Shown piece after piece: positions 1 through 39,404 of a stretch of DNA of 39,404 nucleotides; within the stretch, counting starts at the first letter, position 1; every line of letters starts with the position of its first letter. The stretch is taken from the sequence record DRR723986_14244. One strand, given 5' to 3'. A program made the translations under genes and the position numbers. The notes below the pieces were generated by a model. That model did no database searches, was not told the DNA's origin, and worked only from the letters and a program-made list of their open reading frames with translations.

Positions 1-2
1 CA

Positions 3-1958
3 AAATATGCATCCCAGTTACAATTAACAGAAACATGGCAGCCAAAACGCTTGTTTTATAATACGTCATGGTGGCGTTATGGTAGTCGTGAAGCTTTTGA
101 TAAAATAGATAAAAGCAATATGCTAAAATTTGATATTGGTGTGTATTACCCAACAAAAGGATTATCAAATAATGAAGTAGCTTCAATGGCAAGTAGCCAA
201 CATTTATGTCAGGGATTTGGTAGATTAACCTCTCGTGGTACTCAAGAGGAATATATTGAGTTTCTTAAGGGTGATTCTTTAAATGGTAGTGAAGATGTCT
301 TTGCTGGTATTGACACTTCTTGGAATAGAATTGATAATGGCGCTGAAATTGGAGATATATTGAATGAAGTAGAACAGAATTTCAATTTCACTAATCCATC
401 ATCTCACCTTCCTCAGCTACTAGATGCCTATAAATTATTACAAAACATAAATGATCAACACTGGAAAAGTATAAAAACTAAAGAAATTAAGGCTATTATT
501 GAAGCTTGTGCTGGCTTATACCTAGAAGTGTCTTCTAATACACCAAATGCGTCACCTAATTCTACGGTGTCTCTTAGAATAGAAGCCTTAAACCGAAGTA
601 ATGCTAATATTGATCTAGTATCTTATAACCTATCCACACTTCAAAATGGTATTTCTAAAAATATGACTATGCCAGAGAATCAGCGTTTCAATTTTGACGA
701 AGGCATAAATATACCTAAGAATATTGGCTATACAACTCCATACTGGCTTAATAAACAAAGTACACTTGGTATGTATCATGTCGATAACCAAGAACTTATT
801 GGATTACCCGAAACACCAAGAGCCGTTTTTGTAGATTTTAATTTAAATATTGAAGGTACTCCTATAACCATAACAAAACCTGTGGTTTATCGTTACTCAA
901 AACCAGATAAAGGTGAATTATACAGGCCATTTGAAATTATTCCAGAAGTATCTGCAAGTTTAACTGATAAGGTTTACATTTTTGATAATGACCAACAAAA
1001 AGAAATTGAAGTCATTATAAAGGCAGGTCGTGATGCTACAGAAGGCTATGTACAAATTGCCTATCCTAATGATTGGAGTGTTTATCCTGAAAAGCAAAAG
1101 GTTGAAATTATTAATAAAGGAGATATTCAAAAAGTTGTTTTTACTGTAATTCCGCCAAAAGGTCAAAGTGAAGGATTAATTACACCTATGGTCAATATCA
1201 ATGATGAATATTATACAGATGAACTAATTGAAATTGATTATGCCCATATTCCGTTTCAAACAGTATTAATGCCGAGTGTAAGTAAAGTGGTTAGACTAGA
1301 TATTAAAAAACGTGGCAATAACATCGGTTACATTGAAGGTGCAGGAGATGTTGTACCAGAAAGTTTAAGACAAATTGGGTATAACGTAACTATCGTAAAA
1401 CCAGAACAAATTTCAGCAAATAACTTAGTGAATTTCGATGCCATTGTTGTCGGTATTAGAGCTTATAACATTCTAGATGAATTGAAATTTAAGCAGAAGT
1501 TTCTTTTAGATTACGTTAAGAACGGCGGTAATTTGATTGTGCAGTACAACACCAGCAGAAGATTAAAAACTGATAATGTTGCTCCTTATAATTTGAAACT
1601 ATCAAGAGACCGTGTTACAGATGAAAATGCATTAGTGAGAATTCTAGAGCCTAATCATCCAGTACTTAATTTCCCAAATAAAATCACAATTAAAGATTTT
1701 GATGGCTGGGTACAAGAACGCGGTTTATATTTTCCCAATGTGTGGTCTAAGGAATTTACACCACTTTTATCAATGAATGACAAAGGAGAGTCTTCAAAAG
1801 AAGGAAGTTTGCTTGTTGCTCAGTACGGAAAAGGCAACTACATTTATACAGGCCTAAGTTTTTTTAGAGAATTTCCGGCGGGAGTATCTGGTGCCTACAA
1901 ACTATTTGTTAACTTGTTATCCGCAGGGAAAGAAACCAAGCCCAAACTAAAAAACTAA
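3..1958 (+). CDS. PIG-L/LmbE-family deacetylase-like multidomain protein, C-terminal part (5' end lies outside the window)
   Basis: Frame is open from position 3 (KYASQLQLTETWQPKRLFYNTSWW). Motifs SSQHLCQGFG, GYIEGAGDVVPESL, GWVQERGLYF and YTGLSFFREFPAGVSGAY are typical of the long Bacteroidota PIG-L proteins with a C-terminal glutamine-amidotransferase-like domain. Confidence 0.8.
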   Translation, partial: KYASQLQLTETWQPKRLFYNTSWWRYGSREAFDKIDKSNMLKFDIGVYYPTKGLSNNEVASMASSQHLCQGFGRLTSRGTQEEYIEFLKGDSLNGSEDVFAGIDTSWNRIDNGAEIGDILNEVEQNFNFTNPSSHLPQLLDAYKLLQNINDQHWKSIKTKEIKAIIEACAGLYLEVSSNTPNASPNSTVSLRIEALNRSNANIDLVSYNLSTLQNGISKNMTMPENQRFNFDEGINIPKNIGYTTPYWLNKQSTLGMYHVDNQELIGLPETPRAVFVDFNLNIEGTPITITKPVVYRYSKPDKGELYRPFEIIPEVSASLTDKVYIFDNDQQKEIEVIIKAGRDATEGYVQIAYPNDWSVYPEKQKVEIINKGDIQKVVFTVIPPKGQSEGLITPMVNINDEYYTDELIEIDYAHIPFQTVLMPSVSKVVRLDIKKRGNNIGYIEGAGDVVPESLRQIGYNVTIVKPEQISANNLVNFDAIVVGIRAYNILDELKFKQKFLLDYVKNGGNLIVQYNTSRRLKTDNVAPYNLKLSRDRVTDENALVRILEPNHPVLNFPNKITIKDFDGWVQERGLYFPNVWSKEFTPLLSMNDKGESSKEGSLLVAQYGKGNYIYTGLSFFREFPAGVSGAYKLFVNLLSAGKETKPKLKN

Positions 1959-1970
1959 CAACTAACTATA

Positions 1971-2090
1971 ATGCACAACCAAAACCAACCACAACCGAAG
2001 CAAAAATGGGATAAGATGTATACCATTGTATTAATAGCAAATGCCTTATACATTGTTTTGTTTTACTTTATAACAGCATCATTCGCTTAA
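1971..2090 (+). CDS. Small single-TM membrane peptide, 39 aa (MHNQNQPQPKQKWDKMYTIVLIANALYIVLFYFITASFA); not in ORF track
   Basis: ATG 1971 to TAA 2090 nearly fills the intergenic gap. It starts 12 nt after the previous stop and ends 3 nt before the symporter ATG. It has one hydrophobic helix. Confidence 0.75.
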   Translation: MHNQNQPQPKQKWDKMYTIVLIANALYIVLFYFITASFA

Positions 2091-2093
2091 TTT

Positions 2094-3932
2094 ATGCAGC
2101 AAACTCTAGATTGGATTGACTGGACGGTTTTAATCGCCACCTTAGCTATTATCGTAGGCTATGGGACTTGGAAAACAAGAGGCAGTAAGAATGTTCAGGA
2201 TTATGTAAAGGGTGGAAACACATCAAAATGGTGGACTATTGGTTTATCCGTTATGGCAACCCAAGCCAGTGCAATTACTTTCTTATCCACTACAGGCCAA
2301 GCTTTTTCTGATGGTATGGGCTTTGTTCAATTTTATTTTGGACTCCCGATTGCAATGGTCATTATTTGTTTGGTATTTATACCACTTTATCATCGTCTTA
2401 AAGTTTACACTGCATATGAATTTCTCGAAAATCGATTCGATTTAAAAACAAGAAGTCTCACTGCTATACTTTTTCTTATTCAAAGAGGTTTAGCGGCTGG
2501 TATTACGATATTTGCTCCAGCAATCATTTTATCTGTTGTCTTAGGGTGGAATATTGTAACACTTAATGTTATAATTGGTGTATTGGTAATTATATATACT
2601 GTATCTGGTGGTACTAAAGCCGTTACTGTTACTCAAACGCAACAAATGTTTGTCATTTTCGCCGGTATGTTGGCTGCCCTTTTTGTAGTTATTGATTTAA
2701 TACCTGATGAAGTTTCATTTGTTGAAGCCATAGATATTGCAGGCGCAACTGGCAAGATGGAAGTATTGGACTTTTCATTTGATTTAGAAAACAGATACAC
2801 AGTGTGGACAGGCCTTATAGGTGGAACATTTTTAATGCTATCCTACTTTGGCACAGATCAAAGTCAGGTACAACGATACTTGTCTGGTAAATCTATGAAA
2901 GAAATGCAAATGGGCTTATTATTTAATGGTTTACTTAAAGTACCGATGCAATTTTTTATACTTCTTGTCGGTGTAATGGTATTTGTATTTTATCAATTTA
3001 ATCCTTCACCACTTAACTTTATAGATGCTTCTACACAAACTGTTTTAAAGTCTGAATACGGAAATGAGTACAGGGAATTGCAAGAGAAACAAGCAGACCT
3101 ATTTGATTTAAAACAGAAGATCTCGTTAGAACTAGCTAATAATTCAACTAACTATGAAGCTTCAAGAAAACAACTTGCAGCACTAGATATAGTTGAAAAA
3201 TCATATCGTTCAAAATCAAAATTCCTTATAAAAAAGGCTGTAGACCCAGAATATACAAATGAATACAATTTATTAGAAAGCGAATTGAATGCTCTGGCAT
3301 CTAAACCTGAAAGTTTAGAATATATTGAGAAGTCTACTGCATTAGAAAGCTTATACAAAGAAGCCGCAAGAGACACCCAAACTAACGATAGGGATTATAT
3401 GTTTATCCGTTTTATCCTTAACCATTTACCTAAAGGTTTAATTGGACTACTATTGGCAGTTATTTTATCCGCTGCAATGTCTTCTACAGCATCAGAAATT
3501 AATGCTTTAGCAACGATCACTTCGATAGATCTATATGGTAGAAATTTAAAAGAGGTTAAAGATGATGAGCATATGGTAAAAATGACCAAATGGTTTACAT
3601 TTGGGTGGGGAATTGTAGCAATTATAATAGCGTGTTTTGCCGATTTAGCTGAAAACCTTATTCAACTAGTAAATATTATTGGTTCCATTTTTTATGGTAA
3701 TGTACTAGGTATATTTTTATTAGCTTTCTTCTTCAAACACATTAAGGGTAATGCAGTTTTTATAGGTGCATTAATCACTCAGCTTCTTGTAATAGTTTTA
3801 TATGTGTTAGATAATGAAGGATTTATTAATTTACCATACTTATGGTTAAATCTCATTGGCTGTGTTATTGTTGTAATAATTGCAAACATCCTTCAAACGA
3901 CTTCAAAAAACAGGTCAATTAGTGCAACCTAA
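2094..3932 (+). CDS. Sodium:solute symporter (SSS) family protein
   Basis: Multi-TM protein with SSS motifs SVMATQASAITF, TAYEFLENRFD, YFGTDQSQVQRYL and SAAMSST. Confidence 0.93.
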   Translation: MQQTLDWIDWTVLIATLAIIVGYGTWKTRGSKNVQDYVKGGNTSKWWTIGLSVMATQASAITFLSTTGQAFSDGMGFVQFYFGLPIAMVIICLVFIPLYHRLKVYTAYEFLENRFDLKTRSLTAILFLIQRGLAAGITIFAPAIILSVVLGWNIVTLNVIIGVLVIIYTVSGGTKAVTVTQTQQMFVIFAGMLAALFVVIDLIPDEVSFVEAIDIAGATGKMEVLDFSFDLENRYTVWTGLIGGTFLMLSYFGTDQSQVQRYLSGKSMKEMQMGLLFNGLLKVPMQFFILLVGVMVFVFYQFNPSPLNFIDASTQTVLKSEYGNEYRELQEKQADLFDLKQKISLELANNSTNYEASRKQLAALDIVEKSYRSKSKFLIKKAVDPEYTNEYNLLESELNALASKPESLEYIEKSTALESLYKEAARDTQTNDRDYMFIRFILNHLPKGLIGLLLAVILSAAMSSTASEINALATITSIDLYGRNLKEVKDDEHMVKMTKWFTFGWGIVAIIIACFADLAENLIQLVNIIGSIFYGNVLGIFLLAFFFKHIKGNAVFIGALITQLLVIVLYVLDNEGFINLPYLWLNLIGCVIVVIIANILQTTSKNRSISAT

Positions 3933-4896
3933 AACAATTAATTGGGGAATAATAGGTGCTGGTAAAATCGCTAGTGAATTTGCTAAGGATATTATTACTG
4001 TGCCCAATTCCAAATTAATTGCAATTGCATCAAGAAGTCTTAAGAAAGCAAATCAGTTTAGTAAAGCATATAATATTGAAAAAGCATATGGTAGTTACAA
4101 TAAACTTGTTTTAGACAACACAATTGATGCAATTTATATAGCTACACCACATTCTTATCATAACGCTCATACACTACTCTGTTTAAAAAACCATAAAGCA
4201 GTTCTCTGCGAAAAGCCATTAGCCATGAATATAAATGAAGTTGAAGAAATGATTCAACTGGCGCAGAGCAAAAACACCTTGTTAATGGAAGCGATGTGGA
4301 CTGCTTTTCTACCTCATATTAGATTTGTAAAAGAACTAATAATCAATCAACACTTTGGAAAAGTGACACAATTAGATGCCGATTTTGGATTTAAACCTAA
4401 ATATGATGTAAACTCTAGGTTGTTTGACAAATCACTTGGCGGTGGTAGCCTTTTAGATATTGGTATTTATCCTGTGTTTATAGCGCTTTTAACTCTTGGA
4501 AAACCTAATTCAATTAAAGCAAATGCTACATTTTTTGAGACAGGTGTTGACGCGGATTGCAGCATTGAATTTACCTATAAAAACACCAAAGCATTTCTAT
4601 TTAGTACCTTTAAAAAAGAAACTACGACCACTGCAGTTTTTAAATGTGAAAATGGAAATATCATTATAAATGGTAGATTCCATCAACCGACATCAGTTAC
4701 ATTAATAAGTGATTCTGGTGAACGTATTGTAAAAGAGTTTAACTATTCAACCATTGGCTATAATTACGAAATTGATCACTTTAATAATCTACTTAGGCAA
4801 GATGTAAAAGAAAGTGATATAATGTCATTTGAATTTAGTAGAAATTTAATTGCTACCCTTGATAGTATAAGAGATAAAATAAATTTGAAGTATTAA
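3922..4896 (+). CDS. Gfo/Idh/MocA family oxidoreductase
   Basis: WGIIGAGKIA Rossmann motif, YIATPHSYH, VLCEKP and GGGSLLDIGIY. GTG at 3922 (overlapping the symporter 3' end) is a more plausible start than TTG 3880. Confidence 0.92.
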   Translation: MQPKTINWGIIGAGKIASEFAKDIITVPNSKLIAIASRSLKKANQFSKAYNIEKAYGSYNKLVLDNTIDAIYIATPHSYHNAHTLLCLKNHKAVLCEKPLAMNINEVEEMIQLAQSKNTLLMEAMWTAFLPHIRFVKELIINQHFGKVTQLDADFGFKPKYDVNSRLFDKSLGGGSLLDIGIYPVFIALLTLGKPNSIKANATFFETGVDADCSIEFTYKNTKAFLFSTFKKETTTTAVFKCENGNIIINGRFHQPTSVTLISDSGERIVKEFNYSTIGYNYEIDHFNNLLRQDVKESDIMSFEFSRNLIATLDSIRDKINLKY

Positions 4897-4924
4897 AAAA
4901 CGCAACCAAATGGTTGCGTTTTTT
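4895..4924. terminator. Bidirectional intrinsic terminator
   Basis: AAAAAA-CGCAACCA-AA-TGGTTGCG-TTTTTT between convergent genes. Confidence 0.9.
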
Positions 4925-4948
4925 GATATAACCTAATGAAAAGTCTTT

Positions 4949-5794
4949 TTACATTGCTCCCCATTCTTTTAAAGAATCCTTATTCATTTTAACGTAATCT
5001 GCGTTACCTGCTTTTTCTGCGCCTTCTAAAGATTTTTTAGCAGTAGCTATAGCATTTTTCTTATCACCTAATTTAGCATACAATAAAGATTGCTGTCTTA
5101 ATTGCCAGTATCTTGGAGTTTCAACCATAGACATTGCCTTATCCATCCATTCTTTAGCTTGCTTTAAGTCTTTCCCAGCAGTTAAATTATAAACTGCAGC
5201 AGCATAATAATCATTTGCAGATGGACCTGCCATAGTCTTTTCAATAGAAGATGACACCTTCTCATCAGTCGGAACTTCAAATTTTACAGCAGCATAAGTG
5301 TTTTCCCAAATAAATCCAATGTTTGCGGAATTATTTGATAAATCATCAAAACCAATAGTCCAAGTTTCTACGTTCATTGGCATTTCATAAACCTCAGCAG
5401 TTACTTTTGCAACAACTTTAGAATCATCCCATTCTTGCGGTGTTCCCCAATTTTCAGTATCCGAATAAAATACAATATTCCAAGATTTTTCGTTAGGTGT
5501 AATGAAAATAGCATAAGATCCTGCTTTAACATCATTACCACCTATTTTTACGCCATCACTAAAAGTTACCATAGTGTTTTTGTTAGCTCCTGCTCTCCAC
5601 ATTTTACCAAAGGGAACTAAATCACCAAATATCTTTCTTCCCTTCATACTCGGGCGAGAGTATTCTAAGGTTACATCAGTTAAACCTAGCTTCTGTTCTA
5701 TTTTAGTGAAAGGGCTTGGCTGAGGAGTTTCAATCTGAGCATTTACAGAAAACATTAAAGTTAACGCAAATGCAAAAAGTACTAATTTTTTCAT
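4949..5794 (-). CDS. DUF2911 domain secreted protein with C-terminal TPR-like helices
   Basis: Signal peptide ending VNA-Q. Motifs PQPSP, YSRPSMKGRKIFGDLVPFGKMWRAGAN and WENT. Confidence 0.85.
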   Translation of the reverse strand: MKKLVLFAFALTLMFSVNAQIETPQPSPFTKIEQKLGLTDVTLEYSRPSMKGRKIFGDLVPFGKMWRAGANKNTMVTFSDGVKIGGNDVKAGSYAIFITPNEKSWNIVFYSDTENWGTPQEWDDSKVVAKVTAEVYEMPMNVETWTIGFDDLSNNSANIGFIWENTYAAVKFEVPTDEKVSSSIEKTMAGPSANDYYAAAVYNLTAGKDLKQAKEWMDKAMSMVETPRYWQLRQQSLLYAKLGDKKNAIATAKKSLEGAEKAGNADYVKMNKDSLKEWGAM

Positions 5795-5933
5795 TTTGTA
5801 TAGTGTTAAGTGGTTGTTTTAATAGTGATATAAAGTTACAACTTAACAAAAGGCCTATTTGTTACGGAATACTTAAAAAGTTAATTATATAGAAAACTTA
5901 ATGGCCTCATTATATTGCTTTATAATTATATTA

Positions 5934-5949
5934 ATCGTAATATTGCAAT
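5934..5949. promoter_or_regulatory. Probable ArsR operator
   Basis: Imperfect palindrome ATCGTAAT-ATTGCAAT ending 17 nt upstream of the arsR ATG. Confidence 0.6.
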
Positions 5950-5966
5950 AAACAAATTAAAGCGTT

Positions 5967-6293
5967 ATGGGTGTAACCAAATCCGAAATATTTACTGATG
6001 TTCAAAATGAGATTGCTAATCTTGCTAAGGCATTCGCCCATCCTGCAAGAGTAGCTATATTGCATCAATTATTTAAATCAGATACATGTATTTGTGGGGA
6101 TTTAGTGGATGAAATTGGCTTGGCCCAAGCCACAATTTCTCAACATTTAAAAGAACTCAAAAATCATGGGTTAATACAAGGTAATATAGAAGGAACAAGT
6201 GTTTGTTATTGTATAAATCAAGAAAAATGGTTGCAAATGAAAGAATTACTAACGGCTTTTTTTAATCAGGACATAAAAGCAAACTGTTGCTAA
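5967..6293 (+). CDS. arsR: ArsR/SmtB family arsenic-responsive repressor
   Basis: [20 protein letters not shown] and [14 protein letters not shown] wHTH, with a C-terminal CC. First gene of the ars cluster. Confidence 0.92.
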
Positions 6294-6304
6294 AAACACG
6301 AAAT

Positions 6305-6784
6305 ATGACACTATTAGAAATTAAACAAAAACTTAAAGCATTAGACACAATTGCGTTTAAGTTACCAAGTGGAGAATTAGTACCTAAACATTTTCACGTG
6401 ACCGAAGTAGGTAAAATAAATAAGCTATTTATTGATTGCGGTGGTACTATTAGAAATGAAGAAGTAGTTAACTTTCAATTATGGAATGCTAATGATTACG
6501 TTCATCGACTACATCCTGAAAAGTTAATTGACATTATTGAACTTTCAGAATCAAAACTCCATATTAATGAAAACCTTCCTATTGAAGTAGAATATCAAGG
6601 AGAAACTATTGGTAAATATAGCTTAGACTTTGATGGCAAACACTTTCTATTAAAATCAAAACAAACAGATTGTTTGGCTAAAGATAATTGCGGTATTCCG
6701 GTATCTCAATTAAAACCAAAAGCGAAACTATCAGAACTACAACAGGCATCATCTTGTTGTTCGCCAGATTCTGGTTGTTGTTAA
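6305..6784 (+). CDS. DUF6428-type protein of Bacteroidota ars operons
   Basis: HFHVTEVG, FIDCGG, TDCLAKDNCGIP and a CCSPDSGCC tail. ATG 6305 is preferred over TTG 6287. Confidence 0.78.
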   Translation: MTLLEIKQKLKALDTIAFKLPSGELVPKHFHVTEVGKINKLFIDCGGTIRNEEVVNFQLWNANDYVHRLHPEKLIDIIELSESKLHINENLPIEVEYQGETIGKYSLDFDGKHFLLKSKQTDCLAKDNCGIPVSQLKPKAKLSELQQASSCCSPDSGCC

Positions 6785-6802
6785 TTTCATCAAAACTATT
6801 TT

Positions 6803-7420
6803 ATGCTATATAAAACTATTCAAGACATTGTAAGCCATTTAGATATTAAAGAAATTTCTAAGGAGCGAAAAGAACTTTTACAATTGCTTATCGAATTCAT
6901 TCAAAATAAGATTAATAACGATGCTATTATAAATCTTAATTTTATTTGCACACACAACTCGCGCCGCAGTCATTTATCTCAAGTGTGGGCTCAAACTTTA
7001 GCACACTATTTTAATATTAAAAATGTATTTTGTTATTCTGGAGGTACTGAAGCTACAGCACTTTTTCCTTCTGCGGCAGAGGCGCTTCAATCTTCTGGCT
7101 TTAAAATTGACCGATTATCTTCTGAATCAAATCCTGTTTACGCAATTAAATTCTCCAAAGTGACTCACCCAGTAATTGGATTTTCAAAAACATTTGATGC
7201 TAACTTTAATCCTGCATCAGAATTTGCTGCGATAATGACATGCTCTAGTGCAGATAAAGGTTGCCCTTTTATTTTAGGAGCAGAAAAGCGTATTCCTTTA
7301 ACTTATGAAGATCCCAAGGCTTTTGATAATACTCCTCAACAAGCAGAAAAATATTTAGAAAGAAGCCTTCAAATTGCTACGGAATTAAAATATGTATTTT
7401 CAAACATTAAGGAAAAATGA
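6803..7420 (+). CDS. arsC: LMW-PTPase-fold arsenate reductase
   Basis: P-loop [19 protein letters not shown] and YEDPK, in ars operon context. Confidence 0.82.
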
Positions 7421-8457
7421 AAAAGAAATTAAGCTTTCTAGACAGCTATTTAACCTTATGGATTTTCATAGCAATGGCAGTGGGAGTTGCTATTGGTTAT
7501 TTTATACCTTCATTTCCAAAATACTTAAATTCGTTTAATAGTGGCACTACAAACATTCCAATAGCAATTGGACTAATCTTAATGATGTATCCACCTTTGG
7601 CCAAGGTAAATTATGCCTTGTTACCAAAAGTGTTTAAGAATGTGAAGATTCTTTCAATATCCTTAGTATTAAACTGGATTATAGGCCCTGTGCTAATGTT
7701 TATTTTAGCAATTACATTTTTACAAGATCATCCAGAGTATATGGTAGGTCTTATTCTTATTGGTCTGGCAAGATGTATTGCAATGGTTTTAGTATGGAAT
7801 GATTTAGCTGAAGGCAGCAGTGAATACGGAGCTGGCTTAGTGGCCTTGAATAGTATTTTTCAAGTTTTTGCTTATAGTTTCTACGCTTGGTTATTTATAA
7901 CAGTGCTTCCTCCTTACTTTGGTTTTAAGGGCGCCATTGTAGATATCGCAATAATCACTATTGCTGAAAGTGTAATGATATATTTGGGAATTCCTTTCTT
8001 ATTAGGTATTCTAAGCCGTGTACTTTTGGTAAAATTAAAAGGTGAAAAATGGTACACCAAAACATTTATTCCAACAATTTCACCAATAACCTTAATAGCA
8101 CTGCTTTTTACAATTATTGTAATGTTTTCATTAAAAGGTGAATTAATTGTTGAAATACCTATGGATGTTTTAATAATAGCCATACCATTACTTATCTATT
8201 TTGCATTAATGTTCTTAATCGGATTCTTTGTGTGCAAAGCTATGAATGCACCATATGATAAAAATGCAGCAATTGCCTTTACATCAGCTGGAAATAATTT
8301 TGAATTAGCTATAGCCGTTGCAATTGCTGTTTTTGGACTTAATTCTGGTCAGGCTTTTGCAGGAGTCATTGGTCCATTAGTTGAAGTTCCTGTATTAATA
8401 CTGTTAGTTAGAGTAGCTTTTTGGTTGCGAAAAAAATACTATTCGGAAAAAGTGTAA
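7417..8457 (+). CDS. acr3: ACR3 family arsenite efflux transporter
   Basis: [33 protein letters not shown] and GPLVEVP. Confidence 0.95.
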
Positions 8458-8478
8458 TAAGTTGAGACACCTTAATGA

Positions 8479-8536
8479 TGTTAAACTTTGTTTAACTTTT
8501 ATATTAAATAGTTAAACATTTGTATCTTTACATTGT
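8479..8536 (+). promoter_or_regulatory. Promoter/operator, copy 1 (TGTTTAAC-N14-GTTAAACA plus -7-like TATCTTTA)
   Basis: Perfect inverted repeat at 8489-8496/8511-8518. Ungapped match of 46/58 to 17973-18030. Confidence 0.8.
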
Positions 8537-8548
8537 AAATCAAATACA

Positions 8549-9205
8549 ATGCCAAAGAAAAAATCAATCACCGAAACTAACATCATCGAGTTCTACATGG
8601 ATTATATACTGACTCACAATGAACAACCGAAGTCTGTATATGCTTTTGCAAAGCTTAATAATTTTGAAGAACAAAAGTTTTATGAGTATTTCGGAACCTT
8701 TGATGCATTAGAACAGTGCATTTTTAAAATATTTTTGGATAACGCACATGCGTTATTAGAAAAAAGTGAGGACTATGTAAATTTTGACGCCAAAAATAAG
8801 CTACTGAGCTTTTATTACACATTCTTTGAAATACTTACTGCTAATAGAAGTTATGTAGTACATGTTTTAGATGGTAATAAGAACCAATTAAAATCTTTAA
8901 AAACCTTAGGTAAATTAAAACAACGTTTCATTAACTACATAGAGCATCTTAATATAAAAACCTTAGACCTAAAACAAGAACAATTACAACGATTTCAAAA
9001 TAGAAGTTTAAAGGAAACCGCATGGCTACAATTACTAGTTACTATGAAGTTTTGGTTAGATGATACTTCACCTTCATTTGAAAAAACAGACTTATTTATT
9101 GAGAAATCTGTGCGTGCAAGTTTCGATTTAATTGATACTACACCACTAAAGAGTTTAATAGATCTTGGTAAATTCTTGTATAAAGAAAAAATGCACAGTA
9201 ACTAA
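8549..9205 (+). CDS. TetR-fold protein (degenerate N-terminal HTH; C-terminus COQ9-like)
   Basis: SVYAFAK...FYEYFGTF HTH-like segment. C-terminal FWLDDTSPSFEKTDLFIEKSV. Confidence 0.75.
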   Translation: MPKKKSITETNIIEFYMDYILTHNEQPKSVYAFAKLNNFEEQKFYEYFGTFDALEQCIFKIFLDNAHALLEKSEDYVNFDAKNKLLSFYYTFFEILTANRSYVVHVLDGNKNQLKSLKTLGKLKQRFINYIEHLNIKTLDLKQEQLQRFQNRSLKETAWLQLLVTMKFWLDDTSPSFEKTDLFIEKSVRASFDLIDTTPLKSLIDLGKFLYKEKMHSN

Positions 9206-10516
9206 ATGAAGACAATCGATAGTATACCAATTACCAAGATTTCCAGAGCAAGTAAATTAGTTTCTACTGGTGCTAAGGTAGGTGTTAATTATTTAAAATA
9301 TTACGGTGATAAAATGGTGAATTCTAAAGAGGAAGCCAAGGAACGCCTTAATCAAAATAATGCGGAAGACATATATGATAGTCTTAAAAAATTAAAAGGT
9401 AGTGCTTTAAAAGTTGCACAGATGTTGAGTATGGAAAAAAGCATATTGCCCCAGGCGTATGTTGAAAAGTTTTCACTCTCTCAATTTTCTGTACCACCAT
9501 TATCACCCCCATTAGTCATAAAAACATTCAAAAAATATTTTGGTAAACATCCCGAAGAACTTTTTGATACTTTCAACGCAACTTCAGTCAATGCTGCAAG
9601 CATTGGACAAGTCCATATTGCAGAAAAGGATGGGAAAAAATTTGCTGTGAAAATCCAATATCCTGGAGTTGCAGAGAGTATCGCTTCTGATTTGGCACTG
9701 GTAAAACCAATTGCCATAAAGATGTTTAACATAAAAGGAAAAGATTCGGATAAATACTTTAAAGAAGTAGAAAACAAGCTTACGGAAGAAACCAACTACA
9801 ATTTAGAGATAGTACAAAGTAAGGCGGTTGTAGAAACGTGCAAGCACATACCGTTTTTAAAATTTCCAAATTATTACGAGGAATTTTCTTCAGAGCGTAT
9901 TATAGCCATGGATTATATGGAAGGTGAACACCTTTCTGAATTCGTGGCTCATAATACAGATCAAAATACATCTAATCGCTTAGGTCAGGCCTTATGGGAT
10001 TTTTATATGTTTCAAATTCATGTCTTAAAGAAAGTACATGCAGATCCACATCCTGGTAATTTCCTTATTTCGGATAAAGGCGAATTAATTGCTTTAGACT
10101 TTGGTTGCATGAAAGCTATTCCTGATGAATTTTATGTACCATATTTTGAATTGGCGAAAAAAGAAAGCTTAGAGAATCCTGAAATTTTCATTAAAAAAAT
10201 GTACGAACTCGAAATTCTTCGCAAAGATGATTCTGAGGAAGAAGTAGCATTTTTTAGTGACATGTTCCATGAATTGCTGAGTCTATTCACTCAACCATTT
10301 CATAACGAAGTTTTTGATTTTTCTAACCCTGAATTTTTTAATAAAGTAGCAGAAATGGGACAGAAATACTCAAAAAGTACAGAACTGCGAAATATGAATG
10401 GCAATAGAGGTTCAACGCACTTTATATATATCAATAGAACATTCTTTGGTTTATACAATTTGATGTTTGATCTTAAAGCTGAGAATATCAAAATCAACAA
10501 CTTCATAAATCTATAA
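9206..10516 (+). CDS. ABC1/UbiB (COQ8-like) atypical kinase
   Basis: LKGSALKVAQ (KxGQ variant), AASIGQVH, AVKIQYPGVAESIASDL, HADPHPGNF and LDFG. Confidence 0.92.
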   Translation: MKTIDSIPITKISRASKLVSTGAKVGVNYLKYYGDKMVNSKEEAKERLNQNNAEDIYDSLKKLKGSALKVAQMLSMEKSILPQAYVEKFSLSQFSVPPLSPPLVIKTFKKYFGKHPEELFDTFNATSVNAASIGQVHIAEKDGKKFAVKIQYPGVAESIASDLALVKPIAIKMFNIKGKDSDKYFKEVENKLTEETNYNLEIVQSKAVVETCKHIPFLKFPNYYEEFSSERIIAMDYMEGEHLSEFVAHNTDQNTSNRLGQALWDFYMFQIHVLKKVHADPHPGNFLISDKGELIALDFGCMKAIPDEFYVPYFELAKKESLENPEIFIKKMYELEILRKDDSEEEVAFFSDMFHELLSLFTQPFHNEVFDFSNPEFFNKVAEMGQKYSKSTELRNMNGNRGSTHFIYINRTFFGLYNLMFDLKAENIKINNFINL

Positions 10517-10517
10517 A

Positions 10518-11156
10518 ATGGCTGAATTTAGTTTAGATGATATTAACCAAATGCATCATTTATACAGAATCAACTTAATTAATAGTTGTTCTGGATATAA
10601 ATCTGCAAATCTTATTGGTACTAAAGACTCCATGGGCACCAGTAATGTTGCTGTATTCAGTTCCATCACGCATTTAGGCTCAAATCCTGGATTATTAGGT
10701 TTTTTTCTAAGACCTACAACAGTTATTCGTAACACATATGATAATATCAAAAACACTGGGAAATATACACTCAACCATATCCATGATGGTATATTAGAAG
10801 ACGCACATCATACTTCAGCTAAGTATGATCCTTCAATTTCAGAATTTGACGTGACAACGCTAGAGGAAGAGTATAAAGATAATTTTATAGCACCTTTTGT
10901 AAAAGGATGCCCCATTCAATTAGCCATGAGTTATGTGGAAGAATATCCTATTAAAGCAAATAACACTATCTTACTAATTGGTAAAATCGAAAAACTCTAT
11001 GTTCCAGATGATTTACTAGAAAAGGATGGGTTTATAAATCTTTCTAAAGGTAAGGTAGCGACTATAAATGGTTTGGATGGTTATGCAGTCCCAGAACTTA
11101 AAACACGATTAGAATACCAACGTCCTAAACCAGAATTTGCAATTCTAAATGACTAA
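10518..11156 (+). CDS. Flavin reductase-like (FMN-binding split barrel) protein
   Basis: GYKSANLIGT, NVAVFSSITHLGSNP, RNTYDNI and SEFD. Confidence 0.82.
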   Translation: MAEFSLDDINQMHHLYRINLINSCSGYKSANLIGTKDSMGTSNVAVFSSITHLGSNPGLLGFFLRPTTVIRNTYDNIKNTGKYTLNHIHDGILEDAHHTSAKYDPSISEFDVTTLEEEYKDNFIAPFVKGCPIQLAMSYVEEYPIKANNTILLIGKIEKLYVPDDLLEKDGFINLSKGKVATINGLDGYAVPELKTRLEYQRPKPEFAILND

Positions 11157-12577
11157 TGCGAATATTAATTACAGGCACAACAGGCTATATAGCCAAACGA
11201 CTAGCGCTTCAGCTACTAGAAGATAAGCACGAGCTTATTTGTTGTGTCCGTGATTTAAATCGCATACCTGATGAGATTGAAGAGCATCCACTTTGCTCTT
11301 TCATAAAAATGGATTTTCTCAGTCCTGAGCCTAACAAAATTCCAAAAGATATCGACGTTGCCTATTACCTAATTCATTCAATGGCAACTGATGCTGATGA
11401 TTTTGAGGATTTAGAACGTCAATGTGCACAAAATTTTAAAAATTTAGTCGAAGCCACAGATTGTGAGCAAGTCATTTATCTCAGTGGTATTGTAAATGAT
11501 GATTCACTATCCAAACATCTAAAATCAAGATTACAGGTTGAAGAAACTCTTAAATCAGAGAAATATGCATTAACAACATTTAGAGCTGGAATCATTGTTG
11601 GTAGTGGAAGTGCTTCTTTTGAAATCATAAGAGACATCGTTGAAAAACTACCGGTGATGATCACACCAAAGTGGCTAAATACCAAAACACAACCATTAGG
11701 CATTAGAGACGTACTCACCTATTTATCAGGTGCACTAGGAAAGGAAGCGCTTTACAATAGCTCTTATGATATTTTCGGACCTGAAATACTAACCTATAAG
11801 GAAATGTTATTACAGTTTGCTGAAGTACGTGGACTAAAACGATACATCTACACATTGCCAATTCTATCACCAAAACTATCATCATATTGGCTCTATTTTG
11901 TAACCTCAACATCATTTCAATTAGCACAAGCATTAGTTGATAGTATGAAGGTTGAAGTCATTGGCAAATCAAGTGATATCAATAAGCATATTAGCATCCA
12001 ACCCATGACCTATAAAAAGGCTGTAAACTTGGCGTTTCAGCGCATTCAGCAAAATTCTGTGATTTCTAGTTGGAAGGATGCCGTAAGTAGTGGCGTTTTT
12101 AAAGATCAACTATCTAAACATATAGAATTACCACAGTATGGCTGTTTTAAAGATGTTCGCTCTAAGACTCTTATAGATGAGGAATTTACACTGAATCAGA
12201 TTTGGGGAATTGGCGGACGTAATGGCTGGTATAGTTTCAATACTTTATGGAAACTCAGAGGATATGTCGATAAATTATTTGGCGGTGTAGGATTGCGACG
12301 AGGTAGAACGCATGATACCTATTTAGAAGCTGGTGATCCACTCGATTTCTGGCGTGTGCTTTTTGCTGATAAAAAAGAAAAAAGACTTCTATTATTTGCT
12401 GAAATGAAACTACCAGGCGAAGCTTGGTTAGAATTTAAAATTGTAAAAGACAAGTTATATCAGCGTGCTGTTTTTAGACCAAAAGGTGTTTGGGGAAGAT
12501 TGTATTGGTATATGGTTTTACCGTTTCACGCCTTTGTATTTAAAGGAATGATTAACGCCTTAGTTGAACCAAAATGA
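11156..12577 (+). CDS. NAD(P)-dependent atypical SDR/epimerase with C-terminal DUF2867 domain (YbjT-like)
   Basis: [35 protein letters not shown] and [13 protein letters not shown]. Confidence 0.88.
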
Positions 12578-12720
12578 GAGGTGTAAAAAAACAGCATCTA
12601 CCAGAAAAAATATGTCCAGTTTGCAAGCGACCATTTACTTGGCGTAAAAAATGGGAGAAAGACTGGGAAAACGCAAAATATTGCAGTGAAAAATGCAGAA
12701 AACAGAAAAGTATAGCTTAG
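12574..12720 (+). CDS. DUF2256 family small Cys4 protein, 48 aa; not in ORF track
   Basis: [52 protein letters not shown] overlap with the upstream stop; overlaps the DASH gene start by 28 nt. Confidence 0.9.
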
Positions 12721-13997
12721 TTTGGTTTACAAATGACCTTAGAACAATAGATAATACTGTTTTGACTGAAGCCAGTAAAAAATCAGAAAAGGTTATTGGA
12801 CTTTATTGTTTTGATCCGAGGCTATTTGAAAAGAACAGATTTGGTTTTAAAAAAACTGAAAAATACCGTGCTCAGTTTTTAATTGAAACTATTCATAATC
12901 TTAAAGCCCAGCTCGAAGCACTAAATATAGACCTGTTGGTATACCATGACTTTCCGGAAAACGCAATTCCTAAAATTTGTGAAGCACATCAAATAACTGA
13001 TATCTACATACAAAATCAATGGACTCAAGAGGAAGTTGATACAGAAAATGTGGTGAAAGCTCAAACTACAGATATCAATTGGCATCACATTTACAACCAG
13101 TTTTTATATCATCCTGAGGATATCAATTTTGATATTTCTAAAACACCTCAAGTCTTTACAGTATTTAGAAAGAAACTCGAAAAATATATCGATATACGAG
13201 ATGAATCGCAAATAACAAAACAAAGTCAGAATAACAGGATTGAAAACAATACCAGCATACCAAGTTTATCAGAATTAGGTTTTGCAGACTTTAAATCCCA
13301 TCCTAATTCTGCCTTTCCTTTTAAAGGTGGCGAAACAGAAGCTATAAATCGACTTAACGATTACTTCTTTAACACCAAGAAACTAGGATTTTATAAGAAA
13401 ACCAGAAATGGTTTAGTTGGTGTTGATTATAGCTCTAAGTTTTCACCTTGGCTGGCCAATGGTAGTATTTCTGCACGAACCATCTATTGGAAGGTTAAAC
13501 AGTTTGAGAAAGAACATTTTAAAAACCAATCGACCTACTGGCTCATTTTTGAGTTGATTTGGCGCGACTATTTTAAATATGTGTCGCTAAAACACGATAA
13601 CCAAATCTTTAAACTAGAAGGCATACTTCAAAAAGATTATGAATGGTCCACAAATCAAAACCAAATAAAAAAATGGATCAATGGCGAAACACAATCCGAC
13701 TTTGTAAATGCCAATATGATTGAGTTAAAGGAAACAGGTTGGATAAGCAACAGAGGACGGCAAAATGTTGCCTCTTATTTCGCTAAAGAACTAGAGTTAG
13801 ATTGGCGTATAGGTGCTTCTTATTTTGAGTCCTTGCTCTTAGATTATGACGTACATAGCAATTATGGTAATTGGATGTATGTCGCAGGTGTGGGTAATGA
13901 TCCTAGGGACAGAAAGTTTAATGTACAACTGCAAGCAGAGCGCTATGATGCTAACGGGAAATTTAGACGAATTTGGTTACAACCTAGTTTGTTATAA
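12693..13997 (+). CDS. DASH family cryptochrome
   Basis: [48 protein letters not shown] and [11 protein letters not shown]...[10 protein letters not shown]. Confidence 0.92.
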
Positions 13998-14057
13998 TAA
14001 AAAAACCAAATCATCCAAATGACTATATGATGTGTAAATAATTAAAAAGAAATAAGA

Positions 14058-14969
14058 ATGGTCTTACTAAATAAAATATATCCAGTTTTTCTATCAGAGA
14101 ATACCAAAAAGCGAATTGAGAAAGTTATTCTATATGTAGCTTTGTTGGGCTTTTTTATCCATTTGGCTCTTATCTTTCTTTCAAAATTCAATATTGTTAA
14201 TTTACATTTAGAATCAGAACTATTTAAAAATCCTATTTCAGCCATTTACACACCATTTTCATTTATTTTAATTTATGAGGTATATCTCTTAATCTATTAT
14301 TTACCAAATTCCTTTACCACATACATCACCAAACAATATGAGATTATCACGCTAATAATCATACGAAAGTTATTTAAAGATTTATCAGGACTTCAACTGA
14401 CGTCAAATTGGTTTGAGATAAAAGATGATTTGCAGTTTACATATGATATTTTGGCGTCCATTGTTCTATTTTATTTAATATTTCAATTTCAAAAACAGGG
14501 AAAACGCAAAAACAACCAACCTAAGATTGATGTGCCAAAAATTGAAAGATTTATAAATCGAAAAAAAATATTAGCAGTTTTTTTGGTTCCAACATTTTTC
14601 ATAATGGCATTAATTACATTCTCAAGTTGGTTAGCTAGTATTTCATTTACGACAGAAGGTTTAACAAGTTTTGAAACAATTAATAATCTATTTTTTGACG
14701 AGTTCTTTACCGTTTTAATTTTAGTGGATGTTGTTTTATTACTGATCTCTTTCTTTTATACTGACAAGTTCCACAAAATAATAAGAAACTCAGGTTTTAT
14801 AGTTTCCACTATTTTAATTCGGTTATCCTTTGGAGTAAGTGGTTTGGTAAGTACGGTTTTAATAATATCTGCTGTATTGTTTGGATTGGCAATTATTCTA
14901 ATTCATAACAAGTTTGAAACCAACAATTCATCTAGCACTAAACCTACAATAAAATTCAAGAGACTATGA
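14058..14969 (+). CDS. Hypothetical polytopic membrane protein (about 8 TM)
   Basis: 303-aa hydrophobic ORF with an ATGA overlap to the next gene. Confidence 0.7.
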   Translation: MVLLNKIYPVFLSENTKKRIEKVILYVALLGFFIHLALIFLSKFNIVNLHLESELFKNPISAIYTPFSFILIYEVYLLIYYLPNSFTTYITKQYEIITLIIIRKLFKDLSGLQLTSNWFEIKDDLQFTYDILASIVLFYLIFQFQKQGKRKNNQPKIDVPKIERFINRKKILAVFLVPTFFIMALITFSSWLASISFTTEGLTSFETINNLFFDEFFTVLILVDVVLLLISFFYTDKFHKIIRNSGFIVSTILIRLSFGVSGLVSTVLIISAVLFGLAIILIHNKFETNNSSSTKPTIKFKRL

Positions 14970-16438
14970 CAGCAGATGCAGTACTCCTATTCCCACATCA
15001 GCTATTTAAGGATACACCAATTCTAAACTTAAATTGTGATGTTTATTTGGTTGAAGAGTTTTTGTTTTTTTCACATTACAAATTCCACAAGCAAAAAATT
15101 GCATTTCACAGAGCATCAATGAAAGCTTATGCAGACTTTTTAAAAGACAAGGGGCTTTCAGTAAATTATATTGAGGCTAGGTCAGAGACATCTGATGTCA
15201 GAGAATTGATTCCTGAGTTAATTCATAAAGGTCTTGAAACGCTTCATATAATTGACCCATCTGATAACTGGTTAGAGAAACATATAAAATCTGCTTCTAA
15301 ATCAATAGCTATACAATGGTATGAGAATCCGCTGTTTATAAACACCAAGGAAGAATTGAGTTCTTTCTTTAAACCTTCAAAAAAGAAATTTTTTCAAACC
15401 TCGTTTTACAAGCAACAACGTAAAGATCGAGACATACTCATGGTTAATGACCAACCAGAAGGCGGAAAACTAACCTATGACTCTGAAAACCGCAAGAAAT
15501 ATCCCAAGGATAAAACACCACCAAGTATTCAGTTTCCTGATATATCAAAATATCACAATGAAGCAATTTCTTATGTAGAGAAAAACTTTAATGACCACTA
15601 TGGTGAATTGAACGATTTTATCAATTACCCGATTGATTTTGAATCTGCCGAACGATGGCTACAACAATTTTTTGAGTATCGTTTTCACGAATTTGGAGCT
15701 TATGAAGATGCTATTGTTAAAGAGGAACATTTTTTAAATCACAGCTTGCTGTCACCATTAATTAATGTAGGTTTATTGAACCCATTGGATGTCATAGATA
15801 AAGCGATTGACTATGCCAAGTCCAATGATGTGCCTATAAATTCAACAGAAGGCTTTGTGCGCCAGATTTTAGGTTGGCGCGAATTTATTCGTGGCGTTTA
15901 CCAAGTAAAAGGTACTGAAGAACGTACTAAGAATTTTTGGAATTTCGATAGAAAAATTCCTAAGTCCTTTTATGATGGTACAACTGGCATACAACCTATT
16001 GACGATGTTATAAAGAAAGTAAATAAAACCGCTTATGCACATCACATAGAACGTCTTATGATTCTTGGCAATTTCATGGTATTATGTGAGTTTGATCCAG
16101 ATGAAGTTTATAAATGGTTCATGGAACTATTTATAGACGCTTACGATTGGGTAATGGTACCAAACGTTTACGGTATGAGCTTATATGCAGATGGTGGACT
16201 CATGTCTACAAAACCCTACATAAGCAGTAGCAACTACATTATGAAAATGAGTAACTATTCTAAAGGTGATTGGCAAGCAACTTGGGATGGGCTCTTTTGG
16301 ACTTTTATGGATAAGCATAGGGAGTTTTTCTCAGGAAACCCTAGACTCGGAATGCTTTTAGGTAATTTAGACAGAATGAATAAAGACACCTTAGAAAATC
16401 ACTTTAATAACGCAGAAAAATTCTTGGATCAACTTTAA
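14966..16438 (+). CDS. Bacterial (6-4) photolyase / CryPro (PhrB/CryB-like), variant lacking the Fe-S cysteines
   Basis: FHKQKI, EGFVRQILGWREF, YAHHIERLM, DAYDWVMVPNV and KPYISSSNYIMKMSNY. Only 2 Cys in the protein. Confidence 0.88.
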   Translation: MTADAVLLFPHQLFKDTPILNLNCDVYLVEEFLFFSHYKFHKQKIAFHRASMKAYADFLKDKGLSVNYIEARSETSDVRELIPELIHKGLETLHIIDPSDNWLEKHIKSASKSIAIQWYENPLFINTKEELSSFFKPSKKKFFQTSFYKQQRKDRDILMVNDQPEGGKLTYDSENRKKYPKDKTPPSIQFPDISKYHNEAISYVEKNFNDHYGELNDFINYPIDFESAERWLQQFFEYRFHEFGAYEDAIVKEEHFLNHSLLSPLINVGLLNPLDVIDKAIDYAKSNDVPINSTEGFVRQILGWREFIRGVYQVKGTEERTKNFWNFDRKIPKSFYDGTTGIQPIDDVIKKVNKTAYAHHIERLMILGNFMVLCEFDPDEVYKWFMELFIDAYDWVMVPNVYGMSLYADGGLMSTKPYISSSNYIMKMSNYSKGDWQATWDGLFWTFMDKHREFFSGNPRLGMLLGNLDRMNKDTLENHFNNAEKFLDQL

Positions 16439-16439
16439 T

Positions 16440-17930
16440 ATGACAGATAAGCAACATATCAATGTCGTTTGGCTTAAACGCGATTTGAGACTTCAGGATA
16501 ACGAAGCCATTGCAAATGCCCTAAAAAGTGGTAAACCTACACTTCTGCTCTATGTTTTTGAGCACATAGTATTAAATGATGGGCATTACAGCGAACGACA
16601 CTTTAATTTTATAAAGGAATCAATTAGAGATATCAATGACCAACTTAAGTCATATAACACCAAGGTTTTAGCAGTTATAAATGATATACAAAGCACCTTT
16701 AATATTATTCAAGAATTCTATAAAATTGATACTATATATTCTCATGTTGAAACCGGATTACTCTTAACTTATAATAGAGATAAAGAATTTGCGCGTTACT
16801 GCAGAAACAACCTTATAGCATGGAAAGAATCAAAAAATAATGGTGTTGAACGTGGTTTGGTAAATCGCGATAATTGGTTTGAGAACTGGGAAAGCTACAT
16901 GCATCAACCTCAAGAAGTATTTGAACCTAAGGATAGTCAGTTACTTTATATTGATAAGATTTTAGAGTTGGAGAGTGTCTTAACCGAAACTGACTTGGTC
17001 ACACCAGACGATACACCATTTCAAAAAGGTGGAAGTATAATGGCATGGAAATATGCCAATTCATTCTTTGAGAACAGGCATGAAGATTACATGTTCAATA
17101 TTTCTAAACCAGAGGCATCAAGAAGTAGTTGTAGTAGATTATCGCCATATATTTCTTGGGGAAATGTATCTATTCGTCAAATATTTCAAAAAGGTCAGGA
17201 ACTAAAAAATAAGACTTCAGATAAACGCCATATTGGTGCCTTTTTATCACGATTACGTTGGCAAGCTCATTTCATTCAGAAGTTTGAAATGGAACATACC
17301 ATGGAAAATGCCAGCGTAAACAAAGGCTATCATAAACTTAAGAAGAGCATCTCGCAAGACTACCAAAAAGCTTGGCGTGAAGGACAAACAGGATTTCCAC
17401 TGGTAGATGCAAGTATGCGCTGTCTCGTAGAAACGGGCTATGTTAATTTCAGGATGCGTGCTATGTTGGTTTCGTTCTTTTCACATATTTTATGGCAACC
17501 ATGGCAAGATGCCTCTGCCCATCTTTCACAACAATTTTTAGATTTTGAACCTGGAATCCACTTTCCGCAATTGCAAATGCAGGCAGGTGAAACTGGCATT
17601 AATAATCTTAGAATTTACAATCCTACGTTAAATGGCCTAAAACACGATCCTGATGCTGTCTTCATCAAAAAATGGTTACCAGAGCTTGCACATTTAGATA
17701 CACCCTTTGTACATGAGCCTTATCTTATGACCGAACTGGAACAAGAGCTGTACAATTTTAAACTTGGTGAAGATTATCCACATCCTATTGTCGATATAAA
17801 GGAAAACCGAAAGCGCGCCAGTGAGATTCTCTGGAATATGAAAGAAGATCCTGAAGTGGTAAAAGAAAGTTTTCGCATTTTAAAACGACATACTCTACAG
17901 GACAGAAAACGTATGCTCCGTAATGGGTAA
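16440..17930 (+). CDS. Photolyase/cryptochrome family protein, divergent clade (possibly VcCry2-like ssDNA photolyase)
   Basis: WLKRDLRLQD, SRLSPYISWG, TGFPLVDASMR, NFRMRAM and DFEPGIHFPQLQMQAG...RIYNP. Confidence 0.85.
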   Translation: MTDKQHINVVWLKRDLRLQDNEAIANALKSGKPTLLLYVFEHIVLNDGHYSERHFNFIKESIRDINDQLKSYNTKVLAVINDIQSTFNIIQEFYKIDTIYSHVETGLLLTYNRDKEFARYCRNNLIAWKESKNNGVERGLVNRDNWFENWESYMHQPQEVFEPKDSQLLYIDKILELESVLTETDLVTPDDTPFQKGGSIMAWKYANSFFENRHEDYMFNISKPEASRSSCSRLSPYISWGNVSIRQIFQKGQELKNKTSDKRHIGAFLSRLRWQAHFIQKFEMEHTMENASVNKGYHKLKKSISQDYQKAWREGQTGFPLVDASMRCLVETGYVNFRMRAMLVSFFSHILWQPWQDASAHLSQQFLDFEPGIHFPQLQMQAGETGINNLRIYNPTLNGLKHDPDAVFIKKWLPELAHLDTPFVHEPYLMTELEQELYNFKLGEDYPHPIVDIKENRKRASEILWNMKEDPEVVKESFRILKRHTLQDRKRMLRNG

Positions 17931-17972
17931 TTTTTATTAAAAGACAGTACTATTCTTACAATCATAATTCTC

Positions 17973-18030
17973 TGTTAATTTTTGTTTAACTATTCATTAG
18001 AAAGGTTAAACATTTGTATATTTACATAGT
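17973..18030 (+). promoter_or_regulatory. Promoter/operator, copy 2 (TGTTTAAC-N14-GTTAAACA plus -7-like TATATTTA)
   Basis: Inverted repeat at 17983-17990/18005-18012, with the same geometry as the copy at 8479-8536. Confidence 0.8.
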
Positions 18031-18031
18031 T

Positions 18032-18463
18032 ATGATACTCAATACAACACATCACAACCCTGATCACATGCAGATAATCGTCGATTTAGTCGGTGAACAA
18101 TTCAGTTTGGTACAAAAGTTGAAAATGAAGGGTGTAGGGTCTAAACGCATGATAATTGATGAGGTTAGCCCAAATATGCAAACTATTATGAATACGGTGT
18201 CTGACATAAATTATGGTAGTATAGAATTACGGCCAAATGGAATTTTAGTTAGAATTACTAAAGGGCTTAAAAATTTCACATGGATTATTCCATATTACCA
18301 ACTAGTAATTTATAAAATAAATGGTTCGAGCCTACACGCTCAAGGCCGTTATGTTCATTTTAAAAATAGTAAAACATTTAAAGAGAATAAAAAATTCTTT
18401 GATAAGCTATTAGATGAAAAAGTAAAGTACGACATGCAATTTGCAATGCCATCTGAAGTATGA
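18032..18463 (+). CDS. Hypothetical protein
   Basis: Clean ORF coupled by ATGA to the next gene. ATG 18032 is preferred because TTG 18014 lies inside the promoter motif. Confidence 0.7.
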   Translation: MILNTTHHNPDHMQIIVDLVGEQFSLVQKLKMKGVGSKRMIIDEVSPNMQTIMNTVSDINYGSIELRPNGILVRITKGLKNFTWIIPYYQLVIYKINGSSLHAQGRYVHFKNSKTFKENKKFFDKLLDEKVKYDMQFAMPSEV

Positions 18464-18732
18464 AATTAAATGAGAGAGATATAGATCGGATTATTGAAAT
18501 GGCCTGGGAAGACAGGACGCCTTTTGAGGCGATTACCTTTCAATTTGGTATTAAAGAACAAGAAGTGATCGAACTCATGCGAAGAGAAATGAAGCCAAGT
18601 AGCTTTAGAATGTGGAGAGAACGAGTACAAGGCAGAGCAACTAAACATGGTAAAAAAAGAACGTTTGACAAAGGCAGATTTAAATGTTCGCGTCAAAGAA
18701 CAATAACAAATAACTCTATTTCAAAACGATAA
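18460..18732 (+). CDS. TIGR03643 / DUF2805 family protein
   Basis: RIIEMAWEDRTPFEAI...SFRMWRERVQGRATKH signature. Confidence 0.88.
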   Translation: MKLNERDIDRIIEMAWEDRTPFEAITFQFGIKEQEVIELMRREMKPSSFRMWRERVQGRATKHGKKRTFDKGRFKCSRQRTITNNSISKR

Positions 18733-18787
18733 CACGTGCTTTGATTTAAGCTTGGAGTACTTAAAAACAGCACATTAAAAAGATTCT

Positions 18788-19480
18788 ATGAAAACAGAAA
18801 CAATTTCCCAAAAAAACGGTCATCAATTAAACGGATTTAGTATTGAAGATATAGGTGATGATCATTTATTTACAAGTTTAGACACACCAATGAAGCCAAA
18901 TGCTTTTGATATGTCTAATGAAGAAAAGAAAAAACGCATTTCCATTTTATTTTCAGAAATAATGGATGTTTTAGGTTTAGATTTAACGGACGATTCATTA
19001 AGAGGTACACCAGACCGTGTAGCAAAAATGTATGTTGATGAAATATTTTCAGGATTAGATCCCGAGAATAAACCGAAGATAGCCTTGTTTGATAACAAGT
19101 ACCAGTACAACCAAATGCTAGTTGAGAAGAATATTACATTCTACTCTAATTGCGAACACCATTTTGTACCAATTATTGGTAAGGCGCACATTGCTTATAA
19201 GTCGTCTGGAAAAGTCATTGGGTTATCAAAACTCAACCGTATTGTGCAGTATTATGCGAAACGTCCACAAGTACAAGAGCGATTAACTAATCAAATTGCA
19301 AATGAACTAAAGACGGTTTTAGAAACAGAAGATGTGGCCGTTATTATAGACGCCAAACATTTATGTGTTTCCTCTAGAGGTGTAAAAGACGATACCTCAG
19401 CTACAGTAACGACCTATTATGGCGGCATATTTAACACGCCAGAAAAAATTGCAGAATTACAAAACTATTTAAATAATTAA
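18788..19480 (+). CDS. folE: GTP cyclohydrolase I
   Basis: TPDRVAKMY, CEHHFVP, GLSKLNR, RPQVQERLT and HLCVSSRGV. Confidence 0.96.
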   Translation: MKTETISQKNGHQLNGFSIEDIGDDHLFTSLDTPMKPNAFDMSNEEKKKRISILFSEIMDVLGLDLTDDSLRGTPDRVAKMYVDEIFSGLDPENKPKIALFDNKYQYNQMLVEKNITFYSNCEHHFVPIIGKAHIAYKSSGKVIGLSKLNRIVQYYAKRPQVQERLTNQIANELKTVLETEDVAVIIDAKHLCVSSRGVKDDTSATVTTYYGGIFNTPEKIAELQNYLNN

Positions 19481-19483
19481 GCT

Positions 19484-19711
19484 ATGGATATTTTAGAAAA
19501 AGCAGTTGAGTTTGAAAACAGAAAGCATTCATTTAAAACAACTAGTGACAGAATTTTAGCAGCAAGAGAAGCTAAGGAAATCATACTAGGTGTTAATGAA
19601 ATTTACAAACAAAGAAAAGATGCTGAATTAATGGATTTAATGAAGCGTCTTACCGTAGTTAAACAAAAAATAGAGAAGCGCCTTAAGGGTCGTCCTCTCA
19701 CAGCAGCATAA
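19484..19711 (+). CDS. Hypothetical small basic helical protein
   Basis: 75-aa ORF with 3-nt gaps on both sides. Confidence 0.7.
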   Translation: MDILEKAVEFENRKHSFKTTSDRILAAREAKEIILGVNEIYKQRKDAELMDLMKRLTVVKQKIEKRLKGRPLTAA

Positions 19712-19714
19712 GCA

Positions 19715-20401
19715 ATGAGTAGATTAATAGTGATTGGAGGAAGCAAAGGTATTGGCAATGCAATTGTCACATCTTTGCTTTCTTCTTATGATGAAGTCGT
19801 AAATATTAGTAGAACCGAACCAGAGCAGTCTGTAAATAATTTAACGCATTACGATTGTGATGTGCTTACTGATGAGTTACCAGACATTGACTCTGCAGAC
19901 GGTTTGGTCTATTGTCCTGGAAGTATAAATTTAAAACCTATAAACCGTCTTAGCATAGACGATTTTAAAAGTGATTTTGATATTAATGTTCTTGGTGCAG
20001 TAAAAGCAATACAGAAGTATTTACCAGCTTTACAAAATGGTAATAATCCATCCGTAGTGTTATTTAGTACTGTTGCAGCGAAATTAGGTATGCCGTTTCA
20101 TGCCAGTGTAGCAGCTTCTAAATCTGCTGTCGAAGGACTTACCAAATCACTTGGAGCGGAATTAGCACCTACAATACGAGTTAATGCAATTGCGCCTACA
20201 GTAACTGATACGGATTTGGCCTCTAAATTGTTACGTAATGAACGTATGATTGACAATATGAACGAGCGCCATCCATTAAAAAAGTACTTACAACCAGAAG
20301 AAGTAGCAGATATGGCTGGATTTTTACTTTCAGATAAAGCGGCATCAATGTCTGGACAAGTATTTGAAATGGATTGTGGTATTGTTAGTTTTAAAATTTA
20401 A
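19715..20401 (+). CDS. Short-chain dehydrogenase/reductase
   Basis: GGSKGIG and IRVNAIAP. The catalytic YxxxK is replaced by VAASK. Confidence 0.9.
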   Translation: MSRLIVIGGSKGIGNAIVTSLLSSYDEVVNISRTEPEQSVNNLTHYDCDVLTDELPDIDSADGLVYCPGSINLKPINRLSIDDFKSDFDINVLGAVKAIQKYLPALQNGNNPSVVLFSTVAAKLGMPFHASVAASKSAVEGLTKSLGAELAPTIRVNAIAPTVTDTDLASKLLRNERMIDNMNERHPLKKYLQPEEVADMAGFLLSDKAASMSGQVFEMDCGIVSFKI

Positions 20402-20405
20402 TAGT

Positions 20406-20945
20406 ATGAACCCATTAAAAGCATTTGTAGGTACGTTAACTGCAACAGATAAAGAAATTGTCAATAAGGCAACAGAGTCTATTTACAAAATTAAGATTAA
20501 TAGTCTTCAAGGTAAGGCTCTAGATTTAGCATCATTTGAGGGTAAGAAAATCTTATTTGTTAATGTTGCTTCAAAATGCGGTTTTACACCACAATATAGG
20601 GAATTACAAAAACTTTATGACACCTATAAGGACCAACTTGTTATTATTGGTGTACCATGTAATCAATTTGGCAGACAAGAGCCAGGTGATTCAGATGAGA
20701 TTGAAGAATTTTGTGAGATAAATTATGGTGTGACATTTCCAATAACAGAAAAAATTGATGTGAACGGAAGTAACCAGCATCCTTTGTATGCATGGTTAAC
20801 TAAAAAGTATGTCAACGGTAAGCAAAATTCATCAGTAAAATGGAATTTTCAAAAGTATTTGGTAGATGATAAAGGTCAATTTTTAGACTATTTCTATTCT
20901 ATAACTAAACCTTTCAATTCCAGAATTACTAAGTACTTAAAATAA
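20406..20945 (+). CDS. Glutathione peroxidase (Cys type)
   Basis: VNVASKCGFT, PCNQFGRQEP and KWNFQKYL. ATG 20406 follows the SDR stop. Confidence 0.93.
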   Translation: MNPLKAFVGTLTATDKEIVNKATESIYKIKINSLQGKALDLASFEGKKILFVNVASKCGFTPQYRELQKLYDTYKDQLVIIGVPCNQFGRQEPGDSDEIEEFCEINYGVTFPITEKIDVNGSNQHPLYAWLTKKYVNGKQNSSVKWNFQKYLVDDKGQFLDYFYSITKPFNSRITKYLK

Positions 20946-20951
20946 AGATAT

Positions 20952-21119
20952 ATGTTTGGACTATTTAAAAAAACATCAGAATTAGAAAAATTGCAAAAGC
21001 AATATGAAAAGCTAATGGCAGATTGGCATAAATTATCTACAACTAATCGTGCAGAAAGTGATAAGAAATACGCTGAAGCCCAGAAAGTAATTGACCAAAT
21101 TGAAGTTTTAAAACAATAA
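20952..21119 (+). CDS. Lacal_2735-type small protein, 55 aa; not in ORF track
   Basis: MFGLFKKTSELEKLQKQYEKLMADWHKLSTTNRAESDKKYAEAQKVIDQIEVLKQ fills the gap with 6-nt spacers on both sides. Confidence 0.82.
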   Translation: MFGLFKKTSELEKLQKQYEKLMADWHKLSTTNRAESDKKYAEAQKVIDQIEVLKQ

Positions 21120-21125
21120 CTCGTT

Positions 21126-21599
21126 TTGAATAAGATTTACTTATTGTTACTGTTTTTAGCTGTCAACTTTGGTGGTTTAGCATTAGGTAATATGTTTATG
21201 GGAGATGCCGTTAATGGAAAATGGTATATCAATTTAAACAAAGCGCCATGGACGCCTCCAGGTTGGGTATTTGGAGTTGCATGGACCACTATAATGATAT
21301 GCTTTTCAATTTACCTATCCTATTTATTTTCCTTACGTAGTTCAAGATACGTTCTTGCAATTTATTGTCTGGCTTTAGTCTTAAATGTAAGTTGGAATTA
21401 CTTTTTCTTCAATCAAAACTTAACAAGTGTAGCCTTATTCGTTCTAATATTTCTGCTATTAGTAATCATTTATTTCTTTATCAGTTTTGGTGATGAAGAA
21501 TTGAGTAAAATGAAATATTTATTACTTCCTTACATAATTTGGCTTTGTATTGCCATATCTTTAAATGGATATGTGGTACTAAAAAATTGGTTCAAATAA
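21126..21599 (+). CDS. tspO: TspO/MBR family tryptophan-rich sensory protein
   Basis: WYINLNKAPWTPPGWVFGVAW, LNVSWNYFFF and LLPYIIW. Confidence 0.9.
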   Translation: MNKIYLLLLFLAVNFGGLALGNMFMGDAVNGKWYINLNKAPWTPPGWVFGVAWTTIMICFSIYLSYLFSLRSSRYVLAIYCLALVLNVSWNYFFFNQNLTSVALFVLIFLLLVIIYFFISFGDEELSKMKYLLLPYIIWLCIAISLNGYVVLKNWFK

Positions 21600-22060
21600 T
21601 GAAGATATATACTTTACATCAAAAACAAAGGCTGCCTATTAGCCTAGATGATGCGTGGGAATTTTTATGTAACCCTGCCAATTTATCTAAATTAACACCT
21701 ACAGAAATGAAAATGAAAATTATTTCTGGTCCTGATAGACCAATGTATGCTGGGCAAGTATTACAATACTCTGTAACTCCATTACCAGGATTTAAAACAA
21801 AATGGGTGAGTGAAATCACTCATTATGAAGATAAAAAATACTTCGTTGATCTTCAACTATATGGTCCTTATGCCTTTTGGCATCATAAGCATTTCGTTCA
21901 TGAAATTGAAGGCGGTGTAGAAATGGAAGACATAATAGATTATAAAGTACCTTTTGGTATGTTAGGTCAATTGTTTCATCCTATTTTAGTTAAACCAAAA
22001 CTAAACTCTATTTTTAATTACAGAAAAGAGAAAATGGAATCAATTTTCGGTAAGTATTAG
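21599..22060 (+). CDS. SRPBCC/START-fold ligand-binding protein
   Basis: AWEFLCNPANLSKLTP, FVDLQLYGPYAFWHHKH and IFNYR. TAATG overlap with tspO. Confidence 0.85.
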   Translation: MKIYTLHQKQRLPISLDDAWEFLCNPANLSKLTPTEMKMKIISGPDRPMYAGQVLQYSVTPLPGFKTKWVSEITHYEDKKYFVDLQLYGPYAFWHHKHFVHEIEGGVEMEDIIDYKVPFGMLGQLFHPILVKPKLNSIFNYRKEKMESIFGKY

Positions 22061-22104
22061 AACAGAAAATTATTACGAATAACCAAACTAAATGATTCGA
22101 TAAA

Positions 22105-23409
22105 ATGAGTAAAAAAGTAAATATATTTTGGTTTAGAAGAGATTTAAGACTCGATGATAATGTAGGTTTTTATGAATCCTTGAGAGGCAATAACCCTGTT
22201 CTGCCAATTTTTATTTTTGATACAGAAATACTAGATAAACTTCCTGAGGACGATGCACGTGTTTCATTTATTCATGAAACGTTACAAAATATGAGGCAAA
22301 AGCTTCAAATTGAACATAACAGTAGTATTGCTATTTACAATGGCAAACCAATTGAAGTTTTTAAAAATCTAGTAAAAGAGTTTGAGGTTGATACTATTTA
22401 CACAAATCATGATTATGAACCATATGCTAAGAAACGTGACCAAGAGGTAGGACAATTTTTAAAGGATAAAAATATTTCATTTAAATCCTTTAAGGATCAA
22501 GTTATTTTTGAAAAAGATGAGGTTGTAAAAAAAGATGGTGATCCTTATGTGGTATACACACCATATATGAGAACGTGGAAAGAGAAATTTAAAACCATTG
22601 AATTAGAAATATATTATACCAACTCATACTTAGAAAACCTTATAGAGCATAGCAGATTACCGAACCTTTCATTGAGTGATATTGGTTTCAAAAAGTCTTC
22701 TCAAGAGATTACAGCATATGATGTTACTCCAACATTAATTCAAGAGTATGAGGACACAAGGAATTTTCCAGCAAAAGATGCTACATCAAGATTAGGACCT
22801 CATCTAAGATTTGGCACTGTAAGTGTTAGGAAAATGATAAAAAAAGCTATCGCAGAAGAAAATGAAATATTTTGGCAAGAGTTGATTTGGCGTGAGTTTT
22901 TTATGCAAATTTTATGGCAATTTCCACATACCAAGGACAAAGCTTTTAAAGCTAAATATGATAGGATAGAATGGAGAAATAATGAAGATGAATTTAAATT
23001 GTGGTGCGAAGGCAAAACCGGATATCCACTAGTAGATGCAGGTATGCGACAATTAAATGAAACTGGCTTTATGCACAATAGAGTGCGCATGCTGGTTGGT
23101 AGTTTTTTATGTAAACATTTACTTATCGATTGGCGTTGGGGAGAAGCTTATTTTGCCGAGAAACTACATGATTATGAAATGGCGAGTAATGTTGGTAATT
23201 GGCAATGGGTTGCAGGTTCTGGTGTTGATGCTGCACCATATTTTAGAATATTTAATCCAACCTCACAAATTGATAAATTTGATAAAAACAGAAGTTATAT
23301 TAAAAAGTGGGTTAAAGATTTTGAGACAGAAAACTATCCGGAAAAAATGGTAGATCATAAAATGGCTAGAGAACGATGCTTAGAAACTTATAAAAATGCA
23401 CTCAATTAA
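22105..23409 (+). CDS. phr: CPD photolyase (class I/III)
   Basis: WFRRDLRLDDN, TSRLGPHLRFG, ELIWREF, MHNRVRM and GNWQWVAGSGVDAAPYFRIFNP. Confidence 0.93.
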   Translation: MSKKVNIFWFRRDLRLDDNVGFYESLRGNNPVLPIFIFDTEILDKLPEDDARVSFIHETLQNMRQKLQIEHNSSIAIYNGKPIEVFKNLVKEFEVDTIYTNHDYEPYAKKRDQEVGQFLKDKNISFKSFKDQVIFEKDEVVKKDGDPYVVYTPYMRTWKEKFKTIELEIYYTNSYLENLIEHSRLPNLSLSDIGFKKSSQEITAYDVTPTLIQEYEDTRNFPAKDATSRLGPHLRFGTVSVRKMIKKAIAEENEIFWQELIWREFFMQILWQFPHTKDKAFKAKYDRIEWRNNEDEFKLWCEGKTGYPLVDAGMRQLNETGFMHNRVRMLVGSFLCKHLLIDWRWGEAYFAEKLHDYEMASNVGNWQWVAGSGVDAAPYFRIFNPTSQIDKFDKNRSYIKKWVKDFETENYPEKMVDHKMARERCLETYKNALN

Positions 23410-23530
23410 CAATTAGATTAAAATATATTTAATTTTTTAATTGATTTTATAATAATATAAAATTTTCAACGTTATGAAAGTCTAAGACGTCTGCGTCTTA
23501 ACCGAAATAACCATTTCAATAAACAATTTC

Positions 23531-23569
23531 AAAAAAGCTCTGATTGGTCTCAGAGCTTTTTTCTTTTTT
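23531..23569 (+). terminator. Intrinsic terminator closing the light-response cluster
   Basis: AAAAAAGCTCTGA-TTGGTC-TCAGAGCTTTTTT followed by further T's. Confidence 0.88.
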
Positions 23570-23606
23570 GTACCAAATCACTATTTATTTGAATGCCTAT
23601 AAAACT

Positions 23607-23639
23607 AAAAAAGAAAGGCTTCAAGTTGTTCTTGAAGCC
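23607..23639 (-). terminator. Intrinsic terminator of murA
   Basis: GGCTTCAAG-N5-CTTGAAGCC, followed by TTTCTTTTTT on the minus strand. Confidence 0.85.
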
Positions 23640-23673
23640 ATTTTAATCCTTATAAGTATTCTATTATAAATAT

Positions 23674-24990
23674 CTAATTACCTGGTAATCTTACGATTTT
23701 TGCGCCAATAGCTCTTAAACGCTCATCTATATTTTCATAGCCTCTATCGATTTGCTCTATATTATGTATAATTGAAGTACCCTTTGCTGACAAAGCTGCA
23801 ATTAATAATGAAATACCAGCTCTAATATCTGGTGAAGTCATAGTCGTTGCTTTTAGAGTAGATTTAAAATCATGCCCAATTACTGTAGCTCTATGTGGGT
23901 CACAAAGAATAATTTTCGCACCCATATCAATTAGTTTATCAACGAAGAATAAACGACTTTCAAACATTTTTTGATGAATTAAAACCTCTCCTCTAGCCTG
24001 AGTTGCTATTACCAAAACAATACTCAATAAATCAGGTGTAAATCCTGGCCAAGGTGCATCTGCTATAGTTAATATGGACCCATCAATATAATTTTGAATT
24101 TGATAACCATCTTTATGAGCTGGAATATGTATATCATCTCCTTGCTGCTCAACTGTAATGCCGAGCTTTCTAAATACATTTGGAATCTGGCCTAAATCAT
24201 CCCAACTAACATCTTTAATAGTTAATTCACTTTTTGTCATTGCAGCTAGACCAATCCAGCTTCCAATTTCAATCATATCTGGTAACATTGTATGCTCAGT
24301 ACCTCCTAAACTATCAACACCATCAATTATAAGCATGTTAGAACCTATACCTGAAATCTTTGCTCCCATTCTATTGAGCATTTTACATAACTGTTGTAAA
24401 TAAGGTTCGCACGCTGCATTATATATCGTAGTTCTACCTTCTGCTAATACTGCAGCCATAACTATATTAGCAGTACCTGTAACGGAAGCTTCGTCTAAAA
24501 GCATAAATGTTCCTTTTAGCTTCTCTGCCTCCACACCATAAAAATGATCTTCACGGTTATATCTAAAATTAGCACCTAGATTTATAAATCCTTCGAAATG
24601 CGTATCTAGTCGTCTTCGTCCAATTTTATCACCGCCAGGTTTAGGAATATAACCTTTACCAAATCTTGCAAGTAATGGCCCAACAATCATAATAGATCCT
24701 CTGAGTCCTCTACCCTCTACTTTGAATGCATCAGACTCTAAATAACCTAGGTCAATATTTTCGGCTTTAAAAGAATATGTATTTGGTCCTTGCTTATGTA
24801 CTTCTACACCTAAGTTTCCTAATAATGTAATAAGCTTGTTGACATCAACTATGTCTGGAATATTATTGATAACAACTTCATCTGGCGTGAGCAAAACTGC
24901 ACATAAAATTTGCAATGCTTCATTCTTTGCTCCTTGTGGCCGTATAGAACCTTTTAACTGGTGACCACCTTCAATTTTAAATGTACTCAT
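23674..24990 (-). CDS. murA: UDP-N-acetylglucosamine 1-carboxyvinyltransferase
   Basis: GAKNEAL, LRGSI, PGGDKIGRR, SVTGTAN, PWPGFTPDL, DIRAG and IDRGYE. Confidence 0.96.
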   Translation of the reverse strand: MSTFKIEGGHQLKGSIRPQGAKNEALQILCAVLLTPDEVVINNIPDIVDVNKLITLLGNLGVEVHKQGPNTYSFKAENIDLGYLESDAFKVEGRGLRGSIMIVGPLLARFGKGYIPKPGGDKIGRRRLDTHFEGFINLGANFRYNREDHFYGVEAEKLKGTFMLLDEASVTGTANIVMAAVLAEGRTTIYNAACEPYLQQLCKMLNRMGAKISGIGSNMLIIDGVDSLGGTEHTMLPDMIEIGSWIGLAAMTKSELTIKDVSWDDLGQIPNVFRKLGITVEQQGDDIHIPAHKDGYQIQNYIDGSILTIADAPWPGFTPDLLSIVLVIATQARGEVLIHQKMFESRLFFVDKLIDMGAKIILCDPHRATVIGHDFKSTLKATTMTSPDIRAGISLLIAALSAKGTSIIHNIEQIDRGYENIDERLRAIGAKIVRLPGN

Positions 24991-24996
24991 ACGTTG

Positions 24997-25638
24997 TTAA
25001 TAACGTTTTCTGTTGGAATATTTTTTCTTTGATTTTTTTGAACCGCCTTTATTACTATACTTAGATTTTGTTCGTAATAGGCTCGAAGATTCACTTAGAT
25101 CCTCTTCACTATCCTTTAAATTGATTTTACCATCTGACAATTCAAAAAGATGATCAAATATAACTGCATCTTCAACTGTGTCTTTATTCCAATTCAAGAA
25201 ACATTTTTTCATATGATTGGCAATAGTATAAACTAAAGCCTCTTTTAACTCACCCTCTTCCCAGCCTACAGCAACATCTATCATCGTTTTTATATTGTTA
25301 CCGTAAAAACGATATTTAGGATGATTTTGCGGATATTTTAATGGCTCAGGTCTGGATTTCAACTCCTCTTCTGAAGGTTTCTCGTAGGGAGAATCAGCGT
25401 CTAATTCAAAATTAGACATAATAAAAAGCTGATCCCACAACTTATGTTGAAAATCGGGCACATCTCGCAAATGAGGTTGCAAATTACCCATTACTGAAAT
25501 GATAGCTTTCGCCACTTTATTTCTTTCTTCTTTGGTTTCGCGTGTTTTAGCATAATTAATCATCTTCTGCAGATGACGACCATATTCTGGTATAATTAAA
25601 TGCTCGCGTTCTGTGTTGTATTCTAAATCGTCAATCAA
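24997..25638 (-). CDS. DUF4290 domain protein
   Basis: LEYNTEREHLIIPEYGR, HKLWDQL and IANHMKK. Probable TTG start at 25638, though the ORF extends to 25704. Confidence 0.82.
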   Translation of the reverse strand: MIDDLEYNTEREHLIIPEYGRHLQKMINYAKTRETKEERNKVAKAIISVMGNLQPHLRDVPDFQHKLWDQLFIMSNFELDADSPYEKPSEEELKSRPEPLKYPQNHPKYRFYGNNIKTMIDVAVGWEEGELKEALVYTIANHMKKCFLNWNKDTVEDAVIFDHLFELSDGKINLKDSEEDLSESSSLLRTKSKYSNKGGSKKSKKKYSNRKRY

Positions 25639-25729
25639 AATTGTAAATTGTGTAGTAAATAATTCTAAAACCCCGAAGTCTCTAGGTTTTGTTGCAAAGT
25701 ACAAAAAAATAGCTAGCTTAAAAGAAATT

Positions 25730-26023
25730 TTAAAGGGAAATTACTCCTTCAACTTTTTCTGCAACTTCTTTATATTTTACAATAACCTCATCCGGATTTT
25801 TCATTCTTACATTAACAGAAACGCTTGTATATTTTCCGTTCTTTGACGGTCTAGTTTTTATAACAGCTCCTAAATGGTTAAATAAAGCTTTTATTTCATT
25901 TACCTTAGTGGTGTCTGAGACCACTATAAATTTATATAAATATTCCGTTGGCCAAAGCTCCGTATCTTGTAACTGTGACTTTAGTTTTACGTAAAATTCT
26001 TCTGTCTTTTTTGAACTATCCAT
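25730..26023 (-). CDS. DUF493 (YbeD-like) protein
   Basis: WPTEYLYKFIV, SKNGKYTSVS and VISL end. ATG 26023 is supported by a -7 element TATCTTTG at 26049-26042. Confidence 0.85.
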   Translation of the reverse strand: MDSSKKTEEFYVKLKSQLQDTELWPTEYLYKFIVVSDTTKVNEIKALFNHLGAVIKTRPSKNGKYTSVSVNVRMKNPDEVIVKYKEVAEKVEGVISL

Positions 26024-26114
26024 TATCTTTTTTTTCAAAAGCAAAGATACATTTAACTTTGCATTTTTCGTTTTAATTATTTATCACGAATTTTACTGCA
26101 AAAACATTGCCAAT

Positions 26115-26654
26115 TTGAATACAAAAAAGATAGTTATAACTGGCGGTCCTGGCACCGGAAAGTCGTCAATTATAAACCATTTAAAGTCTAGAGGCTTTAT
26201 TTGTTATGATGAAATCTCTAGAGAGGTAACTTTACAAGCCAGAAAAGACGGTATAGAACAACTATTCTTAACAGAACCTCTTCTCTTTAGTGAAAAACTG
26301 TTGGAAGGTAGAATTAAACAATTTAAGAATGCTTTAAATGAAGACAAACATTTAGTGTTTTTAGACAGAGGTTTACCTGACGTTTTGGCTTATATGGATT
26401 ATATAGGAGATAGTTATCCAAATAATTTTGTAGAAACTTGCAAGTCACATACTTACGATTATGTTTTTGTGTTAGCACCATGGCAAGAAATTTTTGTAAG
26501 TGATAGTGAACGTTATGAGAATTTTGAGCAAGCCATAGAGATTCATCATCATTTATTAGAAACATATATGCGCTTTGGCTATCAATTAATAGATGTTCCG
26601 TTTGAAACTATAGAAAAGCGTACAGATTTTGTTCTAGAGGTCTTAAATTTGTAA
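26115..26654 (+). CDS. P-loop AAA_28-type (NadR/Ttd14-like) ATPase/kinase
   Basis: GGPGTGKS, FLDRGLPD and ERYE. Confidence 0.85.
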   Translation: MNTKKIVITGGPGTGKSSIINHLKSRGFICYDEISREVTLQARKDGIEQLFLTEPLLFSEKLLEGRIKQFKNALNEDKHLVFLDRGLPDVLAYMDYIGDSYPNNFVETCKSHTYDYVFVLAPWQEIFVSDSERYENFEQAIEIHHHLLETYMRFGYQLIDVPFETIEKRTDFVLEVLNL

Positions 26655-26656
26655 TA

Positions 26657-28549
26657 ATGCATCCTTTAGAAGTTTTAGAACGTTTTTGGCATCATACTTC
26701 GTTTAGACCATTACAAGAAGAAATAATTACTTCTGTTCTAGACAATGAAGATACCTTTGCCTTATTACCTACTGGTGGTGGTAAATCTATTTGCTTTCAA
26801 ATACCTGCTTTAATAAAAGAAGGAATTTGCATTGTGGTCTCCCCATTAATTGCTTTAATGAAAGATCAGGTAACGACTTTAAAACAAAAGGGTATTAAAG
26901 CGATAGCACTCACTTCTGGAATGTCCTATGCTGAATTAGACACACAATTAGATAATTGCATATATGGCAATTATAAATTTTTATATCTCTCACCAGAACG
27001 CTTGCAGCAACCTTTAGTACAAGAACGTATACAGTTAATGCAAGTTAATCTTATAGCTGTGGATGAAGCTCATTGTATAAGTCAATGGGGAAATGATTTT
27101 AGACCTGCCTACAAAAATATTAAGGTATTACGAGAACTGCAGCCAACTGTTAATTGCATTGCTCTAACAGCAACCGCAAAGCTTAATATTATAGAAGACA
27201 TTATTAAAAGTTTAGATTTTGTAAGTCCTAAACTATATACAGCCTCATTTAAAAGACCAAATATTGCTTATAGTGTTGTACATGCCGAAGACAAATATTT
27301 TCAATTAGAACAGCTTTTAAAAGCTAACGAAGGATCTTCGATAATTTATGTAAGAAATCGGAGAGCAACCATGGATATAAATGACTTTTTATTAAAAAAA
27401 GGATTGTCTTCTACCTTTTATCATGGTGGTATTACAAATAAAGAAAAACAAGAGCGATTAATACAATGGACCAATGATCAGAAAAAAATTATGGTCGCCA
27501 CAACTGCTTTTGGAATGGGAATTGATAAAGCTAATGTAAAAACAGTAATTCATTTCAATTTACCAGAAAGTTTAGAAAGTTATTATCAGGAAGCCGGAAG
27601 AGCTGGTCGTAACGGTCAGTTAGCTAATGCCGTAATATTAAAACAAAACATTGATGAAGATCACTTAAGAAGTCAATTTTTAAGTACACTTCCTTCTATT
27701 AGCTATATCAAATTGGTATACAATAAGCTATGTAACTATTTTCAGGTTTCATATGGTGAGGGTGAAAATATGACTTATCAACTAGATTTTAGATTGTTTT
27801 GTAGTACTTATAATTTAAATGCCAGTCTCACTTACAATACATTAACGCTCTTAGATAGGAATGCCATAATCTCTTTAGTACAACATTTTAATTTTAGAAC
27901 TAAAATTCAATTCCTCACCAGTAATGCCGTTTTATTTAAATATTTAGAAACGCATTTAGAACTTAATACTATAGTAAAAGTGTTATTAAGAACTTACGGA
28001 GGTATTTTTGACTACGAAACTAAAGTGAATCTTAATTTAGTGATTAAAAAATCAGAATTAAGTGAAAAGAAAGTTATCGCGCAATTAAAATTACTTGAAA
28101 AAGATGAAATAATAAGCCTTCATATGGCAAACACAGATTCTGAAATTACATTTTTAAAGCCACGCGAAGATGACATTACTATTAATCCTATTAGTAAGAT
28201 AGTAGAACAACAGCATAAACTGAAGCACAACCAAATAGAAGCAGTATTGAACTACATTAATAACGAAACCGAATGTAGAAGTGCGCAATTATTAAATTAT
28301 TTTGGCGAAAAAAGTAATGCGCCTTGTGGAATTTGCTCGGTTTGTGTAACTGGTAAAAATGAATCAAATAAAAATTCCATATACCTTACTCAAAGAATCC
28401 TTAAAAACCTTGAAAAAAAGGATCTTTCATCTAGAGATCTATTAAAACAAATTAATTGTTCTGAACAAGAATTATTAGATGGACTTTCTGAATTACTCGA
28501 AATAAAAAAAATTAAATTAACTGAGGCAAATACCTATATATTAAAATGA
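26657..28549 (+). CDS. RecQ-family ATP-dependent DNA helicase
   Basis: LPTGGGKS, DEAHCISQWGNDFRP, TATA, YYQEAGRAGR and a C-terminal CR...CGICSVC Zn site. Confidence 0.94.
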   Translation: MHPLEVLERFWHHTSFRPLQEEIITSVLDNEDTFALLPTGGGKSICFQIPALIKEGICIVVSPLIALMKDQVTTLKQKGIKAIALTSGMSYAELDTQLDNCIYGNYKFLYLSPERLQQPLVQERIQLMQVNLIAVDEAHCISQWGNDFRPAYKNIKVLRELQPTVNCIALTATAKLNIIEDIIKSLDFVSPKLYTASFKRPNIAYSVVHAEDKYFQLEQLLKANEGSSIIYVRNRRATMDINDFLLKKGLSSTFYHGGITNKEKQERLIQWTNDQKKIMVATTAFGMGIDKANVKTVIHFNLPESLESYYQEAGRAGRNGQLANAVILKQNIDEDHLRSQFLSTLPSISYIKLVYNKLCNYFQVSYGEGENMTYQLDFRLFCSTYNLNASLTYNTLTLLDRNAIISLVQHFNFRTKIQFLTSNAVLFKYLETHLELNTIVKVLLRTYGGIFDYETKVNLNLVIKKSELSEKKVIAQLKLLEKDEIISLHMANTDSEITFLKPREDDITINPISKIVEQQHKLKHNQIEAVLNYINNETECRSAQLLNYFGEKSNAPCGICSVCVTGKNESNKNSIYLTQRILKNLEKKDLSSRDLLKQINCSEQELLDGLSELLEIKKIKLTEANTYILK

Positions 28550-29505
28550 CAAATAAAAGAGATATCCGAATTGTATTTATGGGTACACCAGACTTTGCTG
28601 TTGCCACCTTAAAAGCACTCATTGATAATAATTATAATGTCGTTGGTGTAATTACCGCTCCAGATCGCAAAGCTGGCCGTGGACAAAAGTTAAAAGCTTC
28701 TGCTGTTAAACAATTTGCCCAACAACATAATTTAAAGGTTTTACAACCAAACAATCTAAAATCTGAGTCTTTTGTAAAAGAATTGGCTGACTTAAATGCC
28801 AATCTGCAAATAGTTGTTGCGTTTAGAATGTTGCCAAAAGTAGTTTGGCAAATGCCAGAATATGGCACCTTTAATTTACATGCCTCATTATTGCCACATT
28901 ACAGAGGTGCGGCACCTATACATTGGGCAATTATTAACGGTGAAACTGGGACTGGATTAACAACATTCTTTATAGATGAAAAAATAGATACAGGTGCCAT
29001 TATATTAAGTAAACGTACAAGTATTGATAACAATACTACCGTTAGTGAACTACATGATAAACTTATGACCTTAGGAAGCCAACTTGTTATAAAGACCGTA
29101 GACCTTATTAAAAATGACAAAGTATCCACTACTATTCAGCCCAATGATGGTGAGCTAAAAACAGCATATAAACTAAACAGAGATAATTGTAAGATAGATT
29201 GGTCACAAAACCTCAATACTATTTATAATAAAATTCGCGGTCTAAATCCATTTCCCGCGGCATGGTGCTATTTAAATAATAATGAAGAACAACTAATACC
29301 AGTAAAAATTTACGCTGTAGAAAAAGTACAATCTGAGCATAGTTACGATTCAGGATCAGTTAGTAGTACCAAAAATGAACTTAAAGTATACTGTGAAGGA
29401 GGTTTTATAAATATTAAAGAGTTACAACTACCTGGAAAACGAAAAATGGATGTAAAATCGCTATTAAATGGATTTGATTTTTCTGATTCAGCCAAACTGC
29501 TGTAA
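28546..29505 (+). CDS. fmt: Methionyl-tRNA formyltransferase
   Basis: FMGTPDFA, PDRKAGRG and NLHASLLPHYRGAAPI. Confidence 0.96.
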   Translation: MTNKRDIRIVFMGTPDFAVATLKALIDNNYNVVGVITAPDRKAGRGQKLKASAVKQFAQQHNLKVLQPNNLKSESFVKELADLNANLQIVVAFRMLPKVVWQMPEYGTFNLHASLLPHYRGAAPIHWAIINGETGTGLTTFFIDEKIDTGAIILSKRTSIDNNTTVSELHDKLMTLGSQLVIKTVDLIKNDKVSTTIQPNDGELKTAYKLNRDNCKIDWSQNLNTIYNKIRGLNPFPAAWCYLNNNEEQLIPVKIYAVEKVQSEHSYDSGSVSSTKNELKVYCEGGFINIKELQLPGKRKMDVKSLLNGFDFSDSAKLL

Positions 29506-29607
29506 AGCCTTATTATCATTGGTTTCATAAAAAATCGACGAAATACATTCTCTTTATTAACAAATGATATAAGTTATTAACAAAAACCCGTATTTCCCTT
29601 ACTATTA

Positions 29608-29638
29608 CTTGCGTAGCTGAATATTCCTAATAATTTTG
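29608..29638 (+). promoter_or_regulatory. Bacteroidota sigma-70 promoter of the HU gene
   Basis: CTTG (29608-11), 19-nt spacer, TAATTTTG (29631-38). Confidence 0.65.
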
Positions 29639-29702
29639 TTTACGGATTTTTAATAACTGATATTTAAAAACCGAATTTTATAACAATTTAAATTTAAAAT
29701 TT

Positions 29703-29975
29703 ATGAACAAAACAGATTTAATCAATGGTATGGCAGAGAATGCTGGAATTACAAAAGCAGCTGCAAAAAAAGCATTAGATTCTATGTTAATTGACATTGA
29801 AGGAGCATTACAAAAAGGAAATAGAGTTTCTTTAGTAGGTTTTGGTTCTTGGTCAGTATCTAGAAGAGCTGCTAGAGACGGAAGAAACCCACAAACTGGT
29901 AAGACTATCAAGATTAAAGCTAAAAATGTAGTAAAATTTAAGGCAGGTTCTGACTTAAGTAACGCTGTAAACTAA
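29703..29975 (+). CDS. hup: HU family DNA-binding protein
   Basis: MNKTDLI, LVGFGSW, GRNPQTG and KFKAG. Confidence 0.96.
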   Translation: MNKTDLINGMAENAGITKAAAKKALDSMLIDIEGALQKGNRVSLVGFGSWSVSRRAARDGRNPQTGKTIKIKAKNVVKFKAGSDLSNAVN

Positions 29976-29997
29976 GACATTTTTTGTTTAAAATACA

Positions 29998-30026
29998 GGG
30001 CCTGCTCATTGAGCAGGCTTTTTTTT
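29998..30026 (+). terminator. Intrinsic terminator after HU
   Basis: GCCTGCTC-ATT-GAGCAGGC followed by T8. Confidence 0.9.
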
Positions 30027-30107
30027 ATGCCGCATTTTAAAGCAATTAAGTTGGTTATTTATTAAAAATACAATAGCTTTAGTAATCTTAAAGCAGATTT
30101 AAATAAA

Positions 30108-30662
30108 ATGAACAGACCCGAAAAAGGCAATCTTCTTATTGCCGAACCATCCATTATCGGTGATTTATCATTTAATCGTGCGGTGATTCTTTTAGCAGAT
30201 CATAACGCTCTTGGATCTGTAGGATTTATTCTCAACAAACCATTAGATTACAACTTAAAGGATCTTATCGATGGTACTGATTCTGAATTTACCGTTTATA
30301 ATGGTGGACCAGTAGAACAAGATAATTTATATTTTATTCATAAATCACCCGATTTAATTCCTAATAGTATTGAGATTTCTCATGGTTTATATTGGGGAGG
30401 AGACTTTAATGTGGTATTAGATCTTATTAACGAAAATAAAATCTCTAAAAACGATATCAGATTTTTTCTCGGTTATTCTGGTTGGGCAGAGCAGCAATTA
30501 GATGACGAATTACAATCTAATGCCTGGCTTGTATCTGAAAATGTATATGAAAAAGATATCATTTCTAAAATATGTAGTTCATTTTGGAGGGATAAAATGT
30601 TGGAATTAGGAGGAGACTACAGTATATGGTCCAATGCACCTGAAAATCCAAGCTATAATTAA
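30108..30662 (+). CDS. YqgE/AlgH (UPF0301) family protein
   Basis: LLIAEP, GFILNKP, GGPV and GYSGWAEQQL. Confidence 0.92.
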   Translation: MNRPEKGNLLIAEPSIIGDLSFNRAVILLADHNALGSVGFILNKPLDYNLKDLIDGTDSEFTVYNGGPVEQDNLYFIHKSPDLIPNSIEISHGLYWGGDFNVVLDLINENKISKNDIRFFLGYSGWAEQQLDDELQSNAWLVSENVYEKDIISKICSSFWRDKMLELGGDYSIWSNAPENPSYN

Positions 30663-31510
30663 GCCAACCTTACTTTAGCATTTAATTTACCTATTAAACT
30701 TTTTGAAAAGTCTATACCATACGTCTTTTTGCGGTATTTGCGAATAGGAACTATACCTTTTATAACATTTGTAATGAATAACTCATCTGCTTTTTGAAGC
30801 TCAAATGGACTTATGGACGATTCTTCAATAAACAAGTTCACATCTTTTGATATAATCTCTAAAATTTGCTTTCGCATTACACCCTTAAGACATCCATCAG
30901 ATAATGGTGGTGTTTTAATTTTATCACCTTTAACTAAAAACAAATTTCCATTTAATGCCTCAATGACATTCTTATTAGTATTAAGTACTAAACAATTGTC
31001 AAAATCATTTTCTTTTGCATAGATGCTACCAATAACCTGTATAGCCTTATTATTAGACTTTAAACCAGAAAGCAAACCAGGTGCCATAAAATAATCCTTA
31101 TACAGATCTACCGTGTATGAGGAATCAGTCTCAATAATATAAAAAGGGTTATCGTGAGACTCAGCTACAACATTAAAGCTTACATGAGCATTCTCATTTG
31201 GTAAATACTTCCCGCCTTCACCTCTATCTACATTTAATCTTACTCTTGCGGAAGTATTTGAAAGATTATTCGCATCTAAAGTTTTTAAAATTTCAGCTTC
31301 TAAATATTCCATGGTAAAATTCATAGGAATATCTATTCTCATTATACGCATAGATGCCATTAATCTAAAGTAATGATCTTCCCAGAAAAATATTTTTCCG
31401 TTTACCACCTTTAATGTTTCAAATAAGGCATCACCGTACTTGTAGCCTCTATTTTCGAAGGTTAAATTAGCTTGCCGGTCAGACACTAAATTTCCATTAA
31501 AATTTACCAT
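30659..31510 (-). CDS. Class IV aminotransferase / PabC-like (aminodeoxychorismate lyase-like)
   Basis: NRGYKYGDALFET, GLKS, NLF, GCLKGVMR and ADELFITN. ATG 31510 is preferred because TTG 31549 lies in the -7 element TATCTTTG. Confidence 0.88.
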   Translation of the reverse strand: MVNFNGNLVSDRQANLTFENRGYKYGDALFETLKVVNGKIFFWEDHYFRLMASMRIMRIDIPMNFTMEYLEAEILKTLDANNLSNTSARVRLNVDRGEGGKYLPNENAHVSFNVVAESHDNPFYIIETDSSYTVDLYKDYFMAPGLLSGLKSNNKAIQVIGSIYAKENDFDNCLVLNTNKNVIEALNGNLFLVKGDKIKTPPLSDGCLKGVMRKQILEIISKDVNLFIEESSISPFELQKADELFITNVIKGIVPIRKYRKKTYGIDFSKSLIGKLNAKVRLA

Positions 31511-31547
31511 AAAAAAGTCTCGATTCATGTTGTATTTAAATCGAGAC
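31511..31547 (-). terminator. Probable terminator of the START-like gene, overlapping the next promoter
   Basis: 9-bp stem GTCTCGATT/AATCGAGAC followed by T6 on the minus strand. Confidence 0.6.
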
Positions 31548-31576
31548 AAAGATATAATAGAATAGTTAGTTACGTG

Positions 31577-31969
31577 TTAAGCAGAACCTAAAACTTGTTT
31601 TAAACTAGAGATTTGATTATCCCATAGCATCTTAGCTTCCTCAACTTCATCATCTTCAGCAAAATCTGTAATCATTAATGAAACATCTTTGGTTATTTCA
31701 TCAACCTGAATTCTTATTTCAAAATAATAAGAAGATCCTTCTTCATCATCAACAAGCCATCTAAATTTAACTCGTTCACCACTTTTTTTACTTAAAAGTT
31801 TTGCTTGTTCTTCTGAGCCATCCCAAATAAAGGTAAATAATTCACCACGAGAATTCACATTGTCTGCAAACCACTCTGATAAGCCCGAAGGTGTTGAAAT
31901 ATATTGATATATAAGTGATGGAGACGCGTGAATCACAAACTCCATTTCAAATTTTTCTTTATCGTCCAT
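31577..31969 (-). CDS. START-like domain protein (Bacteroidota START_2 type)
   Basis: TPSGLSEWFADNV, FIWDG and ITDFAE. Confidence 0.85.
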   Translation of the reverse strand: MDDKEKFEMEFVIHASPSLIYQYISTPSGLSEWFADNVNSRGELFTFIWDGSEEQAKLLSKKSGERVKFRWLVDDEEGSSYYFEIRIQVDEITKDVSLMITDFAEDDEVEEAKMLWDNQISSLKQVLGSA

Positions 31970-32055
31970 AAATGCATTAAATTATTCGCTCAATATATAC
32001 AATTATGGTACAATTCAAAACTTTAACCTAAAAATTATTTTTTTAGATTCTATTG

Positions 32056-32086
32056 TTTGTTGTCGTAGAATTTGTTTTTATATTTG
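32056..32086 (+). promoter_or_regulatory. Canonical Bacteroidota promoter of tRNA-Met
   Basis: TTTG (32056-59), 19-nt spacer, TATATTTG (32079-86). Confidence 0.8.
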
Positions 32087-32099
32087 CAGCCGCAATAAT

Positions 32100-32173
32100 G
32101 GCGAGGTAGCTCAGTTGGTTAGAGCGTCGGATTCATAACCCGGAGGTCTCGAGTTCAAATCTCGATCTCGCTA
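32100..32173 (+). tRNA. tRNA-Met (CAT), elongator type; CCA not encoded
   Basis: Cloverleaf: GGCGAGG/TCTCGCT acceptor stem, GCTC/GAGC D arm, anticodon CAT at 32134-36, TCGAG-TTCAAAT-CTCGA T arm. G1-U72 pairing and the absence of three G-C anticodon-stem pairs argue against an initiator. Confidence 0.93.
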
Positions 32174-32179
32174 CAAAAT

Positions 32180-32209
32180 AAAAATCCAGCACTTAAGTGC
32201 TGGATTTTT
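32180..32209. terminator. Bidirectional terminator (tRNA / FadL-like gene)
   Basis: Perfect palindrome AAAAATCCAGCACTTAAGTGCTGGATTTTT. Confidence 0.9.
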
Positions 32210-32251
32210 GCTTTAAACATCATTTTATTCTAGAACCAAAACAAAAAATAA

Positions 32252-33691
32252 TTAATCTATTTTTTTGTTAAACGTGTAGTTAATACCAAACATCGCCATT
32301 GATGTTGTCATTTCATAAGATACAGAAGTACCTGATATTACACCCAATGGGTTACTTGGTGAAATTTGCATCGGATCTAATAGAGCTCCTTCAGTAGCAT
32401 CACCACTTGTACCATAATGGTAAACTGCGTCTATTCTCCAATTTGAGTTAAGTTCATAACTCAAACCAAACTGATAAGCATTTTTAATAATTGCAGTTGC
32501 TGGTGTCGAAAAGAATGCTAAATCATCATCGATAGGATTTGAGCTATACGTATATCCTATACGCAGTGGTAATTTGTTTATTCCCTTATATTGAAGTCCC
32601 GCTGAAAGAATTGATATATTTTTCCATCCAAACCCTTTAACAGCACCTGTAGGAAAACCATTATCAGCAATTTCCCAACCACTAGCCTTAAATCCTTCAG
32701 TATCTTCATAGAATACACGTCTAAAATCTAAAGCAAAATCAAAGTTATCCATAGAATAACCTAATCCAATTGAAGCAATTGCAGGATAATCCATTTGAAA
32801 ATCTACACCTCGTGCTTCAGATCCATCTAAATAAGTGTTATCAAATTCAAATTCACTAAAAGTCTGTACTGTTTTATATGACGCACCAAGTTTTAATCCA
32901 TTACCTGAATCGTAAAACAGTCCAAATTGTGCACCATACCCAATAGCCGAAGTCTTGTCAGCCTTAGGATAACCTCTGTCTGACCCTCCCATTGAAGAAG
33001 GGAAATCTGGTGATGCTAAGGGATTAGGCTCTAATTCTAAAGCAGCATAATTAATATTTGGTTGTACACCAAATGACAGGTTATCTGTTAACTCATATGC
33101 CCATGAAGCAGCAACCTGCAACAACATATAGTCTGATTCTATTCGACCAAATCCTCTTAGACCTTGCGGCCATGTAATAGGATTAGAATTGTTTGGATTC
33201 CAATTCATGTTTGGGCTACCATTCATATCCATTGGCAAATTGGTTTCTTGTGGGAATGTTACACCAAATCCACTAATACCAAAAGCAGATACACTAAACG
33301 TATGTTTGCTTTCCGCATTTCCCCAAAGCATAGCTAATGCTGGCATAAATGATACTCCTCTATCATCTTTTGTTACACCAAATACTGGTGGAGACGCAGG
33401 CGAACCTGGACCAAAATCACCTTCTTGATATAATAGACCAACAGGTAGACTTGACCTCAATTCTGGTGAGGAAAAGAAAAAGCCAAGATCAAACTTTATA
33501 ATTTTTTCATCAAAAGTTGAAATTGATGCTGGATTCCAATGCATTGCACCAGAAATATCGAGTGGTTGAGCCGTAGATGCACCACCCATAGACATATTAA
33601 TAGATCCAACTCCTTGCATAATATGACCTGTTTGACCATACAACCCAATAGAGAATAATAATAGAATTACTTTCAAAAGATATGTTTTCAT
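32252..33691 (-). CDS. FadL/OmpP1/TodX family outer-membrane channel
   Basis: Signal peptide, hatch motif SMGGASTA...AMHWNPA, amphipathic beta strands, LRIGY, and YTF near the C-terminus. Confidence 0.85.
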   Translation of the reverse strand: MKTYLLKVILLLFSIGLYGQTGHIMQGVGSINMSMGGASTAQPLDISGAMHWNPASISTFDEKIIKFDLGFFFSSPELRSSLPVGLLYQEGDFGPGSPASPPVFGVTKDDRGVSFMPALAMLWGNAESKHTFSVSAFGISGFGVTFPQETNLPMDMNGSPNMNWNPNNSNPITWPQGLRGFGRIESDYMLLQVAASWAYELTDNLSFGVQPNINYAALELEPNPLASPDFPSSMGGSDRGYPKADKTSAIGYGAQFGLFYDSGNGLKLGASYKTVQTFSEFEFDNTYLDGSEARGVDFQMDYPAIASIGLGYSMDNFDFALDFRRVFYEDTEGFKASGWEIADNGFPTGAVKGFGWKNISILSAGLQYKGINKLPLRIGYTYSSNPIDDDLAFFSTPATAIIKNAYQFGLSYELNSNWRIDAVYHYGTSGDATEGALLDPMQISPSNPLGVISGTSVSYEMTTSMAMFGINYTFNKKID

Positions 33692-33781
33692 GATTAGTAG
33701 TTTTATACATTCACCAAAAAATCAGGCGCAACCATATTTAATTTAATGCTTAAAGAATGTTAATTAGTAACTGGCCTTTAA

Positions 33782-33826
33782 CAAAATTACAAGGAGAATA
33801 TCCTAAGATTTATGACAAAAATCATA
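33782..33826 (-). promoter_or_regulatory. fadL-like promoter: -7 TAATTTTG plus Crp/Fnr-like box TATGA-N6-TCATA
   Basis: Box at 33811-33826 lies 21 nt from the -7 element at 33789-33782. Confidence 0.65.
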
Positions 33827-33905
33827 GATTAAATTTTCCAGTTTAGTGAATTTTAAAAATCACCGAATCATTAGTAAATACAATGGTTTCGCTGCTTTGT
33901 TGTTA

Positions 33906-33972
33906 TGTAACAAAAGTTACAATTGTATATGACAAATGTCATGAGTAAACTACAGACATCATAGTAACTTTA
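33906..33972 (+). promoter_or_regulatory. sqr promoter: palindromes TGTAAC-N4-GTTACA and TATGAC-N4-GTCATG plus -7-like TAACTTTA
   Basis: Boxes at 33906-21 and 33928-43 start 22 bp apart. The second box lies 21 nt from the -7 element at 33965-72. Confidence 0.65.
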
Positions 33973-34019
33973 CAATCAGTAAATAAGTGATGTTTAACTA
34001 ACATTACAAAGAACTAAAA

Positions 34020-35267
34020 ATGATGAAAAACTTAGTAATCCTAGGCGCAGGTACAGCAGGTACAGTGATGGCAAATCACTTAGTTAAAAAGTTATCTAAA
34101 AAAGAGTGGAAAATTACTATCGTAGATCAATATAAAACTCATTATTATCAACCTGGTTTTTTGTTTTTACCATTTGATATTTATACCGAAGAACAGGTTA
34201 AAAAAGAGGGTAAGAAATTCATTCCTAATGATGTTGAATATATTCAGAAAAAAATTGAATTAATCGTACCAAATGAAAATAAAGTTACGCTAGAAAACAA
34301 TAAAAATTTAGAGTATGATATACTTATTGTAGCAACAGGTTCTAAAATAGCACCTGAAGAGATTGAAGGTATGTCTGGACCACAATGGCGAAAAAATATT
34401 TTTGATTTTTACACTTATGAAGGTGCAAAAGAATTAAGAGATAAATTGCGTAATTGGGAAGGTGGCAAACTCGTAGTACATATCACTGAAATGCCAATTA
34501 AATGTCCTGTGGCTCCTTTAGAATTTGCATTTCTTGCTGATTCATACTTTAAAGATAAAGGAATGAGAGACAAAGTAGACATTACCTATGTCACACCTTT
34601 AGATGGAGCATTTACTAAACCAAAGGCGACAAAAGCTTTACATCATCTGTTGGAAGAGAAAGGGATTACTGAAGTTACAAACTTTAATATTGAACGCGTA
34701 GATTATGAGAATAATAAGATCATTGACTATGCAGATACCGAAGTAGATTACGACTTATTAGTAACCGTACCTACCAATATGGGAGATGAATTAATAGAAC
34801 GATCTGAAATGGGTGATGATCTCAATTTTACCCCTACTAATAAAGAGACTCTTCAATCGAAAGCCCACGAAAATATATTTGTAATAGGAGATGCAACAAA
34901 CCTCCCTACTTCAAAAGCAGGTTCTGTAGCACACTTTGAAGCAGAAATTCTTGAAGAGAATATTTTAAAGTATATCGATGGTAAAGAGCTAAATGCCAAA
35001 TTTGATGGTCATGCTAATTGCTTCGTTGAAACTGGTAATGGGAAAGCTTTACTAATTGATTTTAACTATCAACACGAACCTGTTGAAGGTACATTTCCCA
35101 TTGCTGGTATTGGACCAATGCAGTTGTTAAAAGAAAACCGAATGAATCACCTTGGTAAGCTTGCATTTAGATGGGTGTATTGGAACATGTTATTAAAAGG
35201 AATTCCAATTCCATTTGTAAGTGCAAACATGTCTACAAAAGGTAAAAAATTAGAACAAACAGCATAA
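34020..35267 (+). CDS. sqr: Sulfide:quinone oxidoreductase-like flavoprotein (type III/SqrC-like)
   Basis: GAGTAG, HYYQPGFL, IKCPVAPLE, IGDAT, SKAGSVAH and FDGHANCFVETG. Both redox Cys are present. Confidence 0.85.
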   Translation: MMKNLVILGAGTAGTVMANHLVKKLSKKEWKITIVDQYKTHYYQPGFLFLPFDIYTEEQVKKEGKKFIPNDVEYIQKKIELIVPNENKVTLENNKNLEYDILIVATGSKIAPEEIEGMSGPQWRKNIFDFYTYEGAKELRDKLRNWEGGKLVVHITEMPIKCPVAPLEFAFLADSYFKDKGMRDKVDITYVTPLDGAFTKPKATKALHHLLEEKGITEVTNFNIERVDYENNKIIDYADTEVDYDLLVTVPTNMGDELIERSEMGDDLNFTPTNKETLQSKAHENIFVIGDATNLPTSKAGSVAHFEAEILEENILKYIDGKELNAKFDGHANCFVETGNGKALLIDFNYQHEPVEGTFPIAGIGPMQLLKENRMNHLGKLAFRWVYWNMLLKGIPIPFVSANMSTKGKKLEQTA

Positions 35268-35292
35268 ATTAAATTAACAAAACATAGAAATC

Positions 35293-35601
35293 ATGAGAAA
35301 ATTAATCGCAAATAGAGAAATTGATGTTAACGAAGAAGGTTATTTAACTGACTTCTCTCAATGGGACAAGGAAATCGGAAAATGCTTAGCCGGTGAATGT
35401 GAAATAGAACTGACAGATAAGCATTGGGAAATTATCGATTATCTCCAAGACAAGCATCATAAAGAAGAAGCTTTATCAATAAGAGGCATAAAGAAAAGTG
35501 GTGTAATTAATATTAAAGAGTTTTACGCACTTTTCCCTGGTGGACCTTTAAAAAATTCGACACTCATTGCAGGAATTCCTAAACCGAAAAGCTGTATCTA
35601 A
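35293..35601 (+). CDS. TusE/DsrC family sulfur-relay protein (single C-terminal Cys)
   Basis: EEGYL...W, LTDKHW, LFPGGP and IAGIPKPKSCI. Confidence 0.9.
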   Translation: MRKLIANREIDVNEEGYLTDFSQWDKEIGKCLAGECEIELTDKHWEIIDYLQDKHHKEEALSIRGIKKSGVINIKEFYALFPGGPLKNSTLIAGIPKPKSCI

Positions 35602-35633
35602 AACTAAACAATCACAAACTTTAAAAACGAGAA

Positions 35634-36110
35634 ATGATGGGCACAAAAGTTAAAAAAATGCTTTTTATACTATCAAAAGCAACAATTGAAAATGCATATG
35701 CAGCGTTTGTAATGGCTAATGGAGCGCGTATGGAAGGAATTGAATCAGAGATATTTTTCACTTTTTTTGGCTTAGAAGCTATTCAAAAGAAAAAACTAGA
35801 ACATTTACACGTAGCAACCGTAGGAAACCCTGCTATGCATATACCTACGATATTAGGCGGTTTACCTGGTGTTGAAGCTTTAGCTACCAAAATGATGAAA
35901 AAAGAGATGGAAAAACTCGATATGCCACCTGTTGGTGAATTTTTAGAAATCCTTTCAGATTCTGGTTGTAAACTATGGGCATGCAAATTAGCAGTAGACA
36001 TGTTTCACCTTAAAGAAGAAGACTTTATTGATGAAATAGACGGAATATTAACTATTGGCGATTTTTATAGCCGTGCAGACCAAGAAGGCACGCAACTTTT
36101 ATTTATTTAA
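35634..36110 (+). CDS. DsrE/DsrF/DrsH-like (DsrE2-type) sulfurtransferase
   Basis: IFFTFFGL, LWACKLAVDMF and a C-terminal LFI. Confidence 0.88.
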   Translation: MMGTKVKKMLFILSKATIENAYAAFVMANGARMEGIESEIFFTFFGLEAIQKKKLEHLHVATVGNPAMHIPTILGGLPGVEALATKMMKKEMEKLDMPPVGEFLEILSDSGCKLWACKLAVDMFHLKEEDFIDEIDGILTIGDFYSRADQEGTQLLFI

Positions 36111-36141
36111 AAGTATTTTAAGTCATAATAGTTTTGAAGTC

Positions 36142-36181
36142 AAAGCTTTAAGTATCAATAATAGATATTTAAAGCTTTTTC
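36142..36181 (+). terminator. Probable terminator of the sqr operon
   Basis: AAAGCTTTAAGTATC-N7-GATATTTAAAGCTTT followed by T's. Confidence 0.72.
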
Positions 36182-36284
36182 TATTAGGTTATTTTTATGT
36201 TTAGATCTTAATCAATTTAGCAATCATAAAAAATTAAATGAAATAAATTCATTGCTTTTAAGCATCTAATTAGCAACGATTTTA

Positions 36285-37716
36285 ATGAAAAATTACATTT
36301 ACCTAAGTTTAGCCCTCCTTCTATCTTTAATCTTATTTCAGTAAATGCTCAAGAGTCAGAGCAAGAGAAATATTCAACAAAAACTGAAAAGGAAAAAAAG
36401 AAAGAATCACCAAGTTTTAAGGCCGATGAATATAAAGTTAAAGTTAATTTTAAGAGAGCTATTCCTTATGGTAAAACACTTCTTAAAGAAGGTCGAATAA
36501 TCACCATGAATGGTAAAGAAGTAATTGAAAATGGCGATGTTTTAATAGAGAACAATAGAATTAAAAATATTGGTGTTTTTGGTAGCTTTCCAATACCCGA
36601 CGATGTAAAATTTATTGATATATCTGGTAAAACTATAACACCAGGTTTTGTTGATACACATGCCCATATGTGGCCAAATTGGGGAATTCACAAAAATCAG
36701 GTTTGGATTTACTCAGCTAATTTAGCATATGAAGTTACAACCATAAGAGATCCACAAACTGCTACAACAGACATTCTTACGTACTCTGACATGGTTGAAG
36801 CTCGTATGATTCATGGTCCAAGAGTTTACAGCACAGGACCTGGTGTTGGCTTTTGGGCATACAATAAAAAAAAAGCTTAAAACACGCTAAAGAAATACTT
36901 AAGCAATACAGTGAATATTATAATACAAAGAGTATTAAAAGTTATTTAGTTGGGAATCGTCAACAGCGACAGTGGGTAATAATGGCAGCTAAAGAGCTTA
37001 AATTAATGCCAACAACAGAAGGTGGCCTAGACTTTAAGCAAAATATGGTTAATATGATTGATGGATATCCTGGTCATGAGCACTCTTTTCCTTTATATCC
37101 TATCTACTATGATGTTATAACTACAGCAGCACAATCTCAAATGGCCATAACACCTACTCTTTTAGTTAGTTATGGTGGACCGTGGGCAGAAAATTATTTT
37201 TATTCCATAGAGAATACATATAATGATAAAAAACTTCAATACTTCACACCATATTAAGAGCTAGCTCAATAGTCTAGACGCAGACCAGGATGGTTTAAGG
37301 ATGAAGAACATGTTTTTCAAAAACATGCGGAATTTATGAAAGACCTTATTGAAGCAGATGGTATTGGAGGAATAGGAAGTCATGGGCAGCTTCAAGGTTT
37401 AGGGTTCCATTGGGAATTATGGGCAACGGCTAGTGGTGGTATGACAAATTATGATGCTTTAAGACTAGCAACAATTAAAGGATGTGAAGCATTAGGCCTT
37501 GACGAGGATTTAGGAACTCTAGAAATTGGTAAAATTGCAGACATATTAATTTTGGATGAAAATCCCCTAGAAAATTTACGCAATACAAATACATTAACTC
37601 ATGTAATTAAAAATGGTGTAGTATATGACGTAAATACCCTTGATGAAGTAGTGCCTGCAGAAAAGAAAGTAGAAACATTTCACTGGCAAACTATTAGACC
37701 AACTGGTCTACCATGA
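36285..37716 (+). pseudogene. Disrupted secreted amidohydrolase-family gene
   Basis: Fragments join into one amidohydrolase (PGFVDTHAH, TTEGG, GHEH, TPTL, GSHGQLQG, GKIADILILDENPL). Frameshifts lie near 36326 and in the A9 run at 36866-74. In-frame stops are TAA 37255-57 and TAG 37270-72. Confidence 0.9.
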
Positions 37717-37746
37717 TTAAAGAACTAATTATATTAATATTTAGTT

Positions 37747-37778
37747 AAAGCCACTATAATACTTGTAGTGGCTTTTTT
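37747..37778 (+). terminator. Intrinsic terminator
   Basis: AAAGCCACTATAA-TAC-TTGTAGTGGCTTT followed by T's. Confidence 0.85.
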
Positions 37779-37834
37779 CTTTGGTATAAGTAATGCGTAA
37801 CTTTGTCGTATTAAGAATGTGATGCCTCTAAAAG

Positions 37835-38236
37835 ATGAAAAAGACAAAAAAACCAGATCAAGTTGTTTACAATACAGAAACAGAAAGGTATGATGCTTCA
37901 CTAAAACCATATGCTACTGATGTTTCTGCACCAGTTATTACAACAACTGACACCTTAGCTTGGAAAAATAGAAATATCAACAAAGTAAATAAGCATATAC
38001 AGGCTAAGTACAATGAACTGAAGGCCGCTTATGACAAAATGATTGAGCAATATGAGTATAATAACTTAGTCTACGGTGCATCTTTTAACTTTGAACCAGT
38101 GGTGGGTGACACCTATCATTTATACATAAGAGAAAACGAGACTACATTTTTATCAATAATTGCACCTGAAGAATGTAATTTTAATCACATTGGTAGTTTT
38201 TATTTAGATGCAGATGGTATATGGCATAAAAAATAA
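37835..38236 (+). CDS. DUF2452 domain protein
   Basis: PYATDVSAP, FNFEPVVGDTYHLY and FLSIIAPEE. A -7 element TAACTTTG lies at 37798-805. Confidence 0.75.
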   Translation: MKKTKKPDQVVYNTETERYDASLKPYATDVSAPVITTTDTLAWKNRNINKVNKHIQAKYNELKAAYDKMIEQYEYNNLVYGASFNFEPVVGDTYHLYIRENETTFLSIIAPEECNFNHIGSFYLDADGIWHKK

Positions 38237-38404
38237 TACGATTTATAAGCCTGATGAATAGCAATTTATCATAATTTCATTCACCTTTTAAAAAATTCTT
38301 ACAAATTAATTGGCTCGTTTTTAATATTTGAAGGTATAATCTTACATTTTAAATAATTATACATACATCTATATATTTGTTTTTCAATTATTTACGTATT
38401 TTTA

Positions 38405-38440
38405 TATGTATTTCATCGATTTTTTATGCGTTTTATAGAT
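38405..38440 (+). repeat. Regulatory-like repeat, copy 1 (TTTCATCGAT...TTTTATAGAT, 20-bp period)
   Basis: 33/36 identical to 39342-39377. Confidence 0.75.
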
Positions 38441-38490
38441 TTTTTTAAGTGAATCATTCTATCTTAGCACCCTATTAAAACCCAAATCAC

Positions 38491-39303
38491 ATGAAAACAA
38501 TTACTTATCGTTTAATAGGAATCTTTTTATTAGTTAGTTTTAGTTCTAACTCTTTTGCTCAAAATCTATGCGGAGCTCAAGGAAATAATATTTCTGGAGA
38601 ATATATTGGAAAGGTAGATATTAACGCTATTGAGAATAATTCAATAAGTTCAACAACTTCAGGATACACAGATTATAAAGCCGATGAAATATTTGATGAA
38701 TTAGAGAAAGGAAGTACGGGTAATACTATTTCCATTACAAAATACTGGCCAATAATTCCTTTTCCAGAAGCAGTGTCTGTGTGGATAGATTTTAATCAAG
38801 ATGGAAATTTCACTTCTGATGAAAAGGTCTTAGAAGACAGCTCAAACGAAATAAATATAGTTAATGCTACTTTCGATGTACCTGCTAACGCAGTAAGTGG
38901 TGATGTTGTAATGCGCGTAATTATGAAATATTATGGCACATTTGGCGTAGTACAGGACGATCCATGTGAAACCTATACTCATGGTGAGACAGAGGACTAT
39001 ATGTTACGAATTTCTAATCAACTTAGTGTTGGAGACTCTAGTTTAGAGGGCTCTAAGATCTACCCAAATCCATTTAAAGATAGTGTAACGATAGAGCTTC
39101 CTCAAAATGTAGACGCCAGTACTATATCTTATATTGTTTATGATTTACAAGGTAGATCTGTATTAGCATCAAAAGAAAATAATTTTAATGGTAATAGTTT
39201 TAGCATATCCGATATGGATAATTTAAATCCTGGTACATATCTCATAAAAATTGAAAACTCAACGAATAATCAATTTATAACCAAACGACTTATAAAACAA
39301 TAA
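38491..39303 (+). CDS. T9SS type A sorting domain protein with GEVED domain
   Basis: Signal peptide; VWIDFNQDGNF...MRV...GETEDY (GEVED); C-terminal IYPNPF...YDLQGR...LNPGTYLIKI...KRLIKQ. Confidence 0.9.
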   Translation: MKTITYRLIGIFLLVSFSSNSFAQNLCGAQGNNISGEYIGKVDINAIENNSISSTTSGYTDYKADEIFDELEKGSTGNTISITKYWPIIPFPEAVSVWIDFNQDGNFTSDEKVLEDSSNEINIVNATFDVPANAVSGDVVMRVIMKYYGTFGVVQDDPCETYTHGETEDYMLRISNQLSVGDSSLEGSKIYPNPFKDSVTIELPQNVDASTISYIVYDLQGRSVLASKENNFNGNSFSISDMDNLNPGTYLIKIENSTNNQFITKRLIKQ

Positions 39304-39319
39304 GTTACGTGTTAGTCTG

Positions 39320-39377
39320 AAAAATCGATGAAAAACAAAATTATGTATTTCATCGATTTTTTTTGCATTTCATAGAT
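39320..39377 (+). repeat. Regulatory-like repeat, copy 2, plus an inverted copy forming a terminator-like hairpin
   Basis: AAAAATCGATGAAA (39320-33) pairs with TTTCATCGATTTTT (39348-61). Direct repeat units start at 39348 and 39368. Confidence 0.72.
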
Positions 39378-39404
39378 ATATTTTCAAAATAATATATATA
39401 TTAT

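Follow-up and report, generated by a model that had tools for sequence, protein, structure and literature searches.

The molecular job of the UbiB/ABC1/COQ8 family has, to our knowledge, been debated for decades, and its members have been studied nearly always in makers of ubiquinone or plastoquinone. Bacteroidota are generally known as menaquinone users, and the mycobacteria that carry MABP-1 (Rv3197) and MSMEG_1954 likewise have menaquinone rather than ubiquinone; we know of no TetR_C_23 partner for either of these two proteins. In one description, COQ8 extracts CoQ intermediates at the expense of ATP (10.64898/2026.02.03.703536). COQ9 is described as a TetR-fold binder of isoprenoid lipids in which DNA binding is not predicted (PMC9774615; 10.1101/2021.11.15.468694). 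For MABP-1, ATPase activity and macrolide resistance are reported (PMC8696161). FadR, among the TetR repressors, has long-chain lipid ligands, proven DNA binding and a recognisable TetR_N domain. For the B12 photoreceptor CarH, the operator repeat consensus is given as nAnnTnnACAn (PMC8156234).

We analysed a window of 39,404 nucleotides (sequence record DRR723986_14244) in which two plus-strand ORFs stand end to end. The first (8549..9205) encodes 218 residues and stops with TAA at 9203-9205; the second (9206..10516) encodes 436 residues and starts with ATG at 9206. Because the stop codon abuts the start codon, the gap is 0 nt, as the original prediction had stated in describing a 'TetR' gene that abuts an ABC1 kinase gene; all the motifs which that prediction quoted were likewise found in the translations, the change of KxGQ to KVAQ included. 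Pfam, family alignments, AF2 modelling and fold searches identify the product of the first ORF as a TetR-fold protein of the TetR_C_23 family, and the second is a short, soluble, atypical kinase-like ATPase of the UbiB/ABC1 family according to Pfam, NCBIfam and PDB matches.

Same-strand genes downstream of the pair are tightly packed, with start and stop codons overlapping at 12574/12577 and 12693/12720. Two co-operonic genes of oxidoreductase type follow, assigned by Pfam as flavin-reductase-like (10518-11156, plus strand) and SDR/NmrA-like with DUF2867 (11156-12577, plus strand); in a tblastn search of 80 related loci, the pair was followed by a flavin-reductase-like match at 57 loci and by an SDR-DUF2867 match at 56. 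The rest of this first operon, also on the plus strand, consists of a zinc-ribbon ORF of 48 residues (12574-12720), a photolyase/cryptochrome-family gene (12693-13997), a membrane ORF of 303 residues (14058-14969), and two further photolyase/cryptochrome-family genes (14966-16438, DPRP, and 16440-17930). The unit behind it (18014-19480) contains an ORF without a Pfam match, DUF2805 and GTP cyclohydrolase I. A 360-nt metatranscriptome contig from a 96%-identical relative spans the gene junction of the pair (8965-9324) and is silent on whether there is a single transcript and on its level; the metatranscriptome search otherwise returned short pieces only. The proposed SRPBCC partner at 21599-22060 is not well supported, its matches having E values of 0.12-0.18.

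The pairing is strict. In all 80 of the 80 closest Flavobacteriaceae loci the next gene downstream is an ABC1 gene, which in four of them is partial or at a contig end. Across 301 evenly drawn Bacteroidota genomes (raw counts), 88 of the 90 listed PF17931 matches are followed on the same strand by an ABC1 domain, and in 86 of the 88 no more than about 420 nt separate the two domains. In these genomes, ABC1 frames that are paired have 434-525 residues, with one of 685, and 34 of the 39 unpaired strong frames (among the ABC1 matches listed, at least 150 bits) are 548-657 residues long; this comparison covered the 90 listed PF17931 places and 127 ABC1 places of at least 150 bits, weaker kinase-like rows and 284 further matches being set aside. 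From stop to start the median distance is 5.5 nt, and 60 of 70 loci have at most 15 nt, with five overlaps (four loci with doubtful kinase starts and 10 non-Flavobacteriaceae loci were excluded from the count). Throughout Bacteroidota, then, the genes are adjacent, on the same strand and often translationally coupled, which supports reading the pair as a functional unit that has been conserved, and not as a chance neighbourhood. The pair was not described in the titles and abstracts found for UbiB, menaquinone and Bacteroidetes, for light in Dokdonia, or for flavobacterial photolyase and TspO.

The 436-residue protein matches the ABC1 domain (PF03109) with an E value of 2.7e-51 and 174.5 bits (cut-off 22.9). 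Its Ala-rich AAS loop, NAASIGQVH, occupies residues 129-137, followed by FAVKIQYPGVAESIASDL at residues 146-163; LKVAQML, in which KxGQ reads KVAQ, occupies residues 68-74, and VKIQYPG, HADPHPGN and DFG are also present. With the domain over its cut-off and the active-site motifs in place, the protein belongs to the ABC1/UbiB family. It shares with COQ8, UbiB and plant ABC1K proteins the AAS loop, the catalytic VKIQ lysine, HxDxHPGN, DFG and an N-terminal extension of the KxGQ type, but differs from COQ8 and UbiB in being short and soluble and in reading invariantly KVAQ. K69-V70-A71-Q72 is the same in 43 of 43 aligned sequences (the pair alignments, A4 and A5, draw on 42 of the 84 loci in which both genes are complete).

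The best NCBIfam scores, 137.8 bits for MABP-1 (NF050082, cut-off 800) and 134.5 bits for UbiB (TIGR01982, cut-off 487.55), are both far under their cut-offs, and the protein is an equivalog of neither. Among PDB matches, 5yjz (E 4.7e-34) and 7cy2 (4e-32) come ahead of COQ8B (6.4e-30) and COQ8A (3.3e-22). The best solved sequence homologues are thus MABP-1 and MSMEG_1954, similar in length and also soluble, although the score against the MABP-1 model is far under its cut-off and the pair described here sits in a predicted light regulon. As to the original prediction of a COQ8-like kinase, the motifs are there, but MABP-1 homologues score above COQ8 and the UbiB cut-off is failed; judged by these comparisons, the protein is no nearer to COQ8 than to mycobacterial MABP-1. 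Complex prediction for the TetR-fold and ABC1 proteins, run without controls, gave a score of 0.20 against a mark of 0.34, which speaks neither for nor against binding.

The expected menaquinone background was borne out in five relatives that carry the pair. MenA was over its cut-off in four of the five, UbiG and the Ubi hydroxylases were over cut-off in none, and COQ7 (PF03232) was matched in none of the five genomes; a role of the COQ9 kind, working with COQ7 in the ubiquinone pathway, accordingly finds no counterpart in these relatives.

The 218-residue protein matches TetR_C_23 (PF17931) over residues 84-210 (E 5e-46; 156.4 bits, cut-off 29.1), the all-helical C-terminal ligand-binding domain of a TetR protein. 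In the translation, FWLDDTSPSFEKTDLFIEKSV spans residues 168-188; the family hallmark FWxxDxSxxFEKTDxxIEKS is at 168-187, and DxGKF at 205-209. It is this stretch that the original prediction had likened to the C-terminal motif of COQ9. Pfam COQ9 (PF08511) indeed matches residues 165-189 (E 0.042; 13.9 bits, cut-off 20.5), and NCBIfam TIGR02396, 'COQ9 family protein', matches residues 164-195 (E 0.0052; 16.7 bits, cut-off 74.55). The likeness is in the right spot and recurs in 36 of 128 diverse family members at E ≤ 1 (best E 0.0011), but both curated thresholds are failed. COQ9 is the second commonest Pfam match among the 128 members, after TetR_C_23. When the COQ9 model was scanned against six-frame translations of the five relatives' genomes, G001 and G002 each gave a sole match at E ≤ 1, which lies within this gene, and the other three genomes gave no match at that level. 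In an ESM Atlas search with PF17931 excluded, 18 of 30 matches belonged to sets in which 14-27% of the cluster members have COQ9. The COQ9 likeness of the protein, though weak, exceeds chance.

A profile of the 128-member family (alignment A1, with 127 of 150 listed representatives after exclusion of 23 short, fragmentary or N-extended rows) gave a different answer against PDB sequences. DNA-binding TetRs came first, with B. subtilis FadR aligned across residues 1-146, the HTH among them, at E 7.1e-8, and 3c07 and 3ni7 matched through the C-terminal domain; COQ9 was absent from the 60 PDB sequences that match at E ≤ 10. The profile search of PDB sequences points to FadR-type repressors instead. 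A literature search for PF17931 and TetR_C_23 found no paper.

The AF2 model of the 218-residue protein (pLDDT 95.2) has an extra C-terminal helix at residues 198-216. Its best fold matches at full length are two uncharacterised TetRs, 3c07 (S. coelicolor; Z 17.0) and 3ni7 (N. europaea; Z 16.4), and COQ9, at Z 13.6, is level with KstR, FadR and other TetRs; the modelled full-length fold does not tell COQ9 from ordinary TetR repressors. When the HTH was removed, the model (pLDDT 84.6), aligned to 48,161 PDB representatives, gave a top tier of human COQ9 6awl_A (Z 12.7; rmsd 3.6, 142 aligned), 3c07 (12.7), COQ9 4rhp_A (12.6) and 3ni7 (12.5), with the next match at Z 11.7, a lead of just 1.0 Z. 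Foldseek with the HTH-less model returned nothing at E ≤ 0.001. The fold comparison called for by the original prediction is thus split: the HTH-less model ties COQ9 for first place, but at full length COQ9 ties with classical repressors. The models suggest that the fold is TetR-like and that the C-terminal domain is similar to the lipid-binding domain of COQ9, and the combined data support assignment of the ligand-binding half to a COQ9-like kind.

Other features are shared with COQ9. Both proteins have a TetR fold with an HTH-like N-terminal domain, residues 165-189 correspond to positions 42-66 of the COQ9 model, and each has a UbiB-family ATPase as neighbour gene or working partner. Helix 198-216 lies where COQ9 is described as having its membrane-binding helix 10 (PMC9774615). 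The differences are that the shared motif, from the alignment ranges, appears to fall after, not within, the COQ7-binding patch (human COQ9 D225-L247), that hosts of the pair make menaquinone, and that neither COQ7 nor ubiquinone enzymes over cut-off were found in the five relatives.

Upstream of the pair, a 30-bp palindrome, TGTTTAAC-N14-GTTAAACA, at 8489-8518 ends 30 nt ahead of the start codon and, with a third half-site (GTTAAAC, 8480-8486), makes up an operator region (8480..8518) assigned to neither strand; an exact second copy, also strandless, heads the next transcription unit (17983..18012). Directly 3' of the operator, TATCTTTA (8523..8530, plus strand) is, we infer, a candidate Bacteroidetes -7 box, the consensus of which is TAnnTTTG. 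Among 80 related loci, 57 have the exact palindrome pattern in the 250 nt ahead of the gene and 72 have a relaxed pattern there; most of the 80 also share the block TTTTGTATCTTTAC in the upstream region. There are four palindrome sites in G001 and three in G002, with no control hits. Sites adjoin MerR+B12-binding genes/crtI, rhodopsin and photolyase genes: the palindrome lies between MerR+B12-binding and crtI-like genes in four loci, and upstream of rhodopsin/blh, photolyase, SDR-DUF2867 and peroxiredoxin genes. It marks a small regulon of light-related genes, which upholds the proposed light-linked operon.

Both palindrome halves fit the consensus nAnnTnnACAn reported for CarH (PMC8156234). 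All five relatives have an open frame with a B12-binding_2 domain (301-376 residues), and no gene for a MerR+B12-binding regulator was found among the ORFs of the window that were scanned, a part of the total. Overlap with the promoter, the half-sites, the light-gene context and a regulator in relatives are together what would be expected of a CarH/LitR regulon, although the halves here are inverted and 21-22 bp apart, whereas CarH has tandem 11-bp direct repeats. Of 59 Flavobacteriaceae genomes that lack PF17931, 28 also have the palindrome, 13 of them in 2-5 perfect copies; in five of these PF17931-less palindrome genomes no short ABC1 was found either, but MerR+B12-binding genes stand at the sites. 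Because it occurs in genomes without the pair, we assign the palindrome to the CarH/LitR type, and it is most likely the predicted operator of a B12 photoreceptor of that type. We rejected it as the TetR-like protein's own operator on the strength of the same 28 genomes. Binding to TGTTTAAC, by which the original prediction would have judged the TetR-like protein, is the wrong test because the operator occurs in genomes lacking this protein, beside CarH/LitR-type genes. Octamers of TGTTTAAC at 9723, 13494, 19658 and 28705 are inside coding sequence, and one at 33991 needs three mismatches for a full palindrome; all were treated as chance. Titles and abstracts on CarH/LitR in flavobacteria included no paper giving a flavobacterial operator. 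Both in the window and in Flavobacteriaceae, the pair stands first in an operon of oxidoreductase and photolyase genes behind this palindrome, and the site pattern supports a light link for that operon.

Taken together, these data are compatible with the possibility, which we favour while holding it tentatively, that the pair is a light-induced module handling a membrane isoprenoid lipid. In the dark, a CarH/LitR-type B12 photoreceptor would bind the palindrome, so that light would switch the module on. By analogy with COQ8 and COQ9, the ABC1 ATPase would spend ATP loosening a membrane isoprenoid lipid, and the TetR-fold protein would hold the loosened lipid or pass it on; the lipid would most likely be menaquinone, its precursor or a light-damaged form, the alternative being a carotenoid. 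A more specific version seems rather doubtful, namely that the pair is a physical, ATP-driven machine extracting menaquinone, its precursors or light-damaged forms from the membrane, a ubiquinone-independent counterpart of COQ8 plus COQ9 that arose from a lipid-sensing TetR repressor and whose HTH-bearing members perhaps still report lipid status to the promoter.

The main competitor, which we consider unlikely, is that 8549-9205 encodes a ligand-responsive, FadR-like TetR repressor that senses a long-chain lipid and autoregulates the operon as a second layer over CarH/LitR, with ABC1 as its main target. TetR regulators are often encoded beside their targets, and the family profile aligns, through the HTH, with DNA-binding, acyl-CoA-responsive repressors of the FadR/YsiA type. 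In the AF2 model the three-helix HTH (helices 9-23, 30-36 and 41-47) is complete, with pLDDT above 95. The half-site at 8480-8486 and its neighbour form a 17-bp palindrome with one-helical-turn spacing, a typical size for a TetR operator, and the main palindrome correlates with PF17931 (present/absent in 79/13 genomes with it and 28/31 without; odds ratio 6.7). Against this, the same palindrome is found in multiple perfect copies where PF17931, and in some cases the short ABC1, was not. In the sister clade no clear operator or conserved palindrome was seen by eye upstream of the pair, only a GAAC-rich block, and 9 of 10 non-Flavobacteriaceae-type loci showed no flavobacterial-type palindrome ahead of the pair.

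The HTH itself, acidic and non-canonical, also tells against repression. TetR_N (PF00440) has no match in the 218-residue protein even at E ≤ 10, and is matched in 5 of 128 family members at E ≤ 1. The net charge of residues 9-60 averages -3.1 in the family; it is positive in 7% of members and is -5 in this protein. The recognition helix has E41 in 120 of 128 members and D or E at position 43 in 89 of 128, and its exposed positions 42 and 46 differ from member to member while the pairing stays invariant. Because the HTH is well folded and FadR is likewise acidic at the position equivalent to E41, the protein could still bind DNA.

A clade without the HTH bears on the same question. It comprises 71 clusters of proteins mostly 165 residues long, 48-100% identical, with the names Chitinophagales or Sphingobacteriales. 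In two genomes, G285 and G081, the homologues are 171 residues long in the ORF table (160 from ATG in G081) and start at the position of residue ~51 (helix 4) of the 218-residue protein (hhalign E 7.9e-40); in a third, G153, the N-terminus is shortened. The remaining domain is kept under selection, and in all three genomes it is still paired with the ABC1 gene, and a divergently oriented gene for a polyprenyl synthetase (PF00348, E about 1e-73) is adjacent. From HTH-less members that are paired with ABC1 and adjoin a polyprenyl synthetase, we argue for a function independent of DNA binding, and infer that the HTH of this subfamily is vestigial or secondary. The acidic HTH, the HTH-less members and the tie to an ABC1 gene set the TetR_C_23 family apart from FadR. 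Of the proposal that the two genes form a lipid-handling module rather than a repressor plus a kinase, the module part gains from the HTH-less clade, but the repressor keeps a minor share of the probability.

A dual role is less probable still. In that case the TetR-fold protein would both receive lipid from ABC1 and bind DNA, so that lipid status (e.g., photodamaged menaquinone) feeds back on transcription, and Chitinophagales would have kept the lipid half. This would fit an intact HTH together with obligate pairing and an HTH-less clade, the third half-site, and the more canonical-looking recognition helix of the sister (low-scoring) subfamily; the acidity of the HTH and a conserved operator that is accounted for without the TetR-fold protein weigh against it. 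Very improbable is a drug or xenobiotic response, with ABC1 as an MABP-1-like small-molecule-binding ATPase acting against a macrolide-like or hydrophobic compound and the TetR-like protein as its sensor: although Rv3197/MABP-1 and MSMEG_1954 are the best solved homologues, NF050082 is the best NCBIfam match, and ATPase activity and macrolide resistance are reported for MABP-1 (PMC8696161), the MABP-1 score equals that for UbiB, the pair shares its operon, controlled by a predicted light operator, with photolyase and oxidoreductase genes and not with efflux or ribosome-protection genes, and the neighbour in the HTH-less clade is a polyprenyl synthetase.

The label 'TetR family transcriptional regulator' for the TetR_C_23 family may misstate its function, and the family would show a route from a TetR repressor to a COQ9-like protein that does not act on DNA. 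The strict, phylum-wide partnership of a short ABC1 ATPase with a COQ9-like TetR-fold protein could clarify the role of ABC1 proteins where there is no ubiquinone. Hosts of the pair include genetically tractable bacteria, and the pair offers a two-gene system for asking which lipid is handled, whether a lipid-holding partner is needed, and how menaquinone or carotenoid turnover enters the light response. If the ATP-driven machine for extracting menaquinone is real, it would give the UbiB family its first defined partner and substrate class other than in the metabolism of ubiquinone and plastoquinone.

The TetR-fold gene (8549-9205, + strand; 218 aa, TAA stop at 9203-9205) is followed without a gap by the ABC1/UbiB-family gene (9206-10516, +; 436 aa, start at 9206), and all motifs quoted in the original prediction were found in the two translations. 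The first protein belongs to TetR_C_23 (Pfam PF17931, E 5e-46, residues 84-210) and gave no Pfam match to TetR_N, even at E<=10; the second belongs to the ABC1/UbiB family (PF03109, E 2.7e-51). The closest homologues are named Winogradskyella, and the source is a Winogradskyella-like flavobacterium. Metatranscriptome contigs show that fragments of the two genes turn up in RNA libraries, and no more than that. Downstream on the + strand lie genes for a flavin-reductase-like and an SDR+DUF2867 protein, three genes of the photolyase family and a membrane ORF, with start and stop codons of same-strand genes overlapping or nearly abutting. A 48-aa zinc-ribbon ORF (12574-12720, +; CPVC...CSEKC pattern), which shares 4 nt with the SDR-DUF2867 stop and also overlaps a photolyase gene start, looks like a small zinc-ribbon protein frequent in photolyase clusters, presumably DUF2256. 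Genes for DUF2805, FolE, an SDR, glutathione peroxidase, TspO and a fourth photolyase follow farther downstream. Immediately 5' of the pair is an arsenic-type resistance operon (5967-8457, +) with ArsR-type HTH_5, DUF6428, weak LMWPc-like and SBF/ACR3-type transporter genes; the same transporter stands 5' of the pair in five relatives' loci (L007, L010, L013, L015, L020). Three successive short ORFs on one strand (36506-37716, +; 124, 91 and 126 aa) are possibly fragments of one broken amidohydrolase-type gene, as judged from their translations alone.

The TetR_C_23 and ABC1 genes form one unit. The ABC1 gene came directly after the TetR_C_23 gene in 80/80 of the closest loci (species-representative genomes, all Flavobacteriaceae by title), among which the genes beyond ABC1 differ. 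Among 301 evenly drawn Bacteroidota genomes, PF17931 was matched in 89 (90 matches), with a same-strand ABC1 domain just 3' in 88 of the 90. The other two were a sub-threshold match and a true split, the only clear break in the pairing, in which a full-length TetR_C_23 gene (107 bits; locus L098, genome G169) is followed by metK and the chromosome carries a short ABC1 frame (438 aa) at another site. The stop-to-start gap had a median of 5.5 nt (0 nt in 14/70, overlap in 5/70). Paired ABC1 frames were short, at 434-525 aa apart from one of 685, and unpaired strong ABC1 frames measured 548-657 aa in 34/39 cases. PF17931 splits into two subfamilies, one with scores of 73 bits or more and one with scores of 26-58 bits, and ABC1 pairing occurs in both. 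Photolyase or DPRP genes adjoined the pair in 4/7 non-Winogradskyella loci sampled from the high-scoring subfamily; in the low-scoring one (loci L117-L126), a gene for Vut_1 (PF02592), a putative vitamin or queuosine-precursor transporter, was divergently adjacent in 10/10 loci and PqiA-like genes lay downstream in 4/10. Band_7 and GtrA-like genes also recur near the pair in L117-L126. Several low-scoring pairs are found ~1.3 kb from where a contig starts, which points to a neighboring repeat such as an rRNA operon.

A 30-bp palindrome, TGTTTAAY-N14-RTTAAACA (8489-8518), ends 30 nt 5' of the start codon of the pair and has an exact second copy at 17983-18012. It was present upstream of the pair in exact form in 57/80 loci and in relaxed form in 72/80, and it occurred in 107/151 Flavobacteriaceae genomes at 1-8 copies each, with almost no control matches. 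It was commoner in genomes with PF17931 (79 with the palindrome, 13 without) than in those lacking it (28 and 31), these being raw counts uncorrected for relatedness. Thirteen genomes without PF17931 had 2-5 copies, and in five of these 13 the short ABC1 was likewise not found. In these five, the palindromes were flanked by a MerR+B12-binding gene and a crtI-like gene (four loci), or preceded photolyase, SDR-DUF2867 and peroxiredoxin genes; in one relative (G001) one of the copies lay between the proteorhodopsin and blh genes. A B12-binding open frame of ~300 aa (301-376 aa) was present in 5/5 genomes tested. Both half-sites fit the CarH repeat consensus, nAnnTnnACAn, as given in PMC8156234. 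Because of the copies in PF17931-less genomes, the MerR+B12-binding and light-gene neighbors, the B12-binding frames and the consensus fit, the operator is most likely of CarH/LitR type; the palindrome is probably bound by such a MerR+B12-binding photoreceptor.

The palindrome marks a small regulon across Flavobacteriaceae (window 8489-8518 and 17983-18012; loci L083, L127, L129-L133, L135 and L136), which covers, among others, the proteorhodopsin/blh, crtI-like, photolyase, SDR-DUF2867 and peroxiredoxin genes; our literature search found no paper describing it. The pair belongs to this light regulon, which supports the proposed light-stress operon. Binding of the TetR-like protein to the palindrome had been offered as a refuting test, but sites near MerR+B12-binding genes in PF17931-less genomes, and hence the likely CarH/LitR-type operator, deprive that test of its use. 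The stretch after the second palindrome (18014-18732, +) opens with an ORF without Pfam match (real start probably 3' of the TTG at 18014), and then come DUF2805 (E 2.1e-37; 4-nt overlap with the preceding ORF) and GTP cyclohydrolase I; DUF2805 follows photolyase genes in locus L114 too. The ORF before the last photolyase gene (21599-22060, +), earlier called SRPBCC, gave weak SRPBCC matches only (Polyketide_cyc2, E 0.12). A similarly placed ORF in genome G413 (L127:1558-2022) matched Polyketide_cyc at E 1.5e-4 and stands directly behind a palindrome.

The predicted resemblance of the C-terminus of the first protein to COQ9 was borne out in position but not in score: both COQ9 models matched residues 164-195, under their cut-offs. 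The match recurred in 36/128 diverse TetR_C_23 members, exceeded in frequency only by TetR_C_23 itself (TetR_C_24 in 13, TetR_N in 5). When five relatives' genomes were scanned in all six frames, the TetR_C_23 gene was the sole COQ9-model match at E<=1 in both G001 and G002. Once PF17931 was left out, the named ESM Atlas clusters that came closest were bacterial (score 0.94), with COQ9 in 14-27% of members and TetR_N in 27-39%; TetR-like clusters with a COQ9 domain from Pseudomonadota were seen in this comparison. The full-length model (pLDDT 95.2) best matched two uncharacterized TetR structures, 3c07 (Z 17.0) and 3ni7 (Z 16.4), with COQ9 (Z 13.6; Foldseek rank 4) level with KstR, FadR and others. 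For the model of a natural relative lacking the HTH (pLDDT 84.6), aligned to 48,161 PDB representatives, the top match was COQ9 6awl_A (Z 12.7), level with 3c07 (12.7), COQ9 4rhp (12.6) and 3ni7 (12.5), ahead of the next at 11.7. In our reading, the protein falls outside the curated COQ9 family, and its ligand-binding domain is one of a COQ9-like subgroup of TetR C-domains. Its residues W169, D172, S174, E178, T180, D181 and K186 are invariant and make up one face.

A conventional TetR repressor controlling the operon is an appreciable but rather unlikely alternative. The family profile matched FadR-type repressors among PDB sequences (E 7.1e-8), HTH included, and COQ9 was not among its matches. 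On the other side, the proteins of genomes G285 and G081 start at the position matching residue ~51 of the window protein, with helices 1-3 absent, and that of G153 has a shortened N-terminus. This HTH-less form is a true clade rather than an artefact, with 71 clusters (mostly 165 aa, 48-100% identity, Chitinophagales or Sphingobacteriales names) and the hallmark FWxNDKSxxKENTDVMVEK kept intact. The ABC1 partner was kept in 3/3 genomes examined (L107-L109), and a polyprenyl synthetase gene was divergently adjacent to the pair in all three loci. HTH-bearing members have an acidic N-terminal domain (mean charge -3.1; positive in 7%) and a recognition helix opening E-x-[DE]-F-Y; since FadR, a real DNA binder, shares the acidic first position, this merely leans against DNA binding. 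A dual role for the protein, as sensor plus partner, seems improbable.

The ATPase retains all nucleotide-site motifs, with KxGQ invariantly KVAQ. Among solved structures, mycobacterial MABP-1-type proteins match it best, followed by COQ8B and COQ8A. It falls below the equivalog cut-offs of both UbiB and MABP-1. It is a distinct short ABC1 subfamily and not COQ8-like in particular. A MABP-1-like drug response is very improbable. Among five pair-carrying relatives, searched in place of the window's own genome, MenA was over cut-off in 4/5, and UbiG, the Ubi hydroxylases and COQ7 each in 0/5.

We tentatively favor a light-induced lipid-handling module, by analogy with COQ8 and COQ9 for each step past gene association, fold and regulon membership. 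The ABC1 ATPase would loosen an isoprenoid lipid in the membrane, most likely menaquinone or its precursor or photoproduct, and the COQ9-like TetR-fold protein would hold it. The literature searched contained no mention of PF17931 (TetR_C_23) or of its pairing with ABC1. COQ8 and COQ9 are known partners in ubiquinone metabolism, and the window pair may be their counterpart; what would be new here is a COQ8/COQ9-type partnership outside ubiquinone metabolism.

Follow-up and report, generated by a model that had tools for sequence, protein, structure and literature searches.

The closest described counterpart of the sulfur genes analyzed here is the operon MFUM_v2_0219-0221 of Methylacidiphilum fumariolicum SolV, in which, as in our locus, the gene for a sulfide:quinone oxidoreductase of type III (SQR) is followed by genes for two small Cys carriers, there a TusA homologue and DsrE2. 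In the portion of the published account available to us, this operon is ∼1.7-fold up-regulated in sulfide-adapted, S0-making cells; it is connected with the detoxification and respiration of sulfide, in which S0 is formed, and with a sulfide-tolerant terminal oxidase (PMC10205796). DsrE-fold proteins co-encoded with penultimate-Cys proteins of the DsrC/TusE fold, again as here, are found in Allochromatium vinosum (DsrEFH-DsrC) and Escherichia coli (TusBCD-TusE), and in A. vinosum the accessible part of the source describes sulfur passing from DsrE to DsrC (PMC3397948). At the outer membrane, the FadL-family protein CT2230 of Chlorobaculum tepidum has been proposed, in the part of the preprint consulted, as a carrier of hydrophobic sulfur chains (bioRxiv 10.1101/172254).

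We examined a 39,404-nt stretch of DNA from a marine flavobacterium (record DRR723986_14244; hereafter the window, the source of all window coordinates), in which a FadL-family gene on the minus strand lies divergent from an operon (34020-36110, plus strand) encoding an SQR, a TusE/DsrC-like protein and a DsrE2-like protein (Table 1). All four open reading frames (ORFs) were recovered at the positions that a first-pass annotation had assigned to them, and its description of a FadL barrel facing a three-gene operon, with a hairpin terminator ending each unit, was confirmed. The operon indeed has its own terminator, and the intergenic gaps inside it measure only 25 and 32 nt. Profile matches, Cys alignments and the FadL fold likewise agree with the gene identities proposed earlier (FadL, SQR, TusE/DsrC, DsrE-type). 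The 21 ORFs annotated from 23.7 kb to the window end are housekeeping genes, and these annotated flanks contain no tusA, tusBCD, mnmA or Crp/Fnr gene. The earlier statement that dsrAB, tusBCD, persulfide dioxygenase (PDO) and rhodanese genes are missing from the window holds for these 21 ORFs.

Table 1. Features of the FadL-SQR locus and its control region in the window.
Feature	Coordinates	Strand	Remarks
Intrinsic terminator 3' of FadL gene	32180-32209	-	13-bp stem then T run; folding z -4.7; 0/200 shuffles fold as well
FadL/TodX-family outer-membrane channel, 479 aa	32252-33691	-	PF03349; signal peptide; putative N-terminal hatch
Bacteroidetes-type -7 box TAATTTTG, FadL gene	33782-33789	-	33 bp from box 1 center
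FNR/FixK-type box 1 ATGACAAAAATCAT, FadL promoter	33812-33825		palindrome ATGAC-N4-RTCAT
FNR/FixK-type box 2 ATGACAAATGTCAT, SQR operon promoter	33929-33942		palindrome ATGAC-N4-RTCAT
-7 box TAACTTTA, SQR operon	33965-33972	+	33 bp from box 2 center
Type III SQR, Cys form, 415 aa	34020-35267	+	NF049943; GAGTAG; C162/C334; without signal peptide
TusE/DsrC-family carrier, single-Cys	35293-35601	+	TIGR03342; penultimate C101
DsrE2-like sulfur carrier	35634-36110	+	PF13686; C117
Terminator hairpin 3' of operon	36142-36178	+	folding z -3.6; 0/200 shuffles fold as well

From the M. fumariolicum operon the locus differs in its middle gene, which is of the TusE/DsrC family and not TusA, in its marine heterotrophic host, and in the FNR-type promoter box and attached FadL gene. 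The proposal that the operon represents a novel alternative to the SQR-PDO route did not hold, as it mirrors the Methylacidiphilum SQR-TusA-DsrE2 operon in the available portion of that report (PMC10205796). CT2230 is likened to the window FadL by family and by its proposed role; its host is a phototroph, the consulted part of the preprint reports no SQR adjacency, and it belongs to a sulfide-repressed sox/dsr regulon with a putative sulfide-dependent repressor, whereas the window FadL gene carries an FNR-type box.

The SQR scored 659 bits against the NCBIfam type III profile NF049943 (cut-off 525; residues 3-410), a profile named for a selenoprotein subtype, whereas in the window protein both redox sites are occupied by Cys and its gene contains no in-frame TGA. 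Residues C162 and C334, invariant in 82/82 distinct homologues, correspond in alignment to the Cys found in the PVKCAGAP and GYTSCPL motifs of human SQOR, in keeping with the earlier assignment of both catalytic Cys; the redox positions published for type III SQRs are Cys159/Cys339 and Cys159/Cys331. The FAD-binding GAGTAG motif occupies residues 9-14. By sequence, the protein is a type III SQR, a predicted sulfide-dependent quinone reductase.

The second gene product matched TIGR03342 with 80.1 bits (cut-off 53.5), and its C101 is invariant in all 37 homologues. DsrC proper, the DsrAB substrate, needs two C-terminal Cys ∼10 residues apart and was rejected as an identity for this protein, in which C101 is the only one; the second position is Thr (alignment to 1yx3 and 1sau), and none of the 37 aligned homologues has Cys there. 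An E. coli-type TusE was also rejected, the equivalog NF008562 scoring 57.8 bits, far under its cut-off of 191. The third product matched PF13686 with 112 bits (cut-off 25) and scored 101 bits against the DsrE2 equivalog NF047629, below the cut-off of 210; its C117 is invariant in 37/37 homologues and its closest solved structures are 2qs7 and 3pnx. In place of the genes for a DsrEFH or TusBCD heterohexamer, the operon has one DsrE2-like gene (PF13686), and, unlike the A. vinosum and E. coli relays, the locus has a carrier without the second DsrC Cys and no dsrAB, tusA or mnmA in its annotated flanks. Genes for a DsrC-like and a DsrE-like protein follow SQR at every locus compared (30/30 in Flavobacteriaceae and 29/29 in Bacteroidota; 59/59). 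No signal peptide was found in the SQR, TusE-like or DsrE-like sequences, so sulfane sulfur would be produced inside the cell.

The FadL gene product scored 68.3 bits against PF03349 (cut-off 29.7) over residues 190-433. Its AF2 model (pLDDT 68, pTM 0.74) retrieved FadL, TodX, TbuX and CymD as the top 24 Foldseek matches (E 2e-29 to 2e-21). With the solved structures of E. coli FadL (1t1l), P. putida TodX (3bs0) and R. pickettii TbuX (3bry) it shares the fold (E 2e-29 to 5e-26; TM by target 0.63-0.68), the Pfam family and an NPA motif in what is probably the N-terminal hatch, but it is only 12-18% identical to them and its extracellular loops are long and variable. The NPA motif of the hatch is important in the FadL family, with which the title of structure entry 2r4o agrees, and W52-N53-P54-A55 is invariant in 16/16 orthologues of the window protein. 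Model residues 1-52, in the region of the hatch or plug, have pLDDT <50, so the placement of the plug is of low confidence. As a family expectation, the window FadL may have a lateral wall opening and pass hydrophobic substrates. The Pro/Met-rich loop peptides quoted in the first-pass annotation are present, but they sit in indel-variable stretches; close orthologues lack them or have other sequence in their place, irrespective of whether SQR is linked. This lack of conservation counts against a sulfur-binding role of the loops.

Between the two units lie two palindromic boxes, one for each promoter, and the 39 kb window has no further ATGAC-N4-RTCAT match; at least three matches arose in 0 of 100 shuffles. 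Among relatives, 30/30 Flavobacteriaceae SQR loci have a TGAY-N4-RTCA box at 58-106 nt upstream of the SQR gene, and 73/80 FadL loci have one upstream of FadL, whether SQR is present or absent. The 33 bp from box center to -7 box center are fixed at the same 30/30 SQR and 73/80 FadL promoters, with TAAnTTTG at constant offset in the 73 aligned FadL loci and TAAnTTTA(C) in 30/30 SQR loci. The symmetric control region recognized earlier thus stands in its two boxes and fixed 33-bp geometry, from which co-regulation of both units is predicted, and the suggested induction by hypoxia fits, but the boxes are FNR-type and not a sulfur-specific operator.

The complete genome of Winogradskyella sp. HB-48 (G001) was scanned for ATGAY-N4-RTCAT. 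At a distance of 37-76 nt, sites whose spacer is A/T precede genes for a fixI-like P-type ATPase, a Crp/Fnr protein, cytochromes c, CBS proteins, Mdh, PPDK, HemN (430 bits against TIGR00538) and one of the two Usp proteins; the box of the other usp gene has a C in its spacer. The box before the fused ccoN-ccoO gene is 243 nt away from it, and the one near hemA is 129 nt away. Genome-wide, the strict pattern is barely more frequent than in the control (37 vs. 30), and a clear intergenic location is seen for the A/T-spacer subset alone. Since ccoNO, the fixI-like ATPase, hemN, usp and the Crp/Fnr gene are preceded by the same box, a low-oxygen regulon is indicated, and the locus apparently belongs to this predicted FNR/FixK-type regulon. 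In E. coli FNR and rhizobial FixK class II promoters, as here, an inverted repeat related to TTGAT-N4-ATCAA has its center ∼41 bp upstream from the predicted start, and ccoNO, fixI, hemN and usp are targets of FNR/FixK/Anr regulons. Unlike in those systems, the half-site here is TGAY, preceded in aligned boxes never by T (mostly by A on the SQR side), the promoter uses the Bacteroidetes -7 element TAnnTTTG, and the candidate Crp/Fnr regulator carries an N-terminal C-x2-C. We found no description of this low-oxygen regulon in Flavobacteriia in the literature searched.

Across 401 Flavobacteriaceae genomes, 308 encode neither FadL nor the type III SQR, 43 encode both, 21 the SQR alone and 29 FadL alone (odds ratio 21.7, Fisher 6e-23, genomes being counted without phylogenetic correction). 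Twenty-nine of the 72 FadL-positive genomes are therefore without the SQR, and 21 of the 64 SQR-positive genomes without FadL. The two genes share a contig in 28 cases, 24 of them ≤6.4 kb apart and in three layouts: 17 pairs are divergent neighbors, three are convergent with FadL after DsrE, and three are co-directional, FadL then SQR, with gaps of 26-36 nt; one pair is 6.4 kb apart and four are far apart. FadL adjoins a type III SQR cassette in 27/80 FadL loci and a Psr/Phs-like cluster (a PhsA-like molybdoenzyme plus a 12-haem cytochrome) in 6/80. In other Bacteroidota, a FadL-family gene is carried by 9 of 19 wide-flank loci, four of which are SQR-DsrC-DsrE-FadL operons; at five loci the FadL-family genes are only 21-36% identical to that of the window (tblastn), and Pfam confirmed four of these five (63-143 bits). 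The FNR-type box was present in just 2/19 loci with SQR identity ≤64% (more distant Bacteroidota), and in three loci (L162, L163, L165) a 142-147-aa gene precedes SQR, MerR-type in L162, the sole one scanned. Linkage between this FadL subfamily and sulfur genes is real but partial. The first-pass annotation had named a lack of such linkage elsewhere as a refuting condition, and the linkage was found. It had linked the channel and the cassette in one system; their recurrent association is in line with this, but each also occurs alone. Its interpretation as a whole is partly supported: the identities, the operon, the predicted co-regulation and the linkage hold, and the significance given to the loops and the SQR-PDO novelty found no support.

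With modest confidence, we favor a locus for hypoxia-induced cytoplasmic sulfide oxidation yielding protein-bound sulfane sulfur, with FadL as the presumed outer-membrane passage for hydrophobic zero-valent sulfur. A putative FNR/FixK-type activator, responding to a presumed signal, would act from one box ∼41 bp upstream of each divergent promoter and turn on both the SQR operon and FadL alongside the cbb3 oxidase regulon. To judge from its family and its conserved Cys, the type III SQR would sit at the inner membrane facing the cytoplasm, oxidize H2S, feed the electrons into the quinone pool and build sulfane sulfur on Cys162/Cys334. The invariant synteny points to the DsrE2-like Cys117 and the single-Cys TusE-like Cys101 as acceptors of this sulfur as protein persulfides, in which role they would replace the low-molecular-weight thiol acceptors of type II SQRs. 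Hydrophobic zero-valent sulfur (S8, polysulfanes) may then cross the outer membrane via FadL, as suggested solely by recurrent gene linkage; an exit route would be simplest with SQR, and an entry route is conceivable beside Psr/Phs-like reductases.

A less probable, though still serious, alternative is that FadL is a mere fellow member of the low-oxygen regulon with a non-sulfur job, for example to take up fatty acids or other hydrophobic nutrients once lipid or cofactor chemistry that depends on O2 breaks down, or to serve a COX1-like membrane protein in Lutibacter, and sits beside SQR since regulon genes tend to cluster. The box kept before FadL in 73/80 loci regardless of SQR and the 29 FadL-only genomes are in line with this, as is the Lutibacter-type clade (28 rows), where FadL is never SQR-linked and 18 times paired with a COX1-like membrane protein. 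The cassette has also been gained or lost beside a resident FadL gene in Algibacter (L076 vs. L026/L027) and Mariniflexile (L045 vs. L033). At SQR loci without FadL, the upstream neighbor is a tandem-Usp-like gene in 6/30 (called by eye from sequence and from the PF00582 match of a similar G001 protein) and PPDK in 3/30; such neighbors, judged by Pfam on similar G001 proteins, are often regulon members, so adjacency could partly reflect regulon clustering. Against this, FadL and the cassette are found linked again and again, in four or more layouts, some of them single operons with gaps of 26-36 nt; some of the distant Bacteroidota cassettes, most of which are without the FNR-type box, still have distantly related FadL paralogues attached; and the Psr/Phs-like clusters provide a second link to sulfur.

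We consider it unlikely that FadL instead takes up zero-valent sulfur or organic polysulfides from outside for DsrE and TusE, with SQR adding sulfur or running backwards as a quinol:sulfur reductase at low O2. Characterized FadL channels are uptake channels, judging by the titles of solved structures, the regulon is anaerobic or microaerobic, and the periplasmic-type Psr/Phs-like reductase beside FadL in 6/80 loci would need imported sulfur. However, sulfur reduction with menaquinol is energetically unfavorable, which makes a reverse role for SQR thermodynamically unattractive. Neither SQR nor the two carriers have signal peptides, the unit contains no inner-membrane sulfur importer, the regulon includes a cbb3 oxidase as a sink for SQR-derived electrons, and the type III SQRs studied so far oxidize sulfide, according to the available portion of one report and its references (PMC10205796). 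From the uptake pathway first proposed, an outer-membrane sulfur route is retained as a candidate, but with sulfane sulfur predicted to be made inside the cell, uptake is no more likely than export of a sulfur product. That both carriers supply biosynthesis (tRNA thiolation, Moco, Fe-S assembly), with SQR merely the sulfur source, is very improbable: E. coli TusE provides sulfur for biosynthesis and the window protein matches its family (TIGR03342), but the TusE equivalog score is far too low, tusA, tusBCD and mnmA are absent from the annotated flanks, and the carriers are tied to SQR in 59/59 loci and to a low-oxygen promoter.

Under the sulfide-oxidation reading that we favor, a sulfide-oxidizing enzyme and its carriers stand beside a channel for hydrophobic molecules, all apparently induced by low oxygen, and the FadL channel is thereby a candidate, open to testing, for the route by which elemental sulfur might cross the outer membrane.

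The window is AT-rich (GC ∼33%), and its nearest relatives belong to Winogradskyella, a genus of marine Flavobacteriaceae; its FadL protein is 91% identical to that of a Winogradskyella MAG. DNA datasets containing the locus were marine and estuary metagenomes, and no RNA datasets were listed for it. All four open reading frames called in the first-pass annotation, a FadL-type channel divergent from a three-gene operon, were present where it had placed them. An AlphaFold2 model of the channel (pLDDT 68, pTM 0.74) gave E. coli FadL, TodX, and TbuX as top matches (E 2e-29). The best solved relative of the sulfide:quinone oxidoreductase (SQR) was human SQOR (E 2.6e-47), with both redox cysteines aligned, and C162 and C334 were invariant across 82 of 82 distinct homologs. 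The NCBI model that it matches is named “selenoprotein subtype,” a reading ruled out for this protein by the presence of Cys at both sites and the lack of a TGA. Among SQR matches in our Flavobacteriaceae and Bacteroidota samples there were likewise no TGA stops, and the Bacteroidota matches seen carry Cys; Sec-containing relatives must be located elsewhere. The operon genes are separated by gaps of only 25 and 32 nt, and hairpins that fold far better than shuffled sequence lie at the ends of both transcription units. Because all three operon proteins lack signal peptides and the SQR N-terminus opens straight into the FAD-binding fold, the SQR and carrier chemistry is placed in the cytoplasm. 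Beyond the operon, a row of three short ORFs (124, 91, and 126 aa) resembles the fragments of a single amidohydrolase gene; the third aligns to PF01979 at the C-terminal end of the profile, and the first and third also match a relative's locus, L001. They are likely a pseudogene or a series of frameshift errors.

Features of the FadL–SQR region and a downstream ORF trio
Feature	Coordinates	Strand	Characteristics
FadL/TodX-family barrel	32252-33691	-	PF03349, 68.3 bits
-7 element of FadL promoter		-	TAATTTTG
FNR/FixK-type box, FadL side	33812-33825		
FNR/FixK-type box, SQR side	33929-33942		
-7 element of SQR promoter		+	TAACTTTA
Type III SQR, first operon gene	34020-35267	+	NF049943, 659 bits vs. 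cut-off 525
TusE/DsrC-family protein, second operon gene		+	penultimate Cys is the sole DsrC Cys retained
DsrE2-like PF13686 protein, third operon gene		+	C117 invariant
Amidohydrolase-like ORF trio	36506-37716		

The 328-bp FadL–SQR spacer contains two ATGAC-N4-RTCAT palindromes. The window holds no further matches to this pattern, and three matches were reached by none of 100 shuffles. A Bacteroidetes -7 element follows each palindrome, exactly 33 bp downstream of the palindrome's center. In 401 sampled Flavobacteriaceae genomes, 30 of 30 SQR loci had the box TGAY-N4-RTCA 58–106 nt 5′ of the SQR start codon, each with TAAnTTTA(C) at a constant offset from the box. Loci collected with FadL as the query showed this box at an identical spacing ahead of the gene in 73 of 80 cases, with or without SQR. 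The box is positioned at approximately -41 relative to the predicted transcript start, as is typical of class II FNR/CRP promoters. We predict that low oxygen switches on both the FadL and the SQR units, with the regulator, its binding, and the signal all inferred.

The regulon search was carried out in a relative, G001, the complete genome of Winogradskyella sp. HB-48, which carries locus L006. The strict box pattern was scarcely enriched there (37 sites; reversed control, 30). Where the spacer was A/T, the sites were almost all intergenic, mostly 37–76 nt 5′ of genes. Given the marginal enrichment, we base regulon membership on this A/T-spacer intergenic subset and on conservation across genomes. 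Boxed genes included a fixI-like P-type ATPase, divergent from a 225-aa Crp/Fnr gene, as well as hemN, c-type cytochromes, CBS proteins, malate dehydrogenase, and PPDK; one of two tandem-Usp genes had an A/T-spacer box and the other a box with C in the spacer. Boxes also lay 243 nt from the fused ccoN-ccoO gene and 129 nt from hemA. This is the content of a classical FNR/FixK/Anr low-oxygen regulon, and a full-text literature search found no description of an FNR regulon in Flavobacteriia. The candidate Crp/Fnr regulator has an N-terminal C-x2-C plus additional Cys residues, a sequence feature compatible with an Fe-S sensor without proving one. At four Yeosuana- and Gaetbulibacter-type loci (L034, L035, L062, and L074), the region upstream of FadL encodes an adjoining PAS histidine kinase, a hybrid response regulator fused to a cNMP-binding/Crp HTH module, and a Pyridox_ox_2 protein; these proteins may form another sensor of oxygen or redox state acting on the same boxes, either in addition or as an alternative. 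G001 also encodes a second, distant SQR-like gene (L124, G001:C1:2588000-2593700; 26–28% identity; 218 bits to NF049943, below the cut-off), with a thioredoxin gene ahead of it and another perfect ATGACAAATGTCAT box 67 nt behind it.

The link between FadL and the SQR cassette is partial but clearly non-random. The cassette itself is invariant, with DsrC-like and DsrE-like genes following SQR in 30 of 30 Flavobacteriaceae and 29 of 29 Bacteroidota loci. Both FadL and SQR were found in 43 of the 401 Flavobacteriaceae genomes, SQR only in 21, FadL only in 29, and neither in 308, corresponding to an odds ratio of 21.7 (Fisher 6e-23, a statistic that ignores shared ancestry). Among the 28 pairs on the same contig, 17 were divergent, three had FadL directly upstream and co-directional (26–36 nt gaps), three had FadL convergent behind DsrE, one pair was separated by 6.4 kb, and four were far apart. 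When FadL was the query, a divergent cassette was found at 27 of 80 loci, eight of the 80 being too short upstream to judge. A quick maximum-likelihood tree built from 88 FadL sequences requires at least eight changes of the SQR-linked state, which indicates repeated gain and loss of the linkage. A PhsA-like molybdoenzyme cluster and a 12-heme cytochrome adjoin FadL in six of the 80 loci (L017, L033, L037, L045, L059, and L062); the molybdopterin oxidoreductase scores 491 bits to PhsA, below the cut-off of 694, and the cytochrome is 630 aa long with 12 CXXCH motifs. An initial identification of this neighbor cluster as a cbb3 oxidase was wrong. The SQR cassette of Mariniflexile aquimaris (L045) lies between the PhsA-like cluster with its cytochrome and FadL.

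In a phylum-wide sample, a homolog was present in 100 of 401 genomes. Wide flanks were examined for 19 loci of this sample, and in nine of them a gene of the FadL family was part of the cassette or adjoined it. Four of these nine were SQR-DsrC-DsrE-FadL operons whose FadL was 51–58% identical to that of the window; in the other five, the FadL-family genes were just 21–36% identical (tblastn), four of them confirmed by Pfam (63–143 bits). Three loci with a distant FadL (L162, L163, and L165) share the order 142–147-aa gene, SQR, 228–236-aa gene, DsrC-like, DsrE-like, FadL; in L162, the one scanned, the first of these small genes is MerR-type and the second DUF1641-containing. L185 has the order SQR, 222-aa gene, DsrC-like, DsrE-like, FadL, and the region upstream of its SQR showed no small gene. 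The FNR-type box was found in nine of 29 Bacteroidota cassette loci, seven of them among the 10 closest, and was mostly absent from distant cassettes, so the FadL link is independent of the shared regulator. Within 6 kb of SQR homologs 44–49% identical to that of the window, there were no matches to DsrC, DsrE, or FadL in any of seven loci read (L174, L176, L177, and L179–L182; GC 45–56%); SQR homologs of this kind occur in a large set of Bacteroidota genomes of 2.0–3.1 Mb. L175 and L178, which had no proper SQR match, were dropped from the count.

These layouts raise the possibility that the FadL subfamily, together with independently recruited unrelated paralogs, is a dedicated outer-membrane conduit for zero-valent sulfur (S8 or polysulfanes), captured repeatedly by type III SQR cassettes and Psr/Phs-like reductases. 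We hold this only tentatively and consider it rather doubtful. Several observations speak against a dedicated partnership. The Lutibacter-type FadL clade (28 entries) is never SQR-linked, and in 18 of those 28 a COX1-like membrane protein with 12 helices is encoded after FadL. Sister genomes of Algibacter and Mariniflexile differ just in the presence of a cassette beside a resident FadL. SQR without FadL often lies directly downstream of another regulon member, a tandem-Usp-like gene in 6 of 30 loci (L085–L087, L090, L101, and L104) or PPDK in 3 of 30 (L091, L093, and L097); as Usp and PPDK genes are themselves boxed in G001, members of the low-oxygen regulon tend to cluster. Finally, the Met/Pro-rich FadL loops highlighted in the first-pass annotation are deleted or replaced in close orthologs regardless of SQR linkage. 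The COX1-like protein (407 aa; L024:8496-9719 and 18 other loci), encoded downstream of an FNR-boxed FadL, had no Pfam or NCBIfam match; in its Atlas model it is similar to cytochrome oxidase subunit I (TM 0.87 to a COX1 cluster). In Lutibacter-type genomes it is an uncharacterized partner of FadL. A supposed nos (N2O reductase) cluster after FadL in Lutibacter loci proved to consist of UvrD-type helicase, DUF4290, EPSP-synthase-family (PF00275), and GrpE genes.

The sulfur uptake and relay system originally proposed for this locus stands as to its genes and the divergent arrangement of FadL and the SQR operon, and its interpretation is just partly supported. Sulfide appears at low O2 and poisons heme-copper oxidases. 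In the most likely reading, an FNR-type activator would then induce SQR along with the cbb3 oxidase; on the inner membrane face, SQR would oxidize H2S and pass electrons to the quinone pool, and the Cys carriers, DsrE2-like and TusE-like, would accept its sulfane sulfur. FadL channels serve to bring hydrophobic compounds through the lipopolysaccharide layer, and zero-valent sulfur is hydrophobic; together with the recurrent linkage, this makes FadL the best candidate for passage of S8 or polysulfanes through the outer membrane. Export through FadL is the simpler reading for a cytoplasmic SQR, and sulfur import is plausible where the channel, which is passive, lies beside Psr/Phs-like reductases. 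The Methylacidiphilum operon of type III SQR, TusA, and DsrE2 has the same design as the window cassette and was ∼1.7-fold up in sulfide-adapted, S0-producing cells (PMC10205796). A comparable role has been suggested, without proof, for the Chlorobaculum tepidum FadL-family protein CT2230 (bioRxiv 10.1101/172254). Our full-text literature search found no further proposals of FadL as a sulfur route, and in print only this speculative FadL candidate for the crossing of elemental sulfur. The abundance of type III Sqr genes in Flavobacteriales MAGs from sandy sediments was already known (PMC8443593). This analysis adds the predicted low-oxygen control of FNR type and a robust connection to FadL channels that recurs in multiple layouts.

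The passage of elemental sulfur, insoluble and hydrophobic as it is, through the Gram-negative outer membrane is a long-standing problem in sulfur oxidizers and reducers alike. In marine heterotrophs that are cultivable and genetically approachable, several independent layouts now link a FadL to a sulfide oxidase, and this linkage offers a testable handle on that crossing. If the proposed scheme is true, common heterotrophic marine Flavobacteriaceae would run a hypoxia-triggered respiration from sulfide to extracellular sulfur, in which a protein-persulfide relay replaces the SQR–persulfide dioxygenase route. The predicted FNR-type control also suggests that sulfide oxidation is switched on specifically when oxygen falls in the abundant “aerobic” Flavobacteriaceae found on particles and in sandy sediments, which would bear on sulfide removal in deoxygenating coastal waters.
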